Source: Candidatus Iainarchaeum sp.
GTDB lineage: Archaea > Iainarchaeota > Iainarchaeia > Iainarchaeales > JAFCCW01
Direction of reading: 5' to 3'
Assembly: GCA_017609985.1 (NCBI GenBank)
Contig: JAFCCW010000013.1
Location: 25,520 to 89,519 of the forward strand
Length of the DNA stretch: 64,000 bases
Both the position numbers and the translations under genes were made by a program. Positions 1 through 64,000 of this stretch are shown here, one piece after another (within the stretch, counting starts at the first letter, position 1; each line of letters starts with the position of its first letter). The notes beneath the pieces were generated by a model. It made no database searches. It was not told the DNA's origin and saw nothing but the letters and a program-made list of their open reading frames with translations.

Positions 1-444
1 TATTGCTGCAAATAAAATAAGATTATAATAAACTTGTGAAAGTGCTACAAACATCAAGATTAGCATTCCTCCAAAGAACAACGCGCTTGCGACAGTCCTG
101 TTTGGAATCATCACTAATGCTAAAACTATTAATAAAATCGCAAATAACATTGAACCATAAGTTGTAATTAATTCTTGAATTTCATAATTTGACATTGGAA
201 GATCACAATAGCCATAAAACGATGAAAATTCGTCTAATTCAGACCCGCCGCTCCATTCTCCGCCCGCGGTCACACACTCAGCTTGGGTTTCAGCATCGTA
301 TATTTTATCATAGTCTATTACTACTCCGTTTGCAACAAAACTGGCAAAATACGAGCCTCCAAAAACTACAAGCGAAGCAATTATTGTTCCAAGAAGCAAT
401 GCAACAACTGTCTTGTCAACCGGGTTTGTTTTCAGACTAAGCAT
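1..444 (-). CDS. hypothetical membrane protein, 3' end cut by window edge
   Basis: Not in the ORF track because it is open at the edge. A reverse-strand ATG at 444-442 opens a frame with no stop down to position 1 (148 codons): MLSLKTNPVDKTVVALLLGTIIASLVVFGG...LFAILLIVLALVMIP. It has at least 3 hydrophobic helices. No family recognised. Confidence 0.4.
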   Translation of the reverse strand, partial: MLSLKTNPVDKTVVALLLGTIIASLVVFGGSYFASFVANGVVIDYDKIYDAETQAECVTAGGEWSGGSELDEFSSFYGYCDLPMSNYEIQELITTYGSMLFAILLIVLALVMIPNRTVASALFFGGMLILMFVALSQVYYNLILFAAI

Positions 445-477
445 TTTGATTTATTTGTTTTAAGTAATATATAAACA

Positions 478-1917
478 TTACTTCCCAATCAAGTAACTAA
501 AAAAAGTCTTTGCGCTCTTGAACAAGCGAGGAATTTCTTTTGGATGAGACAGCGACTGTTTCAATTTCTTGAACATATACTTTGGTCTGAGATAAAATTC
601 CTTTCTTCCATCATCACACATTTGAACAAGCTCTTCATTGCTTAGCTCTGGTCTGCTGATTAATGTGTTGTGGCTTCCCTTGTCGTCAACCCATTTTCTA
701 TAATCTTCGGTTATGAGATATTTCTTTTTCTTGAAATAGTCATAAGCCTCTGTTCCAGGATAAACCATTATCGGAAAAAACTGTGCTGTGTCTGGATCAA
801 GCTCTTTTGAAAAATTAATTGTTTTTCTAATGGTTTGCTTTGTTTCTCCCTTATTTCCAAGCATAAAGCACCCATGAATAAGAATTCCTGCTTTTTTTGT
901 GTCCTTCATAAACTGTCTTATTGTCTCAAGCTTTGTTCCCTTTTTGATGTTGTTAAGAATTTTCTGTTCTCCTGACTCAAAGCCGACGCACAACAGCCTG
1001 CAGCCAGCCTTCTTCATTTCAATGAGTGTTTCAAGGCTTACATCTGCTCTTGCATTGCAACTCCAAACCATCTTTATGTCTTTGTTTTTCAATTGTCTGC
1101 AAAAAGCCTTTACTCGCTCAGGGTCTGCAGTGAAAGTATCATCTTCAATAAAAACCTCTTTAACTTCTGGAAAATTCTTTTTGATGTATTCAAATTCTTT
1201 CACGACATTGGAAACACTTCTTCGTCTGTAGTCGTGTCCGTTCATTGTCTGTGGCATCACACAATAAGTGCATCTGTAAGGACAGCCTCTTCCCGTGATT
1301 ATGGTTATTTCCGGAAAAAGATTTGCTGGATAAAAATAGTCGTAAATGTCAAGATGATTTTTGTAGACTTCGCTAACAAATGGAAGTTCATCCAAGTTAT
1401 GTATAAACTCTCTTTTCTTGTTTTCTATTATCTTTCCTTTTTCTCTGAACACCAAACCGTCAACTTTCTTCAAACTCTTTCCTGCTTCAAGCTGTTCTGC
1501 TAAATCCCTTAACGTGTAATCATACTCTGCTACTGCAACAGCGTCAACACCCTTGTTCATTCCAAGCACTTTTTTTGGGAGTGCGCTCACATGAGTTCCC
1601 ACTAGAACAGTGAAGCATTTGCAAGTTATCTTAATTTTTTCAGCAATCTTTACGTCTGAATGAATTGAAGCAGTGCTTGTGTCTATTACTACAAGCTCTG
1701 GCTGGAATTCTTTTACAATTCTAAGAACATCTTTCACACCCATGTTCTTGGGTGGAGCATCCAACAGTTTTACTTCATGCTTTTCTTTTTCCAAGACACC
1801 TGTTGCATAAGCCATCCACATTGGATAATAGACACAACCTCCCTTTGAAACCGCTGGCGAACGAGATGTTCGCGAAAAGCGAGGCAGGAATGGTGGGTTA
1901 AGCAGCAGTATCTTCAT
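478..1917 (-). CDS. B12-binding-domain radical SAM enzyme (class B radical SAM)
   Basis: 479 aa. An N-terminal B12-binding-like region (MKILLLNPPF...) is followed by the radical SAM cluster motif GRGCPYRCTYC (CxxxCxxC). Confidence 0.8.
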   Translation of the reverse strand: MKILLLNPPFLPRFSRTSRSPAVSKGGCVYYPMWMAYATGVLEKEKHEVKLLDAPPKNMGVKDVLRIVKEFQPELVVIDTSTASIHSDVKIAEKIKITCKCFTVLVGTHVSALPKKVLGMNKGVDAVAVAEYDYTLRDLAEQLEAGKSLKKVDGLVFREKGKIIENKKREFIHNLDELPFVSEVYKNHLDIYDYFYPANLFPEITIITGRGCPYRCTYCVMPQTMNGHDYRRRSVSNVVKEFEYIKKNFPEVKEVFIEDDTFTADPERVKAFCRQLKNKDIKMVWSCNARADVSLETLIEMKKAGCRLLCVGFESGEQKILNNIKKGTKLETIRQFMKDTKKAGILIHGCFMLGNKGETKQTIRKTINFSKELDPDTAQFFPIMVYPGTEAYDYFKKKKYLITEDYRKWVDDKGSHNTLISRPELSNEELVQMCDDGRKEFYLRPKYMFKKLKQSLSHPKEIPRLFKSAKTFFSYLIGK

Positions 1918-1962
1918 TTTTTCACTCTCTTCATTTTATTTTTCAATCTTTAATTTCATATT

Positions 1963-2688
1963 TCACTCATCTTCAAGCTTTCTTGTTTCCTTGTTTGCGT
2001 GAAGCAGGTCTTCAAAGTCTCCTGCGTCAAGCCACTTGTCTTTTAGCATACTTGCCTTTAGCATTCCTCGCTTGAGATAATCTCGGTTAACATCAGTTAT
2101 TTCTGTTTCACCTCTTGCCGAGGGCTTGACTTTTCTTATTATATCAAACACGTTCGGTGAATACATATAAATCCCAATTGAAATAAGATTTGAAGGCGGG
2201 TCTTTCGGCTTTTCAATAAGCTCTGTTACCTTGTCTTTGTCCATGACAGCAACACCCGACTTCATTGCCTCTTCTCTTGTTCCATTGTAAAGCATAATCC
2301 TTGCTTCTTCGTCTCCCTTTTCAAAATCTTCTGCAAATTCCTTCAAAGACTCAAAGATGATGTTGTCTCCGTTGATTGAAATAAATTTCTCGTCTCCAAC
2401 AAAATCTTCTGCCAGACTGATTGCTGAAGGAATCCCGCCCGCCTCGTCCTGCACACGGTAAGTAAACTTGACTCCAAATTCCTTTCCGCTTCCCAAAAGA
2501 GTGAAAATGTCTCCAGCATGGTTTGTGCCAGTAACAACCAGAATGTCCTTTACCCCAGCACTTTTCAATGCCTCAAGTGGATAATAAATCATTGGCTTGT
2601 TCCAAACAGGGAGAAGATGCTTGTTTGTCACTTTTGTCAAAGGCATCAGCCTGCTTCCTGTTCCGCCTGCAAGTATAACTCCTTTCAT
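1963..2688 (-). CDS. sugar-1-phosphate nucleotidyltransferase (glucose-1-phosphate thymidylyltransferase-like, short form)
   Basis: 241 aa. N-terminal MKGVILAGGTGSRLMPLT nucleotidyltransferase signature. Its start overlaps the upstream Nudix gene by 4 nt. Confidence 0.8.
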   Translation of the reverse strand: MKGVILAGGTGSRLMPLTKVTNKHLLPVWNKPMIYYPLEALKSAGVKDILVVTGTNHAGDIFTLLGSGKEFGVKFTYRVQDEAGGIPSAISLAEDFVGDEKFISINGDNIIFESLKEFAEDFEKGDEEARIMLYNGTREEAMKSGVAVMDKDKVTELIEKPKDPPSNLISIGIYMYSPNVFDIIRKVKPSARGETEITDVNRDYLKRGMLKASMLKDKWLDAGDFEDLLHANKETRKLEDE

Positions 2689-3113
2689 TCAATCACCTCT
2701 TCCATGTATTTTTTCAAGAACTCTTCAATTTCCAGTCCCATGATTTCTTCCCTTGTCTTCCAAGCCCATTCTGTGTGCTCATGGCTTAATTTGATTTCAG
2801 TGTTTTCTTCAATCCTGCAAGGCAGAACAGCATAGTAAACCCAAATATCTTTTGTTTTTCTTTCTTCAGAGTATGCAAAAACAGGTCTGCCAGACTTAAC
2901 CTTTAACCCAGTTTCCTCCAAAACCTCACGCTCCAATCCATTCTCTGAATTCTCTCCCCATTCGAGTCGTCCTCCGGGAAAATCCCATGCTCCCGGGTAC
3001 TGCTTTGTGCCCGTGCTTCTCTTTATGACAAGAAACTTTCCATTCTTTTTAATCTCTGCTTTCTGGGCAACATGAAAATGATATTTTTTATTGTCTTTGT
3101 CCATTGCATCCAT
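2685..3113 (-). CDS. NUDIX hydrolase
   Basis: Nudix box GGRLEWGENSENGLEREVLEETG. The start is placed at an internal Met (MDAMDKD) to avoid a 38-nt overlap with the dehydratase gene. The ORF-track start at 3155 remains possible. Confidence 0.75.
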   Translation of the reverse strand: MDAMDKDNKKYHFHVAQKAEIKKNGKFLVIKRSTGTKQYPGAWDFPGGRLEWGENSENGLEREVLEETGLKVKSGRPVFAYSEERKTKDIWVYYAVLPCRIEENTEIKLSHEHTEWAWKTREEIMGLEIEEFLKKYMEEVIE

Positions 3114-3117
3114 AAAA

Positions 3118-4092
3118 TCACCCAACCAACTCTTTCCACCAGTCTTCGTTATCAATATACCACTGGATTGTTTCTTTTAATCCTTCTTCAAAATTCTTTT
3201 CAGGTCTCCATCCAAGTTTTTCAATCTTTGAACAGTCAAGGCTGTACCTGAGGTCGTGCCCCAACCTGTCCTCAACGTGGTCAATCATTTCTTTTCCCTT
3301 GCCAAGCTCTTTCAATATCTTGTGCGTCAGGTCAATGTTCTCTAATTCGTTTCCTCCACCAATATTGTAAATTTCTCCTGCTTTTCCTTTTTCAAGCACT
3401 GCATCTATTCCCTTGCAGTTGTCTTCTACGTGCAACCAGTCCCTGATGTTCTTTCCATCACCATATACTGAAACATTTTTTCCCCTCAACAGGTTTGTCA
3501 CAAACAATGGAATAAGCTTTTCAGGAAACTGCCTTGGCCCATAATTGTTACTGCTTCTGGTAATGCACACATTCATGCTGTGCGTGTTATGATAACTAAT
3601 TGCAAGAAGGTCTCCAGCAGCCTTTGCAGCGCTGTAAGGATTGCGTGGATTCAGCAGGTCTGTTTCCGCACTACTTCCCTGCTCTACACTCCCATAAACT
3701 TCGTCTGTTCCAATTTGAATAAATTTTTCAACTCCTTCTTCTCTTGCACAGTCAAGCATTACCTTGACTCCCTCAAAATTTGTTCTCACAAAAGCGCTTG
3801 CGTCCTCTATTGAACGGTCAACATGGCTTTCTGCAGCAAAATTCACTACAGCATCACATCCAGCAACAGCTTTTCTTACGTCACTTGCTTTTGTAATATC
3901 TCCCTGCACAAACCTGAACCTGTCTTCACTCAGCCCCTCAAAATTTTCCTTTCTTCCGGCATAGGTTAGTGAGTCAAGGCAAACAAGCTCTGTTTCAAAA
4001 TGCTCGCGCTGAAAATAGTGCAGAAAATTGCTTCCAATAAAGCCGGCTCCACCGGTTACAAGTAATCTGCTTATTTCACTCATAGTCATCAC
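3118..4092 (-). CDS. rfbB: dTDP-glucose 4,6-dehydratase
   Basis: 324 aa. TGGAGFIGSNF NAD-binding motif and YSAAKAAGD (YxxxK). The overall wording is typical of RmlB/RfbB. Confidence 0.8.
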   Translation of the reverse strand: MMTMSEISRLLVTGGAGFIGSNFLHYFQREHFETELVCLDSLTYAGRKENFEGLSEDRFRFVQGDITKASDVRKAVAGCDAVVNFAAESHVDRSIEDASAFVRTNFEGVKVMLDCAREEGVEKFIQIGTDEVYGSVEQGSSAETDLLNPRNPYSAAKAAGDLLAISYHNTHSMNVCITRSSNNYGPRQFPEKLIPLFVTNLLRGKNVSVYGDGKNIRDWLHVEDNCKGIDAVLEKGKAGEIYNIGGGNELENIDLTHKILKELGKGKEMIDHVEDRLGHDLRYSLDCSKIEKLGWRPEKNFEEGLKETIQWYIDNEDWWKELVG

Positions 4093-4140
4093 AAATTAAC
4101 GCTTTCTAATGGTTTTAAACCTATTCGTGCAGTCATCAAA

Positions 4141-5082
4141 CTATTTTTTATACCATTCAATTGTCTTCTTGAGTCCTTTTTCAAGAGGATAGTTTGGTTT
4201 CCACAATAGTCTTTTTCTAAGCTTTTGCGAAGAAAGCACTGGCTCGTTCACGCCCACATAGTCTGGCTGTCTGAACTCTGGCTTAATATCCACGCCGCAC
4301 ATAGTGATTATTTTTTCAACAATTTGCAGAACTGAATGCTGTTCTTCTGTTGAAATATTGAATGCTTCTCTGTTAACTTTTATTGAGTCAATGTTTTCAA
4401 TCAGCAAAACATATGCAGAGACAACATCTTCAATAAACACAAAATCTCTTTTGGAAAATCCCTTTCCATTCACAACTGGTTTTTCTCCAGACAAAATCCT
4501 CTGAATCGTGTTAGTGATAAGTCTTGTTCCATTCAAGTCCTTTGGACCATAAGCATTCCCAAGCCTTGTGATAACTCCAGTAACTCCACAAGTTTCAAAA
4601 TAGCTTTTTGCAATGTTTTCAGCACAAGCCTTGCTTGCACCATATGGATTTTTTGCAAGCAACAAATCTTCTTCAGAAATAACTTTTTTTTCCTGTGTCC
4701 CGTACACTTTTCCGCTGGAAGCAAAAACTATGCTTGCTCTTTGCTTTCTGCATGCCTCCAGCACATTCAGACTTCCCAAGATATTTATTTCAAAAGTTTC
4801 TTTTGGTTTCTCAATTGCTTTTCCCACAGAAGACTGCGCTGCAAGATGCACAACAAGTTCCTGTTCCTTGATTGCAGACTCTATTGCGCCTGCATCAAGC
4901 AAGTCAGCTTCTTTTACAAAAACTTTTTCTTCTAGACCATGCAATGCAAGACTTCCTTTTTTTTCCTTATCCTGCAACACAGCAGTAACAATTGCTTCCT
5001 GCTCTACAAGAGCTTTGCAAAGCCATCCTCCGATGAAACCGTTTGCTCCCGTGACAGCAATCTTTTTTCCTTTAAGTTTCAT
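4141..5082 (-). CDS. NAD-dependent sugar epimerase/dehydratase (extended SDR)
   Basis: VTGANGFIGGWL Rossmann motif and YGASKACAE (YxxxK). The start is placed at the second Met (MKLKGKK); the track start is 5118. Confidence 0.75.
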   Translation of the reverse strand: MKLKGKKIAVTGANGFIGGWLCKALVEQEAIVTAVLQDKEKKGSLALHGLEEKVFVKEADLLDAGAIESAIKEQELVVHLAAQSSVGKAIEKPKETFEINILGSLNVLEACRKQRASIVFASSGKVYGTQEKKVISEEDLLLAKNPYGASKACAENIAKSYFETCGVTGVITRLGNAYGPKDLNGTRLITNTIQRILSGEKPVVNGKGFSKRDFVFIEDVVSAYVLLIENIDSIKVNREAFNISTEEQHSVLQIVEKIITMCGVDIKPEFRQPDYVGVNEPVLSSQKLRKRLLWKPNYPLEKGLKKTIEWYKK

Positions 5083-5854
5083 TGTCTTTCTCACTTTTTT
5101 CCTGTTTTTTAACTGCATAAAATATCATGTCCCAGCCAAATCCAAGAAGGCGATGTCTGGGAAGCAACGAATCCGCAAAAAAGTTCAGGTTATAAATTAT
5201 TTTTGAGTTATCAACCCAGCGTCCGCCATATAAAGGAGGCGTGCGCGAAACAGACTTAACAGCAAAACCTGCTCTGGCAAGCCTTTTTTCCAGCTCCCTG
5301 CTCCCCTGCAAAGCAATATGCCCTTCATCCATCCAATCTTCCTTTTTGTTCATCCTGTGAAAATTTTTTTTCAAAGAATCTGCTTTACTGCCTGCTATTT
5401 TATCAAAAATCAGTTTAGGCAAATTCGTTTTGTTTGGAGTTGAAAGAATCAGCTTGCCTCCTGGCTTGAGCAGGAAACTGATTTTTTCAAGGAAATTATC
5501 TGTATCCTCAATGTGTTCAAGAACTTCACTGCACACAACCACCTCAAACAAGTCTTTGTTTTTAGGGCAGTAGCTGAATATGTCTGCTGCAAAAAATTCA
5601 ACGTTTTTAATTCTGTTCTTTTTTTTCAGAGTCTGCGCGGCAATTATTGCTGCTTTGTCAATGTCAATTCCAAAAAATTTGTTTTTTTTGTGCTTTTGGG
5701 CAAGCATTGCCAGAAGTTTTCCCCTGCCACACCCAATCTCTAAAACACGGGAATCTGGTTTTTCTACAAGAGCGGTTTCAGCATACTGCTCTATTTCCTT
5801 GACCAAAATGTTCCACGAATATGCTGCGCTGAAACTGGCTGTAATCACAAGCAA
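5072..5854 (-). CDS. class I SAM-dependent methyltransferase
   Basis: 260 aa. SAM-binding motif I VLEIGCGRGKL and motif II-like FFGIDID. Confidence 0.75.
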   Translation of the reverse strand: MLVITASFSAAYSWNILVKEIEQYAETALVEKPDSRVLEIGCGRGKLLAMLAQKHKKNKFFGIDIDKAAIIAAQTLKKKNRIKNVEFFAADIFSYCPKNKDLFEVVVCSEVLEHIEDTDNFLEKISFLLKPGGKLILSTPNKTNLPKLIFDKIAGSKADSLKKNFHRMNKKEDWMDEGHIALQGSRELEKRLARAGFAVKSVSRTPPLYGGRWVDNSKIIYNLNFFADSLLPRHRLLGFGWDMIFYAVKKQEKSEKDNET

Positions 5855-5954
5855 TCACTTTCCAAATTTTTTTCCAACAAAATCACCTGCTATTTTTATA
5901 TAATCTTTACAGAAACTTCACAAAATCTTCCCATTATAATACTGCGCCCTGAAT

Positions 5955-6860
5955 TTATAAAAGCAACTTTCCAAACTTTACGCTGCCAAGCAGCCTGTAA
6001 AACTTGACACCCAGCAGGTAAATTATGCCCCCGAGCACAATTAAAACTGTGTGCGCCGGCGTTTTGTTTTCAACAAATGTTATTCCGCGAGGGGACGACA
6101 ATCCAAACTTTGCCTGTTTGTGCCAGCCCCCTGTTGCTACTCCAAAGTCCTTCATTGGATTCACTAGGAAGCCAAACCTGACATCAAGAAATTCTCCCGC
6201 CAGCTTCGGGTGCTTTTTGTACAAAAGCACATCATTCATGTGATGCTTCCATCTCTTGACAACATAGCCAGCCATCTGAAACAAGCCTTCCGGAGCAATC
6301 TCTTCATGGTCATGCTCGTACATTCTCTTAACCTGAACAAAATCATATCCGAGATCCATTATTGAAAACGAGAGATCAGTGTCTTCCCTAAAATATCTGT
6401 ATCTCTTGTCATAGCATCCAACTCTTTCAAGAAGTTCTTTCCTGAAAGCAGTGCTTGTCCCACCATATTTTCCATAACCGCTTACAATTCCGACTTTATT
6501 GTCTTTAAATGGTTCAATCATTCCCTTGAGCCAGCCTTTTTCAGGAATGCAGTCATGGTCCATGTTGACAACAATCTCAAACCTTGCTTTAGCAATCCCA
6601 GCGTTTCTTGCAGTCACAACTCCTTGGTTTTTCTTAAAGTCAATGAACTTAATCAGTTTTTCTTTGGAGAAGCTTTGCATTAATTTTCTTGTTCCGTCAG
6701 TGCTACCATCATTAACAACAATAACTTCGTATCCAGCAGGATAATTGAGCTTTAGCATTCCATCCAGAACGCGTCTGAGTGTCTTTTCACCATTATAAGT
6801 AGCAATCACAATACTTGCTTTTGGCAGTTTCCAGACCATACTCGCCCCCCCTCTAATCAA
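5955..6860 (-). CDS. family 2 glycosyltransferase (GT-A)
   Basis: ASIVIATYNGEKTL and VVNDGSTDGT motifs, with a C-terminal hydrophobic helix. Confidence 0.75.
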   Translation of the reverse strand: MIRGGASMVWKLPKASIVIATYNGEKTLRRVLDGMLKLNYPAGYEVIVVNDGSTDGTRKLMQSFSKEKLIKFIDFKKNQGVVTARNAGIAKARFEIVVNMDHDCIPEKGWLKGMIEPFKDNKVGIVSGYGKYGGTSTAFRKELLERVGCYDKRYRYFREDTDLSFSIMDLGYDFVQVKRMYEHDHEEIAPEGLFQMAGYVVKRWKHHMNDVLLYKKHPKLAGEFLDVRFGFLVNPMKDFGVATGGWHKQAKFGLSSPRGITFVENKTPAHTVLIVLGGIIYLLGVKFYRLLGSVKFGKLLL

Positions 6861-7929
6861 TAAAGCCTGTTTTAAGGCAGTTCAGGCACACAGTCGGCTC
6901 TGAATATGGTCTGCCTGCCACAGCATTTCTTGCGGACTGGTACATTTTATTGTTCCAGACTTTTCTGAAACCGTCCTTGAAAGCATTTCCGAAATCCATT
7001 CGCTCGTAATAGTTTCCACAGCAGGGGCTAACAGAACCGTTCCAGTTGATTACTGACACAAGCCAGAGAAAATGACAGATTTTTTTCTGAACCTTTCTCT
7101 GCTTTTTTTCATAATCATATCTTGAAAGCTCACCTTCCTTTGGAAGAAAATCTTTTGTATCCTTTATCTTGTCCTCGTCTTTCTTGAAAATTTCCTCAGC
7201 CAAATCACATCTCACATTTCCCTTCACAAGCTTGTCTATTCCAAGCCTGTCCCTGAATTCAGGGAGAAGGGGAATCTGGTGCTTGTTGTGCTCCATTATG
7301 AGAAACTGCCAGACAATTTTTGGAGTCTTTGAGCCAAGTTCTTTCTTTTTTTTAACAACTAACTTGATGTTTTTCTTTATTATGTCAAGCTTTCCCTTTG
7401 CCCTGTATTTTTCATACACCTTTTGAGTTATTCCATCAATCGAAATATACAGTTGGTCAAGCCCTGATTTGACAATTCTCTCAGCATCCTCTTCACTGAA
7501 CGGAACATTAAGATTTGTATTAATGCTTGTTTTAATCCTTTTTTTGTGAGCATACTCTGCCATTTCATAAACATCCTTATTCAAAAACGGCTCGCCCCAA
7601 TTGTTCAAATCAATCTCGTAAAGATAGTCTCCGACTTCATCAACAACTTTCCTGAAATTTGAAAACTTCATGCTTCCCCTGCTTCTTCCCTTCTTTCCCT
7701 GACCTGTCGGGCAGAGAGGGCATGCAAGCATGCAGTTACTGCAGGGATCAAAACTTATTTTCACAGGCAGTGCTCGCACTTTCGCAGGCTTTAACAAAAG
7801 AAACTGGAGAAAAAGCGAAATCATGTTGAAGAATTTTTTCCAGCCAAAATATGGGGATTTCACAAAGCGGTCAAAAGAACGCTTTAACTGAAATTCATAG
7901 TATTCAAGAGTTGAACCCATAGCAAGCAC
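6853..7929 (-). CDS. radical SAM / SPASM-like domain protein
   Basis: 358 aa. CMLACPLC is a CxxxCxxC motif. The C-terminal region is Cys-rich (SPCCGNYY...CLNC), like SPASM/twitch domains. It overlaps the downstream GT2 gene by 8 nt. Confidence 0.7.
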   Translation of the reverse strand: MLAMGSTLEYYEFQLKRSFDRFVKSPYFGWKKFFNMISLFLQFLLLKPAKVRALPVKISFDPCSNCMLACPLCPTGQGKKGRSRGSMKFSNFRKVVDEVGDYLYEIDLNNWGEPFLNKDVYEMAEYAHKKRIKTSINTNLNVPFSEEDAERIVKSGLDQLYISIDGITQKVYEKYRAKGKLDIIKKNIKLVVKKKKELGSKTPKIVWQFLIMEHNKHQIPLLPEFRDRLGIDKLVKGNVRCDLAEEIFKKDEDKIKDTKDFLPKEGELSRYDYEKKQRKVQKKICHFLWLVSVINWNGSVSPCCGNYYERMDFGNAFKDGFRKVWNNKMYQSARNAVAGRPYSEPTVCLNCLKTGFID

Positions 7930-7973
7930 TTTTAAAAGTTTTAACCTTTAGAAACTAATAGAATTGAAGTTTT

Positions 7974-8001
7974 AAACTTATTTATATGGATTGGTACAAT
8001 G
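7974..8001 (-). promoter_or_regulatory. conserved promoter/operator motif, copy 1 (TATA-like ATATAAATA preceded by ATTG-N3-CAAT inverted repeat, minus-strand sense)
   Basis: aaacttatttatatggattggtacaatg. 24 of 28 positions are identical to 10313-10340. It lies 44 nt upstream of the radical SAM/SPASM ATG at 7929. Confidence 0.5.
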
Positions 8002-8067
8002 ATAGTGAGATGCCCCACTAAAAAGCTTTTTTTACATTAATCCGTTAAAACAAGCAAAGGTTTTTTC

Positions 8068-9213
8068 ATGAAAATATTTCTAATAACTCACACGTTTTCA
8101 ACAATTGGTGCGGGCGGAGGCGGAGAAGTCTTTGTCTACAATTTTGTAAAAGAGCTTGCTGGCAGAGGACATAAGGTCTGCGTTTTCACAACATCCACAA
8201 GGCGTAATCCGGAAAAAGAAAAAGAGCTTGGCATAAAAGTTTTTTCTGCTCCAAGCTTTGGACACCATGCATTGCACAAGTTTGAATACGTTCTCTTCTG
8301 GAAACAGGCTCTCAAAGCAGCACAGGAATTTAATCCAGACATAATTCACGCACAAAATGATGTTCTGCCAGCACTAATCGGAGAAAAAATCAAGAACAGG
8401 CTTCACAAACCATTTGTTCTTGGAATAGAGTACCTGAGTGAGAAAAACGTGTCATTGAACATGAAGCTAACCTTTGCACTCAACAAACTATTGCTTCCAA
8501 AAATTGATGCAGACGCAATAGCCTGCTGGAGTGACTATGTAATTGAAAAATTTCTTATTCCCTGGAAAATTCCCAAACAAAAAATAAAAAAGATTACAGG
8601 CGCAATTGACACAGAAAAATACAACCCAAAAAATAGTGGAAAAGATATAACAAAAGAATTTGGAAAAAATCTGATTGTAAGTGCAAAACCTCTTCACAAA
8701 ACAAATGCTTTGGGGATAGCGGAAACAATAAAGGCAATGAAATTTGTTGTAAAAAAACATCCTGACTACAAATATCTTGTTTTTGGAAACGGCGAAAGCA
8801 GGCAAATGCTTGAACAGCTTGTCAAAAAACTTAGTCTTGAAAAAAACATCCTGTTTCCCGGTTCCCTCACACCCGAAAAAGTTCCAGAAGCATATGCTGC
8901 TGCAGACATCCTTGTTCACAGCTTTGCATTCAAGGCAACTACTTCAGTTGCGTTAATGGAGAGCATGGCTGCAGGCAAGGCAATTGTTGCAACAGATACT
9001 GGGGAGGTTGCAAATACCTTGAAGGGTTCTGGAGAGCTAGTGAAAGCGAAAAATCCTGCGAGTATTGCAAGAGGCATAAACAAGCTGATTGAATCCCCTG
9101 CTCTCAGAAAACAGCTTGGCAAAAAAGCAAGGCAGACAGCAGAAGAAAATTACTCAATCAAGAGAATAGCAGACGAGTTTGAAGAGCTTTACTCTCAGTT
9201 TCTGAAAAAATAA
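8068..9213 (+). CDS. family 4 glycosyltransferase (GT-B)
   Basis: 381 aa. N-terminal GGGGEVFV... and C-terminal ESMAAGKAIVATDTGE, typical of GT4/GT1-type enzymes. Confidence 0.8.
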   Translation: MKIFLITHTFSTIGAGGGGEVFVYNFVKELAGRGHKVCVFTTSTRRNPEKEKELGIKVFSAPSFGHHALHKFEYVLFWKQALKAAQEFNPDIIHAQNDVLPALIGEKIKNRLHKPFVLGIEYLSEKNVSLNMKLTFALNKLLLPKIDADAIACWSDYVIEKFLIPWKIPKQKIKKITGAIDTEKYNPKNSGKDITKEFGKNLIVSAKPLHKTNALGIAETIKAMKFVVKKHPDYKYLVFGNGESRQMLEQLVKKLSLEKNILFPGSLTPEKVPEAYAAADILVHSFAFKATTSVALMESMAAGKAIVATDTGEVANTLKGSGELVKAKNPASIARGINKLIESPALRKQLGKKARQTAEENYSIKRIADEFEELYSQFLKK

Positions 9214-9263
9214 TTTCTGATATTCTTTGCTGGCAAACAAGCACAGAAAAAGTTTATAAAAAA

Positions 9264-10277
9264 CTAGATATCCTTTGTCTTGTAGATGCCGTGAGCCATC
9301 TTGGGAATCTCAAAATAGTCCATGTACTTGAAGTCCTTGATTCCTTCTCCTTTTGCCCACTCAATTGTTTTTTCTATTCCCTCGTCAAAGCCGACTTTTG
9401 CCTCGTAGTCCAAAAGCTTTTTTGCTTTTGAAACATCTGCATACACTACTTTGACATCAGAGGTTCTCTTGTCCACGTGCTCTATTTCAACCTTGCTTCC
9501 TGTTTTTTCAATAATCTTTTCAGCAAGCTCTTTGACTGTCCAAGCCTTCTCCGCACCAATGTTCACTGGATTATTAATCAGCTTTTTCTTTCCCACAATA
9601 CTGCAGATCGGTTCAACAATATCAGAGATGTAAGTAAAAGCGCGCTTCTGCAATCCGTCTCCAAAAATAATTGGGTTTTCTCCCTTAAAGCACTTGTTAA
9701 TGAAAATTGGAACAACCCCTCTGTAAGGGTCATCCATTCTCTGCCTTGGCCCATAAACATTAAAGAATCTGACAATGTATGGATTAATTTTTTCAAGCTC
9801 GTAGTAAACACGCAGATAATGCTCGAAAGCCATTTTTGTGACTCCATAAGGATCCTCTGGCATTAAGGGTGCGTCCTCTCTTATTGGTAGTTTCTCTGGC
9901 TTTCCATAAGCTGCAATCGTGCTAGTGAAAACAAAATCCTTTATCCCAGCATTGATTGACTCTGTTAAAAGCGTGATTGAACCCATCAGGTTTGTTTCTG
10001 CATTGAATATTGGAATGAAAACAGACTGCCCCTCTGCTGCGTGAGCTCCAAGGCAGAAAACCGCGTCAACTTTGTTAAGAGCTTTCTTGCAGGCATTTCT
10101 GTCCGTCATGTCGCCTTCAAAGACCTCTATTTCGTCGCCAAAATACTTGAGATTGTCTTTTCCGCCCACAAAATTGTCAAAGACAACAACCTTGTTTCCC
10201 TGGTCTGCAAGATAGTTGGCAACATGGCTTCCTATAAAGCCTGCTCCACCAGATACAAGAACTTTTTTTGACTCCAT
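9264..10277 (-). CDS. NAD-dependent epimerase/dehydratase (UDP-glucose 4-epimerase-like)
   Basis: SGGAGFIGSHV Rossmann motif and YGVTKMAFE (YxxxK). A GGTGAGG Shine-Dalgarno-like sequence sits just upstream of the ATG. Confidence 0.8.
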   Translation of the reverse strand: MESKKVLVSGGAGFIGSHVANYLADQGNKVVVFDNFVGGKDNLKYFGDEIEVFEGDMTDRNACKKALNKVDAVFCLGAHAAEGQSVFIPIFNAETNLMGSITLLTESINAGIKDFVFTSTIAAYGKPEKLPIREDAPLMPEDPYGVTKMAFEHYLRVYYELEKINPYIVRFFNVYGPRQRMDDPYRGVVPIFINKCFKGENPIIFGDGLQKRAFTYISDIVEPICSIVGKKKLINNPVNIGAEKAWTVKELAEKIIEKTGSKVEIEHVDKRTSDVKVVYADVSKAKKLLDYEAKVGFDEGIEKTIEWAKGEGIKDFKYMDYFEIPKMAHGIYKTKDI

Positions 10278-10312
10278 TTCCTCACCTAATTGCCTAATTA
10301 CATCAAGCCAAT

Positions 10313-10340
10313 AAACCTATTTATATGAATTGGTTCAATC
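10313..10340 (-). promoter_or_regulatory. conserved promoter/operator motif, copy 2
   Basis: aaacctatttatatgaattggttcaatc. It lies 35 nt upstream of the epimerase ATG at 10277. No plus-strand gene follows it, which argues for minus-strand function. Confidence 0.5.
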
Positions 10341-10365
10341 GTTAAACTTTTTGAATTGTTTGCAA

Positions 10366-11241
10366 TCAAATCCTGCCCTTTCCCTTCACTCTCTTTCTTC
10401 TCTCTTCAAGAGTGTGCCCTAAGTTCTTCATGTTTCTCCAATAGCTCTTGAGCAAGAACAAGAACATTCCATCTCTAATGCTCTGCACAAAAATTAGCCC
10501 TAAGCCGGGAATGTGCCTTGCGAATTCTAGTGGTCCAAGATTGTAAAGCATTGCCTTAATGCGATTCTCGTTCATCAAAGTGTACTGCCATTCCTTTCCA
10601 GTCTGTCTTTTTGTGTCCACACTTCCATAATGGACTACTCTGCTTTTGTCTGTTTCAACAATCTTGTAGCCAGCCCGCCTTGCCCTATAGCACCAGTCTG
10701 TTTCCTCTCCATAAATTGGGGAAAAATTTCCAGCATCAAGCACTCCAATTTCTTTCACAACACTTTTTTTCATGAGCATTGCTGCTCCGCAAGTAGTCAA
10801 CACTTCTCTGTCTGCCCCAGTCTTAAAATTTCCTTTCTCAAAGTCAACATCCTGAACAAGCCTGCTTCCAACTGCCCCAATCCCTTCATCACTCTCTGCT
10901 TTTTTCACAGCCTCTTTCAGCCAGCCCCTTGTGACTTGGGTGTCATTGTTCAGCATGTAATAATAGTCTCCCTTCGCAATTTCAAATCCTTGATTGTTTG
11001 CAAAAGCAAAACCCTTGTTCTCTTTGTTGTAAATAACTCTGTCAATCAAACCCTTTTTCTTAGCCTTCTTTATGTTTTCAACATCTTTTTTTTCACTGCC
11101 GTTGTCCACAAGGATTACTTCATATCTGCCATAAACTGTGTTCTTCTTAATGGACTTCAGGCAGTTGTTAAGAAAGCCCCATCCGTTCCAGTTCAGTACA
11201 ATCACTGAAACCATTTTTTCTTTTTCTGCCATAAACATCAC
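10366..11241 (-). CDS. family 2 glycosyltransferase (GT-A)
   Basis: VSVIVLNWNG and ILVDNGSEK motifs. 291 aa. Confidence 0.75.
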   Translation of the reverse strand: MMFMAEKEKMVSVIVLNWNGWGFLNNCLKSIKKNTVYGRYEVILVDNGSEKKDVENIKKAKKKGLIDRVIYNKENKGFAFANNQGFEIAKGDYYYMLNNDTQVTRGWLKEAVKKAESDEGIGAVGSRLVQDVDFEKGNFKTGADREVLTTCGAAMLMKKSVVKEIGVLDAGNFSPIYGEETDWCYRARRAGYKIVETDKSRVVHYGSVDTKRQTGKEWQYTLMNENRIKAMLYNLGPLEFARHIPGLGLIFVQSIRDGMFLFLLKSYWRNMKNLGHTLEERRKRVKGKGRI

Positions 11242-11279
11242 TTAACATCAACAAGTTTTAAAGATTTAACCAGCCCAGC

Positions 11280-11783
11280 CTACAATCCTGCTTCAGTTTC
11301 TCTGAGAAATTTTTCAATCCTTTTCACAAGCCTTGTTCTGGTTGAACCATTCTTTGGCTTGAAAGTCAAAGCTTTGTCTAGTGTTTCCTCAAGCTCTCCG
11401 ATTTCGTTCACAACCAAAATCTTGCCTTCTTGCTCCATTGCCTCTGCAATTTCTGACTGATGGTTGTTGGTGTGCTCTCCAAACTTTTTCTGGCGTGGCA
11501 CAACCACTACTGGTTTTTCCAGCTTCAAAGCATGAATTATTGTGCCTGCGCCCCCGTGGCATACAACAACTTCAGCTTCCTTAAACATTTTCTCGTACTC
11601 TTCTCCAGACCAGTAGTTTTTCTGATTTGCGTTCTTCATCTTGTGGCTGGAGCAACCGCTTTGCACAGAAAAACTCCAGTTACTGGAAGAGGCAATTCTG
11701 TCAATTTCCTTCAAAAGCCGGTTAAACTGCTGTGGGTGCGTGCCCACGGAAACAAAGATTTTTTTTTTATTTGCAGTCATCAA
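11280..11783 (-). CDS. Alg13-like glycosyltransferase C-terminal-domain subunit (Glyco_tran_28_C / PssE-like)
   Basis: IFVSVGTHPQQFNRLL and VVCHGGAGTIIHAL...PRQKKFGEHTNNHQSEIAEAM. Confidence 0.7.
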   Translation of the reverse strand: MMTANKKKIFVSVGTHPQQFNRLLKEIDRIASSSNWSFSVQSGCSSHKMKNANQKNYWSGEEYEKMFKEAEVVVCHGGAGTIIHALKLEKPVVVVPRQKKFGEHTNNHQSEIAEAMEQEGKILVVNEIGELEETLDKALTFKPKNGSTRTRLVKRIEKFLRETEAGL

Positions 11784-12226
11784 AACACACTGCCAGCATA
11801 CTCTGCTTTTGGATAAAACTCAAGGTTTTCCTTCCACTGGACAAGAAAGAGGTCTGCCAGCCTGTACATTATTCTTCCGCTCAGGCTCTTTTCCCTGATT
11901 CTGCAAAAGCTTTCAATAAAGACTACTTTTTTTCCAAACAGTTTTGCAATCAGGCAGGTTGCAATCGCTGTGTCAGCTCCAGTGCTGATAACCAAGTCAG
12001 GTTTTTCTTTCACGAAAATCTTCATTGACTGCCACAGGTTCACTATCAGTTTCAATGGATTCCTTCGCGGGCACTCTATAAAAAAAACTTTTTCCCTGCC
12101 AGCCAACTCTTCCGAGTCAAGCCTCTTGTCTGTGAGAAAATAGTGCTCCCGGCCTTCAAATGTTTCACTTAACTGAAGCAGTTCTGTTAGATGACCTCCA
12201 GCGGAACTAGCACAGCAGATTTTCAT
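11780..12226 (-). CDS. Alg14-like oligosaccharide biosynthesis subunit (PssD-like)
   Basis: ASSAGGHLTELLQL and VISTGADTAIATCLIAKLFGKKVVFIES. Its 3' end overlaps the start of the downstream Alg13-like gene by 4 nt. Confidence 0.7.
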   Translation of the reverse strand: MKICCASSAGGHLTELLQLSETFEGREHYFLTDKRLDSEELAGREKVFFIECPRRNPLKLIVNLWQSMKIFVKEKPDLVISTGADTAIATCLIAKLFGKKVVFIESFCRIREKSLSGRIMYRLADLFLVQWKENLEFYPKAEYAGSVF

Positions 12227-12323
12227 GCAAACAATATGACAGTAAACGCTTTTATAGGCTTTTTTTCGATGAATGGATTAATTCAACAGACAAAATTAAA
12301 TATTTCTTCTCCCTATTTTTTCA

Positions 12324-13071
12324 ATGCCAAAGCGTTTTGTGGAAAGAGTAAGGAGTTTGCAATCTCACCTTACAGGCAGAGGCTTTACTGAGTTTGCAAC
12401 CTCTCAGGGAGACAGGCGTGTTTCAAGTCAGAGAATGTCTTCACTAAAACAAGCAGTCGGCGAAAAGCTTGAACAGCTTGAAAGAAATCCTTCAGACAAA
12501 GCATTGTTCGAACTCCATCGCGAGGTTGAGGCTTACCGGGCGCAGGGTGGGTTTGCTCTGCCTGAGGCGATGCTCTTACTTGAGGAAATAGAGCATAGAA
12601 TAAAGCAGTCAAGGCCTGTTAAAAGGCTAGCTGAACAGCTCTCCGAGTTTGACCTGAATAATCTTTACATTTCTCCCAAGAACGCAGAATACCTAATGGA
12701 ACAATCTGCTTTTCCAGAGCATCATAGAAACCTTGGCTACGAGGTTTCAGGAAGCGCAAAAATCGTGAAAACAGAAAAAGGTTTTGAAATAGTTCCCGTG
12801 ACTCAGTCAATTGAAGACCATGCTCCAAGCACTGTTGCAATAGACCTGCCTGCTTTTTTCAAGAGCGGTTCTCATCTTTTCTGGCACACGCATCCTGCTG
12901 GAAGCAGTCAGCAGAGAAATTCTTTGGGAGACAGGGGGCTCATCAGACAGGATTGGCATCCCGATTGTCATGGCAATGGATGCCAGGCAAATGTTTGACT
13001 TTTTAGGAGATAAAAAGCCAGTTATTGAATTGCATTATGCTGGAAAACAGTATGGGGTGAATGTGAGATGA
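12324..13071 (+). pseudogene. frameshifted JAB/MPN-like (HxH...SxxD) protein gene
   Basis: The 224-aa ORF (12324-12998) contains FWHTHPAGSSQQRNSLGD and ends in odd Cys/His-rich sequence soon after a G5 run at 12934-12938. Reading in the +1 frame from that run gives plausible sequence (GSSDRIGIPIVMAMDARQMFDFLGDKKPVIELHYAGKQYGVNVR). That frame ends in an ATGA stop/start overlap at 13068-13071. The region looks more G+C-rich than its neighbours by eye. Confidence 0.4.
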
Positions 13072-13178
13072 GAATTAGAACTTTCAAAAAGATTGCTGGA
13101 AAAACAGTCCTTGATATTGGAGCCGGGGACTCTGACTGTGTAAAAATACTTAACGAAAAAGAAGCTTGCGGAAAATAA
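13068..13178 (+). pseudogene. 36-codon remnant of a class I methyltransferase N-terminus
   Basis: MRIRTFKKIAGKTVLDIGAGDSDCVKILNEKEACGK-stop. VLDIGAGDS resembles SAM-binding motif I, but the ORF stops after 36 codons. Confidence 0.3.
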
Positions 13179-13184
13179 TTTTAT

Positions 13185-14231
13185 TTAGTTTTTTTTTGTC
13201 TGCTTTGCTGAAATAAGTTTTTGCAAGAACATCAAATTGTAGTTGAAGAAAAAGACATCAATGGGAACAAAGATAATTGTTGCCACTAAAATCAGCACTA
13301 AGAATCCAATGATAAGCAGTAGAATTGCTGGAATCAAAACCGCGGCTGACATTGACACAAGCGGAATCAAAACCAATGCTAAAAGCAGTCCAACTATGAC
13401 AAATGGAATTGCAATAACCAATACTCCAATAATCTGTATTATTGTTGCTACAAAGCTCAGAATTGTTTGCATTATAATCAGCAATACAACCTGCAAAATA
13501 TTTTGTTTTGTGAGCGAAATACTTTTCTTTAAAGCCTCCCACGCCCGCAGTTCACTTAAGTACAGCCAGTAGGCAACAAACTGAATAACTAAATAATTAA
13601 TAATCGCGAGCACGATGAATGCAATGATTGAAATAAGCACAAGAAGCCCCATTAATACAGTGTTTGAAGCAAGACCTGCGGCTGGTCCAAGAATAGCTGG
13701 ATCTATTTTCAAAAAGAATAAAGCAAGTGAAATTCCTGCGAGAAGCATTATTAACATAAAAGGCAGTCCCAAAAGCGCTAGCGTGATTTCAAGAATCGAA
13801 AGCGAGAGAGCTTTTCTGTAAAACTTTTTCAGGTAAGATATAATGCTGACCTGATTTGTTGAAACACTTTCAAGAATAGCAAAAAAGCACATATTCTTTA
13901 ACAGAGTGAAAATAATGCTGAAGACAAACAGGATTACTATGCCAATCAGAATCCAAAAAGCAAAAGCATTGATTGTTTGCTGGGGAATTGAAGCAAACCA
14001 TGCTGGTAATCCAGTTAAACCATCTTTTATTTTAGTAATATCCAAAGAATTCGAGTTGAAGTTGAAATTGCTTCCTCCGCCGCCTCCTGAAAACAGGGAG
14101 AAAACAAAGACAAGCAATCCAATTTTTACCCATTTCCAGAACAGGCCGGGGCCGGAGAAAAACTTCTTTGTTTTGTCAATCGCGGGTTCGATTAAATCAA
14201 TTGCATGCCAAGACATAATATTAACAAACAT
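13185..14231 (-). CDS. hypothetical polytopic membrane protein
   Basis: 348 aa, with many long hydrophobic segments and a GGGGGSNFNFNSNS linker. No family recognised. Confidence 0.6.
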   Translation of the reverse strand: MFVNIMSWHAIDLIEPAIDKTKKFFSGPGLFWKWVKIGLLVFVFSLFSGGGGGSNFNFNSNSLDITKIKDGLTGLPAWFASIPQQTINAFAFWILIGIVILFVFSIIFTLLKNMCFFAILESVSTNQVSIISYLKKFYRKALSLSILEITLALLGLPFMLIMLLAGISLALFFLKIDPAILGPAAGLASNTVLMGLLVLISIIAFIVLAIINYLVIQFVAYWLYLSELRAWEALKKSISLTKQNILQVVLLIIMQTILSFVATIIQIIGVLVIAIPFVIVGLLLALVLIPLVSMSAAVLIPAILLLIIGFLVLILVATIIFVPIDVFFFNYNLMFLQKLISAKQTKKN

Positions 14232-14292
14232 AACAGGCTGTATTTAATTGTTTCTGGTTGGTGTGAGTGCAGGATTTTGTTAGAAGTTGTGA

Positions 14293-15036
14293 TTATTCTT
14301 CAACACATTTCATTTCCCTGCATTCAAATCCTTCTTTGCAATCAAATATGAGAAAACATTCGATGCAGACTCTTGCGTTTGAATAACAGGAATATTTTCC
14401 GCTTTCGCAGTTCTCGCATTCTTGAATGCAGTCTTCATCTAAAGAACACTCATCAATTGTTTCTCCAGTTACAGTGATTGTTTTCTTTACTGTTTTAACA
14501 GGTTTCAATTTTGTAAGGATTTCTTTTTTTTCCGAAGAAGACAAATTTGAAATAAATTCTTGATTATTGGTTAATCTATTTATTTCTTCAGCTTCAAAAA
14601 CCTGTAGTTCCAGTGAATAGTTTCCTGCGGAAATGAAGAAAGGAAGCAATCCGCGAAAAGAATGGCTGGTTTCGCTTATTTCAAAGGCCTGTATTTCATT
14701 TGTGCTTGTGACTTTGGGATAAATCGTGCCAGAAACACAAAACTCTTTGGCACTAAATCCTTCTTTTTCACAAATCATTACAAAATAGTATTCCTTTGAA
14801 ACATTCTTGAATGAATATTCCCCGCTAATAAGTTCCCTTGTTTTAAGTTTTGTTTTTGGAATAGAAAACTCAATTTCCAGAATACTCTCATTTGAATAAT
14901 TCAGTTCTCCTGCGTTGCTGTCATCTTCAACTGTTTGTTCATTTGCTGAAGAATCTTCTTTTGTTACTGGGATTGAAACACACCCTGAAAAAACAAGCAA
15001 CATAATCAACAAAAAAGCATTTATTTTAAATTGCAT
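14293..15036 (-). CDS. hypothetical secreted / lipobox-like protein with Cys-rich C-terminus
   Basis: Signal peptide MQFKINAFLLIMLLVFSGC. There are 12 Cys in the last ~50 aa (CSLDEDCIQECENCESGKYSCYS...CIECFLIFDCKEGFECREMKC). The start is placed at the ATG at 15036; the track start at 15057 is a TTG. Confidence 0.6.
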   Translation of the reverse strand: MQFKINAFLLIMLLVFSGCVSIPVTKEDSSANEQTVEDDSNAGELNYSNESILEIEFSIPKTKLKTRELISGEYSFKNVSKEYYFVMICEKEGFSAKEFCVSGTIYPKVTSTNEIQAFEISETSHSFRGLLPFFISAGNYSLELQVFEAEEINRLTNNQEFISNLSSSEKKEILTKLKPVKTVKKTITVTGETIDECSLDEDCIQECENCESGKYSCYSNARVCIECFLIFDCKEGFECREMKCVEE

Positions 15037-15094
15037 GCTGAAATAAAGAAACCCCAACTATAAAAACCTTTTTTCACCGGAAATCTCGTGCTTC

Positions 15095-15108
15095 AAAGCT
15101 TTTTAATT
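15095..15108 (+). promoter_or_regulatory. BRE/TATA-like promoter (aaagctttttaatt) for the nuclease gene
   Basis: The A/T-rich box is centred about 29 nt upstream of the ATG at 15132, which implies a leaderless or very short-leader mRNA. Similar aagcttttTAAA boxes precede 5S rRNA and psmA. Confidence 0.4.
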
Positions 15109-15131
15109 GGTTTTCCTTCTCATTATCTCCT

Positions 15132-16319
15132 ATGCCAACTTATTCTCATTCTCGTCTGAACAAGTTTGAGAACTGTCCGCTCTCCTACTACTACAGTTAT
15201 GTAGACAAACCTTATGTTGAATACGTGCAGGGGATTGAGGGTTTTCTTGGAAACATAGTTCACAATACTCTTGAAAAACTTTACAAAGAACTTATGCTCA
15301 CAAAATTCAACTCCCTTAACTCCATTCTTCAATACTATGAAAAGCAGTGGAAAGAAAACTTCACTGAAGACATTGTCATTGTCAAAAAAGGACTGAAGGC
15401 AGAGCACTATCATGACCTTGGCAGAAAATGCGTTGAAGACTATTACGCGCGTCATCAACCGTTTGATGAAGACAAAACAATCGCCTGCGAAAAACGCGTA
15501 ACCATAAAGCTGGATTCGGGACACAGGCTGTGTGGTTATATTGACAGGCTGTCTGAACAAGAGGAAGGTCATTACGTGATACACGACTACAAGACATCCG
15601 GTCGCCTGCCCATACAAGACCAAGCAGACCAGGACAGACAGCTTGCGCTCTACCAGATTGGAGTCTTGCAGGAATTCAATGACGCGCTTGATGTAGACTT
15701 GTGCTGGCATTATCTTGCTTTTGACAAGGACATCTGGAGCAAGCGAAGCGAGGAAGACCTTGACGAACTCAAAAAGAACATAATATCTCTTATTGGGGAA
15801 GTTGAAAAAGCAGAGAAGAAAGGAGAGTTTCCCTGCAAGGAAGGCCCTCTCTGCTCTTGGTGCATGTTCTCTCACATCTGCCCTGCAAAGGGTCACGAGG
15901 TACTAGTGGAAAACCTGCCTGTTCGGGAATTCAAAAAAGAAGCTGGTGTGAAAATCGTGAACCAGTATGTGAAGCTGAACAACGAGATAGCCGAACTAAG
16001 CGGGAAGTTGGAAGAGATAAAACAGGATGCGTTTTCTTATGCTGATCAGCATGAATTGGAGAAAATTGTCGGAAGCGATGCTGCTTTGAAAATTTATTCA
16101 GGGAAGAGTTTTTCACTGGCTGGGCTATCTGCTGAACAGAAGGAAGAGCTGGAAAAGCTGTTAAAAGACGAGAAGCTGTTGAAGCGATTCCAGTTGCTTG
16201 ACACAAGAGCGCTGGGGAACGCGGTTGCGAAAGAGGAATTAGAGAAAGGCGCTGTGAAAAAAATCAAGAAGTTTGGAGAAGAAAAAGAAAACAAGAGTTT
16301 AAGGATTGTAAAGAAGTAA
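15132..16319 (+). CDS. PD-(D/E)XK nuclease, Cas4/RecB-like with 4-Cys cluster, plus C-terminal coiled-coil
   Basis: N-terminal MPTYSHSRLNKFENCPLSYYY, catalytic-like IHDYKTS, and C-terminal CSWCMFSHIC. One N-terminal Cys plus CxxCx5C is the Cas4/AddB Fe-S pattern. The last ~140 aa are K/E-rich helical sequence. Confidence 0.75.
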   Translation: MPTYSHSRLNKFENCPLSYYYSYVDKPYVEYVQGIEGFLGNIVHNTLEKLYKELMLTKFNSLNSILQYYEKQWKENFTEDIVIVKKGLKAEHYHDLGRKCVEDYYARHQPFDEDKTIACEKRVTIKLDSGHRLCGYIDRLSEQEEGHYVIHDYKTSGRLPIQDQADQDRQLALYQIGVLQEFNDALDVDLCWHYLAFDKDIWSKRSEEDLDELKKNIISLIGEVEKAEKKGEFPCKEGPLCSWCMFSHICPAKGHEVLVENLPVREFKKEAGVKIVNQYVKLNNEIAELSGKLEEIKQDAFSYADQHELEKIVGSDAALKIYSGKSFSLAGLSAEQKEELEKLLKDEKLLKRFQLLDTRALGNAVAKEELEKGAVKKIKKFGEEKENKSLRIVKK

Positions 16320-16537
16320 GATTTTGCTAAACCAGATCCGCTAATGACTTGAACTGGAATTTTCCTTTTTTAAATTGAAAATTAATAATTAATAATCCTT
16401 GCAATTACTTTGCTCTTTTTGGAACAATCCTGTCTTTAGAGTCCGCCGAAAACAGATATCACAAAATCAAAGGGTTTTTTTGGTTTAAATCCATTGATAT
16501 GGCGAGAAGTTTTTGAAGATTAAAAATCTTTTCGTTT

Positions 16538-17566
16538 TTAGACAACCATCCACTTGAAGTAGACGAGTGAGAGAACAACCAGGCAGATTGCTGTCTGCAT
16601 TCCAAGAATAATCTGGGTAACTTGTTTTTCAGTGAACTTGCCTTGCCTCATTACCCAGTGGGTTAGTGAACCGCCGTTAGGGCTTGCTTTCAAAGTGCCG
16701 TCTTCCTGTGGCAAGCCAAAGCACTCTGACTTAAAGCCATGCCTTGCCTTGAACAATAACTCCACAAAGAAAAGAGAGAACAACAGAATACCAATCTTTT
16801 CCATGTCGCCGACAATCACTGCTGCAGCAGCAGCTGCACCGTAAAGAAGTGTAAGAGAATCGCCTCCGAAAATTTTTGCAGGAAACCAGTTAAATCTTAG
16901 AAATCCAAGCAGTCCGCCAAGAACAGCAGCAGAAATTACTGCACTCTCTGCAATTCCTAAATAAAGCGAGACAATCAAAATGCTTCCGTGAATTAATGCG
17001 CCTAAACCTGCTTCCAGTCCATTGAATCCAGCAAGCATATTAGCAGCATTGCTTGCTCCAGTAACACCAGCTGGAACAAAGAAAAGAGAATAAAACAAGC
17101 CAAATGAGACATAGCCGAATACTGGAATCATTATTTCTGTTGGCAAAGGGCCAATGAAGGGAATATTCATTGCAGGATTGTTTATTTTCACAGCCATTAA
17201 TGGAAGCGCAGCAAACACTGGCATTAACGCGTGCTGCCACTGCTTTATTCCAGACTTCCACCCAAGCAAGTCGTCAACAAAACCGATTACTGCTACAAGA
17301 GCTATTGTGCAAAAAGCAGCAAGTATTAAAGTAATGTTCAAATCAATAATGTGCAGATAAGAAAAAGCAAACAACGCTGCTACAAGACCCAGTGAAAATC
17401 CAAAGAAAACAGACAATCCTCCGATTTCCGGAATGCGCGGATTTCCCACTTTATTCATGTCTTTTCCAAGCAAGTCTCTTGCCTTAATTCTTTCAATAAG
17501 TCTGGGTGTAATAAACAAGACAGTTGCAATGGAGAGAAAAAAACTGATAAATGCTGCTAAAAGCAT
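16538..17566 (-). CDS. aglH: UDP-GlcNAc:dolichyl-phosphate GlcNAc-1-phosphate transferase (MraY/WecA family, AglH-like)
   Basis: 342-aa polytopic membrane protein. It has GFVDDLLG and NAANMLAGFNGLEAG motifs typical of polyprenyl-phosphate HexNAc-1-P transferases. Confidence 0.8.
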   Translation of the reverse strand: MLLAAFISFFLSIATVLFITPRLIERIKARDLLGKDMNKVGNPRIPEIGGLSVFFGFSLGLVAALFAFSYLHIIDLNITLILAAFCTIALVAVIGFVDDLLGWKSGIKQWQHALMPVFAALPLMAVKINNPAMNIPFIGPLPTEIMIPVFGYVSFGLFYSLFFVPAGVTGASNAANMLAGFNGLEAGLGALIHGSILIVSLYLGIAESAVISAAVLGGLLGFLRFNWFPAKIFGGDSLTLLYGAAAAAAVIVGDMEKIGILLFSLFFVELLFKARHGFKSECFGLPQEDGTLKASPNGGSLTHWVMRQGKFTEKQVTQIILGMQTAICLVVLSLVYFKWMVV

Positions 17567-17574
17567 TAAGCCAC

Positions 17575-19776
17575 CTACTTCACCTTGAAGATTTTAACGC
17601 CCTTAAAACTGTAAACCTCTTCAAAATGCTTCATCATTTCTGGCTCGTGGAACCAGAGTTTTGCCATTGCTGACTCATTAGTATTCTTGGAGAGGAAGAA
17701 AATTTCAGAGTTGTCCTCTGCTCTGTAATACCACAGCAAGTCATTGTTCTGAGTAGTGGTTGGCATCTTCTGCCAGTCAGTTGAAATTGAAGACATCTGT
17801 CCGACAGGAATAGTGTTTGCTCCGCATCTGTAAGCTGTGTCGTTTTCTATCAGATTGCAGTAGAAATTTATTCCCCCATAAGGCAGGGTTGGAACACCAT
17901 AGTGCTGTACTATTCGTGGATCTTGTGAATTTGTTGTCCAGTAAGCCCAGTAAGCAAGAGAAACCTGTTTTTGAAAATTATCAGAGTCAATAAGGATATA
18001 GTCTGGTTTATATTTATCTACGATTGAAAACGCTTTGTTAATGTCTTTTGTAATAATGAATTCAGCCATTGCACTGGCAGCTTCCTGGTCAAGATTTCTG
18101 TTGTCAGTAAAAACTGGACGCTCCGCGAGGAATGAAATCCAGTGCCCTTCATCCCACCAGTTCATAATCGTTGAACCCTCTGGAGTACTTTCCTTAAGCC
18201 AGGCTGTTGCAGCCTTGTAATCCGGATTTGACTCAATCATTGGAACATGACCTTCAACAAAAATAGCTGAAGCAACAATTCCATTAATCATTAACAATCC
18301 AATAACTCCAAAAGCTCCTGCCTTGACAATAGTGTCCCCCTTGGAAGAGAAAAACATAGCCATTGCTGTAAGAAAAACTGCTGACAATAAGATGGAGAGC
18401 CATATGCCAACAGGCAAAGCAACAATAAACAATATGAGAGCAATTGCTCCGGACAAAATCATCTTGTTGTGCCTTGAAAGATTGTTAAGATAGTAACTCA
18501 TTTCTGCTACGACAAATCCTGCTGAAGCAGCAATCGGAAGACCAAAGGTAAACGTGAACTTTAGCTTGTACCAAGCCATGAAAAAAGTAATCAAAATCCA
18601 GAAAAACACTATTCCTGAAAGATGCTCTTTTGGTTCCCTGAACATTCTGAGCGGAATCAAGAGCAAAGCAATAATCGGCAAAGCAATCAATGCATTGTAT
18701 TTTCTTCCAAAGGATTCCTTTCCAGTGCTTTCCTCTCCAACGCTTGATTCAATTAGTCCAGAGCCCCTAAAATCGTTGACTGTGAGCAGGGTTCCAACAA
18801 ATGCGAGCAGAATCAAAAACATGAGTGCAAGGGAAACAAATGAAACCCATTTGCTGTTGTCCTTGCTTTCGTCTCCACCCATTACAAACATGATATAGGC
18901 AACTAATCCACCGAACAAGACAAGTCCGCCGAGCAACAGAAGACCAATTCCCTCAGGCATTACTCCAAGCACGTAGCTGATTGACCTGTTAATCCACTTT
19001 CCGCCGTCATTCACGGAAGCGATTAATGCAAATATTCCAAACGAGATTCCAAACAGTTTTGCAAGATTGAACAATTCCTGCTTGCTTCTCTTGTTGTAAA
19101 CATTAATCAAAGCAAACACGAGATAGCCGACTAAAACCATTGGGATTAATAGGAACATTTCCCAGGTCAAAGCCATTATTCCAAAGAATACTCCTGAGGC
19201 AACAGCATATCCTGCAGTTCTCTTGTTGAATTCTAGTTTTTTCAGGGACGCAGTCAAGAAACCAAGGCCTATTACCATCCAGAGAAACCCAAGAGAGTCC
19301 TCTTCAAAGAAACCAGACATTGTTCTGTAAACAAAGCTTGGAACAATTGCTGCAAAGAAAGCCATTGCAAAGCCAGCTCTCTTTCCATAAATATTTTTTC
19401 CGACAAAGTATAGTCCGACAGCAGTCAAGGCTCCATAAATTGCAGGCAAAAACTTTACATGCTGAATCCAGAGCTCTTTGCTGTAAGCTGCTCCAAGAGT
19501 TGTAATCGAGTAAACAAGTGCGTTAAAAATCCAAAAAAACTGTCCTTGGTCTGGCAGGTCTGATCCTCCAGACTGCCAGTAAGCCATAAAGTCCTTGTCC
19601 GGCACTGCCCCGGTCTTAATTACTTCTCCAACAATCTTGGTGTGAAAATAAGAATCAAATCCAAAAAGCAAGTCATATTTTGACATGTGAGCTCTGACAC
19701 CAAACGCCAGAACGAAAATCAGCAAGAGAATCAAGATTGTTTTCTTGTTTGCCTTAATCTTGTTAACCAAATCCAA
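17575..19776 (-). CDS. aglB: archaeal oligosaccharyltransferase AglB (STT3 family)
   Basis: 733 aa, with a multi-pass N-terminal domain and the WWDYG-type motif IMNWWDEGHWI. The track start is a TTG. The first in-frame ATG would remove TM1, so the TTG is plausible. Confidence 0.9.
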   Translation of the reverse strand: MDLVNKIKANKKTILILLLIFVLAFGVRAHMSKYDLLFGFDSYFHTKIVGEVIKTGAVPDKDFMAYWQSGGSDLPDQGQFFWIFNALVYSITTLGAAYSKELWIQHVKFLPAIYGALTAVGLYFVGKNIYGKRAGFAMAFFAAIVPSFVYRTMSGFFEEDSLGFLWMVIGLGFLTASLKKLEFNKRTAGYAVASGVFFGIMALTWEMFLLIPMVLVGYLVFALINVYNKRSKQELFNLAKLFGISFGIFALIASVNDGGKWINRSISYVLGVMPEGIGLLLLGGLVLFGGLVAYIMFVMGGDESKDNSKWVSFVSLALMFLILLAFVGTLLTVNDFRGSGLIESSVGEESTGKESFGRKYNALIALPIIALLLIPLRMFREPKEHLSGIVFFWILITFFMAWYKLKFTFTFGLPIAASAGFVVAEMSYYLNNLSRHNKMILSGAIALILFIVALPVGIWLSILLSAVFLTAMAMFFSSKGDTIVKAGAFGVIGLLMINGIVASAIFVEGHVPMIESNPDYKAATAWLKESTPEGSTIMNWWDEGHWISFLAERPVFTDNRNLDQEAASAMAEFIITKDINKAFSIVDKYKPDYILIDSDNFQKQVSLAYWAYWTTNSQDPRIVQHYGVPTLPYGGINFYCNLIENDTAYRCGANTIPVGQMSSISTDWQKMPTTTQNNDLLWYYRAEDNSEIFFLSKNTNESAMAKLWFHEPEMMKHFEEVYSFKGVKIFKVK

Positions 19777-19833
19777 AAAATCACCAAGCGTACAGAACCT
19801 AATAATTGGAACAATAAATTGTTTAAAAGGCTA

Positions 19834-19881
19834 TCTTGTAAATTAATTCACAAAAACTCTTGTAAATTAATTCACAAAAAC
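19834..19881. repeat. perfect 24-bp tandem duplication (tcttgtaaattaattcacaaaaac x2)
   Basis: Read directly: 19834-19857 is identical to 19858-19881. It lies in the divergent intergenic region between aglB and the membrane-protein gene at 19918. Confidence 0.95.
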
Positions 19882-19886
19882 ATTAC

Positions 19887-19900
19887 TTTTTTATATAAAA
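19887..19900 (+). promoter_or_regulatory. TATA-like box (ttttttatataaaa)
   Basis: Centred about 24 nt upstream of the ATG at 19918, consistent with a leaderless transcript. Confidence 0.4.
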
Positions 19901-19917
19901 AGATTATTTAAGTTATC

Positions 19918-20721
19918 ATGTTTGAGAGCTTTGGGCGAAGTTGGAATCTTATGAAACAGAGCTTTTCAGTTCTCAAGAAAGATAAAGAACTCATTGCTTT
20001 TCCTATTCTCTCCGGAGTCTTTGCAGCAATAGTTATTGTTTCTTTTTTGATTCCTATTTTTGTTGTTGAATCGCTTTTTGATTCTCCCATTATCTATGTT
20101 TTGCTCTTGCTCATGTACATTGTTTTGTACTTCTTTGTTGTATTTTTCAATGCAGCTCTTGTCGGAGCAGCAATGATTAGGATGGGCGGGCAGGACCCAA
20201 CACTGGGAGATGGTTTAAACATCGCGTTTTCAAACATCAAAAATATTTTTCTCTGGGCTGTTGTTGCAGGAACAGTCGGACTTGTCCTGCGTATGCTTGC
20301 AAGCCAAAGCAAGAAAAATTTCATCGCAAGCATATTGGTTTCAATTATTGGGGCTGCTTGGACTCTCTTAACTTACTTTGTTGTTCCGACAATTGTGGTT
20401 GAGGGAGTTGGTCCATTGAAGGCAATCAGGAAATCCAAGCAAATCATTTTTGAAAAATGGAGGGAAACAATCCTTGGAGGAATTGGATTTGGATGGATTC
20501 AGGCAATCTTCTCAATTATAGCAATCATCTTATTTTTTATAGTGTTTTTATTTCTCCCATTTTTAGCAATTCCGGCAGCAATTATTTTACTTCTTGCAGT
20601 TGTCTTTATAGGTCTTGTTTTTTCAGCTCTTGCGGGAGTGTTCTCTGCAGCAGTCTACTATGCATCTGTAACTGGAGAAAATCCTGATGGAATTGATCTT
20701 TCGGTTCTAAAGAAAAGCTGA
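19918..20721 (+). CDS. hypothetical polytopic membrane protein
   Basis: 267 aa. MFESFGRSWNLMKQSFSVLKKDKELIAFPILSG is followed by about 6 hydrophobic helices. Confidence 0.65.
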   Translation: MFESFGRSWNLMKQSFSVLKKDKELIAFPILSGVFAAIVIVSFLIPIFVVESLFDSPIIYVLLLLMYIVLYFFVVFFNAALVGAAMIRMGGQDPTLGDGLNIAFSNIKNIFLWAVVAGTVGLVLRMLASQSKKNFIASILVSIIGAAWTLLTYFVVPTIVVEGVGPLKAIRKSKQIIFEKWRETILGGIGFGWIQAIFSIIAIILFFIVFLFLPFLAIPAAIILLLAVVFIGLVFSALAGVFSAAVYYASVTGENPDGIDLSVLKKS

Positions 20722-20772
20722 TTATTAAAACAAGACTGATAACTTAAAGTAAAGTTTATTCACTTTATTTAC

Positions 20773-21336
20773 GTGGCTTCAGATGTTTTTTATCGGCAGA
20801 TAACTGCTAACGAAGTAAATGTGTCTCCTGAGTTGCGAGCAAAACTACTTGATTTAATGATTGAGTCATTCCTTGGCTGGAACTATTCTTCTGCGGGGGA
20901 AGAAGAGATTGCAAAGCAAAAAGAAAAGCTTAGCCAATCTTATCAGGCCATGGCAAAGAAAAGATTGGATGCTTTACTTCACACAAACTCTATTTTTGTG
21001 GCAGAGCGAAACAATCAAGTAATTGGCTTTGCAGGGCTGACAAATATTGGTTCAGAGGACAAACCATTTTTTCAGCTTGCAGAAATTGCCTTTGAGAAAG
21101 GTGAAAGATTTCCAAGGAGGGCAGACGGAAAGATAATTGTGGCACACAAGTCTCCTATGTCAAGAGTAAACTTTATGCGTTGGCTAAGAAATTATGCTTT
21201 TGAACGAGGCGGTTACTTTGCCTTCAATTCAGGCAGAAGACATGACTTGTTTGGAACAGGATCTAATGCAAGAAAGTCTGTTACAATAGTTCACGATTCT
21301 GCTGACTATAGGTACAAAACAACAAAAAGGAAATAA
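20773..21336 (+). CDS. hypothetical protein, GNAT-acetyltransferase-like (paralog 1)
   Basis: 187 aa with a GTG start. It shares FYRQIT/FREIT, IFVAERNNQVIGFAGL/LFVLEVGGKIAGFASL and FMRWLRNYA/FVEHLRNYA blocks with the ORF at 21398. Confidence 0.45.
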   Translation: MASDVFYRQITANEVNVSPELRAKLLDLMIESFLGWNYSSAGEEEIAKQKEKLSQSYQAMAKKRLDALLHTNSIFVAERNNQVIGFAGLTNIGSEDKPFFQLAEIAFEKGERFPRRADGKIIVAHKSPMSRVNFMRWLRNYAFERGGYFAFNSGRRHDLFGTGSNARKSVTIVHDSADYRYKTTKRK

Positions 21337-21397
21337 CAAAGAGAAAATCCTAAAGAAAAATAACAATAATTAATAATTTTAAAGTAGTTTTATTTAC

Positions 21398-21883
21398 GTG
21401 AAATCAAAAGTTTCTTTTAGAGAAATAACTTCTGAGGAAGCACTTGGAATCTATTTTGAAGAAATGGCAAGGCTTTACAAGATTTCTGTGTCTGGTTATG
21501 GGGCAAAAGAGCATCTTGGTCCTGAACCCCTGAAAAAGCTCGCATCTTTAAATCCAGAAGAATTGCGTTCTCGCATGCGAAAAAGTTTTGAAGGAAGAAA
21601 ACTTTTTGTTCTTGAAGTGGGTGGAAAGATAGCTGGTTTTGCATCTTTGTCTTTGCATGAGGGAATCACGGGAAAAAGATTTTGGATTAGTCATGTTGCT
21701 GCTCTGCCCTTTGTCAGAAAAGGCAAGACTCTTGCAATGACTAGGTTCGTAGAACATTTGCGAAATTATGCTCATTCTCAGGAAGCAAGTTTTGAATATG
21801 GTAGACCCTTAAGACAAGAATTTTCTCACAAGCCCAAGCCAAAAAAACCAGAAAGAAAAAAAACCAAAATAATCTTGGTTTAA
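21398..21883 (+). CDS. hypothetical protein, GNAT-acetyltransferase-like (paralog 2)
   Basis: 161 aa with a GTG start. VAALPFVRKGKTLAMTRFVEHLRNYA resembles GNAT motif A. It has a basic C-terminal tail. Confidence 0.45.
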   Translation: MKSKVSFREITSEEALGIYFEEMARLYKISVSGYGAKEHLGPEPLKKLASLNPEELRSRMRKSFEGRKLFVLEVGGKIAGFASLSLHEGITGKRFWISHVAALPFVRKGKTLAMTRFVEHLRNYAHSQEASFEYGRPLRQEFSHKPKPKKPERKKTKIILV

Positions 21884-21906
21884 AAAAGATTTTTGAAAGA
21901 GAAAAA

Positions 21907-21971
21907 AAGCTATTAGCACGCCGTTACGCCCGGCGTGTGCGTAACCTATACTCCTTTCAGTTGTATAGCTT
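21907..21971 (-). ncRNA. candidate structured small RNA / 3'-trailer element, copy A
   Basis: G+C-rich 65 nt in an AT-rich context, bracketed on the minus strand by the T8 after 5S and a T7 run. Possible stems are AAGCTAT/ATAGCTT, CTATAC/GTATAG and GTTACGC/GCGTAAC or CACGCCG/CGGCGTG. It shares the 12-mer ACTGAAAGGAGT (21950-21961) with the element at 38174-38246. Confidence 0.4.
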
Positions 21972-21981
21972 TGAGTAAGAT

Positions 21982-21989
21982 AAAAAAAA
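21982..21989 (-). terminator. oligo-T (T8) terminator after 5S rRNA
   Basis: A run of 8 A on the plus strand (T8 on the 5S strand) lies immediately 3' of 5S helix I. Confidence 0.5.
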
Positions 21990-22108
21990 GCGATTAGCAG
22001 CTTCTGGTAGGCTACACGTAAAACGCACTGCCAAGCCAATCCCTACAGGGCTTAACTTCCGGGTTCGGAATGGGACCGGGTGTTTCCCCTGCGGTATGAC
22101 CGCTAATC
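21990..22108 (-). rRNA. rrf: 5S ribosomal RNA (not linked to 16S/23S in this window)
   Basis: The reverse complement reads GATTAGCGGTCATACCGCAGGGGAAACACCCGGTCCCATTCCGAACCCGGAAGTTAAGCCC...GCTGCTAATCGC. It contains the universal CCGAACCCGGAAGTTAAG block. The terminal helix GATTAGC/GCTAATC closes the molecule, giving about 119 nt. Confidence 0.9.
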
Positions 22109-22130
22109 AGTACTAATTAGCACAGGGAGA

Positions 22131-22140
22131 GTTTAAAAAG
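22131..22140 (-). promoter_or_regulatory. TATA box (CTTTTTAAAC on the minus strand) for 5S rRNA
   Basis: Centred about 27 nt upstream of the predicted 5S 5' end at 22108, which is the canonical archaeal TATA-to-TSS spacing. Confidence 0.45.
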
Positions 22141-22279
22141 CTTGCTGTTCAGCTTTAGAAAAACGAAGGAGCTGTCCCAAACAGGTCATTTATAAGTTTC
22201 AATAATGCAATTACAACAATTGCAAATATTACCCCCTAAAAACATTTTTTTCCATGTTTATCCTATCATTTGTTAAAAA

Positions 22280-22897
22280 TCACTTCTTCTTGCCTGTTTT
22301 TGCAGCAACTTTTTTCTTTGCAGTCTTCTTTGCTTTTGTTTTTTTCTTTTTCTTCTGCTTTGGAGCTGTCTTTTTGATTAGCTCTGCTGCCTTTTTCAGT
22401 CCCTTTCTCAATAAGTCTTCTCTCTTTGCACCTGCGCAAATCATTTTTCCGTTCTTGAACAAGAGCAGGGTAAGCTTTGGGTCTGCTATTCTCAGGATTG
22501 CTCCTGGAAACTGTTCTGGCTCATACTCTACGTTGTCTAAGCTGAGTGCTGTCTGAAATAAGTCAAGTGTCATGTTAAGGTTTGCTGTTGCAACAAGATT
22601 CACTACGTTGTAGGAAACTTTTCTCTGCACTTTAACATCGGGTTGGATGTCGTGAATCAGCTTGCTTGCTTTTCTAATTCCTTGTTCTATTTCTTTTTCA
22701 CTGCTTGCTCCGGAACAGATTACTTTTCCGTTCTTGAACAACAGCATTGAAACCTTTGGTTCCTTTAATTTCAGAATTGCTCCTGGAAACTGCTCTGGTT
22801 CATATTCGATGGTTGGAATAGTAATAGCCAGATTATACAAATCAAGAGTAGCTTTTAAGTCAGCTGACGCAACTAGATTAACAATAGTATACTTCAT
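22280..22897 (-). CDS. tbp: TATA-box binding protein with polybasic C-terminal tail
   Basis: Two TBP repeats (VNLVASADLKATLDL...EYEPEQFPGAILKL and VNLVATANLNMTLDL...EYEPEQFPGAILRI). The start is placed at MKYTIVNLV, preceded by GGGGGT; the track start is 22939. The tail is KKTAPKQKKKKKTKAKKTAKKKVAAKTGKKK. Confidence 0.9.
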   Translation of the reverse strand: MKYTIVNLVASADLKATLDLYNLAITIPTIEYEPEQFPGAILKLKEPKVSMLLFKNGKVICSGASSEKEIEQGIRKASKLIHDIQPDVKVQRKVSYNVVNLVATANLNMTLDLFQTALSLDNVEYEPEQFPGAILRIADPKLTLLLFKNGKMICAGAKREDLLRKGLKKAAELIKKTAPKQKKKKKTKAKKTAKKKVAAKTGKKK

Positions 22898-23037
22898 AAC
22901 ATACCCCCTGTTTAAAAAGTGCTTTATAAATGATTTCACTTAAAAAGGTTTAAAAAGGGGCTGGTATTATAAGAGTTTTTAGCGATTTAAGCAATAATTC
23001 TGTGAGTCACATTAATTAACTTTTCTTTGCATTATTT

Positions 23038-23172
23038 GTGCATGTCTTTGTCAAAAAACAGATTGTGGGAGTAGCTGTTTTGCTAGCACTTGCGCTGCTT
23101 TATGTGCCTATTCCCTTCATCTCGGGAAAGTCAATTGCTTCGATTTTATTGCTTGCAATAGCAATATATTAG
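23038..23172 (+). CDS. possible 44-aa membrane peptide
   Basis: Below the track length cutoff. GTG start; VHVFVKKQIVGVAVLLALALLYVPIPFISGKSIASILLLAIAIY-stop. It has two hydrophobic segments but no other support. Confidence 0.25.
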   Translation: MHVFVKKQIVGVAVLLALALLYVPIPFISGKSIASILLLAIAIY

Positions 23173-23259
23173 CTGGCAATTGCTTAGCTAAATCCATTTA
23201 AAAACCTTTCCTAATCCAATCATATTGTTCTAAATTAAACTAGCCGTAAGGGTGTAAAA

Positions 23260-23535
23260 ATGACTAACAAGAAAGCAAAAGGAATTACTAGAAAGGGTCC
23301 AAAGGCGACTATCAACAAAATTTTACAGGAATTTCATGAAGGCGACAAGATTCTCATAAAGATTGATTCTGGAGAACAGGGCGGAATGCCTGATCCAAGA
23401 TATCATGGCTTTACAGGAATTGTCACAGGTCATCAGGGAAAGGTTGTAAAAATTGGGCTTAAAAATGGCGGGCTTGAAAAAGAGCTTTTAGTTAACCCTA
23501 TTCATTTAAAGCAAGCGCAAAAGGAGGCTGCATAA
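23260..23535 (+). CDS. rpl21e: 50S ribosomal protein L21e
   Basis: 91 aa. GDKILIKIDSGEQGGMPDPRYHGFTGIV is typical of L21e. It is the first gene of the conserved L21e-Rpo4-DUF655-KsgA cluster. Confidence 0.9.
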   Translation: MTNKKAKGITRKGPKATINKILQEFHEGDKILIKIDSGEQGGMPDPRYHGFTGIVTGHQGKVVKIGLKNGGLEKELLVNPIHLKQAQKEAA

Positions 23536-23536
23536 A

Positions 23537-23878
23537 ATGATTGGAGAAAAAGTCATTGAAAGTAAGCCGGTTTCGCTTTACGAAGTAAAGCAAACTCTTT
23601 CTGAGAGAAAAAAAGACAAAGAGCTCACTTACGAGCAAGATATCACACTAAAGTACGCTAAACAGTTTTCAAAGCTTACAAAAGCAAAATATGAAAAACT
23701 GTTGAAGGAACTTGATGCAGTAGAGGGTCTTGACAAAGAACTAAAAGTTAAGTTGCTTGACATTGTTCCAGTTTCAAGAGAACAAGTAAAAGTACTGGTT
23801 CCAAAAAACGTGGAACTCAGCGAAGAGTTAACTTCACAGCTTGCAGAAATCTGTGCAAAATATGCTCCAAAAAAATAG
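23537..23878 (+). CDS. rpoF: DNA-directed RNA polymerase subunit Rpo4 (RpoF)
   Basis: 113 aa starting MIGEKVIE...YEVKQTL, helical. Its position after L21e matches the conserved archaeal cluster. Confidence 0.7.
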   Translation: MIGEKVIESKPVSLYEVKQTLSERKKDKELTYEQDITLKYAKQFSKLTKAKYEKLLKELDAVEGLDKELKVKLLDIVPVSREQVKVLVPKNVELSEELTSQLAEICAKYAPKK

Positions 23879-23886
23879 GTGATATC

Positions 23887-24441
23887 ATGCCAAATGAAGA
23901 AAACGCTTTAGTACTCGATTACTTACAGCATGGAAAGTCAACAGGCTACAAAGTTGAAATTATTGCACAGGTTATGGGCACTCAACACTTTACTCTCTTA
24001 GAGGTTGTTCCAAAAGAGCAATTGAAGATAATGGATTCTGTTTATGTTGGAAAGGATGAGCGAGACAAAATTGATTTTATTAAACGAAGAATTACCTATA
24101 AGGATTTGTCAAACACAGCTGTAGCAGAGCTTGATTCAGCAATTGAAAAAGTTGTAAAAGACGACGAAGAAAAGTTTGTAGAATTCTTTAATGAAGCTGG
24201 AGCAATCAGCATTAGACAGCATTCTCTTGAACTATTGCCTGGGCTTGGAAAAAAGCACATGCAGGAAATTCTAAACGAGAGAGAAAAAACTCCTTTCAAA
24301 TCCTACAAAGATATTGAAGACAGAGTAAAACTAATGCCTGACCCAGTCAAGATTCTAGTGAAAAGAGTAAAGGAAGAACTTGAGGAAACAAACAAGTATT
24401 TTCTTTTTACCCGACCTCCTGCAAAAAAAAGGCAGTTTTAG
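23887..24441 (+). CDS. DUF655-family RNA-binding protein
   Basis: N-terminal ENALVLDYLQHGKS and a C-terminal helix-hairpin-helix-like LPGLGKKHMQEILNER. Conserved neighbour of rpoF and ksgA. Confidence 0.7.
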   Translation: MPNEENALVLDYLQHGKSTGYKVEIIAQVMGTQHFTLLEVVPKEQLKIMDSVYVGKDERDKIDFIKRRITYKDLSNTAVAELDSAIEKVVKDDEEKFVEFFNEAGAISIRQHSLELLPGLGKKHMQEILNEREKTPFKSYKDIEDRVKLMPDPVKILVKRVKEELEETNKYFLFTRPPAKKRQF

Positions 24442-24452
24442 AGCTGTTTTTT

Positions 24453-25274
24453 ATGGCACTTTTTGAAGAACTAAATACTCTGATGGTAAAGCACAGGTTT
24501 CGCCCAAACAGAAAAATGGGACAAAATTTCATAGTTAACGAAGACATTGTCAAAGACTTGATTAATCTTGCAGACCTCAAGAAGTCGGACACAGTTCTTG
24601 AAATTGGAGCAGGAACTGGTTTTCTCACAAGAGAAATTCAGAAAAACTCCAAGACAATTGCAGTAGAGCTTGACAAAACCCTTTTCGAACTTCTTCAAAA
24701 AGAGCTTCCAAAAAAGAATCTGAAACTAGTGAATGAAAATTTTCTAAAAGCACAGCTTCCCAAATACAACAAGATTGTTTCTCTCCCCCCCTACACAATT
24801 TCTTCAAAACTTATTCAGAAAGTTCTTGAAACCGGTTTTGAAAAAGCAGTGCTTGTTCTTCAGCGAGAATTTGCAGAAAAGCTTGTTGCAGAATCAGGTT
24901 TTCTAGAATACAATTATCTTTCAGTTCTCACTCAATACTATTCCACTCCTGAAATTGTAAAAAATGTTTCCCCAGATTCTTTTTTTCCAATTCCAAATTC
25001 TCTTTCCTCAATTGTTGTGCTGAATTATGGAAAAAGATTTGGAGTGGCAAAAGATGAAGTAAAGTTTAGGAATTTTTTAAAGTCTGTTTTCAGATACCAG
25101 AACAAAAATCTTTCAAACTCGCTAAAATGTGCTTTTCCTTTCATAAAAAAAGAAGTTGGTCTCAAAAAAACTGAATTCAATGAAAAAATTTCTTTGCTTG
25201 ACTTAAACGAATTCAAAACAAACCTTGTTTTTCCAGAAGAATTTGTAAAAGTTTTTAATTCACTTTATGTTTAG
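24453..25274 (+). CDS. rsmA: 16S rRNA (adenine-N6,N6)-dimethyltransferase RsmA/KsgA
   Basis: GQNFIVNEDIV, VLEIGAGTGFLT and SLPPYTISS motifs. Confidence 0.85.
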   Translation: MALFEELNTLMVKHRFRPNRKMGQNFIVNEDIVKDLINLADLKKSDTVLEIGAGTGFLTREIQKNSKTIAVELDKTLFELLQKELPKKNLKLVNENFLKAQLPKYNKIVSLPPYTISSKLIQKVLETGFEKAVLVLQREFAEKLVAESGFLEYNYLSVLTQYYSTPEIVKNVSPDSFFPIPNSLSSIVVLNYGKRFGVAKDEVKFRNFLKSVFRYQNKNLSNSLKCAFPFIKKEVGLKKTEFNEKISLLDLNEFKTNLVFPEEFVKVFNSLYV

Positions 25275-25295
25275 AATTTATGCTATGTTTAGTGT

Positions 25296-26798
25296 TTAAA
25301 CAAATTCTTCTAAGATAATTCTTTCCATTTGAACAACTTCAAGAGACTTTGCAATTTTTTCAGCTGCTTCAAGTTTTCTTTTGGTTGAAGAATAAATTGT
25401 GAAAAGAACTTCCTTCTTTTTTACAGTGTCGCCTGCTTCAACTTCAAGCAGTAATCCAGCATAATGGTCTGCTGGAGCCCCGGCTGCTCTGGCAATGTCA
25501 ATGCAGTTTCCAAGATTAACTGAGTGAATTTCTCCTGATTCTTTTGCCTTTATCTCTATCTTGTATTTTCCGTCTTTTATTTCAGTACTGGTTGTGGCCT
25601 TTGCGCCCTGTGCTTTAATGATTGCTTTCATTTTTTTAAGAGCCTGTTTGCTTTCAAGAATATTCTTTGCTTTGCTGTATCCTTTTCCCTTTTTTGTTTT
25701 TCCGCATAATTCAAACAGCACTCCTGCTAGCTCGCAACTCTTTTGTGCAAGATTGTCAAAAACTTTTCCTTCAAGAATTTTCATTGCATGCTTTGCTTCA
25801 AGAGCTGGTCCAAAAGCAGGGCCTGAGGGTTCTTCTCCGTTTGTAATAACTGCATTAACCTTCATTCCAAGTGATTCTCCAACACTCAAAAACTTGAGTG
25901 CCATTTCTTCTGCCCGTTTTCTTGTCTTGATTTTTGCCTCGGGTCCAACAGGCAAATCAATTACAACATATTTTGCTCCAACGCTTGCTTTTTTTGCCAT
26001 AACACTTGCAATAACTTGTCCGTCCGGGTCAAGGGAGAGAGGGTGTTCAACCTTTATTATCTTGTCGTCAACTGGAGCAAGGTCTAGTGAACCGCCCCAG
26101 ACAATTACTCCGCCGTGCTTTTCAGTAATGTTTTTGATTTTGTTCAAGGGCAATCCAACTTTGGCAAGAACCTCCATTGCGTCAGCTGTTCCTGCGGGAG
26201 AAGTAATTGCTCGAGAAGAAGTTTTTGGAATAAACAGTCCTGCTGAGGCAACAATCGGAATCACAATCATTGTTGTTCTGCCGTTTGTTCCTCCAACCGA
26301 GTGCTTGTCAACAATAGGAGCTTTTGAAATTTTTAACTGCTTTCCATCATCTCTTAAAGCTTTTGTCATTGCAACTGTTTCCTCTAAATCATAACCGTTG
26401 ATAAAAATAGCTGTCAAAAACGCACCTAATTCCACATCGCTTAGCTTGTTGTCGCCAATGTCTTTTACAATTGTTCTAAGCTCTTCTTCGGAAAGCTTTC
26501 CTTTGCGAATCTTTTTTTGAATAAATTTTACGCTCTCTGGTCTCGGCACTGCAGAAACCCTTATTCTTGCGCTCTTTTTTGCCTTCAAAATCTTTTGAAC
26601 ATCTTCATAAATCCCAATCTGGTCTGGACCAACCATTGAATCAGTTGTGTCAACCACGGTTGTCATGCACTTTTTTGCAGAAGGATTTGTCAATTCAACT
26701 CTGTCAAGGGGAAACACTCCAAGCTCACCAGCATCTTTTTCATTCAAGAGACAGATGAGTTTTCCTGTTTCAATATCAAAAAGCTTTGCTTTCATCAT
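25296..26798 (-). CDS. deoA: AMP phosphorylase (thymidine phosphorylase family, archaeal DeoA type)
   Basis: About 500 aa. The N-terminal extra domain (MKAKLFDIETGKLICLLNEKDAGELGVFPLDRVEL) is characteristic of archaeal AMP phosphorylases. The core has DKHSVGGTNGRTT and SSRAITSPAGTAD. The start is placed at MMKAKLF; the track start is 26840. Confidence 0.8.
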   Translation of the reverse strand: MMKAKLFDIETGKLICLLNEKDAGELGVFPLDRVELTNPSAKKCMTTVVDTTDSMVGPDQIGIYEDVQKILKAKKSARIRVSAVPRPESVKFIQKKIRKGKLSEEELRTIVKDIGDNKLSDVELGAFLTAIFINGYDLEETVAMTKALRDDGKQLKISKAPIVDKHSVGGTNGRTTMIVIPIVASAGLFIPKTSSRAITSPAGTADAMEVLAKVGLPLNKIKNITEKHGGVIVWGGSLDLAPVDDKIIKVEHPLSLDPDGQVIASVMAKKASVGAKYVVIDLPVGPEAKIKTRKRAEEMALKFLSVGESLGMKVNAVITNGEEPSGPAFGPALEAKHAMKILEGKVFDNLAQKSCELAGVLFELCGKTKKGKGYSKAKNILESKQALKKMKAIIKAQGAKATTSTEIKDGKYKIEIKAKESGEIHSVNLGNCIDIARAAGAPADHYAGLLLEVEAGDTVKKKEVLFTIYSSTKRKLEAAEKIAKSLEVVQMERIILEEFV

Positions 26799-26872
26799 CT
26801 GAGAGTAACCAGATGAAATTTCACATTTTTCTCTAACCATTTTAATCCAATTAGAAAACGCTGTTTGTCTAT

Positions 26873-27520
26873 TTAAAGATTTCTTATAATTTCTTCAAGT
26901 TCTGAAAAGTTTTTTATTTCAAAATCCGGTTCTGTTTCCCGTAAGGATTCTCTACTTCCGAATCCATAACTTGCCCAGACAGAAACAACTCCTGCACTTA
27001 ACCCTGCTCCGACATCGTAAATCATGTCTCCAACAAAAACAGTTTTTTCTTTGCTGACTCCAGTTCTCTTTATTGCCAGCTCCACTATGTCTGGTGCAGG
27101 CTTTGCTTTCTCAACCAAGTCTTCTCCAAGAATAACATCAAAATATTTTGCTATTCCAACACCCTCTGCGACAAGCTCAGCCATATAAGTCTTTTTAGTT
27201 GTTGCAATCGCAAGCTTGATTCCAAACTTTTTTAAGGTTTCAAGTGTTTCCATAACTCCTTGGTAAGTTGGGGAACCAGTTGGTCCAATTTCGCTATATT
27301 TTTTTCTATAGCTTGCAGATGCTTCTTCAACCAAGTTCTTTTTTTTGTCAGGCAGAACGATTTCAAAAATTTCTTCAAGAGGCATTCCAGTGTACTGCAG
27401 AAGGTCTTCTTGTTCTTCAACTCCGACTTCTTTTAGTGCATGGTTAAAAGAAATATTCATTTCCCTCAAGGAGTCAATCAGAGTACCATCTAGGTCGCAA
27501 GCGAGAAGTTTTTTGTTCAC
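26873..27520 (-). CDS. HAD-family hydrolase (phosphoglycolate phosphatase-like)
   Basis: LACDLDGTLIDS (DxDxT motif I) and VGDMIYDVGAG (motif IV). Confidence 0.75.
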   Translation of the reverse strand: MNKKLLACDLDGTLIDSLREMNISFNHALKEVGVEEQEDLLQYTGMPLEEIFEIVLPDKKKNLVEEASASYRKKYSEIGPTGSPTYQGVMETLETLKKFGIKLAIATTKKTYMAELVAEGVGIAKYFDVILGEDLVEKAKPAPDIVELAIKRTGVSKEKTVFVGDMIYDVGAGLSAGVVSVWASYGFGSRESLRETEPDFEIKNFSELEEIIRNL

Positions 27521-27528
27521 AAAAACAC

Positions 27529-28380
27529 CTAGAAGTCTATTTCCTTGTTGAGTTCTTTGATTGCCTTTACTGCTGCTCCGGCAAAGTCAGTGGTTCCTTC
27601 CTTTTCGTAAGCAAAGTTTATTCCACTGCTTGAATTGATTCTTTGAATTGCAATGTCCATGCCTGTTTTCTTGAGGATGCTTGTGACTTCTTCAGCTGAA
27701 CCACCCTGTGCGCCCACGCCAGGAATAAGTAATGGCATTTTTGCTTTCTTTTCCACAAAGAATTTGCAAAGTTCCTCCATTTCAGCAGGCGAAGTTGCTC
27801 CAACAACTGCTCCCACGTTTCCCTCTGCATTGGAACCCCATTCCACAATTTTTTCTGCAACAATCTCGTAAAGTTTTCTTCCCTCTATTTCAAGGTTTTG
27901 TAATTCTTTTGCTCCCTCGTTGCTTGTTCTGTTCAGAATGTATGCTCCCTTTCCCTTTTCCTCACACCATTTAATGAACGGTCCAACAGAATCCTGTCCC
28001 ATGTATGGGGCAAGAGTAACACAGTCTGCTCCCCAAAATCCAAAAACTTCTTCTGCATAGGCTGCGGAAGTCTTTCCAATGTCTCCTCTCTTTGCATCAA
28101 GAATAACTGGCAAGCCAACCTCTTTTGCTTTTGCAATAACCTTCTTCAAAGCTCTTAGTCCCTCAAAACCATACTGTGCATAGAAAGCAATGTTTGGCTT
28201 GATTGCTCCCGGGAGCGTGTTCTCTGAAGAAGCAGCCTCGAGAATTTGTTCGTAGAAACTTGAAATTTGTTCTTCTGGTCCGCCTTTAAGAGGGATTTTA
28301 TCAAGAACAGGGTCTGCTCCCATGCAGACAATGCTCTTGTTTTTTTCAGTTGTTTCTCGCAGAAGGTCAGCGTAACCCAT
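27529..28380 (-). CDS. pyrF: orotidine 5'-phosphate decarboxylase (type 2)
   Basis: GADPVLDKIP, IKPNIAFY and ILDAKRGDIGKTSAAYA. The start is placed at MGYADLL, where its ATG overlaps the pyrE stop as TAATG; the track start is 28404. Confidence 0.85.
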   Translation of the reverse strand: MGYADLLRETTEKNKSIVCMGADPVLDKIPLKGGPEEQISSFYEQILEAASSENTLPGAIKPNIAFYAQYGFEGLRALKKVIAKAKEVGLPVILDAKRGDIGKTSAAYAEEVFGFWGADCVTLAPYMGQDSVGPFIKWCEEKGKGAYILNRTSNEGAKELQNLEIEGRKLYEIVAEKIVEWGSNAEGNVGAVVGATSPAEMEELCKFFVEKKAKMPLLIPGVGAQGGSAEEVTSILKKTGMDIAIQRINSSSGINFAYEKEGTTDFAGAAVKAIKELNKEIDF

Positions 28381-29003
28381 TACTTTCCCTCCTCTGGTTT
28401 CCATTTTTCAGGATCCTTAATATATCCAAGAATACTTTTTTGTTGTTCTTCTGTTATCTTGTTGTGTTCTACAAGAGTCTGCAAAATTTCACTCATTGTG
28501 TAAACACTGTGCAAGTCATAACCTTTTGCTTTAAGGTCGTTTTTGCCTCCTTGTTCTCTGTCCACTAACACAACAATATCCTTTACCTTCAAGCCAACTG
28601 CTTCAAGCGGAGCAATTGCTTCAAACTTGCTCTCCCCAGTTGTAATCAGGTCGTCGTAAACAAGAATTCTTTCACCCTCTGTATAGACTCCCTCAATTTT
28701 CCTCTTTGTTCCATAACCCTTTTGCTCTTTTCTTGGGTAAATCATTGGAATATCGTTTTCAAGAGACACAGCTGTTGCAATTGAAATAGCTGCGTATGGA
28801 ATACCAGCAATTCTGTCAAACTGCAAACCCATTGTTTTCTTTCTTAGCTCTTCTGCAACCTCTTTGAGGATATTAGGGTAAGAAATCAAAACCCTCAAGT
28901 CAATGTATATTGGACTCTTTAGTCCAGACTTTAGTGTAAACTCACCAAATTTTACTGCTCCAATCTTGAACAAATCAAGACACAATTTTTCCTTTGGATT
29001 CAA
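28380..29003 (-). CDS. pyrE: orotate phosphoribosyltransferase
   Basis: FGEFTLKSGLKSPIYIDLR and the PRPP loop VYDDLITTGESK. The TTG start overlaps the upstream HAD stop as TTGA. Confidence 0.85.
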   Translation of the reverse strand: MNPKEKLCLDLFKIGAVKFGEFTLKSGLKSPIYIDLRVLISYPNILKEVAEELRKKTMGLQFDRIAGIPYAAISIATAVSLENDIPMIYPRKEQKGYGTKRKIEGVYTEGERILVYDDLITTGESKFEAIAPLEAVGLKVKDIVVLVDREQGGKNDLKAKGYDLHSVYTMSEILQTLVEHNKITEEQQKSILGYIKDPEKWKPEEGK

Positions 29004-29443
29004 AGGCCCACCTCCGTTGTAAGTAAATGTTTTAACTCCTTTAAATTCCTAACCGTGAAATCTGGTTCCCTTCTCTTCAATGGCATCTCATCTTCAAACT
29101 TTCCTTGCCTTACCCACACAGCTTTCATTCCAAGTTCTTTTCCAAGAGCAATCTCCTTGACTGCTCGATCGCCAACCATCAAGCAGTCTGTTGGATTCAA
29201 GCTTTCTTCTTTCAAAATCTTTCTCAGCCCTTCCAAATCCTTTTCTTCAACAAAAAACATTTTCTTAAACCATTTGCCCACAAGCTCTTCTGCTCGCTCC
29301 CGCCTGCCAGCAGGATTCTTGCTCAGAAGGGAAAGCCTTGTTTTTCCAAGTAACTCCTCCAAAAGCTCTTCTGTGCCATCAATGAGACTATCAGTATCTG
29401 GGTTGTACAGAGTTCTGCTGAAGTCAAAAAAGATAATTTTCAT
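29000..29443 (-). CDS. HAD-like hydrolase (small, capless)
   Basis: 147 aa. IIFFDFSRTLY is a degenerate motif I, and MVGDRAVKEIALGKELG is motif IV-like. Confidence 0.55.
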   Translation of the reverse strand: MKIIFFDFSRTLYNPDTDSLIDGTEELLEELLGKTRLSLLSKNPAGRRERAEELVGKWFKKMFFVEEKDLEGLRKILKEESLNPTDCLMVGDRAVKEIALGKELGMKAVWVRQGKFEDEMPLKRREPDFTVRNLKELKHLLTTEVGL

Positions 29444-30588
29444 TTTGTTATCCTCCTTACAATCTTGACTATATCTCCAACAGGAAGATCAAATATTCTA
29501 TTACTATTTTCCAAAATTCCTTGTTTTTCAGCTCTTTTTCCTATCTCTCCCAAAAGTTCCTTAGCTTCCCTGTGCACTCTTGTCCAAATTTGTCTGTTTT
29601 CACTTTCCCATTTTGAGAGATCTCCTGCGAGTTCCGAAAGATATATTATTTCTTCTCTGTTACTTCCTTCTGGCAAAGCATAATATCCTCTTATTGCAGC
29701 GGCTCTTTTTCTGCCAGCTGCGTCTCTCGTCATTTTATTCATCCTTGCCTGAAATCCAGTATCTGTTTTTTCGGAAAGAATATTTTCAAGAACTTTTTCT
29801 CTTTGCTCTCTTGTTCCTGTAAAGTTGGTGAACCCTGTGTCAGCGAATTCAGCCATATAATCGTCAAGAAGCTTTGCAAGCTCAGGATTTTTTGAAGGCT
29901 CTCTGCCATTTTCTGCAGCTTTCTTTATTTGCTCTCTTGCTATTCCCAGCCTCTGTTCCATTGTTTTCTTGTCTGAGACAAACATCCTTGTTGTTGAGTC
30001 TGGTGGTTGTTTTCCTCTTTTAAAGTCATCATCCAACATTTCTTCAACTGCAGTTGCCATAGTATCTGCAAAGAAAGAACTTTTTGTAAATTCAGTTCTT
30101 GTGGATAGGAATTCTGAAAATGCTTTTGAGATCTCTTGGTTGCTTGCGTTTGGATATTTTGATTTTTGCATTCTTTTAGCAAGATTTCTCATCTGTTCGT
30201 TTACTTGTTCCTTAGACTGTCTTATTTTTCTCACTGCTGCGGAAGAGCGAAGTTTTTTCTTCAGACCATTAACCACTCTTCTATACTCATCTTCATCTAC
30301 AATAAATATTCCGTTGAAGTTAGTCATTGTTGAGAATCGCATTCCAAATTCTTCTGGAGCGCGTTTTGCTCCGCGATAGATGAGAGTGCTATATAGGGAT
30401 CCTCTTTCCCCCCAGTCTCTTATTACTATTGGTTTTGAAATCTTCTTTTGTTTACATCTTTTTCTCAATTGCTCTTGCTGTTCAGGTGATAGTTTTGTTT
30501 TTGAAATAACCTGGGCTAAATGCGTTCTGCTAATCAGTTTTCTCCTTGGAATCACTAAATCCAACCTCTTTTCCTTTTGTTTACTCAA
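29440..30588 (-). CDS. hypothetical protein (382 aa) embedded in the pyr operon
   Basis: The long ORF is overlapped at both ends: TTGA with the pyrC stop and ATGA with the HAD start. It has a TTG start, and the first in-frame ATG is codon 83. It is helical and charged. No family recognised. Confidence 0.6.
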   Translation of the reverse strand: MSKQKEKRLDLVIPRRKLISRTHLAQVISKTKLSPEQQEQLRKRCKQKKISKPIVIRDWGERGSLYSTLIYRGAKRAPEEFGMRFSTMTNFNGIFIVDEDEYRRVVNGLKKKLRSSAAVRKIRQSKEQVNEQMRNLAKRMQKSKYPNASNQEISKAFSEFLSTRTEFTKSSFFADTMATAVEEMLDDDFKRGKQPPDSTTRMFVSDKKTMEQRLGIAREQIKKAAENGREPSKNPELAKLLDDYMAEFADTGFTNFTGTREQREKVLENILSEKTDTGFQARMNKMTRDAAGRKRAAAIRGYYALPEGSNREEIIYLSELAGDLSKWESENRQIWTRVHREAKELLGEIGKRAEKQGILENSNRIFDLPVGDIVKIVRRITK

Positions 30589-31928
30589 CTGTCAATATAG
30601 GTTCCGCCACTGAATTCAACCTCTTTTCCTTTTGGTTCTCCAACTATTTTGCCGGAGTCAAACACTAGCTGTCCTCGAACAATTGTTTTTACAACTGCTC
30701 CCTGCAGTTGCATTCCGTTGAAGGGGGACCAGTTGCATTTTGTGAACAGGTTTCCGTTTCTTGCCTTGAATGTCTTGTTCATGTTGACTATTGCAAAGTC
30801 TGCGTCAAAGCCTTTTGCAATAGCTCCTTTTCCTCTGATTCCAAAAATGCCGGCAGGTCTTTCACAGCATAACTTAACCATTTTTGCAAGAGCAAGTTTT
30901 CCTTCGTTAACTGCATTCAGCATCAAGGGCATCATTGTTTCAATCCCTGGAACCCCTGCTGGTGCATCCCAGTATGGCTTGTTTTTTTCAGCCACTGTGT
31001 GTGGTGCATGATCTGTTGCAACAGAGTCAATAATGTTTGACTCAATTCCCTGCCATAAAGCCAGCTTGTCTTCCTTGCTTCTCAGAGGAGGATTCATTTT
31101 TCCAAAGTTCCCAAGCTTTCCAGCGTCCTTTGAAGTCAAAAATAAGTGGTGCGGTGTTGCCTCACAGCTAATCTTTTTTCCCTTTCTCTTCGCATCCCTC
31201 ACGAGTTCCATTCCCTTTTTTGTGGAAACATGCAAAAAATGCATGTCATTTCCTGACTTTTCCTGATTTTTTAAAGCATAGCTTATTGCTTCAATCTCTG
31301 CATTTGCTGGTCTGATGTCTGAATGAAACAATGCAGTGTCAAGTCCTTCATTCTTTGCTCTTGCTGCATTTCTCTGAATTATTTTTTCATCTTCTGCGTG
31401 CACTGTAACAGGCCTGCCAATTCTTTTAGCACTAATGCATATTTTTCGCATTGCTTCCAAGTCATCAACAAGAAGGGAGCCAGTGCTTGAACCCATAAAA
31501 ATTTTAATGCTTGCAATGTTTCTGGAATTTTCAATCTGTGACCTGTTAAACTTTGTTGCTCCAAAGTGAAATCCATAGTCCACAAAGCTCTGCCCTGAAA
31601 CAATTTCTCTTTTTTCTTCAAGATGCTCTAGTGTTGTAAGTGCGGGATTTGTATTTGGCATGTCAAGAACTGTTGTCACACCGCCTGCAGCAGCTGCACT
31701 GCTTCCAGTTTCCCAATCTTCTTTGTAGTCTGCGCCAGGGACACGAAAATGCACGTGCCCGTCAATTGCCCCTGGCAAAACAATGCAGCCAGAACAATCA
31801 ATTACCTGGCTTCCTTTGAGGAGAGACCCGCTGACTTCCACAATCTTTCCATCATTTACTCCAATAAATGAATTTAGTGGTTTTCCCCGAGAGAAAACCC
31901 GGCCACCTTTCAAAACTAAGTCAAACAT
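30585..31928 (-). CDS. pyrC: dihydroorotase
   Basis: 447 aa. LPGAIDGHVHFRVPG is the metal-binding HxH motif, plus VATDHAPH. Confidence 0.85.
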   Translation of the reverse strand: MFDLVLKGGRVFSRGKPLNSFIGVNDGKIVEVSGSLLKGSQVIDCSGCIVLPGAIDGHVHFRVPGADYKEDWETGSSAAAAGGVTTVLDMPNTNPALTTLEHLEEKREIVSGQSFVDYGFHFGATKFNRSQIENSRNIASIKIFMGSSTGSLLVDDLEAMRKICISAKRIGRPVTVHAEDEKIIQRNAARAKNEGLDTALFHSDIRPANAEIEAISYALKNQEKSGNDMHFLHVSTKKGMELVRDAKRKGKKISCEATPHHLFLTSKDAGKLGNFGKMNPPLRSKEDKLALWQGIESNIIDSVATDHAPHTVAEKNKPYWDAPAGVPGIETMMPLMLNAVNEGKLALAKMVKLCCERPAGIFGIRGKGAIAKGFDADFAIVNMNKTFKARNGNLFTKCNWSPFNGMQLQGAVVKTIVRGQLVFDSGKIVGEPKGKEVEFSGGTYIDS

Positions 31929-32003
31929 TTCCCCACCTTTCCTTATTTTTATGTTTTTAATTTCTAATTTTATAATCTTAATTTACTTCAAGCTCTCAGC
32001 AAT

Positions 32004-32819
32004 TCAGCACTTGTTTCCCTTAGAATATTCTCCCAAGTCAACAAGCTTTCCACTCTTTGTTCTTGCAAATTTTCCAAGCTCTGTCAGCTGTTCAAGATGC
32101 TTTTTGTCAAACACTGGCCCTTCAACGCAAACAAGCTTTCCGTTAATGCAGCATTCTCCGCACAAGCCAACAGCGCACTTCATAAAGCGTTCAAGAGAAA
32201 ATTGGCATTCAATTCCTTTTTTCTTGCAAACCTCGAGAAGAGGAACCAGCATGACCTCTGGTCCGCAGGCAAATACGCAATCAAAACCTTCTTTCCCAAG
32301 AAGCTCTTCAACTTTTTGGGTTGTGAAACCCTTCTCTCCTTTGCTCCCATCATCCGTTGTTATGTATAAATCACTTATTTTTTCAAGTCTTTTTTCATAG
32401 GGTAACAGGTCAGCAGTTCTTGCTCCAAGAACATATGCTGGCTTCTTGCCGTGCTCTGCAAGCATTTCTGCAAGCGCGGTGAGGTTTGCATTGCCACAGC
32501 CTCCTCCAACAAGCAATGGCTTTGTTGTCTTTCCAAAGTGAAATCCGTGCCCAAAAGGTCCTCTGACACCAAATTCGTCTCCTTCTTTTAGCTTATGCAT
32601 TTTCTCTGTAAAAATTCCTCTTTTCTGAACACTTATTGCTGACTCGTTTCCAATTGAGGAGAGAGTAAATGGTTTTTCATCAATTCCCGGAAGCCAAACC
32701 ATAACAAACTGCCCTGGTGAAGCATTCAACTCTTGTTCGAACCAGAAAGTCTTAATATCACTACACTCTTGCTCGATTTTCTTTATCTTTACTATCACGT
32801 GATTATCCATGAGCAACAC
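32004..32819 (-). CDS. pyrK: dihydroorotate dehydrogenase electron-transfer subunit
   Basis: FAD/NAD-binding ferredoxin-reductase fold, with the C-terminal 2Fe-2S motif CAVGLCGECC...CVEGPVF. Confidence 0.85.
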   Translation of the reverse strand: MLLMDNHVIVKIKKIEQECSDIKTFWFEQELNASPGQFVMVWLPGIDEKPFTLSSIGNESAISVQKRGIFTEKMHKLKEGDEFGVRGPFGHGFHFGKTTKPLLVGGGCGNANLTALAEMLAEHGKKPAYVLGARTADLLPYEKRLEKISDLYITTDDGSKGEKGFTTQKVEELLGKEGFDCVFACGPEVMLVPLLEVCKKKGIECQFSLERFMKCAVGLCGECCINGKLVCVEGPVFDKKHLEQLTELGKFARTKSGKLVDLGEYSKGNKC

Positions 32820-32945
32820 CCGCTAGTTCATTATATTTATAAACAGGTTCAACAAGCCTATTATTATGGTTGAAGAAAAAACAGTTAAAGAGCTTTCCAA
32901 GATGGTTAAAGATAACCTTAAAGTCTATAAGGAACTTGCTAAGCA

Positions 32946-33332
32946 TTAGTTTATTCTTGTTTTCAGCCATTTCTTCACACCTCTAATTTTTACTTTTTTT
33001 GCACCGACTTTTTTGAGAAATTCAACATCTTCCATTTTCAGCTTAAGGTCTTTTCCATTGATCCTCAGGAATCTGTCAGTTATAGCGCTTGCTCCTCTTT
33101 TGTTTCCATCCATAAAAGTGTGCTTTGTTGCTATCTCTCTTAAAAGAAATGCTGCTTTCATCAAAACACATTCTTTTTCTTCATTGTACAATTCCCTTAC
33201 CCTCTGCAATGAAAAATCAAGAGAAGCTATCTCTCTAAACATAGGCTTAGCTTTTGTTTGCAACATCACTTCATTGTAAACCATAAGCGCTTCCTCCAAA
33301 GAAAGATATTTGACCTCATTTATGAGCAACAC
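32946..33332 (-). CDS. doc: Fic/Doc family protein, Doc (death-on-curing) subtype
   Basis: 128 aa. The core motif HTFMDGNKRGA fits HxFx(D/N)(A/G)NKR. The N-terminal KYLSLEEALMVYNEVM resembles Doc N-termini. The start overlaps the pyrD 3' end by 17 nt. Confidence 0.75.
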   Translation of the reverse strand: MLLINEVKYLSLEEALMVYNEVMLQTKAKPMFREIASLDFSLQRVRELYNEEKECVLMKAAFLLREIATKHTFMDGNKRGASAITDRFLRINGKDLKLKMEDVEFLKKVGAKKVKIRGVKKWLKTRIN

Positions 33333-34263
33333 CCACTACGTCTTTGAGGTTTTTTACTCCCTCTTGGTTCATCCATTTTTCTGTTTCTCCAAGCACGTCT
33401 CCAAAAACATCTAAATCTCTCGTGTAATGGATTGCTGTGCCGATTCCATACATGCTTGCTCCTGCCATTGCATATTCTATCAGGTCTCGTCCATGGCTTA
33501 TTCCGCCCATTCCAAGAATTGGCACTTCTCCACCAGTTGCTTCATAAATATCGTAAACGCATCTTACTCCAATTGGTTTTATTGCCGGACCCGACAGCCC
33601 GCCTCTCTTGTTTGCAAGAACTGGTGCACGGGCTTCAATATTTATCAGCATTCCCGGACCGACTGTATTGATTGCACAGATTGCATCTGCTCCTGCGTCC
33701 ACACAAGCCTTTGCTACTTCTCCTATGTCGTGCGCCTGCGGAGTCATCTTTGGCATTACGGGAATCTTTCCAACAGCATTTTTTACTTTCTCGGTCACCT
33801 TTGCAGCGTCCTCTGCTCTTAGCCCAAAAGCCTGCCCGTGTCCTTTTGCGTGGGGACAGCTGATGTTCGGCTCAATCAAAGCAGGCTTGTGAACTGCAAC
33901 AGCTTTTGCAACCTCTTCAAAGTCTTCAAAGCTTCCGCCAAGAATGCTTGCAATAACCCTGTCCATTCTTCCGTTCAATCCTTGCCATTCATCATTAAGA
34001 TTTTCAATTCCCGGGGTGGGCAATCCAACAGCATTTATTACTCCGTGCTCCCATGGAACAACAGTGGGATTAGGATTTCCTTCCCGTTCCACCAGGCCGA
34101 TGCTCTTCATTGTAACAGCTCCAGCGCCGCCCTCGTCAAGAACTCTGAGGAGAACTTCAGCATTTACTCCAAGAAATCCTGACGGAAGAACAGCAGGGTT
34201 TGGAAATTTCTTTCCGCAAAAAACAGTTTTGAACTCTAAACCCATCAAACCCGCTAAGTACAA
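33316..34263 (-). CDS. pyrD: dihydroorotate dehydrogenase catalytic subunit (class 1B)
   Basis: 315 aa. EPNISCPHAKG, GLSGPAIKPI and GMGGISHGRD motifs. Confidence 0.85.
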   Translation of the reverse strand: MYLAGLMGLEFKTVFCGKKFPNPAVLPSGFLGVNAEVLLRVLDEGGAGAVTMKSIGLVEREGNPNPTVVPWEHGVINAVGLPTPGIENLNDEWQGLNGRMDRVIASILGGSFEDFEEVAKAVAVHKPALIEPNISCPHAKGHGQAFGLRAEDAAKVTEKVKNAVGKIPVMPKMTPQAHDIGEVAKACVDAGADAICAINTVGPGMLINIEARAPVLANKRGGLSGPAIKPIGVRCVYDIYEATGGEVPILGMGGISHGRDLIEYAMAGASMYGIGTAIHYTRDLDVFGDVLGETEKWMNQEGVKNLKDVVGVAHK

Positions 34264-34343
34264 GGTGCAGCAGTTTTTTTAAAGATATCTTGAACCACAA
34301 AATAAAATACTCTGATTTAAATATTTCTAATGTCTAATAATAA

Positions 34344-35660
<1,317 letters not shown>

Positions 35661-35664
35661 AAAC

Positions 35665-36618
35665 TCACTCTTTTAGCATTTCAATAAGAGAAGTATAATC
35701 GCGTCTGTCAAGATGCAGGCGCTTGAACATCAGCATGGAAAACATTTGAGGGGTAAATACGCCGAATTCGCATACAATTCCCTCAATATATTCTCTTTCT
35801 GTGATATCAAAAGCAGGGTTCTCCACTTTCACATTTTTAATCTTTTTATCCCAGACTTCTTCAGACGGGCGTTGCTCTATTTTCTCTTCAACACCATAGT
35901 ATGTCAGCGGGTCAAAGCCATAGCTGGAGGTTGCAACATAGTGCGGTGTTTCCATCTTCTGTGCTGCAAGGCTTATCATTCTTGTTCCAATCTTGTTCAC
36001 TACATCTCCGTCTGCTAGAACAGCGTCTGCTCCTGTGAAAAAATAATCACAGTCTCGCAGATGATTCATGGCTGAACTGTCCACAACAAGCCTGACGGGA
36101 ATTCCCTTCTTTGCTAAATTGCTTGCAGTAATTCTTCCCTGAAATCTTGGTCTTGTTTCAGTGCACACAACAGCCTTGATTTTTTTTTGCCGGTGTGCTT
36201 CTGAGATGATTTCTTCAACCGTGCTTGAATGGCAGTGCGTAAAAACAGTGCTTTCTTTTCTAATAAGTGCAGAGCCGACTTTTGCAATTTTTTTCATGGC
36301 TTGTTCCCTGTTCTGTTCATAATCGTCAATTTTTCTGACAACACTGTTCTTTAATTCCTGATAAGTTTTCTGAGCCTGTGTTGTGTGCAGAACAACACGC
36401 ATTGCAGTTCTTGTCTCTGGTTCGGTTGGTCTGGCAGTCACCAGCTTCCAAATGTTTCTCTTCAGCTCGTTCCTGAAAGCATCAGCAGTTTTTGCCTTGC
36501 TCTCTTGAACAGATTCCCTTATTGCTTTGAGAACAGTCTTCCTTACATTGCTTGCGCCCTGAACCTTAAGGCTCTTGATTCTCTCAACTGCCTTTTTTAC
36601 AACCTTGTCTGCAGACAT
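35665..36618 (-). CDS. eIF-2B alpha/beta/delta family protein, ribose-1,5-bisphosphate isomerase-like
   Basis: 317 aa. IKSLKVQGASNVRK is near the N-terminus, with TGADAVLADGDVVNKIGT in the C-terminal domain. That is the family signature shared by R15P and MTR-1-P isomerases. Confidence 0.7.
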   Translation of the reverse strand: MSADKVVKKAVERIKSLKVQGASNVRKTVLKAIRESVQESKAKTADAFRNELKRNIWKLVTARPTEPETRTAMRVVLHTTQAQKTYQELKNSVVRKIDDYEQNREQAMKKIAKVGSALIRKESTVFTHCHSSTVEEIISEAHRQKKIKAVVCTETRPRFQGRITASNLAKKGIPVRLVVDSSAMNHLRDCDYFFTGADAVLADGDVVNKIGTRMISLAAQKMETPHYVATSSYGFDPLTYYGVEEKIEQRPSEEVWDKKIKNVKVENPAFDITEREYIEGIVCEFGVFTPQMFSMLMFKRLHLDRRDYTSLIEMLKE

Positions 36619-36778
36619 AATGCAAATAGAATGCTTTTTGTGTATAAAAGCTTTTTTCCAAACAGAACTTTTTTATTCCCGCAATATTTCTTTTCCGGTT
36701 TGTTTCCGCGAAACCCTTTTAAATCGTTTTAGTAGGGATTATTTACAGAACTTCTTTACGGGATAGGGGGATTAATTT

Positions 36779-37960
36779 ATGGATGATTTTGTCAAAAAAG
36801 CGCTTAAGAGGGCACAGGGTGCTGAAAAATCTGTTAAGGCAACACAGAAAAAGGAAAAGAAGATTTTAAAGACTTCAAAAAAGGTTCCAAAGGGAGACAA
36901 GGTTGTTTCTCTTAGAAGCGATGAAGATCTTGTAAAACTTCTTGAAACAAGCCAGGCAAAAATTCATGTTGTCGGAATCGGTGGAGGAGGTTGCAACACG
37001 CTTCAGAGAATGACTGAAGTTGGCATAGCTGGAGCAGAAACTTTTGCAGTTAACACTGATGCTCAAGACCTTCTTTCAACAAATTCTGACAGAAAAATGC
37101 TTATTGGAAAAAAGCTAACGCGCGGACTTGGCTCCGGCTCTGACCCACAAGTTGGAGAAGCAGCAGCAAGAGAATCCATTGAAGACCTTAGAGAAGAATT
37201 AGAGGAAAGCGATTTAGTATTCATTACCTGCGGAATGGGTGGCGGAACAGGAACAGGTGCCTCACCAATGGTTGCAGAAATTGCAAAAGAATCCAAGGCT
37301 CTTACAATAGGAGTCGTAACTCTTCCCTTCACTGTAGAGGGAAAGAAGAGAATGGAGAACGCGCTTATGGGACTTCAGGCTCTGAGAAAGAATGCTGACA
37401 CAGTAATTGTTATTCCAAACGACAAAATCCTTGAAATAGCTCCAGACTTGCCCGTTAACGCAGCTTTCAAAGTTGCAGACGAAGTTTTAACAAACGCAGT
37501 TAAGGGAATCACTGAACTTGTTACAAAACCAGGTTTGATTAATCTTGATTTTGCTGACCTGAAAACAATCCTCAAGAGAGGCGGAGCAGCAATGATTGGG
37601 TTGGGAGAAAGCCATTCTTCAGAGGCAAGCGAAACACGTGCTCTTGAAGCTGTTGAAAACGCGCTTACATCCCCCCTCCTTGACGTTGACATAAGCAATG
37701 CAAGCCGTGCATTGGTCAATGTTGTGGGTGGAGCAGACATGACTCTCAGAGAAGCTGAGATGATTGTTGAAACTGTTGGAGCAAAAATCAATCCTGGTGC
37801 TCACATTATTTGGGGTGCAATGGTTGATGAGAATATTCCAAAAAACCAGATTCAAGCAATGGTTGTTGTTGCTGGAGGAAAATTTCCTTATCTTGACGGC
37901 GAAAATCTTGATTTGGACAAAGAAGGGCCTATTGACCTCGGAATCGAGTTCACAGGTTAG
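36779..37960 (+). CDS. ftsZ: cell division protein FtsZ with basic N-terminal extension
   Basis: VVGIGGGGCNTLQRM and the GGGTGTGASPMVAEIAKE tubulin signature. About 50 K-rich residues precede the GTPase domain. Confidence 0.9.
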   Translation: MDDFVKKALKRAQGAEKSVKATQKKEKKILKTSKKVPKGDKVVSLRSDEDLVKLLETSQAKIHVVGIGGGGCNTLQRMTEVGIAGAETFAVNTDAQDLLSTNSDRKMLIGKKLTRGLGSGSDPQVGEAAARESIEDLREELEESDLVFITCGMGGGTGTGASPMVAEIAKESKALTIGVVTLPFTVEGKKRMENALMGLQALRKNADTVIVIPNDKILEIAPDLPVNAAFKVADEVLTNAVKGITELVTKPGLINLDFADLKTILKRGGAAMIGLGESHSSEASETRALEAVENALTSPLLDVDISNASRALVNVVGGADMTLREAEMIVETVGAKINPGAHIIWGAMVDENIPKNQIQAMVVVAGGKFPYLDGENLDLDKEGPIDLGIEFTG

Positions 37961-37988
37961 CTTTTTAAGCAATAGGGAATGATAGGTT

Positions 37989-38165
37989 ATGATGCTGGAC
38001 ATTGGAAAATTTCTTTCTGACTCAAAGCGAGTACTCCTTATTGCTCGAAAACCAGGTTGGGATGAATTCAAGACAATGGCAAAAATAACAGGATTGGGAA
38101 TAATTGTCATTGGAGCAATTGGATTCTTTGTGCTTCTTTTCTTCACGCTGATTGGCTTGAAGTAG
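37989..38165 (+). CDS. secE: protein translocase subunit SecE / Sec61-gamma
   Basis: Below the track cutoff. 58 aa: MMLDIGKFLSDSKRVLLIARKPGWDEFKTMAKITGLGIIVIGAIGFFVLLFFTLIGLK, with a single C-terminal TM. It sits in the conserved position before spt5-L11. Confidence 0.75.
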   Translation: MMLDIGKFLSDSKRVLLIARKPGWDEFKTMAKITGLGIIVIGAIGFFVLLFFTLIGLK

Positions 38166-38173
38166 TTTTTTTT

Positions 38174-38246
38174 CAGGAACAGCCCATGCGACTGAAAGGA
38201 GTGTGGGCTACTTGCCAGCCGAAAGCCACGGCTTAGGATAGTTTTT
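38174..38246 (+). ncRNA. candidate structured small RNA / 3'-trailer element, copy B
   Basis: G+C-rich segment between the T8 after secE and a T6 run. Stems are AGCCCA/TGGGCT (38181-86 / 38204-09) and AGCCG/CGGCT (38216-20 / 38229-33). The loop carries ACTGAAAGGAGT (38191-38202), identical to copy A. Confidence 0.4.
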
Positions 38247-38303
38247 TAATGCTTTATGAAGTCAATTAGTTTACTAATTTCTCCTTTTTGGGGCTGAATT
38301 AAA

Positions 38304-38747
38304 ATGATTTTTCCGGTGAGAACAACAGTTGGGCAGGAAAGCCTTGTGGTAGATATAATTAGCAGTAAGATAAAGGCAGAAGGCCTTAACATTTACTCTA
38401 TTGCTGTTATTCCGGGTCTAAGGGGCTATATGCTCATTGAAGCAGACAATGAAATGACTGTAAGACGTGCAATGACTAATACTCCTCACATTAAGGGCAG
38501 GGGTGTTGTTGGCGGAGGCGAGGTTAAAATTTCCGAGCTTGATTCACTGCTTGAAGCAAAGCCTTTGATGAAGAGCATTAAAGAGGGTCAGAAAGTTCAG
38601 CTTATAAGCGGTCCTTTCAAGAACGAGAAAGCAAAGGTGCTGAGAATTAATGCGCCAAAAGAAGAAGTTACTGTTGAACTGCTTGAAGCAGCTGTAAAGA
38701 TTCCTGTCACTATAAAGGCAGAGCATATCAGGATTTTGAAGGAATAG
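38304..38747 (+). CDS. spt5: transcription elongation factor Spt5 (NusG)
   Basis: MIFPVRTTVGQE opens the NGN domain, followed by KOW motif GQKVQLISGPFKNEKAKVLRI. Confidence 0.85.
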   Translation: MIFPVRTTVGQESLVVDIISSKIKAEGLNIYSIAVIPGLRGYMLIEADNEMTVRRAMTNTPHIKGRGVVGGGEVKISELDSLLEAKPLMKSIKEGQKVQLISGPFKNEKAKVLRINAPKEEVTVELLEAAVKIPVTIKAEHIRILKE

Positions 38748-38772
38748 GAGATAGGAATAAGGAGATGATTTA

Positions 38773-39630
38773 ATGCCTGAGATAAGCGTTTTGGTTGAAG
38801 GAGGCAAGGCTTCTGCTGGTGCTCCGCTTGGTCCAGCTCTTGGTCCTCTTGGAGTAAACATTGGAGAAATTGTCAATTCAATTAATGAAAAAACAAAGAA
38901 TTACAATGGAATGAAGGTTCCAGTAAAAGTTATTGTTGACTCTGGAACAAAAGAGTTTGACATAAAGGTTGGTTCTCCCCCTGCTTCAGCACTTATTAAG
39001 CAAGAGTTAGGAATTGACAAAGCAGCTCAAAATCCAAAAACAGAGGTTGTTGGAAACTTGTCAATGGATCAGGTTGTGAAGATTGCTAAAATGAAAATGG
39101 ATGACCTTGCATCCTCTGAAATAAGAAGTGCTGCAAGGGAAATCATTGGCGCCTGCAATAGCATGGGCGTTACAGTTGACGGAAAAAAAGCAAAAATTGT
39201 CCAGGGCTTAATTGTTGCTGGAAAATATGATTCTGTTCTCGGTGGACCTGTTGTTTCAGATTCTTCTCCTGTTCAGAATGCTATTGCAGAGCAAAAGGCA
39301 GAGGAAAAAGTGAAAGAAGAAGAAGTGAAAACAGAAGAAAAAGAGCAAAAAGAGCAAACCCCTGCTGTTGACACAGAAGCTGATGAAAAAGCAGAGGCTC
39401 TTGCGGAAGGGCCTGTTGAATCTTCAGAATCTAATATTGAACAGGAAGCAGAGGCTTTGATGGAAGAAAAATCTGCTGAACCTGCTGTTGTTGAAGAAGC
39501 AAAGCAGAATATTGAACAGTTAAAAGAGATTGTTGAAGACAATAGTCAAGACAAATCTGAAGAACAGAAAGAGCAGACTAAAGCAGGAGAAAACAAGGCT
39601 AGTGAAGAGAAAAAGCCTAAACCCGAATAA
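38773..39630 (+). CDS. rpl11: 50S ribosomal protein L11 with ~125-aa acidic C-terminal extension
   Basis: GGKASAGAPLGPALGPLGVNIG is the L11 signature. The L11 fold ends near aa 160. A K/E/A-rich low-complexity tail follows. A strong SD (AAGGAGATGA) lies upstream. Confidence 0.9.
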   Translation: MPEISVLVEGGKASAGAPLGPALGPLGVNIGEIVNSINEKTKNYNGMKVPVKVIVDSGTKEFDIKVGSPPASALIKQELGIDKAAQNPKTEVVGNLSMDQVVKIAKMKMDDLASSEIRSAAREIIGACNSMGVTVDGKKAKIVQGLIVAGKYDSVLGGPVVSDSSPVQNAIAEQKAEEKVKEEEVKTEEKEQKEQTPAVDTEADEKAEALAEGPVESSESNIEQEAEALMEEKSAEPAVVEEAKQNIEQLKEIVEDNSQDKSEEQKEQTKAGENKASEEKKPKPE

Positions 39631-39668
39631 TATTTAAAGGTTTCATTTGAAAACTATAATATAGAAGT

Positions 39669-39684
39669 GCTGTTTTTTAACAGC
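39669..39684 (+). terminator. hairpin GCTGTT-TTTT-AACAGC between L11 and L1
   Basis: A 6-bp stem with a T4 loop, read directly. It could separate the L11 transcript from the L1-P0-P1 transcript. Confidence 0.3.
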
Positions 39685-39734
39685 CGTTTACCACTCTCTC
39701 TTCCGATTAGGGATGGGCTGTGGGAGGCAATAAA

Positions 39735-40403
39735 ATGAATGAAAAAGATTTTGTAGATGCACTGAAGCAAATGCGTGATTCCTCAAGGGAGAGGAAGTTC
39801 GAGCAGAGCATAGAGCTTATTGTAAACTTAAAAGGAATTGACTTTAAAAAGTCACAAAATCAGATTGATGAAAAGGTTTCTCTTCCTTTTTCAACAGGCA
39901 AGAGTTCAGGCAAGACAATTATTTTTGTTAAAGACAAAGAGTTTGCTTCCCAGCTTGAAGGCAAGACCGATAAGATAATGATGGAATCTGAAATTCCATC
40001 AATTTCAAAAAAAGATGCTCAGAATCTTGCAATAGAGTATGACCTGCTTTTAGCAGAAGGGCCTGTGATGGTTGCCGTTGGAAAGCATCTTGGACAGATT
40101 TTGGCTCCAAAGGGAAAAATGCCTAAACCTATTTCAAAAAATATTGACGAAGTTGAAAGAATGCTTAAGACTGCTGGAACAACCACAAGAATCACAAACA
40201 AGAAAGGAAAGTTTATGCCAATTATTCAGGTTGTTGTTGGAAAGGAATCAATGGCTGACGAGCAGATTGCAAAAAATGCTATTGCGATTTACAATTCTGT
40301 TCTTTCTGCAGTTCCTTCAAAGCACAACATCAAAAGTGTTATTGTGAAAACAACCATGGGTTCTCCTGTAAAATTGGGTGGAATAAAGGGTGAATCTAAA
40401 TGA
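39735..40403 (+). CDS. rpl1: 50S ribosomal protein L1
   Basis: RERKFEQSIELIVNLKGIDFKK is typical of L1. The start is placed at the ATG (MNEKDF), preceded by GGGAGG; the track start at 39720 is a GTG. Confidence 0.9.
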   Translation: MNEKDFVDALKQMRDSSRERKFEQSIELIVNLKGIDFKKSQNQIDEKVSLPFSTGKSSGKTIIFVKDKEFASQLEGKTDKIMMESEIPSISKKDAQNLAIEYDLLLAEGPVMVAVGKHLGQILAPKGKMPKPISKNIDEVERMLKTAGTTTRITNKKGKFMPIIQVVVGKESMADEQIAKNAIAIYNSVLSAVPSKHNIKSVIVKTTMGSPVKLGGIKGESK

Positions 40404-41464
40404 CTTCACACAATTTTGAATGGAAAAAGAATCAGGTTGAAGAGTTAAAGGCTCTTGTTTCAAACCATGCTGTTGTTGCTGTTGCAGAGCTTGATAGATT
40501 TCCTGCTTCAATGTTTCAAATCCTGAGAAAAGCACTTAAGGGAAAAGCAGTAATGAAGGTTTCAAAAAATCGTGTAATAAAAAAGGCTTTTGAAGATCAG
40601 GGAATTGGAAGCGATTTTCTTGACAAAATATTGGGGAGTGTTGTAGTAATATTTACTGACATGAACCCGTTTGAACTTTATACTTTCATTAAAAAGAATG
40701 AAGGAAAAACTTTTGCTTCGTCTGGAATGATTGCAGAAAATGACATAGTTGTTCCTGCTGGAGACTCTGGTTTGCCTCCTGGCCCTGCGTTGAGTGAATT
40801 AAAGGCAGCAGGAATTAAGACAAAACTAGAGGGTCCAACAATTCAGATTGCAAAAGATTGTGTTGTTACAAAAAAAGGAGAAGTTATTACTCCTGAGGTT
40901 GCGTCTGCTCTGCAAAAACTTGAAATAAAAACTGTTAATGTCAGACTTAACCTTACAAATGCTCTTGAAGGAAAAGATATTTTTGCAAGAGACATTCTTG
41001 ACATCGATACTGAGCAAGTTTTCAATGACTTTGTGTCTGCACACAATAAGGCATTTAATCTTGCATTCAACTCAGGCATTGTTATGCCACAGAATATTGA
41101 ATTGTTTATTGCCAAGGCTTTCACTAATTCAAAGGCCCTTGCTATTGAAGCAGGAATCATGAATAATGAAACAGTCAAGGATCTGCTTGGAAAAGCAAAT
41201 ATTCAGGCTTCTGCATTGAAGTCAATGGTAAAAGAACCAGTGTCTGCAAAGGAAGCAGGAGACGAGGCAAAAGAGGAAGTCAAAGCAGAAGAGAAAGAAG
41301 AGAACAAGGAAGAAGTCAAAGAGGAATCAAAAGAAGAAGCCAAGGACGAAGTTAAGGAAGAACCAAAAGAGGAAGCAGGAAAAGAGGAACCAAAGGAAGA
41401 GCCTAAACCTGATTCCGAGGAAGAGGCTTCTGAAATTCCTGAAAAAACAGAGGAGAAAGCTTAG
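40400..41464 (+). CDS. rplP0: 50S ribosomal protein L10 / acidic stalk protein P0
   Basis: 354 aa, with an ATGA overlap with L1. It has an L10 N-terminal domain and a K/E-rich tail. The tail ends ...EIPEKTEEKA, without the GLxxLFG peptide present in P1. Confidence 0.85.
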   Translation: MTSHNFEWKKNQVEELKALVSNHAVVAVAELDRFPASMFQILRKALKGKAVMKVSKNRVIKKAFEDQGIGSDFLDKILGSVVVIFTDMNPFELYTFIKKNEGKTFASSGMIAENDIVVPAGDSGLPPGPALSELKAAGIKTKLEGPTIQIAKDCVVTKKGEVITPEVASALQKLEIKTVNVRLNLTNALEGKDIFARDILDIDTEQVFNDFVSAHNKAFNLAFNSGIVMPQNIELFIAKAFTNSKALAIEAGIMNNETVKDLLGKANIQASALKSMVKEPVSAKEAGDEAKEEVKAEEKEENKEEVKEESKEEAKDEVKEEPKEEAGKEEPKEEPKPDSEEEASEIPEKTEEKA

Positions 41465-41499
41465 CAGTTTATTAATTTGCTAAAACCGAGGTGAACGAA

Positions 41500-41814
41500 A
41501 TGGAATATGTATATAGCGCAATGCTTTTGCATTCTGCCAAAAAGGAAGTCACCGAGGAAGCTGTAACCAGTATACTCAAGTCAGCAGGTGTTGAAGTCGA
41601 TGCTGCAAGAGTAAAGGCATTGGTTGCATCTCTCAAGGACGTCAACATTGACGAAGCAATTGAGAAAGCAGTTGTAGCAGCACCTGTTGCAGCAGCACCA
41701 GCAGCTTCTGGAGGCGCACCAGCAGAAGGCGGAGCAGCCGAAGAAAAAGAAGAGAAAGAAGAAGGAAAAACTGAAGAAGAGGCAGCAGAGGGACTTAGTT
41801 CACTATTCGGCTGA
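41500..41814 (+). CDS. rpl12: 50S ribosomal stalk protein P1 (L12e)
   Basis: [22 protein letters not shown]... ending [23 protein letters not shown] lies 5 nt upstream of the ATG at 41500; the track start at 41491 is a GTG. Confidence 0.9.
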
Positions 41815-41911
41815 ATCCCAGCCTCATTTTTCTTATTTTTTTCCATAATTTTTAGCTTTCAGCTACTGCTTCTGAAGAAAGTCTTTTATTTTTAGAACCC
41901 CTATTTTTTTA

Positions 41912-42526
41912 ATGCTTCCAAAACCAAAGAATCATAGGCACAGGATTGTTCATCTTGGAAATATTGGGGTGTTTTCTCCTGGAAGCAGAGGGAGAGAAGT
42001 GCCCCTTCAAAGAAGCTTTGATGTTGCAAGGCGGCATCCTAATTGGAAAGTAATTGGCATTGATCATAAAGAAATAGGTGAACGGGAACAAGAAATTCCT
42101 GACACTTCTGGAAATGGAAAAATTCGGTTGAAAGATTTTCATGGAGACAATCTTCCTGAAAACTGGCAGCAAATTACTGCTGATTTTGAAGAAGGCCTGG
42201 CACAGCTTGAAGATTCTTCAATAACCCTTGTAAGTTCTGACATTGCATTAGGACACTATAGTGGCAGAAAAAATCCAAGCGAAGAAATTCAGAAATACAC
42301 TGCTCGTGTTCTTAATCTGGCTCATGACAAATTAATGAAGGGCGGAAGGCTAACTGTTCTTGTTGGTAATTCTTCGCTTGAAATTATGGAAAGAGCTTTG
42401 TCAAATTCAAGCTTTAGAAAAAAGTACAAAATAATAAAAGCATCTCCTGCTGAAATAAAGCGTTCTTACTGGGCAAGGAGAATGTCTGATTCTCAAACAA
42501 TTTGGAGAATTACTGCAAAAAAATAA
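41912..42526 (+). CDS. hypothetical protein, class I methyltransferase-fold-like
   Basis: VIGIDHKE, ITLVSSDIALGHY and LMKGGRLTVLV resemble MTase motifs II-IV. The glycine-rich motif I is degenerate (HLGNIGVFSPG). Confidence 0.4.
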   Translation: MLPKPKNHRHRIVHLGNIGVFSPGSRGREVPLQRSFDVARRHPNWKVIGIDHKEIGEREQEIPDTSGNGKIRLKDFHGDNLPENWQQITADFEEGLAQLEDSSITLVSSDIALGHYSGRKNPSEEIQKYTARVLNLAHDKLMKGGRLTVLVGNSSLEIMERALSNSSFRKKYKIIKASPAEIKRSYWARRMSDSQTIWRITAKK

Positions 42527-42649
42527 TTTGTGATTTAAAAAAAATTGCCTGTTGCTCTTTTCAAATCAATTGTTTTTGGTTTTCAAGGTTTTTTTTTTCG
42601 TTCCAAAGCAATCTATTTAAACCCTGCTTCTGTTATATTAAAGATTCAA

Positions 42650-44947
42650 ATGGAGATTCATCTGAACCAGTATCTTGCTGTTTTAATTTTTATTCTTTTT
42701 TTTTCAGCTTCAGCTTTTTCTGTTCTTGAACAGGATTCAATGAAGGTTTTTGCAGTTACAACAAAGGGGAATGCAATGTCTGCTGATCTCTCTCTTGAAC
42801 TTGTGGACGGGACAGGCAGGGTTTTTACAACTGTTGATCCTCTGGTTGGGACATCCACTCAGACAACCCAGCGCATTGCAGTAGATGTTGCAAAAAAATA
42901 TTATCCTGTTGCAGCTAGCTATGACTACAAGTTCAGCATCCAAAGCACTGCTTCTCTTGTGGACGGCCCTTCTGCGGGTGGAGCAATGGGTTTGCTTGTT
43001 GTTTCAATGCTTGATGGAAGAGGTGTTCCGGAAAATGTTTCAATGACTGGAACAATTAACTCTGATGGTTCTATTGGAAGTGTTGCAGGAATTTTTGAAA
43101 AAACAAAAGAAGCAGCAAACCAAGGCATAGAACTTTTTATGATTCCATTCGGGGAAGCAAAGCAAACAGTAAAACTGTCCACCGGGATTGAGTCAATTGA
43201 TCTTGTTGAATATGCTTCGCGAGAATGGGGAATGAAGGTTGTTGAAGTCAATAACATAGATGATGTTTTAGAATATGCTTTTTCTGATATTGCATCGATT
43301 GATGTGAACAGGCAGGAACCAATAATTCCTGATTTTGTTCCTTCTCCAATTTCTTTTTCAAAGTCTCTTAAACCTATGAAATTGCTCACTTTAAAATATG
43401 TTGAAGAAGCTCGTGCTTCCATTGATTCAGCTCACCAAAGTTTGCAGGGAACAATGCTTGACGAACACTCTGTTGTGGATTTAATGCTTGCATCGCTTGA
43501 TGAGTCAGAAAAATTGTTAAAGAAAGCTGAAATTCTTTACGATACAAATCATCTTTATTCTGCTGCAAACTATGCGTTTCTTTCAAAAGTTTATTCAAGT
43601 CTTGTTATTGATATTTCTGACAACCCGTCTTTGATTTCCGTTGATTCAACAATTTTTGATTTAAAAGTAAATTCTCTTGCAAATGAAATAAATAGGCTCG
43701 AGCAGGAGCTTGAGCAATCCATTCCTGTCAACTGCATTGAATGGCATGCTTCAGCAAAACAAAGACTAAACTATGCTGATGTAACTGTTGCAGAACTCAG
43801 GTCAATAAGAACAATTATTGGGGCACAAGAAATAGAGCAGGCAGTTTCTGGTGTTCTAGACTATGAATATGCAGTAGCGTGGGTTCAGATTGCAGAGGAC
43901 CTCTACAGTATTACTCGGGAAGAACAATGTTCGCTTAGCACAGTGCATGATACTTCTTTTGCAAAAGAGCTTGCTGAAAAAGAGCTTGTTTCTCTTGAAA
44001 ACCTAATTGAGATAAGCGAAGTTGATGAAGAAAGCGATATAATGAGACGTTTTCTTTCAGCAAAAGTTGCCCAGTCGAAAGGCTGGTTTATGGCTGCAGC
44101 TTTTGATGCTGTTTCTGCAAAAGCATTAATTGAAGCGGAAAGCAGTTATCTTGACAAAGACTATGTTTCTCTTGAACAAGAGCTAAGAAACGGAATTCAA
44201 AAAACTGATTCAGAGATTGTTTCTTTTGATTCGGATTCTGTCTGGGCTTCACTCTATTTGGACCATGCTCGCTATTACTATGACTCGGCTCTCTTTTACA
44301 ATGGCCATGGCCGTTTGTCTCTTGCACTTGACAATTTAAGGAGCGGAATGAGTCTGCTTTCTCTCGCGATTAATGTGAATTCTGTTTCGTCCAGTTTCAA
44401 GGAAACTATTTCAAAAATCCCTGAAGAAGAACTTTTTGTCAGTTCCCCTGTTTCAGAACCATTTCGTGGAGAAGGAGACCAAGAAACTTCTGAAGAAATT
44501 AAATTTCTTATAGGAATAATTGCAGTTCTTTTAGTTGTTCTTGCAATAACTATTTTAAAAGTGTTTAGCATTCCAAATCATCCTTCCAGAATTCAGCAGA
44601 TCAGGTCTGTGAAAAAGCTTCAGAATGATTTAGAGGAAGCTTTTGCAAAAAAAAGAATTTCTGAAGAAAAATATCACGAGTTATACAATAAGTATTTCCA
44701 TATTCTTAGTCGGCTGGAAAAAGAAGCATCTAAAAAAAGCATAAAAGTTTTGGAGCTAGATGCATTGAATGCAGAACTTTCCTCATCTCAACAGCTCTTA
44801 AGAGACCTTAAGAGAAGATACAATGAGGGAACTATCACAAAAGAGGACTATGAAAAAAGACTCTCTGCTTACACTCTTCTTGTTGAAAAAGTAAAGCACA
44901 GAATAGAGCTTGACAAAAAGCAAATAGAAAAAATTGACAGCAAGTAA
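42650..44947 (+). CDS. membrane-anchored Lon-like (S16) serine protease with helical ectodomain and SHOCT-like C-terminal repeats
   Basis: Signal/anchor MEIHLNQYLAVLIFILFFSASAF. Lon proteolytic-domain motifs are VDGPSAGGAMGL (Ser) and GIFEKTKEAANQGIELFMIP (Lys). A late TM is IKFLIGIIAVLLVVLAITIL. The tail motifs are ISEEKYHELYNKY and GTITKEDYEKRLSAY. The start is placed at the ATG at 42650; the track start is a TTG at 42545. Confidence 0.7.
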   Translation: MEIHLNQYLAVLIFILFFSASAFSVLEQDSMKVFAVTTKGNAMSADLSLELVDGTGRVFTTVDPLVGTSTQTTQRIAVDVAKKYYPVAASYDYKFSIQSTASLVDGPSAGGAMGLLVVSMLDGRGVPENVSMTGTINSDGSIGSVAGIFEKTKEAANQGIELFMIPFGEAKQTVKLSTGIESIDLVEYASREWGMKVVEVNNIDDVLEYAFSDIASIDVNRQEPIIPDFVPSPISFSKSLKPMKLLTLKYVEEARASIDSAHQSLQGTMLDEHSVVDLMLASLDESEKLLKKAEILYDTNHLYSAANYAFLSKVYSSLVIDISDNPSLISVDSTIFDLKVNSLANEINRLEQELEQSIPVNCIEWHASAKQRLNYADVTVAELRSIRTIIGAQEIEQAVSGVLDYEYAVAWVQIAEDLYSITREEQCSLSTVHDTSFAKELAEKELVSLENLIEISEVDEESDIMRRFLSAKVAQSKGWFMAAAFDAVSAKALIEAESSYLDKDYVSLEQELRNGIQKTDSEIVSFDSDSVWASLYLDHARYYYDSALFYNGHGRLSLALDNLRSGMSLLSLAINVNSVSSSFKETISKIPEEELFVSSPVSEPFRGEGDQETSEEIKFLIGIIAVLLVVLAITILKVFSIPNHPSRIQQIRSVKKLQNDLEEAFAKKRISEEKYHELYNKYFHILSRLEKEASKKSIKVLELDALNAELSSSQQLLRDLKRRYNEGTITKEDYEKRLSAYTLLVEKVKHRIELDKKQIEKIDSK

Positions 44948-45013
44948 AAACTGTTGTAAAAAATAAACAGTGAACAAAAGAGAACAAAAAAGCAGAACGC
45001 TGAAAACAACTGG

Positions 45014-47998
45014 TTAATTCGACTCTGTTTTTTCAAGCAAACTTTCTTTCAGTTTCAATCCAATTACTGAACTCTTTTCTTTGTTGAGCGCTACTCCAAT
45101 TATCTGGTCAGCAGAATTAATCAAGTGGTCGTTGTGAGTTATTGCAATAAACTGGGAATCGGAAGACACTTTTTCAATTATTTCAATCATTTTTCTGCTG
45201 TTCTCTGCGTCAAGTGCAGCGTCTGCCTCGTCAAAGACATAGAATGGCGCAGGGTCATACAACTGTATCGCGAAAAGAAATGAGAGAGCAGTAAGGCTTT
45301 TTTCTCCGCCGCTCATGGAGTCAATATTTTGCAGGCTTTCCTTGTGTTTTGCTTGGATTATCAGGCCTGAGTCAAGAGGATTTTCTTCATCGCTTAATGA
45401 AAGCTGTCCAGAACCCTTGAAGAGTGACATAAACAAATCACTGAAATTTTTGTTGATTTCATTAAAGCAGTCAATGAAAACAGTTGTTCTTTTGACATCA
45501 ATTTTTTCAATCATATCAATAACAGCAGTTCTTTCTTCTTCAAGCTTTTTAACTTTTTCTTTAACATCATCTACTTCTTTTTTAAGGTCTGAAAAGCTTT
45601 CAACTGCCTTCATGTTGACTGCTCCAATTTCCTCAATTCTTTTTTCAATTTTTGGAATTCTCTCCCTTAGTTCTCCGACAGAGTATTCTTCAAGTATTTT
45701 TTCGCCGACAAATTCTTTTGCTTCTTCTCCCAAGTCATCAATTCTGACCTGGTTTTTTCCAAGTTCAATGTTAATCTCGTTTTCTCTCTGGTCTGTTTTA
45801 TGAATTTTCTCGCTCACAGACCCTATTTTTTGCTGAAGAGTCTCAATTGATGTCTCAAGTTCTTTCTTTCTTTCCACAAGCTTTTTGCCCTCGCTTTCCT
45901 GCTGTTCTTGTTTTTTTTCAAGACTGGTTATTTCTTCGACAAGACTTTTTTCCCGATTCTCCATTTCAGTTGTTTCTGATTCAATTTCTTTTGACTCTTC
46001 TTTAATGGACTTTATTTCCGAGACATTTCTTTTTCTCTCAGCTGAAATTCTTGTTTCTCCTGAAATTTCCGAGTTCTTGAATTCTTGTTCGAGCAGTGCT
46101 TTTTCTTCCCTTAACTCTGAGAGCTCTGAATTAATTTTTTCAATGGAATCAAAACCAAGTTCTTCTCTTAGTTGTCTAGCGTTTGAAAAAAGTGTTTCTC
46201 TTTCACTCTTTAGCTCTGATATTTTTTCTTCCACTCTTTTTACTTCTATGGCTAAATTATCAAGTTCTTCGCTTTCCTGTTCGCCTTTAATTTTTTCAGC
46301 TTCGGATTCAAGTTCAGCAATTGACTCTCTGGTTTCCTTCAATGGTTCAATCTCAATTTCTAATCTTCTTTTTTCTTCAAGCATTTTTTTAAGGCTAGAG
46401 TGTGCTTCTTCAAGACTATTAAGCTCTTGTCTGGTGCTTTCAAGTTCTGTTTCTCTTTTTGTAATGTCTTCTTGTTTTTTGGCGAGCAGGCTTTCTTTTC
46501 TTTTTTGCTCAAGCTTGCTTTCACAAACAGGGCATTCTGCAACAGCCTTCTCCAGTTCTGCTTCTGCTTTTTTCATTGAAGCTATTTCTGCTTCAATATT
46601 TTTCAAATCAGACATTTTTTCCCCTGATTTTTCTTCAGATTCTAATATTTCTGTTTCAATTGAAGAGTGCTCTTTAATTATTTTTGTGAATCTGGCTTCT
46701 TTTTCTGAAAGAGTTTCTTCTCTGACTCTAAGCTTTCCAAGCTTTGCAGAAATCTGAACAAGCCTGTTTTTTCCTGTCTCAATTTTCTGATAAATAGTTG
46801 ATATCTTTGCCTTATTTTCTAAAAGTTCTGATGAAAGCTTGGAAATTTTTGAATCAGCTTTTTCAGCATCTGCTCTCATGCTAGTTTCTTTGGCGAGAAG
46901 ACCTGAATCCTTTTTCACAAGCTCGCTTTTCTTTTCAGCAAGCTCTTTTGTTTTCAGGTCAATTTCGGGAATTCTCTTCTCAATTTCATCTCTTCTTTCT
47001 GAGAGAGCCTGAATTTCTTCTTCGAGATTTTGGTTTCTCTGATTTAACAGTCTTAATCTTGAACTGTTTTTTGCAAGCAATTCCTGTTTTGCTCTTTTTT
47101 TTTCTTCAAGAACATTCTTTTCTGTTCTAGCTTGTTCAAGTTTTGTTCCGACTTCTTCGTACAATGATTGTCCTGAAGAAATTATCTCGGAATCAATTGC
47201 CTGCATTTTACTTTTTTTCTCGCCTATTTTTCCCGAAATTTCTGAAATTCTTTTCTTAAGTTCATCTCTTCTTGAACCAAGTTCTTCAAGCTTTTTTTCA
47301 GACTCGTCATTTTCTTTTCTTATTCTGCGGATTTCTTTTTCAAGAAGAGTTGCTTTGAATTCTCTTTTTTGCTTTTTAAGATTGTCATACTCCATTGCAG
47401 CATTCTTTTCCTTCTCAAGCTCTGAAAGATATGTTTCTCTTTCTGAGAGAACGATGTTTGCTTCCCTTGTTTTCTGTTCAACCTTTGAAAGTTCTTTGAG
47501 TGCTTCAGCTTTTTTTTCGTCAAACTCGCGTAATCCTGCAATCTCATCAATTACTTCTCTTCTTTGAACAGGATTCATTTCAATAACTCTGGTAATATCC
47601 CCTTGCACTACTATGTTGTGGCCGTGCGGTTTTATTCCTAATTCTGTGAGAAGAGCAGACACTTCATTAAGTGTCTTCTTTGTTCCGTTCAGTCTGAACT
47701 GGCTTCTTCCCTGTTTGTCAATTGTCCTGCTTATCTCAAACTTGTTCTGCTTGTTTTTGAGATGCAATGCAACCTTTGCATAGTTTTCAACGCTCTTGCT
47801 GTTAACAAGGTCAGTTAGCTTTGAAGCTCTCAGCATTTTCAGGGAAGTAGCTCCCATGACAAACATTAGTGCGTCAAGGATATTGCTCTTTCCAGAACCA
47901 TTGCTTCCTGCAATAACTGTGAATCCGTTTGAGAGTGGAATTTCTGCTTTGCGGAAGCTCTTGAAGTTTTTTATCTCAAGCTTCTTCAAGTCAACCAT
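45014..47998 (-). CDS. smc: SMC-family chromosome segregation ATPase lacking a hinge, with central CxxC zinc-hook-like motif
   Basis: 994 aa. Walker A is GSNGSGKSNILDAL, followed by VVQGDITRVIEMNPVQRREVIDEIAGLREFDEKK. The signature motif plus Walker B is MSGGEKSLTALSFLFAIQLYDPAPFYVFDEADAALD, then QFIAITHN. The middle is continuous coiled-coil-like sequence, with AECPVCESKL at aa 489-492. Confidence 0.85.
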   Translation of the reverse strand: MVDLKKLEIKNFKSFRKAEIPLSNGFTVIAGSNGSGKSNILDALMFVMGATSLKMLRASKLTDLVNSKSVENYAKVALHLKNKQNKFEISRTIDKQGRSQFRLNGTKKTLNEVSALLTELGIKPHGHNIVVQGDITRVIEMNPVQRREVIDEIAGLREFDEKKAEALKELSKVEQKTREANIVLSERETYLSELEKEKNAAMEYDNLKKQKREFKATLLEKEIRRIRKENDESEKKLEELGSRRDELKKRISEISGKIGEKKSKMQAIDSEIISSGQSLYEEVGTKLEQARTEKNVLEEKKRAKQELLAKNSSRLRLLNQRNQNLEEEIQALSERRDEIEKRIPEIDLKTKELAEKKSELVKKDSGLLAKETSMRADAEKADSKISKLSSELLENKAKISTIYQKIETGKNRLVQISAKLGKLRVREETLSEKEARFTKIIKEHSSIETEILESEEKSGEKMSDLKNIEAEIASMKKAEAELEKAVAECPVCESKLEQKRKESLLAKKQEDITKRETELESTRQELNSLEEAHSSLKKMLEEKRRLEIEIEPLKETRESIAELESEAEKIKGEQESEELDNLAIEVKRVEEKISELKSERETLFSNARQLREELGFDSIEKINSELSELREEKALLEQEFKNSEISGETRISAERKRNVSEIKSIKEESKEIESETTEMENREKSLVEEITSLEKKQEQQESEGKKLVERKKELETSIETLQQKIGSVSEKIHKTDQRENEINIELGKNQVRIDDLGEEAKEFVGEKILEEYSVGELRERIPKIEKRIEEIGAVNMKAVESFSDLKKEVDDVKEKVKKLEEERTAVIDMIEKIDVKRTTVFIDCFNEINKNFSDLFMSLFKGSGQLSLSDEENPLDSGLIIQAKHKESLQNIDSMSGGEKSLTALSFLFAIQLYDPAPFYVFDEADAALDAENSRKMIEIIEKVSSDSQFIAITHNDHLINSADQIIGVALNKEKSSVIGLKLKESLLEKTESN

Positions 47999-48131
47999 TA
48001 GTACACACGCTTCTTAATCATTAGTACACTTTCATTCTCACTTGTAAACTTATTCTCAATTAACAGTAGTTAAATAATCTTCAAACAGGTATTAAAAGTT
48101 ATGTTGCATTGAGTTTGATTTAGTTTGATGC

Positions 48132-48220
48132 AAAAATTCTGTCAAAAATTCTGTCCGTGTTTTGTCAGTATTCTGCTAGTATTCTGCTAGTATTCTCTTA
48201 GTATTCTGTTAGCATTCTGT
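48132..48220. repeat. short tandem repeat array: 2 x 12 bp (aaaaattctgtc) then 5 x 11 bp (tagtattctgc consensus)
   Basis: Read directly. The 12-bp units are 48132-48143 and 48144-48155. The 11-bp units start at 48166, 48177, 48188, 48199 and 48210. The array lies 134-222 nt upstream of the SMC start codon. Confidence 0.9.
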
Positions 48221-48230
48221 TTGGGTTTGG

Positions 48231-48914
48231 TTAGTTTTTTTCTTTCAAATGCGCCTTTATTATGTATAAGACTCCTGTGTTTGCCTTTGCTTCTTTTTTG
48301 CTTTCATCTATTTCTATTTTCTTTTTGAAGAAAGGAGCATCAAGAACTGTTGTTTCAATTTCCCCTCCTTCTCCTGACGAGCTTAACCCATATTTTTCTT
48401 CAATTTCTGCAAGCTCTTTAATTGAATCAGGGTTGAGGTCTCTTCCAAGCCAGTTTTCTTCAAGTGGATAGCCTGCAATCCCGGTAATCAATACTCTGAA
48501 TTTTTTTTCAACAAGTTCTCTTAACAACTGGTTTGCTTCAATTCCCCAAAGAGGGTTAATGCATTCAATTCCGATGTCTTTGCAAATCTTTTCAATTCTG
48601 TCTGCCTGATATTTTGAAGCAATTGCTCCCGTAACCAGTCCCTCTATTTTGTGCAGTTCAACTGCTTTTCTTATGCTGTTTTCAAGGTCAGCAAGCTCTT
48701 TTTCTTTTTCTCCCTTTGTTGTTCCAATAACAATTGGCTTTTCCATTGCCTCTGCCTGCATTTCAACTAAGTGAATATTTGGAACGTGAAACATGTAGCT
48801 TTCCTTGTTTTCGGAAAAAACAGAAATAAGGCAGGTTATTTCATGCTCTTCCATTGCCTTATAAAGAGCATAATTTGAGTCTTTTCCTCCAGAATACAAT
48901 ACAGCTAGTTTCAT
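48231..48914 (-). CDS. diphthine--ammonia ligase-like ATP pyrophosphatase (MJ0570/Dph6 N-terminal domain family)
   Basis: MKLAVLYSGGKDSNYAL is an SGGKDS PP-loop, and GEGGEIETTVLDAPFF is the family C-terminal motif. The start is placed at MKLAVLY; the track start is 48932. Confidence 0.75.
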   Translation of the reverse strand: MKLAVLYSGGKDSNYALYKAMEEHEITCLISVFSENKESYMFHVPNIHLVEMQAEAMEKPIVIGTTKGEKEKELADLENSIRKAVELHKIEGLVTGAIASKYQADRIEKICKDIGIECINPLWGIEANQLLRELVEKKFRVLITGIAGYPLEENWLGRDLNPDSIKELAEIEEKYGLSSSGEGGEIETTVLDAPFFKKKIEIDESKKEAKANTGVLYIIKAHLKEKN

Positions 48915-48949
48915 TAATCTATTGGGGGGCACAGGTTTTTTTAAATCAA

Positions 48950-49741
48950 TTAGGGTTCTTCAGAGCCATAATATTCTGCAAGCATTAGTCCTGCAAGAGC
49001 TCCTGAAAGAATATTTGAAAAGAAATAGTAAACAGCTGTTACCTGAAAGTCGTCTGCCAATGGAGTCATAATAATGCTTCCGATTGTGGAAAGCAATAGA
49101 TACACAACAGTAATGAGTAACAGAACATACAATGTTCCAAAAAGTTTTTTAGTAGTAAAATCCCAGCTTGCTTGAAAACAATGCTTGATATTTTGCCCGT
49201 CAAAACCAATTGCTGTAAACACCATCACAAGCTTTAATGCAATATAACCCATGAACAAAACATATGCAAGAGCTACAAAGTCCATTAACGGGATTCTGGC
49301 AAGCACTAGCAATAAAATAAACCAGAATCCGAACAAGAGAATAATTGAGATGAGTGCAAAAACAGCCAGTGCTCCAATTATTGTTCCAATGTGAGACAAA
49401 GCATAAGAAAAAGCGCTCTTGATTGAGGGTTTTCCACTCTGCTTCATTTTAACAAATCTTGCATAAAAAATCAAGAGTCCTGCTGTAATAACTAAATTTG
49501 TTACAAGACCTATTGCCACAATATTCATATCCCAAAAGTTCAGGGAATAGAATGCAAGAGGCATTTCTGTAAGGGAATAGTTTGGAAGTCCAAACTCAAT
49601 TATTTCCGCAACAATATTTGCTCCAGCCTCAAAAGAGAAAAGCATGACAAAATAGTTTGCAAGAGCAGCAAGTAACACTGGAATAAGTATGAGTGGTCTG
49701 CCAAGAATATTTATTCCAGCCTTTACTAATATCTTTACCAT
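48950..49741 (-). CDS. hypothetical polytopic membrane protein
   Basis: 263 aa with about 6 hydrophobic helices. No family recognised. Confidence 0.6.
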   Translation of the reverse strand: MVKILVKAGINILGRPLILIPVLLAALANYFVMLFSFEAGANIVAEIIEFGLPNYSLTEMPLAFYSLNFWDMNIVAIGLVTNLVITAGLLIFYARFVKMKQSGKPSIKSAFSYALSHIGTIIGALAVFALISIILLFGFWFILLLVLARIPLMDFVALAYVLFMGYIALKLVMVFTAIGFDGQNIKHCFQASWDFTTKKLFGTLYVLLLITVVYLLLSTIGSIIMTPLADDFQVTAVYYFFSNILSGALAGLMLAEYYGSEEP

Positions 49742-49790
49742 AAAATCACGCTATTTATAACTGCAAAGCGATATTTATTTCTTACGCTAT

Positions 49791-50519
49791 TTAAAAAGCT
49801 CTTGCAAGAATTATTGCTGCAAGGCTTAGCATAAAACCGAGAAAAAAATGCTTCGAACTTCCTTCCTGTTTACTTGGAAGCATGTCTCTTGAAACAATGT
49901 AAAGAACAGCTCCCACCACAAACGAGAAAAGACCATGGTGGGCCACAGGCGATAAAGGAGCAATGGATGCAATAAGTGTTCCCGCAAGCGGAGCAGCTGA
50001 CAAAACAATCATCAACAACTTGTTCATTCCAAGAAATTCATCAATGTGCGTGAGAGAGATTGAAGAAGAAAAGATATGCGTCAAAAGCAGTGCAAAAGTA
50101 AACCATCCAACCCCATCAATTCCTGTGCTAAATGAAAGAAACAAAAGAATTCCAATAACCAGATGATATATAAAAAATCCAGATATGTGAATAACTGCAA
50201 GCTCGTTCAGCATATGCTTTTTGTGCCTGATGTGCTGGTACACATATTTTTCGCTTAAGTGAAACAAGACAAATCCACTCAGGATAATAATGTAAACCTT
50301 GTCTCCAATTACACTCAATCCATTAAGTGCCTGCGGAAGAAGTTCTATGAAAATAAATGTGATAAACAAGCCTGCAGAAAAAGAGACAAATCCTGTATGA
50401 AATCTCTCAAATTTGTAAGAATATGCTTCTGACAGAAAGTTCACGATGCTTAGAATCATTGCTAAAACGAAAACAATCATGGGATTAAAAGGAACTTGTT
50501 CTTTAAATCTTTTTCCCAT
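49791..50519 (-). CDS. hypothetical polytopic membrane protein, possibly ZIP-like metal transporter
   Basis: The start is placed at MGKRFKEQ. The 77 upstream codons in the track ORF are Cys-rich and non-hydrophobic, and they overlap the divergent PHP gene start. His-rich loop HLSEKYVYQHIRHKKH. The family assignment is weak. Confidence 0.4.
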   Translation of the reverse strand: MGKRFKEQVPFNPMIVFVLAMILSIVNFLSEAYSYKFERFHTGFVSFSAGLFITFIFIELLPQALNGLSVIGDKVYIIILSGFVLFHLSEKYVYQHIRHKKHMLNELAVIHISGFFIYHLVIGILLFLSFSTGIDGVGWFTFALLLTHIFSSSISLTHIDEFLGMNKLLMIVLSAAPLAGTLIASIAPLSPVAHHGLFSFVVGAVLYIVSRDMLPSKQEGSSKHFFLGFMLSLAAIILARAF

Positions 50520-50531
50520 TATTTTATCTTT

Positions 50532-51569
50532 ATGAAAACAGTTACAATTGACCTTCACACTCATCTTTTGGAAAAGAAAGTGTCGCCTGTGAAGTACTGG
50601 CGAAAAGCTCTTGAACGAAGACTTGATGCAGTTGCAATAACAGAGCACGCAGAACTTAATCCAAAAAAAGCTTTCAGTCTTGTCTCTGCAAAAAAACCTG
50701 CTTCCATTGTTCTTATTCCTGGAGCCGAACTTTTCACAGACATAGGTCATGCAGTAATCCTTGCAGACTCTGAAGCAGTTTTTGAAGAAAAAGAGATTTT
50801 TGAAAAAAGAGTTTCATTAAAGAAAGTAAAAAAGATTGCAAACTCTAACAACTGGCTTTTGAGCATTGCTCACCCCTGGGGTTTTTCAGGAGACAGTGCT
50901 GCATTTATTGCAGGTGAAAAAAAACTTGAAAGAATTGTTCAAAGAGGCGGAATTGGAGTTGAATCATACAATGGAATGATTGGAAACATTAATTCTCTTG
51001 TTTATGACACTAACTGGATTAAACGGCCTTTCAATTTCTTTGAATTTTTGGAACACAACCGAGTTTCGAGAAGAATAATGCTTGACAGAGTTGGAAGAAA
51101 AATGAGGTCTGAACTTGAAGAAAGAATCAAAGAAGTTCTGGAGCGAAGCGAAAAAGCTCTTGAGCTTGGTCTTAAAGCAGACTTTATTACTGCCGGGAGT
51201 GATGCGCATTCAGCAAATCGTGTAGGAGAAGGAATCGTGAAACTCAAACTCGCAGGCAAACCAACTGCAAGAAACATTCTTGACTCTCTTCGTGAAAAAA
51301 AACATGTTGAGTGGGCGGGCCCATTTGTAAAAGAAGTTGGAGTGGACAGATACGAATTATTAGATGAGCCTGTCAAAAAGAAAGAAATATTTCAGGGAAT
51401 GAAATATGCTACAAAGAGAGTTATTTCCAGAAAGGGAAAACTCAAAAAATTGAAAGAAAAGATTTCCGGCGGAAACGAAACAGACGAAGAAAATAATCTG
51501 GAAAAACCAAATAGTCAGAGCAAGGAAATCAAACCAGAAAAAGAAAAAAACTTTGGTGAAGAAAAGTGA
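50532..51569 (+). CDS. PHP-domain metal-dependent phosphoesterase with K/E-rich tail
   Basis: MKTVTIDLHTHL and AITEHAE PHP motifs, with GSDAHS late in the domain. The start is placed at the ATG at 50532; the track start is a TTG. Confidence 0.7.
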   Translation: MKTVTIDLHTHLLEKKVSPVKYWRKALERRLDAVAITEHAELNPKKAFSLVSAKKPASIVLIPGAELFTDIGHAVILADSEAVFEEKEIFEKRVSLKKVKKIANSNNWLLSIAHPWGFSGDSAAFIAGEKKLERIVQRGGIGVESYNGMIGNINSLVYDTNWIKRPFNFFEFLEHNRVSRRIMLDRVGRKMRSELEERIKEVLERSEKALELGLKADFITAGSDAHSANRVGEGIVKLKLAGKPTARNILDSLREKKHVEWAGPFVKEVGVDRYELLDEPVKKKEIFQGMKYATKRVISRKGKLKKLKEKISGGNETDEENNLEKPNSQSKEIKPEKEKNFGEEK

Positions 51570-51979
51570 AACAATCTGTTTATGATGCAACGCCTATTTC
51601 AGCAATTCCAAAGGAAACAACCCAGCTTCATTTTGTTCGGCCAGTAAAGTCTTCCAAGGTTGAAAAAATAATTTCTGTTCTCCCAATGCTTTCAAAAATT
51701 TCAATGAGCAAGTCCTGTCTTGAACGCCTTGCTCCTAAAACAAAGAAAATTATTAAATCAAGCGGAATTCCAATAAATGTGTCTTCAGAGCGTGGCAGAG
51801 CAATTGAGATTCCCTTTAACAAGCTTCTTCACGTAATTGAAATGTCAAAAGACGAGAGGCCTCTAAGGGAAATAGAGGAAACAACCGGTGTGCCGAAAAG
51901 CACTGTTCACTATCTTGTCAAATATGCTTCAAGAACAAAGATAAAGAATGGAAAAAAAACAGTTTATCTTGATGGCTAG
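51566..51979 (+). CDS. hypothetical protein with C-terminal helix-turn-helix
   Basis: 137 aa. The GTG start overlaps the PHP stop (GTGA). LREIEETTGVPKSTVHYLVKY looks like an HTH. Confidence 0.5.
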   Translation: MKQSVYDATPISAIPKETTQLHFVRPVKSSKVEKIISVLPMLSKISMSKSCLERLAPKTKKIIKSSGIPINVSSERGRAIEIPFNKLLHVIEMSKDERPLREIEETTGVPKSTVHYLVKYASRTKIKNGKKTVYLDG

Positions 51980-52018
51980 ACAATCAAAACTTTTTTATAG
52001 CATGAAAGTCTATTTTTA

Positions 52019-52360
52019 TTGATTACAATGACTGAAGAAGAAACTCATTTTGATGCCCGTGTTTTGGAACTTGTCAGGAAGGGAGACGAAGAAAAAGTTA
52101 GCCTGCTTAAAAATCTTAACAAAAAAATTCTTCCGTCTCAACTTGTGCGCATCCAGAAAAACGACAAGACAGTTCTTTCCGAATTGTTTCTTCCAAAATG
52201 GGTTAAGTGGAGCCTGTTGCAGTCTTGGGCTTCCAAGTACAAGCTCGCAGGCAAGGGAAACGAGTGCGTGCTCTGCTCTGAAAAAAACGAGTTAGGCATT
52301 GACTTCAACAATAACTTCATTTGTGAAAACTGCTTTGTGAGATTAAAGAATCTGAAATAA
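52019..52360 (+). CDS. hypothetical protein with C-terminal zinc-ribbon-like motif
   Basis: 113 aa. CVLCSEKNE...(13 aa)...CENCF gives two CxxC pairs. Confidence 0.45.
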   Translation: MITMTEEETHFDARVLELVRKGDEEKVSLLKNLNKKILPSQLVRIQKNDKTVLSELFLPKWVKWSLLQSWASKYKLAGKGNECVLCSEKNELGIDFNNNFICENCFVRLKNLK

Positions 52361-52361
52361 T

Positions 52362-53045
52362 CTATCTAGTTTCGAACATAACCCTTCCAAGCCTTATTTC
52401 TGTGCTTCCTTCTTCTACTGCAACTTCAAAGTCGTTGGACATCCCCATTGAGAGTTCTTTGAATTCTTCTCCAAAAAATGGTTTCAATTCGTTTAAAAGT
52501 TTCTGCATTTTCTTGAAAAAAGGTCTTGTCTGCTCTGCGTCCACAAACGGAGCAGAGCACATTAATCCAGTGAAGTTAATGTTTTCAAAGCCAGTGCACA
52601 CTTTTGCGAACTCTTTTAGTTCTTCAAGCTTAACGCCGTGTTTTTGTTTTTCTCCACCAATGTTCACTTCAATCAAGCACTTTTGTTTAATGCCTTGTTC
52701 TCTTGCTGCACAATTAATTTTTTCAGAGATTTTTTTCCTGTCAAGGCTTTCAATTACATCAAAGAGTTCAACAGTTTTCTTTACCTTGTTGCTTTGCAGT
52801 CCGCCTATGAAGTGCCAGTCGAGTCCTGTCTCTTTCAAGGCATCTATTTTTTTTTCTGCTTCTTGAAGATAGTTTTCTCCGCAAAGTCTGATTTCTGTTT
52901 GGGGAAAAGTTGCTGTTCTAATTTCTTCAATGCTTCTTCCCTTTGTTGCGGCAAGAATTTTTACATCCTCAGGGTTTCTTTGCGCTTTCTTGCAAGCATT
53001 CTTTACTCTCTCAAGAACCAAGAGATATTTCTTTTCCGAAAACAA
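52362..53045 (-). CDS. YggS-family pyridoxal-phosphate homeostasis protein
   Basis: 227 aa. ILAATKGRS carries the PLP Lys, plus HFIGGLQSNKVKK and LSMGMSNDFE. Confidence 0.85.
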   Translation of the reverse strand: MFSEKKYLLVLERVKNACKKAQRNPEDVKILAATKGRSIEEIRTATFPQTEIRLCGENYLQEAEKKIDALKETGLDWHFIGGLQSNKVKKTVELFDVIESLDRKKISEKINCAAREQGIKQKCLIEVNIGGEKQKHGVKLEELKEFAKVCTGFENINFTGLMCSAPFVDAEQTRPFFKKMQKLLNELKPFFGEEFKELSMGMSNDFEVAVEEGSTEIRLGRVMFETR

Positions 53046-53047
53046 GT

Positions 53048-53185
53048 TTACATCTCCGGTTTCTCAATTTTTCCCTGTACTCTGGAGTGGCATGCAGGAC
53101 ATTCATATTCAGCAATAGCAGTTCCTGAACTAATGCTTCCGATTCCAACTCGCATCATTTCAATTCCGCATTTAGTGCATTTCAT
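53048..53185 (-). CDS. small zinc-ribbon protein (45 aa)
   Basis: MKCTKCGIEMMRVGIGSISSGTAIAEYECPACHSRVQGKIEKPEM has two CxxC pairs. It is the C-terminal part of track ORF 53048-53503, whose upstream part is antisense to the HAD gene. Confidence 0.45.
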   Translation of the reverse strand: MKCTKCGIEMMRVGIGSISSGTAIAEYECPACHSRVQGKIEKPEM

Positions 53186-53237
53186 TAACCAATTGGCTCT
53201 GCAAGATTTTTTAAAAACATCCACTGCTAATATTTTC

Positions 53238-53909
53238 ATGTTCAAAGCAGTCTTGTTCGATCTTGACAACACCTTAATCGACTTTATGAAAATGAAGCGC
53301 TCTTGTTCTGAGTCAGCTGTTTCTGCAATGGTTAATGCTGGTCTTGAAACAACGGAAAAAAAAGCTCTTGAAATCTTGTTTGAAATGTACGAAGAGCACG
53401 GCATGGAAAACCAGAGCATTTTTGAAAAATTCTTAAAGCAGGTTTCCGGAAAAGTTGACCCAAAAATTCTTGCTTCCGGAATCGTGGCATACAGGCGGGT
53501 CAAGTCAGGTCACCTTGTTCCATATCCCCATGTTCAACACACTTTGATTAAACTCAAGGAAAAGGGAATAAAGCTTGGGATAGTAACTGATGCTCCAAGA
53601 AAACAAGCCTGGCTCAGGCTCGCAGAGCTCAATCTCACAGAATTCTTTGATGTAGTGGTTACTCTTGAAGACACTGGCAGACTAAAGCCCAGCAAGATGC
53701 CGTTTAAACAAGCAATAAATCATCTCTTTCTTAAACCAGAGGAGATTCTTTTTGTAGGTGACAATCCTAGGCGAGACATTGCTGGTGCAAAAAAGGTTGG
53801 GATGAAAACAGCTCTTGCAGAATATGGCTTGCTTGCAAAATCGAAGAAAACCGTAAAGTCAGATTTTTATCTCAAAGATATTTCTGATTTGATAAAAATT
53901 GTTGCATAA
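53238..53909 (+). CDS. HAD-family hydrolase
   Basis: MFKAVLFDLDNTLIDF is the DxDxT motif, plus GIVTDAPR and FVGDNPRRDIAGAKKVG. This is the real start inside the 423-aa track ORF, whose first 200 codons are antisense to yggS. Confidence 0.75.
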   Translation: MFKAVLFDLDNTLIDFMKMKRSCSESAVSAMVNAGLETTEKKALEILFEMYEEHGMENQSIFEKFLKQVSGKVDPKILASGIVAYRRVKSGHLVPYPHVQHTLIKLKEKGIKLGIVTDAPRKQAWLRLAELNLTEFFDVVVTLEDTGRLKPSKMPFKQAINHLFLKPEEILFVGDNPRRDIAGAKKVGMKTALAEYGLLAKSKKTVKSDFYLKDISDLIKIVA

Positions 53910-54052
53910 CAGTTTTGTCAGTGCAATATTTTTGTTTCTGGTTGATTTTGTTTGTGAGCTGTTTTGTTTCTGATTAACCTGTTTTGTCCAAGAAAGACTT
54001 TTTAAATCATTAAAACATATAATAAACACTGAAAAGCTGTTTTGGTGTTTTG

Positions 54053-54319
54053 ATGGGCTTTCTAAGATTTGTTGAAAAATATTCAATTATTCTTTTCATG
54101 ACACTGCTTATTGGTCTAGCTCTATTTTTCTTCGGAGACTTTGCCGGAGGCATGCGGTCTTATTGGATGCTTTTATCCCGCGGTCAATGGTGGAATCCAT
54201 TGTGGTGGCTTTTTGGAGACGGACAAAATGCTTTTCTCTTAACAATCTTTGTTTTTCTAATAGGGTATATTCTGAAAAAACTTCTTTACTGGGAGATACG
54301 AATTCAAAACAGGTTTTAG
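54053..54319 (+). CDS. hypothetical small membrane protein
   Basis: 88 aa with three hydrophobic segments. No family recognised. Confidence 0.4.
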   Translation: MGFLRFVEKYSIILFMTLLIGLALFFFGDFAGGMRSYWMLLSRGQWWNPLWWLFGDGQNAFLLTIFVFLIGYILKKLLYWEIRIQNRF

Positions 54320-54372
54320 ATTGCTTGTTTAAAATTTGACTGAAACTTGGATTCTTGAAACAAATCAGAATT

Positions 54373-55365
54373 TCAAGTATACTCTTTAACTTGCTTTCCA
54401 AGCTTCTTTGAAGCTAATTCAACACATTTTTCAAGGCATTCAGAGATACTGCCTTTTCCATTAAAGGCACCTGCTCCAGGGTGTCCGCCTCCGCTTCCAT
54501 TGAACTGATTTCCAAGTTTGCTAAAGACGTCTCTTGCAAGATCTATTTCTAATCTGTTAACAATGTGGCTGCTTGCTCTCCCTGAAACAATAATTTTTCC
54601 CTTGTCCGAGTCACCCACAAAAGCAATGTCTGCACCGATTCTAATAAGTGCATTTGCTGAATCTGCTTCAAATGCTCCTACTTTGGATGTAACAATAATA
54701 TGTTTTCCTGTGCTGAAAATTCGCGCGCGCTTTGCTGCCTTTATTCTGGCAATTTTTTCTCCAGCAGTTTTTTCAACATTAAAAAGCGAAACAATTTCTG
54801 AAAAAGTCTTTCCAGAAGCATTTATTGCTTCTGCCATAAAGGAAAATGTTTCAGAGTTTGCAACATGAAAAAAGTTTGAATCAGTAATTATTCCTGCTGC
54901 AATCAAAATGCCCTGTTCTTTTTCAATTTTTTGATTATTCTTTTTAATAAGGCTCATCACAAGTTCTGTGCTAGAAACAGCATTGCTTTTTACAAAGGAA
55001 TTACTCTTTGAAACAATTGTTGTTTCAGAAGCAGAGTGATGGTCTATTGCAAAAAGCTTCTTTTTGAAGTTTTTTATTTCCTGTTCCATAGCTCCAGCCA
55101 TTTCAAAAGAATTAAAATCAACAAGCACAGCTGAATCAAATTCATCCAGAGACTTGTTTACTTCAAAAGAGTTCCCAATTTTTTCTGCAAGAGCTTTTGC
55201 TGAAAGATTTGCATGGTCTGGAACAATTACCTGCACAAAAGCTTTTTCTTTAAGGAGAGCTTTTTCGAGTACAAATGCGGTAGCAACAGCGTCAACATCT
55301 GCACCCGTATGAGTAATCAAAGCGACTTTTTTTCCCTTAAATTGTGAAAAAGAAGGGAAAACCAT
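54373..55365 (-). CDS. DHH/DHHA1 phosphoesterase (NrnA-like)
   Basis: ITHTGADVDAV, AIDHHS (DHH) and GGGHPGAGAF (DHHA1) motifs. Confidence 0.8.
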   Translation of the reverse strand: MVFPSFSQFKGKKVALITHTGADVDAVATAFVLEKALLKEKAFVQVIVPDHANLSAKALAEKIGNSFEVNKSLDEFDSAVLVDFNSFEMAGAMEQEIKNFKKKLFAIDHHSASETTIVSKSNSFVKSNAVSSTELVMSLIKKNNQKIEKEQGILIAAGIITDSNFFHVANSETFSFMAEAINASGKTFSEIVSLFNVEKTAGEKIARIKAAKRARIFSTGKHIIVTSKVGAFEADSANALIRIGADIAFVGDSDKGKIIVSGRASSHIVNRLEIDLARDVFSKLGNQFNGSGGGHPGAGAFNGKGSISECLEKCVELASKKLGKQVKEYT

Positions 55366-55369
55366 CTAA

Positions 55370-55738
55370 TCACTTCTCTTTTTTCTCTTCCTCTTTTTCT
55401 GCTTTGCCTGCAGAACCCTCTAGTTCACTCTTTATCTTGTTCAGCTTTTTTACAAGAGTGTCTTCCTGTTTTTGAAGAGTTTTTACTCTTAAATCAGCTG
55501 ACTCAATATTTTCTTTGAGTTCTTTTTTCATTTCTGCGACATCTTTCTGGATAAGAATATTTCCAACTGCCTTGAAAACCTTTTTTTCCTTGCTGTTTTC
55601 AATTTCTTCTTTTGCTGCCTTGAGAGCTCTTGACTGGGCCTGCAACTGTTGTTTTTGTGCAGAAATCCCCATTAACTGATTTCTGTTTTTATCAAATTCT
55701 GCCAGCATTTGCGGGTCAATATTGTTTCCATTCGTCAT
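55370..55738 (-). CDS. pfdB: prefoldin beta subunit
   Basis: 122 aa. Two coiled-coil arms flank VFKAVGNILIQKD. Conserved member of the exosome superoperon. Confidence 0.8.
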   Translation of the reverse strand: MTNGNNIDPQMLAEFDKNRNQLMGISAQKQQLQAQSRALKAAKEEIENSKEKKVFKAVGNILIQKDVAEMKKELKENIESADLRVKTLQKQEDTLVKKLNKIKSELEGSAGKAEKEEEKKEK

Positions 55739-55980
55739 TCAAACAACCTCCTTAACTTCTCTGATAAAACAATTGATTTTAGATAAGAATTAACTGAAGC
55801 GCGCAATGCTGCTCTATCCTTTGCTTCAATTGAGATAACAATATTTTTCTTATCTGTATTTATTTCAACTCTTGAACGCTTTTCATGCCTTGAATCTAGG
55901 TCTGGAGAAACGCTTTTTTTTACAAGCCTAGATTCTTTTTCTCCCAGTGAAAGGCTTGTGCTGAAACTATACTCAGCCAT
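55735..55980 (-). CDS. KEOPS subunit Pcc1-like protein
   Basis: 81 aa. IVISIEAKDRAALRASVNSYLKSI matches the Pcc1/CTAG wording. ATGA overlap with pfdB. Confidence 0.65.
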   Translation of the reverse strand: MAEYSFSTSLSLGEKESRLVKKSVSPDLDSRHEKRSRVEINTDKKNIVISIEAKDRAALRASVNSYLKSIVLSEKLRRLFE

Positions 55981-55984
55981 TTAA

Positions 55985-56116
55985 CTATCTCCCTTTCACT
56001 TCTTTTGTAATTGGGATTCTTTCCTTGTAAAGCACTTTATAGGCGCAAACAGGACACCTAATTACTCCGTCTGAAAGACTTTCAAATCTTTCTCCACATT
56101 TTCCACACCTGTACAT
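55985..56116 (-). CDS. rpoP: DNA-directed RNA polymerase subunit Rpo12 (RpoP)
   Basis: Below the track cutoff. MYRCGKCGERFESLSDGVIRCPVCAYKVLYKERIPITKEVKGR, 43 aa, is a CxxC...CxxC zinc ribbon typical of RpoP/Rpc10. It sits next to L37ae. Confidence 0.75.
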   Translation of the reverse strand: MYRCGKCGERFESLSDGVIRCPVCAYKVLYKERIPITKEVKGR

Positions 56117-56123
56117 GAAACCA

Positions 56124-56660
56124 CTACTCCTTTTTTTTCTCTATTTTTTCTTCTTTCATGTTTTCTTCAATGGCTTCTTTTTCAGAAACTTTTTTTGGTT
56201 TCTTTTTTTCTGAATCACTGTCTTCTAAACTTTCTTTATTTTCTTCTTTTGTTTTCTTTGACTTTTTTTCCTGTTCTTTTTTTTCTTTTTCTTTGACAGT
56301 TTTTTCTTCAGAAACTTCTTCAAGGATTTCTTTCTCGCTTTCCTCTCCTTCTTTACCAGCTTCTTCTTTTGAACTGATTAGTTCTGAAAGATTTGAAAGA
56401 AATTTCTTTTGAGAAACCATTTTTCCAACGATTCTTCCAGTCATAGTAGTTGGAGTATATGAACCGCCTGCAAAAGTTTCATCGCATTTCTTGCATTTAA
56501 AGATGCCTGGTGAAACCCGGATAACTGTTGGTTTTCCGCATTTTGGACAAGTCTGCTTTTTTTTCTGTATTTTTTCAACTTTTAGCAGTCTCTTCCTTAT
56601 CCCTACTCCATATCTGGGGCCATATCTTCCTGTGCTTTTTACTTTCTTTGTTTCTCCCAT
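56124..56660 (-). CDS. rpl37ae: 50S ribosomal protein L37Ae (eL43) with ~90-aa K/E-rich C-terminal extension
   Basis: GRYGPRYGVGIRKR and the zinc ribbon CPKCGK...CKKCDETFAGGSY. The usual protein length is about 90 aa; this one is 178 aa. Confidence 0.85.
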   Translation of the reverse strand: MGETKKVKSTGRYGPRYGVGIRKRLLKVEKIQKKKQTCPKCGKPTVIRVSPGIFKCKKCDETFAGGSYTPTTMTGRIVGKMVSQKKFLSNLSELISSKEEAGKEGEESEKEILEEVSEEKTVKEKEKKEQEKKSKKTKEENKESLEDSDSEKKKPKKVSEKEAIEENMKEEKIEKKKE

Positions 56661-56673
56661 TGTAATACACCTT

Positions 56674-57495
56674 TTAGATCTTTTTTCTTACATCCTTTGC
56701 TTTTTTCACGGCTGTTTCAATGCACCATTCAATTTCTTTTGCATTAAATGTTCCCTGGCCACCTTTTTGGAACGCTGTGAGAATGTTGTCCTCTGTGGAA
56801 GCAATTGAAACTCGCGCATCTGCTGCTTTTTGTTCTCCAAGATTTGCGTCAAGCACAATTGTATTGCCAATCTTGTAAAAAGTGGTTAACAGAGGGGTTT
56901 TTTCAACTGCTAAATCTCCACTAAATCCTTTTTTTACAATCTTGTCGTCTTTGTCTAGTTTTGGAATTTTTGTTTTGTGCAATGCTGCAATGCAAGCGAT
57001 TGCCGTTGCATCAAACAGGTTTCCATCATCGTTCACTGCATAACAGTCAATGAATGCAATCCAGACAAGTTCCCCCTTTCTAATGCAGAGCTTTTTGAAA
57101 TCAATTGTTTTGCTTTCTCTTATTCCCCTGTCAACAACTCTTGCAAGCTCTATTGCAGCCTCTCTTGGAGGGCCTGCTTCAAATTCAGGAGATGCAAGCG
57201 GAAGAAGTTCTGCTCCAATAGAGATTGTTCCCTCATCAGGAGAATCTGGATATGGTTCTCCAGTAATTAATTTTACTCCTGCGATAACCTCTGTTTTGCC
57301 AAGCTTTACTCTGGCACTGCCCTCTGCATTTTCACTTATTCCAGTTTCAATAGTTAATTCACGGAATTCGTCAACCGCTCTTCCGTCCTGTCTTTTTCCG
57401 TTTTTAAGGTCTTCTTTGACCTGTTTTGCTTTTACCTGCCATAATATATCTTCCATCAAATCACCATCACTTGCTTTCCTTTCCAACATTTGCAT
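56674..57495 (-). CDS. rrp42: exosome complex component Rrp42
   Basis: RNase PH-like fold. NGKRQDGRAVDEFREL is near the N-terminus. An alternative start MEDILWQ at 57456 would remove the overlap with rrp41. Confidence 0.85.
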   Translation of the reverse strand: MQMLERKASDGDLMEDILWQVKAKQVKEDLKNGKRQDGRAVDEFRELTIETGISENAEGSARVKLGKTEVIAGVKLITGEPYPDSPDEGTISIGAELLPLASPEFEAGPPREAAIELARVVDRGIRESKTIDFKKLCIRKGELVWIAFIDCYAVNDDGNLFDATAIACIAALHKTKIPKLDKDDKIVKKGFSGDLAVEKTPLLTTFYKIGNTIVLDANLGEQKAADARVSIASTEDNILTAFQKGGQGTFNAKEIEWCIETAVKKAKDVRKKI

Positions 57496-58246
57496 ATTTT
57501 TTCTTCAATGCATCCTGCTGGATTTTGTATACTTCATTACATCCCTTCACTCCGAGAGCATAGGCTTTCTTCCACTCCTCTTTTGTGAGCAAGCCGTCCA
57601 TTTGAAGCAGAGTAATTTCCTCTGTTCTGGGCATAATTGCCAGCGGGATATCAACTGCATCAGGAGCGTCTTCTTCATCCTTGTTCAAATCAAGGATAAT
57701 TTCCCCTCCAGCTTTTCCAACACCAACTGCTGAAACAAGATCTCTCATTGGAATTCCAGCATCAACCAGTGCAACGCTTGCAGCTGCAAGAGCAGCAACT
57801 CTTGTTCCAGCATTACTGTCAAGAATTTCAACAAAAATATCTATTGCTGCATTTGGGTACTTTTCCAGGAAAATTGCTCCTGCAAGAGCTTCGCTGCAGA
57901 CTTTTGAAATTTCTATTTCTCTTCTTCCGGGAGCAGGTCTTTTTCTGTCCGGAACAGAGAATGTTGCCATTCTATAACTAAAGTTTACAAGAGCCTTTTC
58001 AGGATCCTGCTTGTGCTTAGGCAGAGCCTCTTTTGGGCCGTGCACTCCAACAAGCACCTTGTTCTGTCCCCATTCAAGATAAGCAGAACCGTCAGCTGAA
58101 TCAATCACGCCAACATCAATTTTAATAGGTCTTAACTCGTCAACCTTTCTTCCGTCGAGTCTTTTTCCCTTTTTTACATATTCGATTTTTTCATTTTTTA
58201 CTTTAGTCAAATTAATCACCTTTTCCTTTTTTTCCCTCTTTTTCAA
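57467..58246 (-). CDS. rrp41: exosome complex exonuclease Rrp41 (RNase PH domain)
   Basis: GKRLDGRKVDELRPIKI, GSAYLEWGQNKV and PGRREIEISK motifs. Confidence 0.9.
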   Translation of the reverse strand: MKKREKKEKVINLTKVKNEKIEYVKKGKRLDGRKVDELRPIKIDVGVIDSADGSAYLEWGQNKVLVGVHGPKEALPKHKQDPEKALVNFSYRMATFSVPDRKRPAPGRREIEISKVCSEALAGAIFLEKYPNAAIDIFVEILDSNAGTRVAALAAASVALVDAGIPMRDLVSAVGVGKAGGEIILDLNKDEEDAPDAVDIPLAIMPRTEEITLLQMDGLLTKEEWKKAYALGVKGCNEVYKIQQDALKKKYANVGKESK

Positions 58247-58859
58247 GGAATTCTTTCACGGAGTTTGTCAGATTGCTTAAATGAGCCTCGTCCTGAATCT
58301 TGCAGACTGCTTTTTTCAACAACTGAATATTTCCTCCCTTGACCCAGGCTCTTCCATTTCTTCCAACAAGAATATTAGCGCCTGTTCCGTCTTTCAAAAC
58401 CTGAAGCATTGAACCATTCTTGCCGATAAGCCTTGGAACCTGCACTGGATTCACATTCATAACTTCTCCGCCATAAAAAACGCGAACGCTTTCAAGGTCT
58501 GCTTCATTTATTTCATTAACCTTTGAAACTTTTGCGGAAATCACTGTTCCTCTCCCCACTCTGTCCCTTATTTCGTCCTTTGAAACATATGATTCATAGA
58601 TTGAATTAATGTCAACTGTGTAACCTGAATATTTTTCGTCAGAAATAATTCCAAGTATAAGGTCGTTTTGCTGAGGTACATATCTTCCCTTCAATGGAAC
58701 AACTGACGCTGTGTCTCCAGAATCAGAATAAATTCCCATTCTGGTCGAAATTATTTTTCCATTTTCCACATAAACGTGGCTGCCAGGTCTTTTTCTCTCT
58801 TCACTAACTATTTCTCCTGGCACAACAATCTTTTTGTCATTTTTCACCATTTTTTTCAC
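58212..58859 (-). CDS. rrp4: exosome RNA-binding subunit Rrp4 (S1 + KH)
   Basis: VVPGEIV at the N-terminus, an S1 domain (DLILGIISDE...YTVDI) and a KH domain (IGKNGSMLQVLKDGTGANI). Confidence 0.85.
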   Translation of the reverse strand: MKKMVKNDKKIVVPGEIVSEERKRPGSHVYVENGKIISTRMGIYSDSGDTASVVPLKGRYVPQQNDLILGIISDEKYSGYTVDINSIYESYVSKDEIRDRVGRGTVISAKVSKVNEINEADLESVRVFYGGEVMNVNPVQVPRLIGKNGSMLQVLKDGTGANILVGRNGRAWVKGGNIQLLKKAVCKIQDEAHLSNLTNSVKEFLEKEGKKGKGD

Positions 58860-59551
58860 TTCTCCAAAATTTTTGTTTCAATATTACCGTGTGTTATGCT
58901 ATTGAGCTCGTTAAAAAGCTCTCCCTTTAATCCTGCAGGAATTTCTACAACCGCAATCAGCGAACCATCATTCTGCCATTCCTCTTTTTTCAAATTATAG
59001 GAACGAAGAGAGTTTGCTGCTTTTCCAGAGTGTTCAGCAGGAATTTTTATTGCAATTGAAAGCTTTTCAAACGAAATCGGAATAATTTTTTTGATTTCAT
59101 CAAGGATTTCAGGAATCTGCTCTTCCGCACTCTTTTCAGCCTGAATATTTATTCCAGCTTCATTTAATGCGTTTTCAACCCGTTTAGGGGGGTGAGGTGC
59201 ATTGGTTTGCGGATTAACAGCATTTTTTGCAATAATATCAATTACTTCCTTTCTTCTGTCCTCCTTCATTTTCTTTCTTTGCTCGGTTGTGAGCTGAACA
59301 CTTCCTTCCTTTAAAATCTTTTTAACAATTTCTTCAACATTATTTGAATTGAAAACTTCCTGCAATGCCCCGTCTCCTGCTTCCTCCCCCTTTGCAGAAT
59401 CCTTGAAAACAGTATCAATTGCAAGCATCTCATCAAAGTTTACTTGCTCACCCTTTTTGAAATTCATTGCGAGATCAGGGTCAACCAAAACTTCAAATTT
59501 GTGACCATGGCTTTCAAGCCGTGCAATCACGGCATCGTCCAATTTAACCAT
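58856..59551 (-). CDS. SBDS-family ribosome maturation protein (Sdo1)
   Basis: VIARLESHGHKFEVLVDPDLAMNFKKG is the typical SBDS N-terminus. 231 aa. Confidence 0.85.
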   Translation of the reverse strand: MVKLDDAVIARLESHGHKFEVLVDPDLAMNFKKGEQVNFDEMLAIDTVFKDSAKGEEAGDGALQEVFNSNNVEEIVKKILKEGSVQLTTEQRKKMKEDRRKEVIDIIAKNAVNPQTNAPHPPKRVENALNEAGINIQAEKSAEEQIPEILDEIKKIIPISFEKLSIAIKIPAEHSGKAANSLRSYNLKKEEWQNDGSLIAVVEIPAGLKGELFNELNSITHGNIETKILEK

Positions 59552-59570
59552 TGCAAATTACCTTTGCTGA

Positions 59571-60302
59571 CTATTCAGCTTTTTTCCCTAAAATAGATTT
59601 CAACTCATTTTTTGAAATCCTTTCAAACTTCTTTCCTTTTTCAATAAACGCAAAATCAAGCCTGTTTACATCAGCTTTTTCTTTTTCAAGACCTTTCTCG
59701 ATTGCATTCACAATCAAATTGACTCCGTTTTCAAACGAGATATTGTCTTTGTAATTTTTCTCAAAGTGCGTCATTGCATTTTTTCTGCCTTTTCCAATTG
59801 CAATCGCCTTGTATTCTGCAAGAGCTCCAGAAGGCTCTGTTTCAAAGAGTCTTGCTCCGTTATCGTCATAACCGCCAATTATCAGAGAAATTCCAAAAGG
59901 TCGCATTCCTGCATACTGGGTAAACAACTGCTTTGTTCCAGCAACCTTTTTTACAAGAGTTTCTACTCCTATTTTTTCCTCATAATACATCTTGTTTTCC
60001 TGAGCTTCCTTTCTTGCAAACTGAATAATTCTTCTTGCATCGCCAACAAGACCGGAGGAGATTGCTCCAAGATGGCTGTCAATTTTGAAAAGCTTCTCAA
60101 TGCTGTCCGGAATAATCATTTTGCTGACAACTTTCTTGTCTGCTCCAAAAATTACTCCATTGCTGTAAACAAGACCTGCTCCCAGAGTGCCCTGCTCCAC
60201 GATTTTTGAAGCATATTCTACCTGATAGAGTCTCCCGTCTGGGGAAAACATTGTCGCAACCCTGTCATAAGCATTACTTTTTTTGTTAGCCATTGGATAC
60301 AA
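59571..60302 (-). CDS. psmA: proteasome subunit alpha
   Basis: YDRVATMFSPDGRLYQVEYA is the alpha-subunit signature. The start could be the second Met (MANKKS, 60293). Confidence 0.9.
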   Translation of the reverse strand: MYPMANKKSNAYDRVATMFSPDGRLYQVEYASKIVEQGTLGAGLVYSNGVIFGADKKVVSKMIIPDSIEKLFKIDSHLGAISSGLVGDARRIIQFARKEAQENKMYYEEKIGVETLVKKVAGTKQLFTQYAGMRPFGISLIIGGYDDNGARLFETEPSGALAEYKAIAIGKGRKNAMTHFEKNYKDNISFENGVNLIVNAIEKGLEKEKADVNRLDFAFIEKGKKFERISKNELKSILGKKAE

Positions 60303-60411
60303 AATATCACCTAAAAAAGCTTTTTTTTCGTCTCTCTTTGACTAACAATATAGATAACATAAGCTTTTTAAAGGAAACTAAGCCTGAGATTTTCAAAGAC
60401 AAAACAGGCTT

Positions 60412-61488
60412 CTAACCAGAATACAAAGCAAGAATTTCAGCTTCAGATAAAGCTCTGTCCCAGACCTTGAGCTCGTCAATCTTGCCGTCCCAGTAATCAC
60501 TGGTGTTGGCAATTGATCCAATATACATATAGTTAGCGTGAGAAGAGACATAAACCTGTGCTGTTCCTGTTTGTTCTACTCCATTAACATACAGGTAACG
60601 ACTACCATCAGCTACTACTCCGACAACATGATACCACTGGCCATATCCGCCTAATTCAGTGATTGGGTCTGAAGATTTTGATCTCCAGCTTCCATCATAG
60701 TAACCAAACTTTATCTTATCGTCTTCCTCAATGTTCATTCCAACCCTGTCTGCAGTCCCGTGTGAATTCTGGAAGATAACCATCTGCCCGGGGCTTGGAG
60801 AGTCATCCGGGTAAACCCAGACAGACACAGTGAAATTTCTGTCAACAGCAATTTCTGGCAGGTTTGTTGCCCTAGCCCAGTCGTCTTCTCCGTCAAACTC
60901 TAGTGCGTTTCCGCTTTTTCCTGTTGTCCAATTTGCGTCAAATATTGTTCCACTGTTTCCACCACAGCCCTCACTTATTGTTGTTCCTGTTCCTTCGTTG
61001 AAGTTGTAGCAGGCTGTTGCTGAGGTTGAGAGGATTGTTCCGGTTGTGGTGTTTGCTGTTCCGTTTCCTGTGATTTTTGCTTTTACTGGTAGGCCGCCGG
61101 TTGTTGTGTAGCTTATTTCGATGTAGGCGTCTGTTAGGGTTGGTGTGTTTGAGTCTAGGTTGGTTATTGTGAAGGTTTGTCCGTTTTCTGCTGTGGTTGG
61201 TGTTGCTGTTGCGTCTCCTGCTTGGTCCATTATTCCGTTTCCGTAGTCTGTGACTGTGATGTTGGTTATTGTTCCGCCTGTCATGTTTTGTAGTGTGAGG
61301 CCGATTGTGTTTGTTCCTGTTGTGTAGGTTGATTCTTTGACTAGGAGTCCTGAGTTGTTGCTTATGAAGGTTGCTCCTCCTGTGAAGTCGCCCATTACGT
61401 AGATTGCTACTCCGACTACGATGGCAATCATCATTAAGACCCACCCATAAGTCATCAAATATTCCAACGCAGCCTGACCTTTGCCCAT
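60412..61488 (-). CDS. class III (type IV pilin-like) signal peptide protein with Thr/Asn-rich region and C-terminal LamG / concanavalin-A-like lectin domain
   Basis: MGKGQAALEYLMTYGWVLMMIAIVVGVAIYV is the prepilin-type N-terminus. LamG-like wording: GNALEFDGEDDWARA...FTVSVWVYP...WYHVVGVVADGSRYLYVNG...GKIDELKVWDRALS. There are 8 N-x-S/T sequons, counted by hand. Confidence 0.7.
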   Translation of the reverse strand: MGKGQAALEYLMTYGWVLMMIAIVVGVAIYVMGDFTGGATFISNNSGLLVKESTYTTGTNTIGLTLQNMTGGTITNITVTDYGNGIMDQAGDATATPTTAENGQTFTITNLDSNTPTLTDAYIEISYTTTGGLPVKAKITGNGTANTTTGTILSTSATACYNFNEGTGTTISEGCGGNSGTIFDANWTTGKSGNALEFDGEDDWARATNLPEIAVDRNFTVSVWVYPDDSPSPGQMVIFQNSHGTADRVGMNIEEDDKIKFGYYDGSWRSKSSDPITELGGYGQWYHVVGVVADGSRYLYVNGVEQTGTAQVYVSSHANYMYIGSIANTSDYWDGKIDELKVWDRALSEAEILALYSG

Positions 61489-61527
61489 CTATTATCTAAA
61501 TCCTTTTCCAAATAAAAGGTTTTTGGT

Positions 61528-62286
61528 TTACCCTGAAAGAAGCATAATCCCGGCAAAAATCAAGGGCTGATGTAAAAAGTAAATAATCAGAGAATGCCTT
61601 CCAAGAAAAGAAAGCAGATTGAATGGAATTATCGTGCCATAGTCTGGAAAACCAAAGCTTCTTTCCCCGTCCTTGTAAATTCTTTCCCCGCACCATAACC
61701 CAAACAATACAAGTCCAGCCCAGGGAAGCAAGGGAGTGTAATCAAAGGAAGAAAATCCAGTTGGAACAAGCCCTAGCCACAAGAGCCAGGGAAAAGAAAA
61801 CCTTAAATTATGTATAAGAAAACCTGTTCCTAGTGCTCCCAAACCAAGAACTCCACTCCAGCTCTTTTTGTAGAAAGCAGGAGAAACCATTATTGTTAAT
61901 CCAATGAGGTGAAGTATTCCAAAGAAAATTGTATTCGCTGGAAAAATCAGTTCTGTAAATAAGGTGATAATCAAACCCAGTGAGAAAATTCTTGCTCCTC
62001 TTTTCAAATACTTTCTCCAGAATATGTTTTCTGAATTTTTTTCTGAATTTTTTTTCAGGCTTTTTTCTGTTCTCTGCATTGAAATTGCAAGAGAAATTCC
62101 AACTAAAAAAACAAATATTCCTGCAGTCAGTCTTGCAAAATAAAGCCAGAATCCTGATGAAACTTCAAAATTCCAGCCAGCAAAATACTGCAGGTCAAAA
62201 ATTGTGTGAAATGAAACCATCATCAGGATGGCTATTCCTCTTAGGCCATCAATTTCCCAGAATCTTTTTGTGCCTGTGCCCGCCAT
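61528..62286 (-). CDS. DUF1624 / heparan-alpha-glucosaminide N-acetyltransferase-like membrane protein
   Basis: KRFWEIDGLRGIAILMMVSFH is followed by about 7 TM helices. Confidence 0.6.
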   Translation of the reverse strand: MAGTGTKRFWEIDGLRGIAILMMVSFHTIFDLQYFAGWNFEVSSGFWLYFARLTAGIFVFLVGISLAISMQRTEKSLKKNSEKNSENIFWRKYLKRGARIFSLGLIITLFTELIFPANTIFFGILHLIGLTIMVSPAFYKKSWSGVLGLGALGTGFLIHNLRFSFPWLLWLGLVPTGFSSFDYTPLLPWAGLVLFGLWCGERIYKDGERSFGFPDYGTIIPFNLLSFLGRHSLIIYFLHQPLIFAGIMLLSG

Positions 62287-62650
62287 ATCCTCTCAGCTTT
62301 TTAAGAGTCCCTGATGTTTTAATTGTTTTAATCTTTACTTTTTTGTCTTCAACTTCATTTATTTTTGGAAGAATCTTTCTCAAGTCCTCTGCTTTTTCAA
62401 GAGCACATCTGACAATTCCCTTTCCCTGCTTAAATTCAATAACTTTTATGAAAAACTTTTTTGCCTCACTTACTCCTGCTTCCTGAACAAGCCCAAGCCA
62501 TAGCAGGTTTTGAAGCTTGTCCTTTGACGAAATCTCTGCTCCACTCAATGAAAACTTGATGTATCTCTTCTTAGGGCGTTGGCTTGGCTTCAGCTTTCTG
62601 ATTTCCTTGCTTTTCTTTTCCTGCTTGCTTTGTTTTTTCATTTCAATCAA
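62249..62650 (-). CDS. RNase P protein component Pop5 (Rnp2)-like
   Basis: LKPSQRPKKRYIKFSL matches the Pop5 N-terminal (L)R.K.RY(I/L).FE wording, and IVRCALEKAEDLRKIL also fits. It has a K-rich N-terminal extension. Exosome-superoperon context. Confidence 0.6.
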   Translation of the reverse strand: MIEMKKQSKQEKKSKEIRKLKPSQRPKKRYIKFSLSGAEISSKDKLQNLLWLGLVQEAGVSEAKKFFIKVIEFKQGKGIVRCALEKAEDLRKILPKINEVEDKKVKIKTIKTSGTLKKLRGYGGHRHKKILGN

Positions 62651-63206
62651 GTTCCTGCTTTGCCAAGCTCATAATTTCTTTTTCTGTTTCCTTTCCCGTG
62701 ATTGAAAAAATTTCTTTCTCTATTTTTTTTGCGGGAACAAGACAGCTTTTGATTTTGATGGCTTTTTCTTTATCATTGCCTGCGTATCTTTCAACAAGCT
62801 TTTGAAATCTTTTCTCAAGCGAAACAATTTTGTCATGGTCCACTCTCTTGTCTGCATACCAGACAATCTTTTCTTCCCAGCTTGCAACCAAGTTCTCTTT
62901 CAGCACTGCAAACAGCATGTGCTTTTCTGCAATCTCTGCAACTTCTTCAAAACCCTCTTCCCTTAACACCCTGCTTGCTTCCAGTCCATGGTCTTCCCCT
63001 GTTTCAAGAGTCCTGATTTTTGCAATATCGTGAAGCAATGCGCCAGATTCAATCTGCTCAATATTAATTTCTTCTCCTTTTCCATTCAGCTTTTCTGCAA
63101 GAAAAACCGCGACATCTCGCACTCTCAGAGAATGCCTTATCACATTCTCTGGCACGCCGTGCTTTTCAAGGAGCTCAAGGCATTTTGTTTCCAGTTCCAT
63201 TCTCAT
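62643..63206 (-). CDS. HD-domain phosphohydrolase
   Basis: HSLRVRDVAVFLAE and GALLHDIAK give the H...HD motif. Confidence 0.75.
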   Translation of the reverse strand: MRMELETKCLELLEKHGVPENVIRHSLRVRDVAVFLAEKLNGKGEEINIEQIESGALLHDIAKIRTLETGEDHGLEASRVLREEGFEEVAEIAEKHMLFAVLKENLVASWEEKIVWYADKRVDHDKIVSLEKRFQKLVERYAGNDKEKAIKIKSCLVPAKKIEKEIFSITGKETEKEIMSLAKQELD

Positions 63207-63682
63207 TCAACCACGTCTGCTTCTTCAAATTCAATTGCTTTCAAAACTTCAACCAGCTCTGCTTCTATTTCAACATCATGCTTTCCTGAAGCAAAACTTA
63301 TCTTATCCAACTTAATTATTCTTTTATCTATATATAGGGGAATGTCCAGCACTACTGGATTTATTGCTCCAATTTTTAATCCAACAACCTCAAAAACCTC
63401 GTCTGGAGAAGCAAGCTTTGACTTGCTTTCCCTAATTCTGCTGACTTTTCCAAAGTCAATTCTGTCCCCGCCCCTGAGACAGACTGCAAAAAACTTTCCT
63501 GCCTTGTCTCTGAGCACCATTGTCTTGACAATGCTTTCCCTCTGTACTCTTCCTTGGCTGTATTTGACAACATCGTCCACTGTAAAAGCAGGCTTTTCCA
63601 ACTGAATTCTTTCAAACCTGATTCCTTTCTTTTTCAAAATCTTTGCAGCTGGTTCTTCCATTGCACTCTCTCCTGAATTCAT
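63203..63682 (-). CDS. YbaK/EbsC-type aminoacyl-tRNA editing (deacylase) domain protein
   Basis: IVKTMVLRDKAGKFFAVCLRGGDRIDFGKV and ASGKHDVEIE are typical of YbaK-family wording. Confidence 0.7.
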   Translation of the reverse strand: MNSGESAMEEPAAKILKKKGIRFERIQLEKPAFTVDDVVKYSQGRVQRESIVKTMVLRDKAGKFFAVCLRGGDRIDFGKVSRIRESKSKLASPDEVFEVVGLKIGAINPVVLDIPLYIDKRIIKLDKISFASGKHDVEIEAELVEVLKAIEFEEADVVE

Positions 63683-63747
63683 TCAAGCAGAAATCCTTTT
63701 TAAGGATGAAGCATTTATATATTCGGGTTTTTGGGAGCTGATGGGAA

Positions 63748-64000
63748 GTGCTTAGCAGAGCAAAAAAATTATTTTTACTTACTCTTACAGCAATTTTCAT
63801 TTTGTCCTCTGTTTCTTCCCTGACAATTGATTCCTCCAACTGTGTTTCAAGCGGTTCAGGAATATGTGTCTGGAGTGATTTCTATACTCTTGGAGAAACA
63901 ATCTCTGACGACGTAATCATTGACGGAGCTTTTGTAATCGCAGACATTAACATATCTCGTATTTTAACATATCTCGTATTTTAACATATCTCGTATTTTA
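63748..64000 (+). CDS. possible secreted protein, 5' part; reading frame disrupted or continued by a tandem repeat at the window edge
   Basis: TTG start with signal-like LSRAKKLFLLTLTAIFILSSVSS. The track ORF stops at 63984 inside the 17-bp repeat array. A TATA-like atttatatat box lies about 30 nt upstream. Confidence 0.3.
63947..64000. repeat. 17-bp tandem repeat (aacatatctcgtatttt), at least 3 units, truncated by window end
   Basis: Read directly. Identical units lie at 63949-63965, 63966-63982 and 63983-63999, and the array continues at 64000. Confidence 0.9.

Follow-up and report, generated by a model that had tools for sequence, protein, structure and literature searches.

The element described here adjoins a solitary 5S rRNA gene within a 64,000-nt stretch of DNA, hereafter the window, which belongs to contig C23 of a 1.16-Mb archaeal genome (38.8% G+C, 37 contigs, 87% complete). 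The 5S rRNA gene occupies 21992-22107 on the minus strand (Rfam RF00001, 78.4 bits, E 6e-15) and is the only RNA gene of the window recognized by Rfam at gathering score. It carries its own CTTTTTAAAC box ~27 nt upstream, and a TBP gene identified by Pfam lies directly upstream on the same strand (22280-22939). Read directly on the minus strand, the 5S gene is followed by GC, a T8 run, ATCTTACTCAA, the element itself (copy A) and a T7 run. The true 5S 3' end and its oligo-T terminator (TGCTAATCGC plus T7, 21983-21999) form the upstream member of a 17-nt direct repeat (family D2, 94% identity, spacing 81), while the downstream member (TGCTAATAGC plus T7, 21902-21918), apparently a duplicated 5S end and terminator in decay, matches it at 16 of 17 positions and begins within the final 2 nt of hairpin 2. 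Between the two lie a short 5' lead-in read from the sequence (T-ATCTTACTCA, 21972-21982) and the folded portion of the insert, which comprises hairpin 1 (21943-21971), the linker ACGC (21939-21942) and hairpin 2 (21917-21937), all on the minus strand. Hairpin 1 has a CUAUAC/GUAUAG core extendable to a stem of 9 positions (AAGCUAUAC/GUAUAGGUU) with one G-G mismatch, and its loop, AACUGAAAGGA, forms a 2-bp CU/GG tip with GAAA. Hairpin 2 consists of the stem CACGCC/GGCGUG and the 9-nt loop GGGCGUAAC, of which bases 21926-21929 are predicted to pair with the linker, the 5' strand of a pseudoknot (C21941-G21927, G21940-C21928, C21939-G21929, plus A21942-U21926). RNA folding returned hairpin 1 and a 7-bp GC hairpin with z = -2.1, and an additional 8-nt pairing of AAAGCTAT with ATAGCTTT in copy A is 100% complementary. 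An earlier sequence-only reading of this segment had quoted the minus-strand sequence of 21902-21975, the T7 run and both hairpins exactly, as direct reading and folding confirmed, and its description of a G+C-rich island also holds (51% for the element versus 38.8% for the genome).

The same reading had noted that the 12-mer ACTGAAAGGAGT occurs exactly at both 21950-21961 (minus strand) and 38191-38202 (plus strand), which is correct, and a third occurrence behind a thermosome gene completes the genome total of three. It is now evident that the two members it had envisaged are part of a larger family, since the genome encodes four copies, located behind the 5S gene (A), in the secE-spt5 spacer (B), behind the thermosome gene (C) and against tRNA-Cys (D). 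Copy B spans 38181-38233 on the plus strand (fold z = -3.1), next to a secE gene identified by Pfam PF00584, and consists of hairpin 1 (38181-38209), the linker ACUUGCC (38210-38216) and hairpin 2 with the loop GAAAGCCAC (38217-38233). Copy C is found on contig C27, 25 nt past the stop codon of the thermosome gene, which was likewise identified by Pfam. A covariance model built from these three close copies (R1) recovered them at E-values from 1e-15 to 1e-17 and found no other match in the whole genome, with copy A scoring 82 bits and copy B 78 bits (E 6e-15). A broader model (R2), in which copies A and B score 69 and 50 bits, added the diverged copy D outside of the window (contig C29:12813-12880, minus strand), which constitutes the 5' leader of tRNA-Cys, as its hairpin 2 runs into the tRNA and shares the first two tRNA positions (+1 and +2). 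With a TATA-like box (CTTAAAATA) located ~100 nt upstream, tRNA-Cys would be transcribed with a structured leader of ~80 nt. Elsewhere in the genome, ARAGORN predicts long tRNA introns of 123, 105, 66 and 51 nt on contigs C13, C35, C24 and C37, respectively. Neither R1 nor R2 matched any of these four introns, which may contain other repeat families.

The resemblance among the copies far exceeds chance, as had been estimated from the 12-mer. Both copies in the window reside in terminator-like settings with T-runs, as might be expected of ordinary terminator hairpins without a common origin, but this explanation, like chance resemblance in general, is refuted by the covariance model E-values of the three close copies (reported as 1e-15 and below), by the hundreds of homologues exhibiting covariation, and by the fact that the exact 12-mer and an identical 9-nt loop are common to different pairs of copies. 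Hairpin 1 is nearly identical in copies B and C, and the hairpin 2 loop GGGCGUAAC is identical in copies A and C, where it sits upon different, compensated stems.

The conserved fold becomes more apparent when the family is examined as a whole. In an alignment of 50 matches, representing 44 distinct sequences, the constant parts are a 5' CA, a linker of the form N-CGY-A-CC, and hairpin 2, which has a 4-6-bp GC stem and the loop G-RCG-UGA-C. Hairpin 1 varies in both length and loop and is nearly missing in a few copies, and it often contains GA/A internal-loop bases and a GAAA-type tip. The RCG of the hairpin 2 loop is predicted to pair with the CGY of the linker as a compact H-type pseudoknot. 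Among the 44 distinct sequences, 88% of the paired cells are occupied by pairs versus 69% in shuffles, double changes affecting both sides are present in 17 of the 21 pairs of the alignment, and none of 500 shuffles matched any of the pairing measures; in slid controls, the paired fraction fell to 30-51%. These hairpin figures depend upon an alignment fitted to the model, whereas the pseudoknot lies outside of the model. All seven outer stem pairs of hairpin 1 covary across the family, and alignment pair 81-117 of hairpin 2 occurs as AU in 22 sequences, CG in 15, UA in 4 and GC in 1, with none unpaired. The earlier proposal of a structured, RNA-like element with compensatory stem changes is therefore well supported, and the comparison with relatives that it called for has added a pseudoknot it had overlooked.

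Covariation lends support to this predicted linker-loop pseudoknot as well. The pair 76-87 is C:G in 18 sequences and U:A in 16, while the remaining 8 sequences belong to a sub-type having a shifted pairing (UUUCG:CGAAA). The pseudoknot columns are each other's best mutual-information partners at 0.92 bit, followed by 0.60 and 0.25 for the next best. Since the C:G and U:A variants both occur within single genomes, this covariation is not simply a marker of sub-families. Copies A, C and D all have the pairing CGC:GCG, which in copy A can be extended to UUACGC:GCGUAA. Despite its odd hairpin 2 loop, copy B preserves the pseudoknot as CUU:AAG (C38211-G38225, U38212-A38224 and U38213-A38223 by alignment columns) and is the sole sequence with U:A at the middle pair.

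None of the known RNA classes that we considered accounts for this fold, in agreement with the earlier reading. The Rfam scan it had recommended for both window copies yielded no credible match in Rfam 15 at E <= 10, nor did copy C at E <= 1. ARAGORN detected no tRNA in the window that might indicate a tRNA-like cloverleaf with a T-loop, copies A, B and D contain no RUGAUGA of a C/D box sRNA and have no such Rfam match at E <= 10, and H/ACA boxes are likewise lacking. Several further candidates were rejected on structural grounds. Hairpin 1 starts with AGC and ends with GAAA in a manner reminiscent of group II intron domain V, but relatives vary this hairpin freely or lack it, and nothing corresponds to domain VI. 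The ACGR and CCGGACG motifs recall guanidine-II/III riboswitches, but the order of the elements differs and Rfam provides no match. The GA/A bases of the hairpin 1 loop are not in the 3-nt-bulge arrangement of a K-turn or K-loop, and a 5S processing stem would require an upstream partner, whereas no complementary copy exists upstream of the 5S gene.

All three of copies A, B and C lie between imperfect direct repeats. For copy B, the upstream repeat (GGCTTGAAGTAGTTTTTT, 38154-38171, plus strand; repeat search D1, 18 nt) consists of the last codons of secE, the stop codon and a T-run, and the downstream repeat (GGCTTAGGATAGTTTTTT, 38230-38247, plus strand), which matches at 14 of 18 positions, shares part of its length with the 3' strand of hairpin 2. 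At copy C, the two repeats are GCCGGGAATGATGTA, extending from the last thermosome codons into the stop codon, and GCCAGGAATGATGTA, with 14 of 15 positions in common. When 5000 flank pairs of equal spacing were sampled from the genome, the chance of obtaining such a repeat was 0.002 for copy A, 0.007 for copy C and 0.05 for copy B. In copy A, the upstream repeat keeps the 5S end ..CTAATC of most relatives and the change (AATA) is found in the downstream repeat; similarly, the reading frame and stop codon at copies B and C remain intact in the upstream repeat. An intact upstream repeat and an altered downstream repeat are what one would expect if, after an insertion, the redundant copy had begun to decay. 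Among the copies of relatives, tRNA 3' ends are duplicated likewise in two cases (at least 30/30 and 14/15), and a flanking repeat is absent, at least within 160 nt, from the other 39 of 41 examined.

These flanking duplications also clarify several features that had previously been ascribed to the RNA itself. The closing stem AAGCTAT/ATAGCTT is real in copy A, but the family does not share it, as it is missing from the other copies and its 3' arm belongs to duplicated 5S sequence. Likewise, the ..ATAG end and terminal T-run common to both window copies had been viewed as parts of the RNA, yet they are duplicated target flanking the insertion. The echo of the 5S 3' end was correctly perceived, as it corresponds to the 17-nt repeat with 16 matches, but it represents a target duplication rather than a portion of the RNA. 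The duplications measure 15, 17, 18 and more than 30 nt and start 0-2 nt past hairpin 2, while the lead-in that separates the upstream repeat from hairpin 1 varies from ~7 nt (B) and ~11 nt (A) to ~22 nt (C). The lead-in of copy C starts with UGCGAG, as does a longer upstream module of the copies of relatives. Past its T-run, copy A retains weaker similarity (10/15; family D1, 77%), and from this sequence alone, its duplication may originally have been longer, in which case the lead-in would derive partly from a longer, decayed duplication.

The same evidence bears upon whether each copy could be an independent small-RNA gene with its own promoter, which would amount to a new class of trans-acting sRNA expressed from each copy. 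Such a gene would agree with the compact, stable 55-65-nt fold and with the oligo-T run found past it in copies A and B, and the T8-AT upstream of copy A is readable, by its letters, as a TATA-like box. However, with only ~11 nt between this T8 and hairpin 1, the distance falls short of the ~25 nt that usually separates an archaeal TATA box from the transcription start. Furthermore, copy C comes directly after a stop codon and has nothing T-rich or TATA-like upstream of it, copy D continues without a gap into a tRNA, the T-runs derive from duplicated target rather than from the element, and there is no conserved single-stranded 'seed', as the conserved bases are engaged in the fold. We consider this explanation very improbable.

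Comparisons with relatives provide the empty sites. Behind the 5S gene, 27 of 29 relatives have the end ..GCUGCUAAUC followed at once by a T-rich terminator and thereafter by unrelated sequence, and two relatives instead have family copies upstream of the 5S promoter; the implied tie between the element and 5S rRNA is consequently not upheld. In the 25 other relatives inspected, the spacer between secE and spt5 is short and rich in A+T and does not contain the element, and the R2 matches in two of these (G011 and G015) lie further upstream, outside of the spacer. A search for closer relatives suitable for an empty-site comparison gave none by exact-protein look-up, and a metagenome scan with the neighboring protein gave one distant match of 34% identity.

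Based upon these features, copy A is probably a ~64-nt insertion of a small, non-coding structured repeat belonging to a family of the Iainarchaeota (DPANN), as opposed to a dedicated 5S-linked RNA gene. We infer that the element is, or was, mobile. Presumably, it landed just past the oligo-T terminator of the solitary 5S gene and, upon insertion, would have duplicated a target of ~17 nt composed of the last 10 nt of the 5S region and the T-run. Copy A would thereby have come to be preceded by the true 5S end and followed by a pseudo-end, now in decay, with a T7 of its own. At most, it would be transcribed by read-through from 5S, as a trailer ending at the duplicated T7, and the conservation of its fold would be explained most simply by recognition by the mobilizing machinery on a single-stranded RNA or DNA intermediate.

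The covariance models that the earlier reading had called for found further copies not only in this genome but also among its relatives. With R1, 19 of the 61 related genomes gave matches; these 19 all belong to the same order but to other families, and some have as many as 32, 16, 13, 10 and 9 copies. Of 215 Iainarchaeota genomes, 38 had R2 matches at E <= 1e-3, ranging from a single copy to more than 20 per genome, and the other 177 had none at this threshold; the search filters undercount. We also scanned for the exact core CGYACCNGCCGGRCGTGACGGC in one genome for each of ~185,000 prokaryotic species, in which multi-copy matches were limited to Iainarchaeum or archaeal MAGs, while single matches occurred in very G+C-rich bacteria in numbers expected by chance. 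Judging from these sequence matches, the family comprises hundreds of copies across the Iainarchaeota, to which it appears restricted and in which its distribution is patchy, and it is convincingly found nowhere else. Full-length copies are present in MAGs publicly titled 'Chloroflexi/Chloroflexota bacterium' and 'Thaumarchaeota archaeon' (L134, L144, L156, L163, L169, L173 and L186). The contigs concerned are the same as those listed in this archaeal order, with identical coordinates, and their public names therefore look wrong. As for viral carriage, the single match to a viral contig was partial, lay in a G+C-rich contig, and is probably due to chance. We found no description of this element family in the literature.

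Among the copies of relatives, hairpin 2 is often situated within a few nt of the 5' end of a same-strand tRNA or the 3' end of an opposite-strand tRNA, and it is also often a few nt from a start codon, an opposite-strand stop codon or a TATA box. Copies occur inside tRNA introns as well, in both orientations. These observations raise the alternative that the element is an RNA signal selected by the host, which stable RNAs and some mRNAs would carry either as a mark for 3'-end protection or processing or as a leader or trailer read by RNase P, RNase Z or an exonuclease-blocking protein; it would have been spread by duplication and kept for its function. This would account equally well for the strong covariation, which extends to the pseudoknot kept in many families, and it agrees with the 13 cases in relatives where hairpin 2 abuts, within a few nt, tRNA +1 or tRNA 3' ends. 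Furthermore, G-U pairs exceed A-C mismatches on the modelled strand (32 versus 15), a mild and model-biased hint at strand-specific folding. In this genome, all four copies are co-oriented with the adjoining gene and local transcription, although with n = 4, for which the chance is 1 in 16, this number is too small to weigh. Among 47 distinct copies overall, the neighboring genes are oriented randomly (22 same and 24 opposite upstream; 22 and 23 downstream), a distribution that speaks against an RNA function exerted generally from the sense strand. Copies located at tRNA 3' ends, as well as those in several introns, are even antisense, so that transcription would yield the complement of the conserved loops rather than the loops themselves. 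Also contrary to a host signal are the large majority of phylum genomes without an R2 match, the lack of positional conservation at 5S or secE-spt5, and the T8 terminator that precedes the element at copies A and B. As an account of the family, a host-selected signal is accordingly improbable, though for some copies a host function in RNA-end protection or processing is possible.

Returning to the insertion of a mobile repeat, several of its features offer clues regarding mechanism. The 3' junction exactly at hairpin 2, the variable 5' lead-in and the long, variable duplications fit copying from a 3' end better than cut-and-paste. By analogy, the insertion features resemble retroposition more than cut-and-paste transposition, though no reverse transcriptase was found: PF00078 (RVT_1) has no match in this genome (87% complete) or in G015, which is 97% complete on two contigs and contains more than 20 copies. 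The HUH transposase Y1_Tnp (PF01797) is likewise absent from both. Genomes that do encode PF00078 or PF01797 are not the copy-rich ones, and the presence of PF01797 does not track copy number. By inspection, no terminal inverted repeats join the ends of insert A, and the only two inverted repeats found (I1 and I2) are an internal hairpin and a fortuitous pairing with the duplicated flank.

The element can be compared with several known systems, none of which it fully matches. Like bacterial REP/BIME (REPIN) sequences, it is short, G+C-rich, hairpin-forming and multi-copy, resides between genes at gene ends and inside operons, maintains its stems by compensatory changes, and is often modular and arranged in arrays, as in G015. 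However, REPs are bacterial, simple palindromes with a conserved GTAG foot, no pseudoknot, no target duplication and a RAYT gene partner, whereas the Iainarchaeota element is archaeal and has a conserved pseudoknot, target duplications of 15 to more than 30 nt and no Y1 transposase. With SINEs and TPRT retroposons, it shares a small, structured, non-coding nature, a precise 3' junction with a variable 5' extent, an association with tRNA genes, and target-site duplications that are long and variable in length, but it has no A-rich or simple-repeat tail, no tRNA-derived head and no detected host reverse transcriptase. To our knowledge, SINE-type retroposition has not been described in archaea. 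MITEs, pneumococcal BOX and Neisseria Correia-type elements are similarly non-autonomous, small, intergenic, multi-copy and modular, yet the element lacks the terminal inverted repeats of MITEs and its duplication much exceeds the 2-10 bp typical of those derived from IS. Finally, mobile tRNA-intron and split-tRNA leader sequences are known from the Thermoproteales. These are likewise related short sequences located in tRNA introns or beside tRNA genes of one archaeal lineage, but the Iainarchaeota element is also found behind rRNA and protein genes, in either orientation, and it has its own fold in place of a bulge-helix-bulge.

Taken further, these comparisons could suggest a new archaeal mobile element that moves via a folded single-stranded, probably RNA, intermediate. 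Recognition of its 3'-terminal pseudoknot would be followed by copying, starting at the 3' end, into DNA nicked or unwound at transcript boundaries, such as terminators and tRNA ends, giving rise to the long and variable duplications. The enzyme would be neither a canonical reverse transcriptase nor an HUH transposase, because neither is encoded in the copy-rich genomes, and some copies, e.g. those flush with tRNA +1, would perhaps have been co-opted as processing or protection signals. We offer this scenario in its entirety as speculative and rather doubtful. The genomes of bacteria and eukaryotes are shaped by REP, BOX, SINEs and other small structured repeats of a selfish or semi-domesticated nature, whereas archaeal equivalents are barely known. 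A covariation-backed pseudoknot, long duplications, an affinity for RNA gene boundaries and no recognizable transposase or reverse transcriptase together point to a mobilization route yet to be identified in the very small DPANN genomes. For annotation, a practical consequence is that G+C-rich "sRNA-like" islands beside rRNA, tRNA and ribosomal-protein genes in these MAGs may be repeat insertions, which would also explain adjoining pseudo-terminators and pseudo-3'-ends.

A number of related arrangements were also encountered among the relatives. In G010, the genome of another family, a 68-nt two-hairpin insert is located behind the 5S gene (L083, G010:C1, 1618-1730), and to either side of it stands a perfect 21-nt direct repeat (CTGCCTTACTTTTTGTAAATT), a duplication of the 5S 3' end and T-run terminator. 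By eye, this insert has a UUUCG...CCGCC-NGACGAAAC-GGCG core in common with one sub-type, but its R2 score of 3.3 bits is not significant and it is treated as a look-alike only; its appearance is that of a separate and more recent insertion into a comparable site. Behind the 5S gene of G016 (L079, G016:C1) there is a repeat of another type, a tandem repeat of ~47 nt (aaccttttaagaaaaggtttatcaaaaYgcagcttcgcaaa). On G048:C22 (L025), the core element is found at 841-907 and 1565-1631 inside two near-identical units of ~150 nt, which have unrelated flanks and extend ~22 nt past hairpin 2, suggesting that some lineages carry longer composite versions that were apparently copied recently. Finally, in the G+C-richer genome G015 (L040-L059), the element is found within arrays of several hairpin modules, such as UACUCGGC-hairpin-CUUGGUUUCG and UGCGAGC-hairpin-GCGAGC-CA, an organization that recalls the mosaic BIMEs of bacteria.
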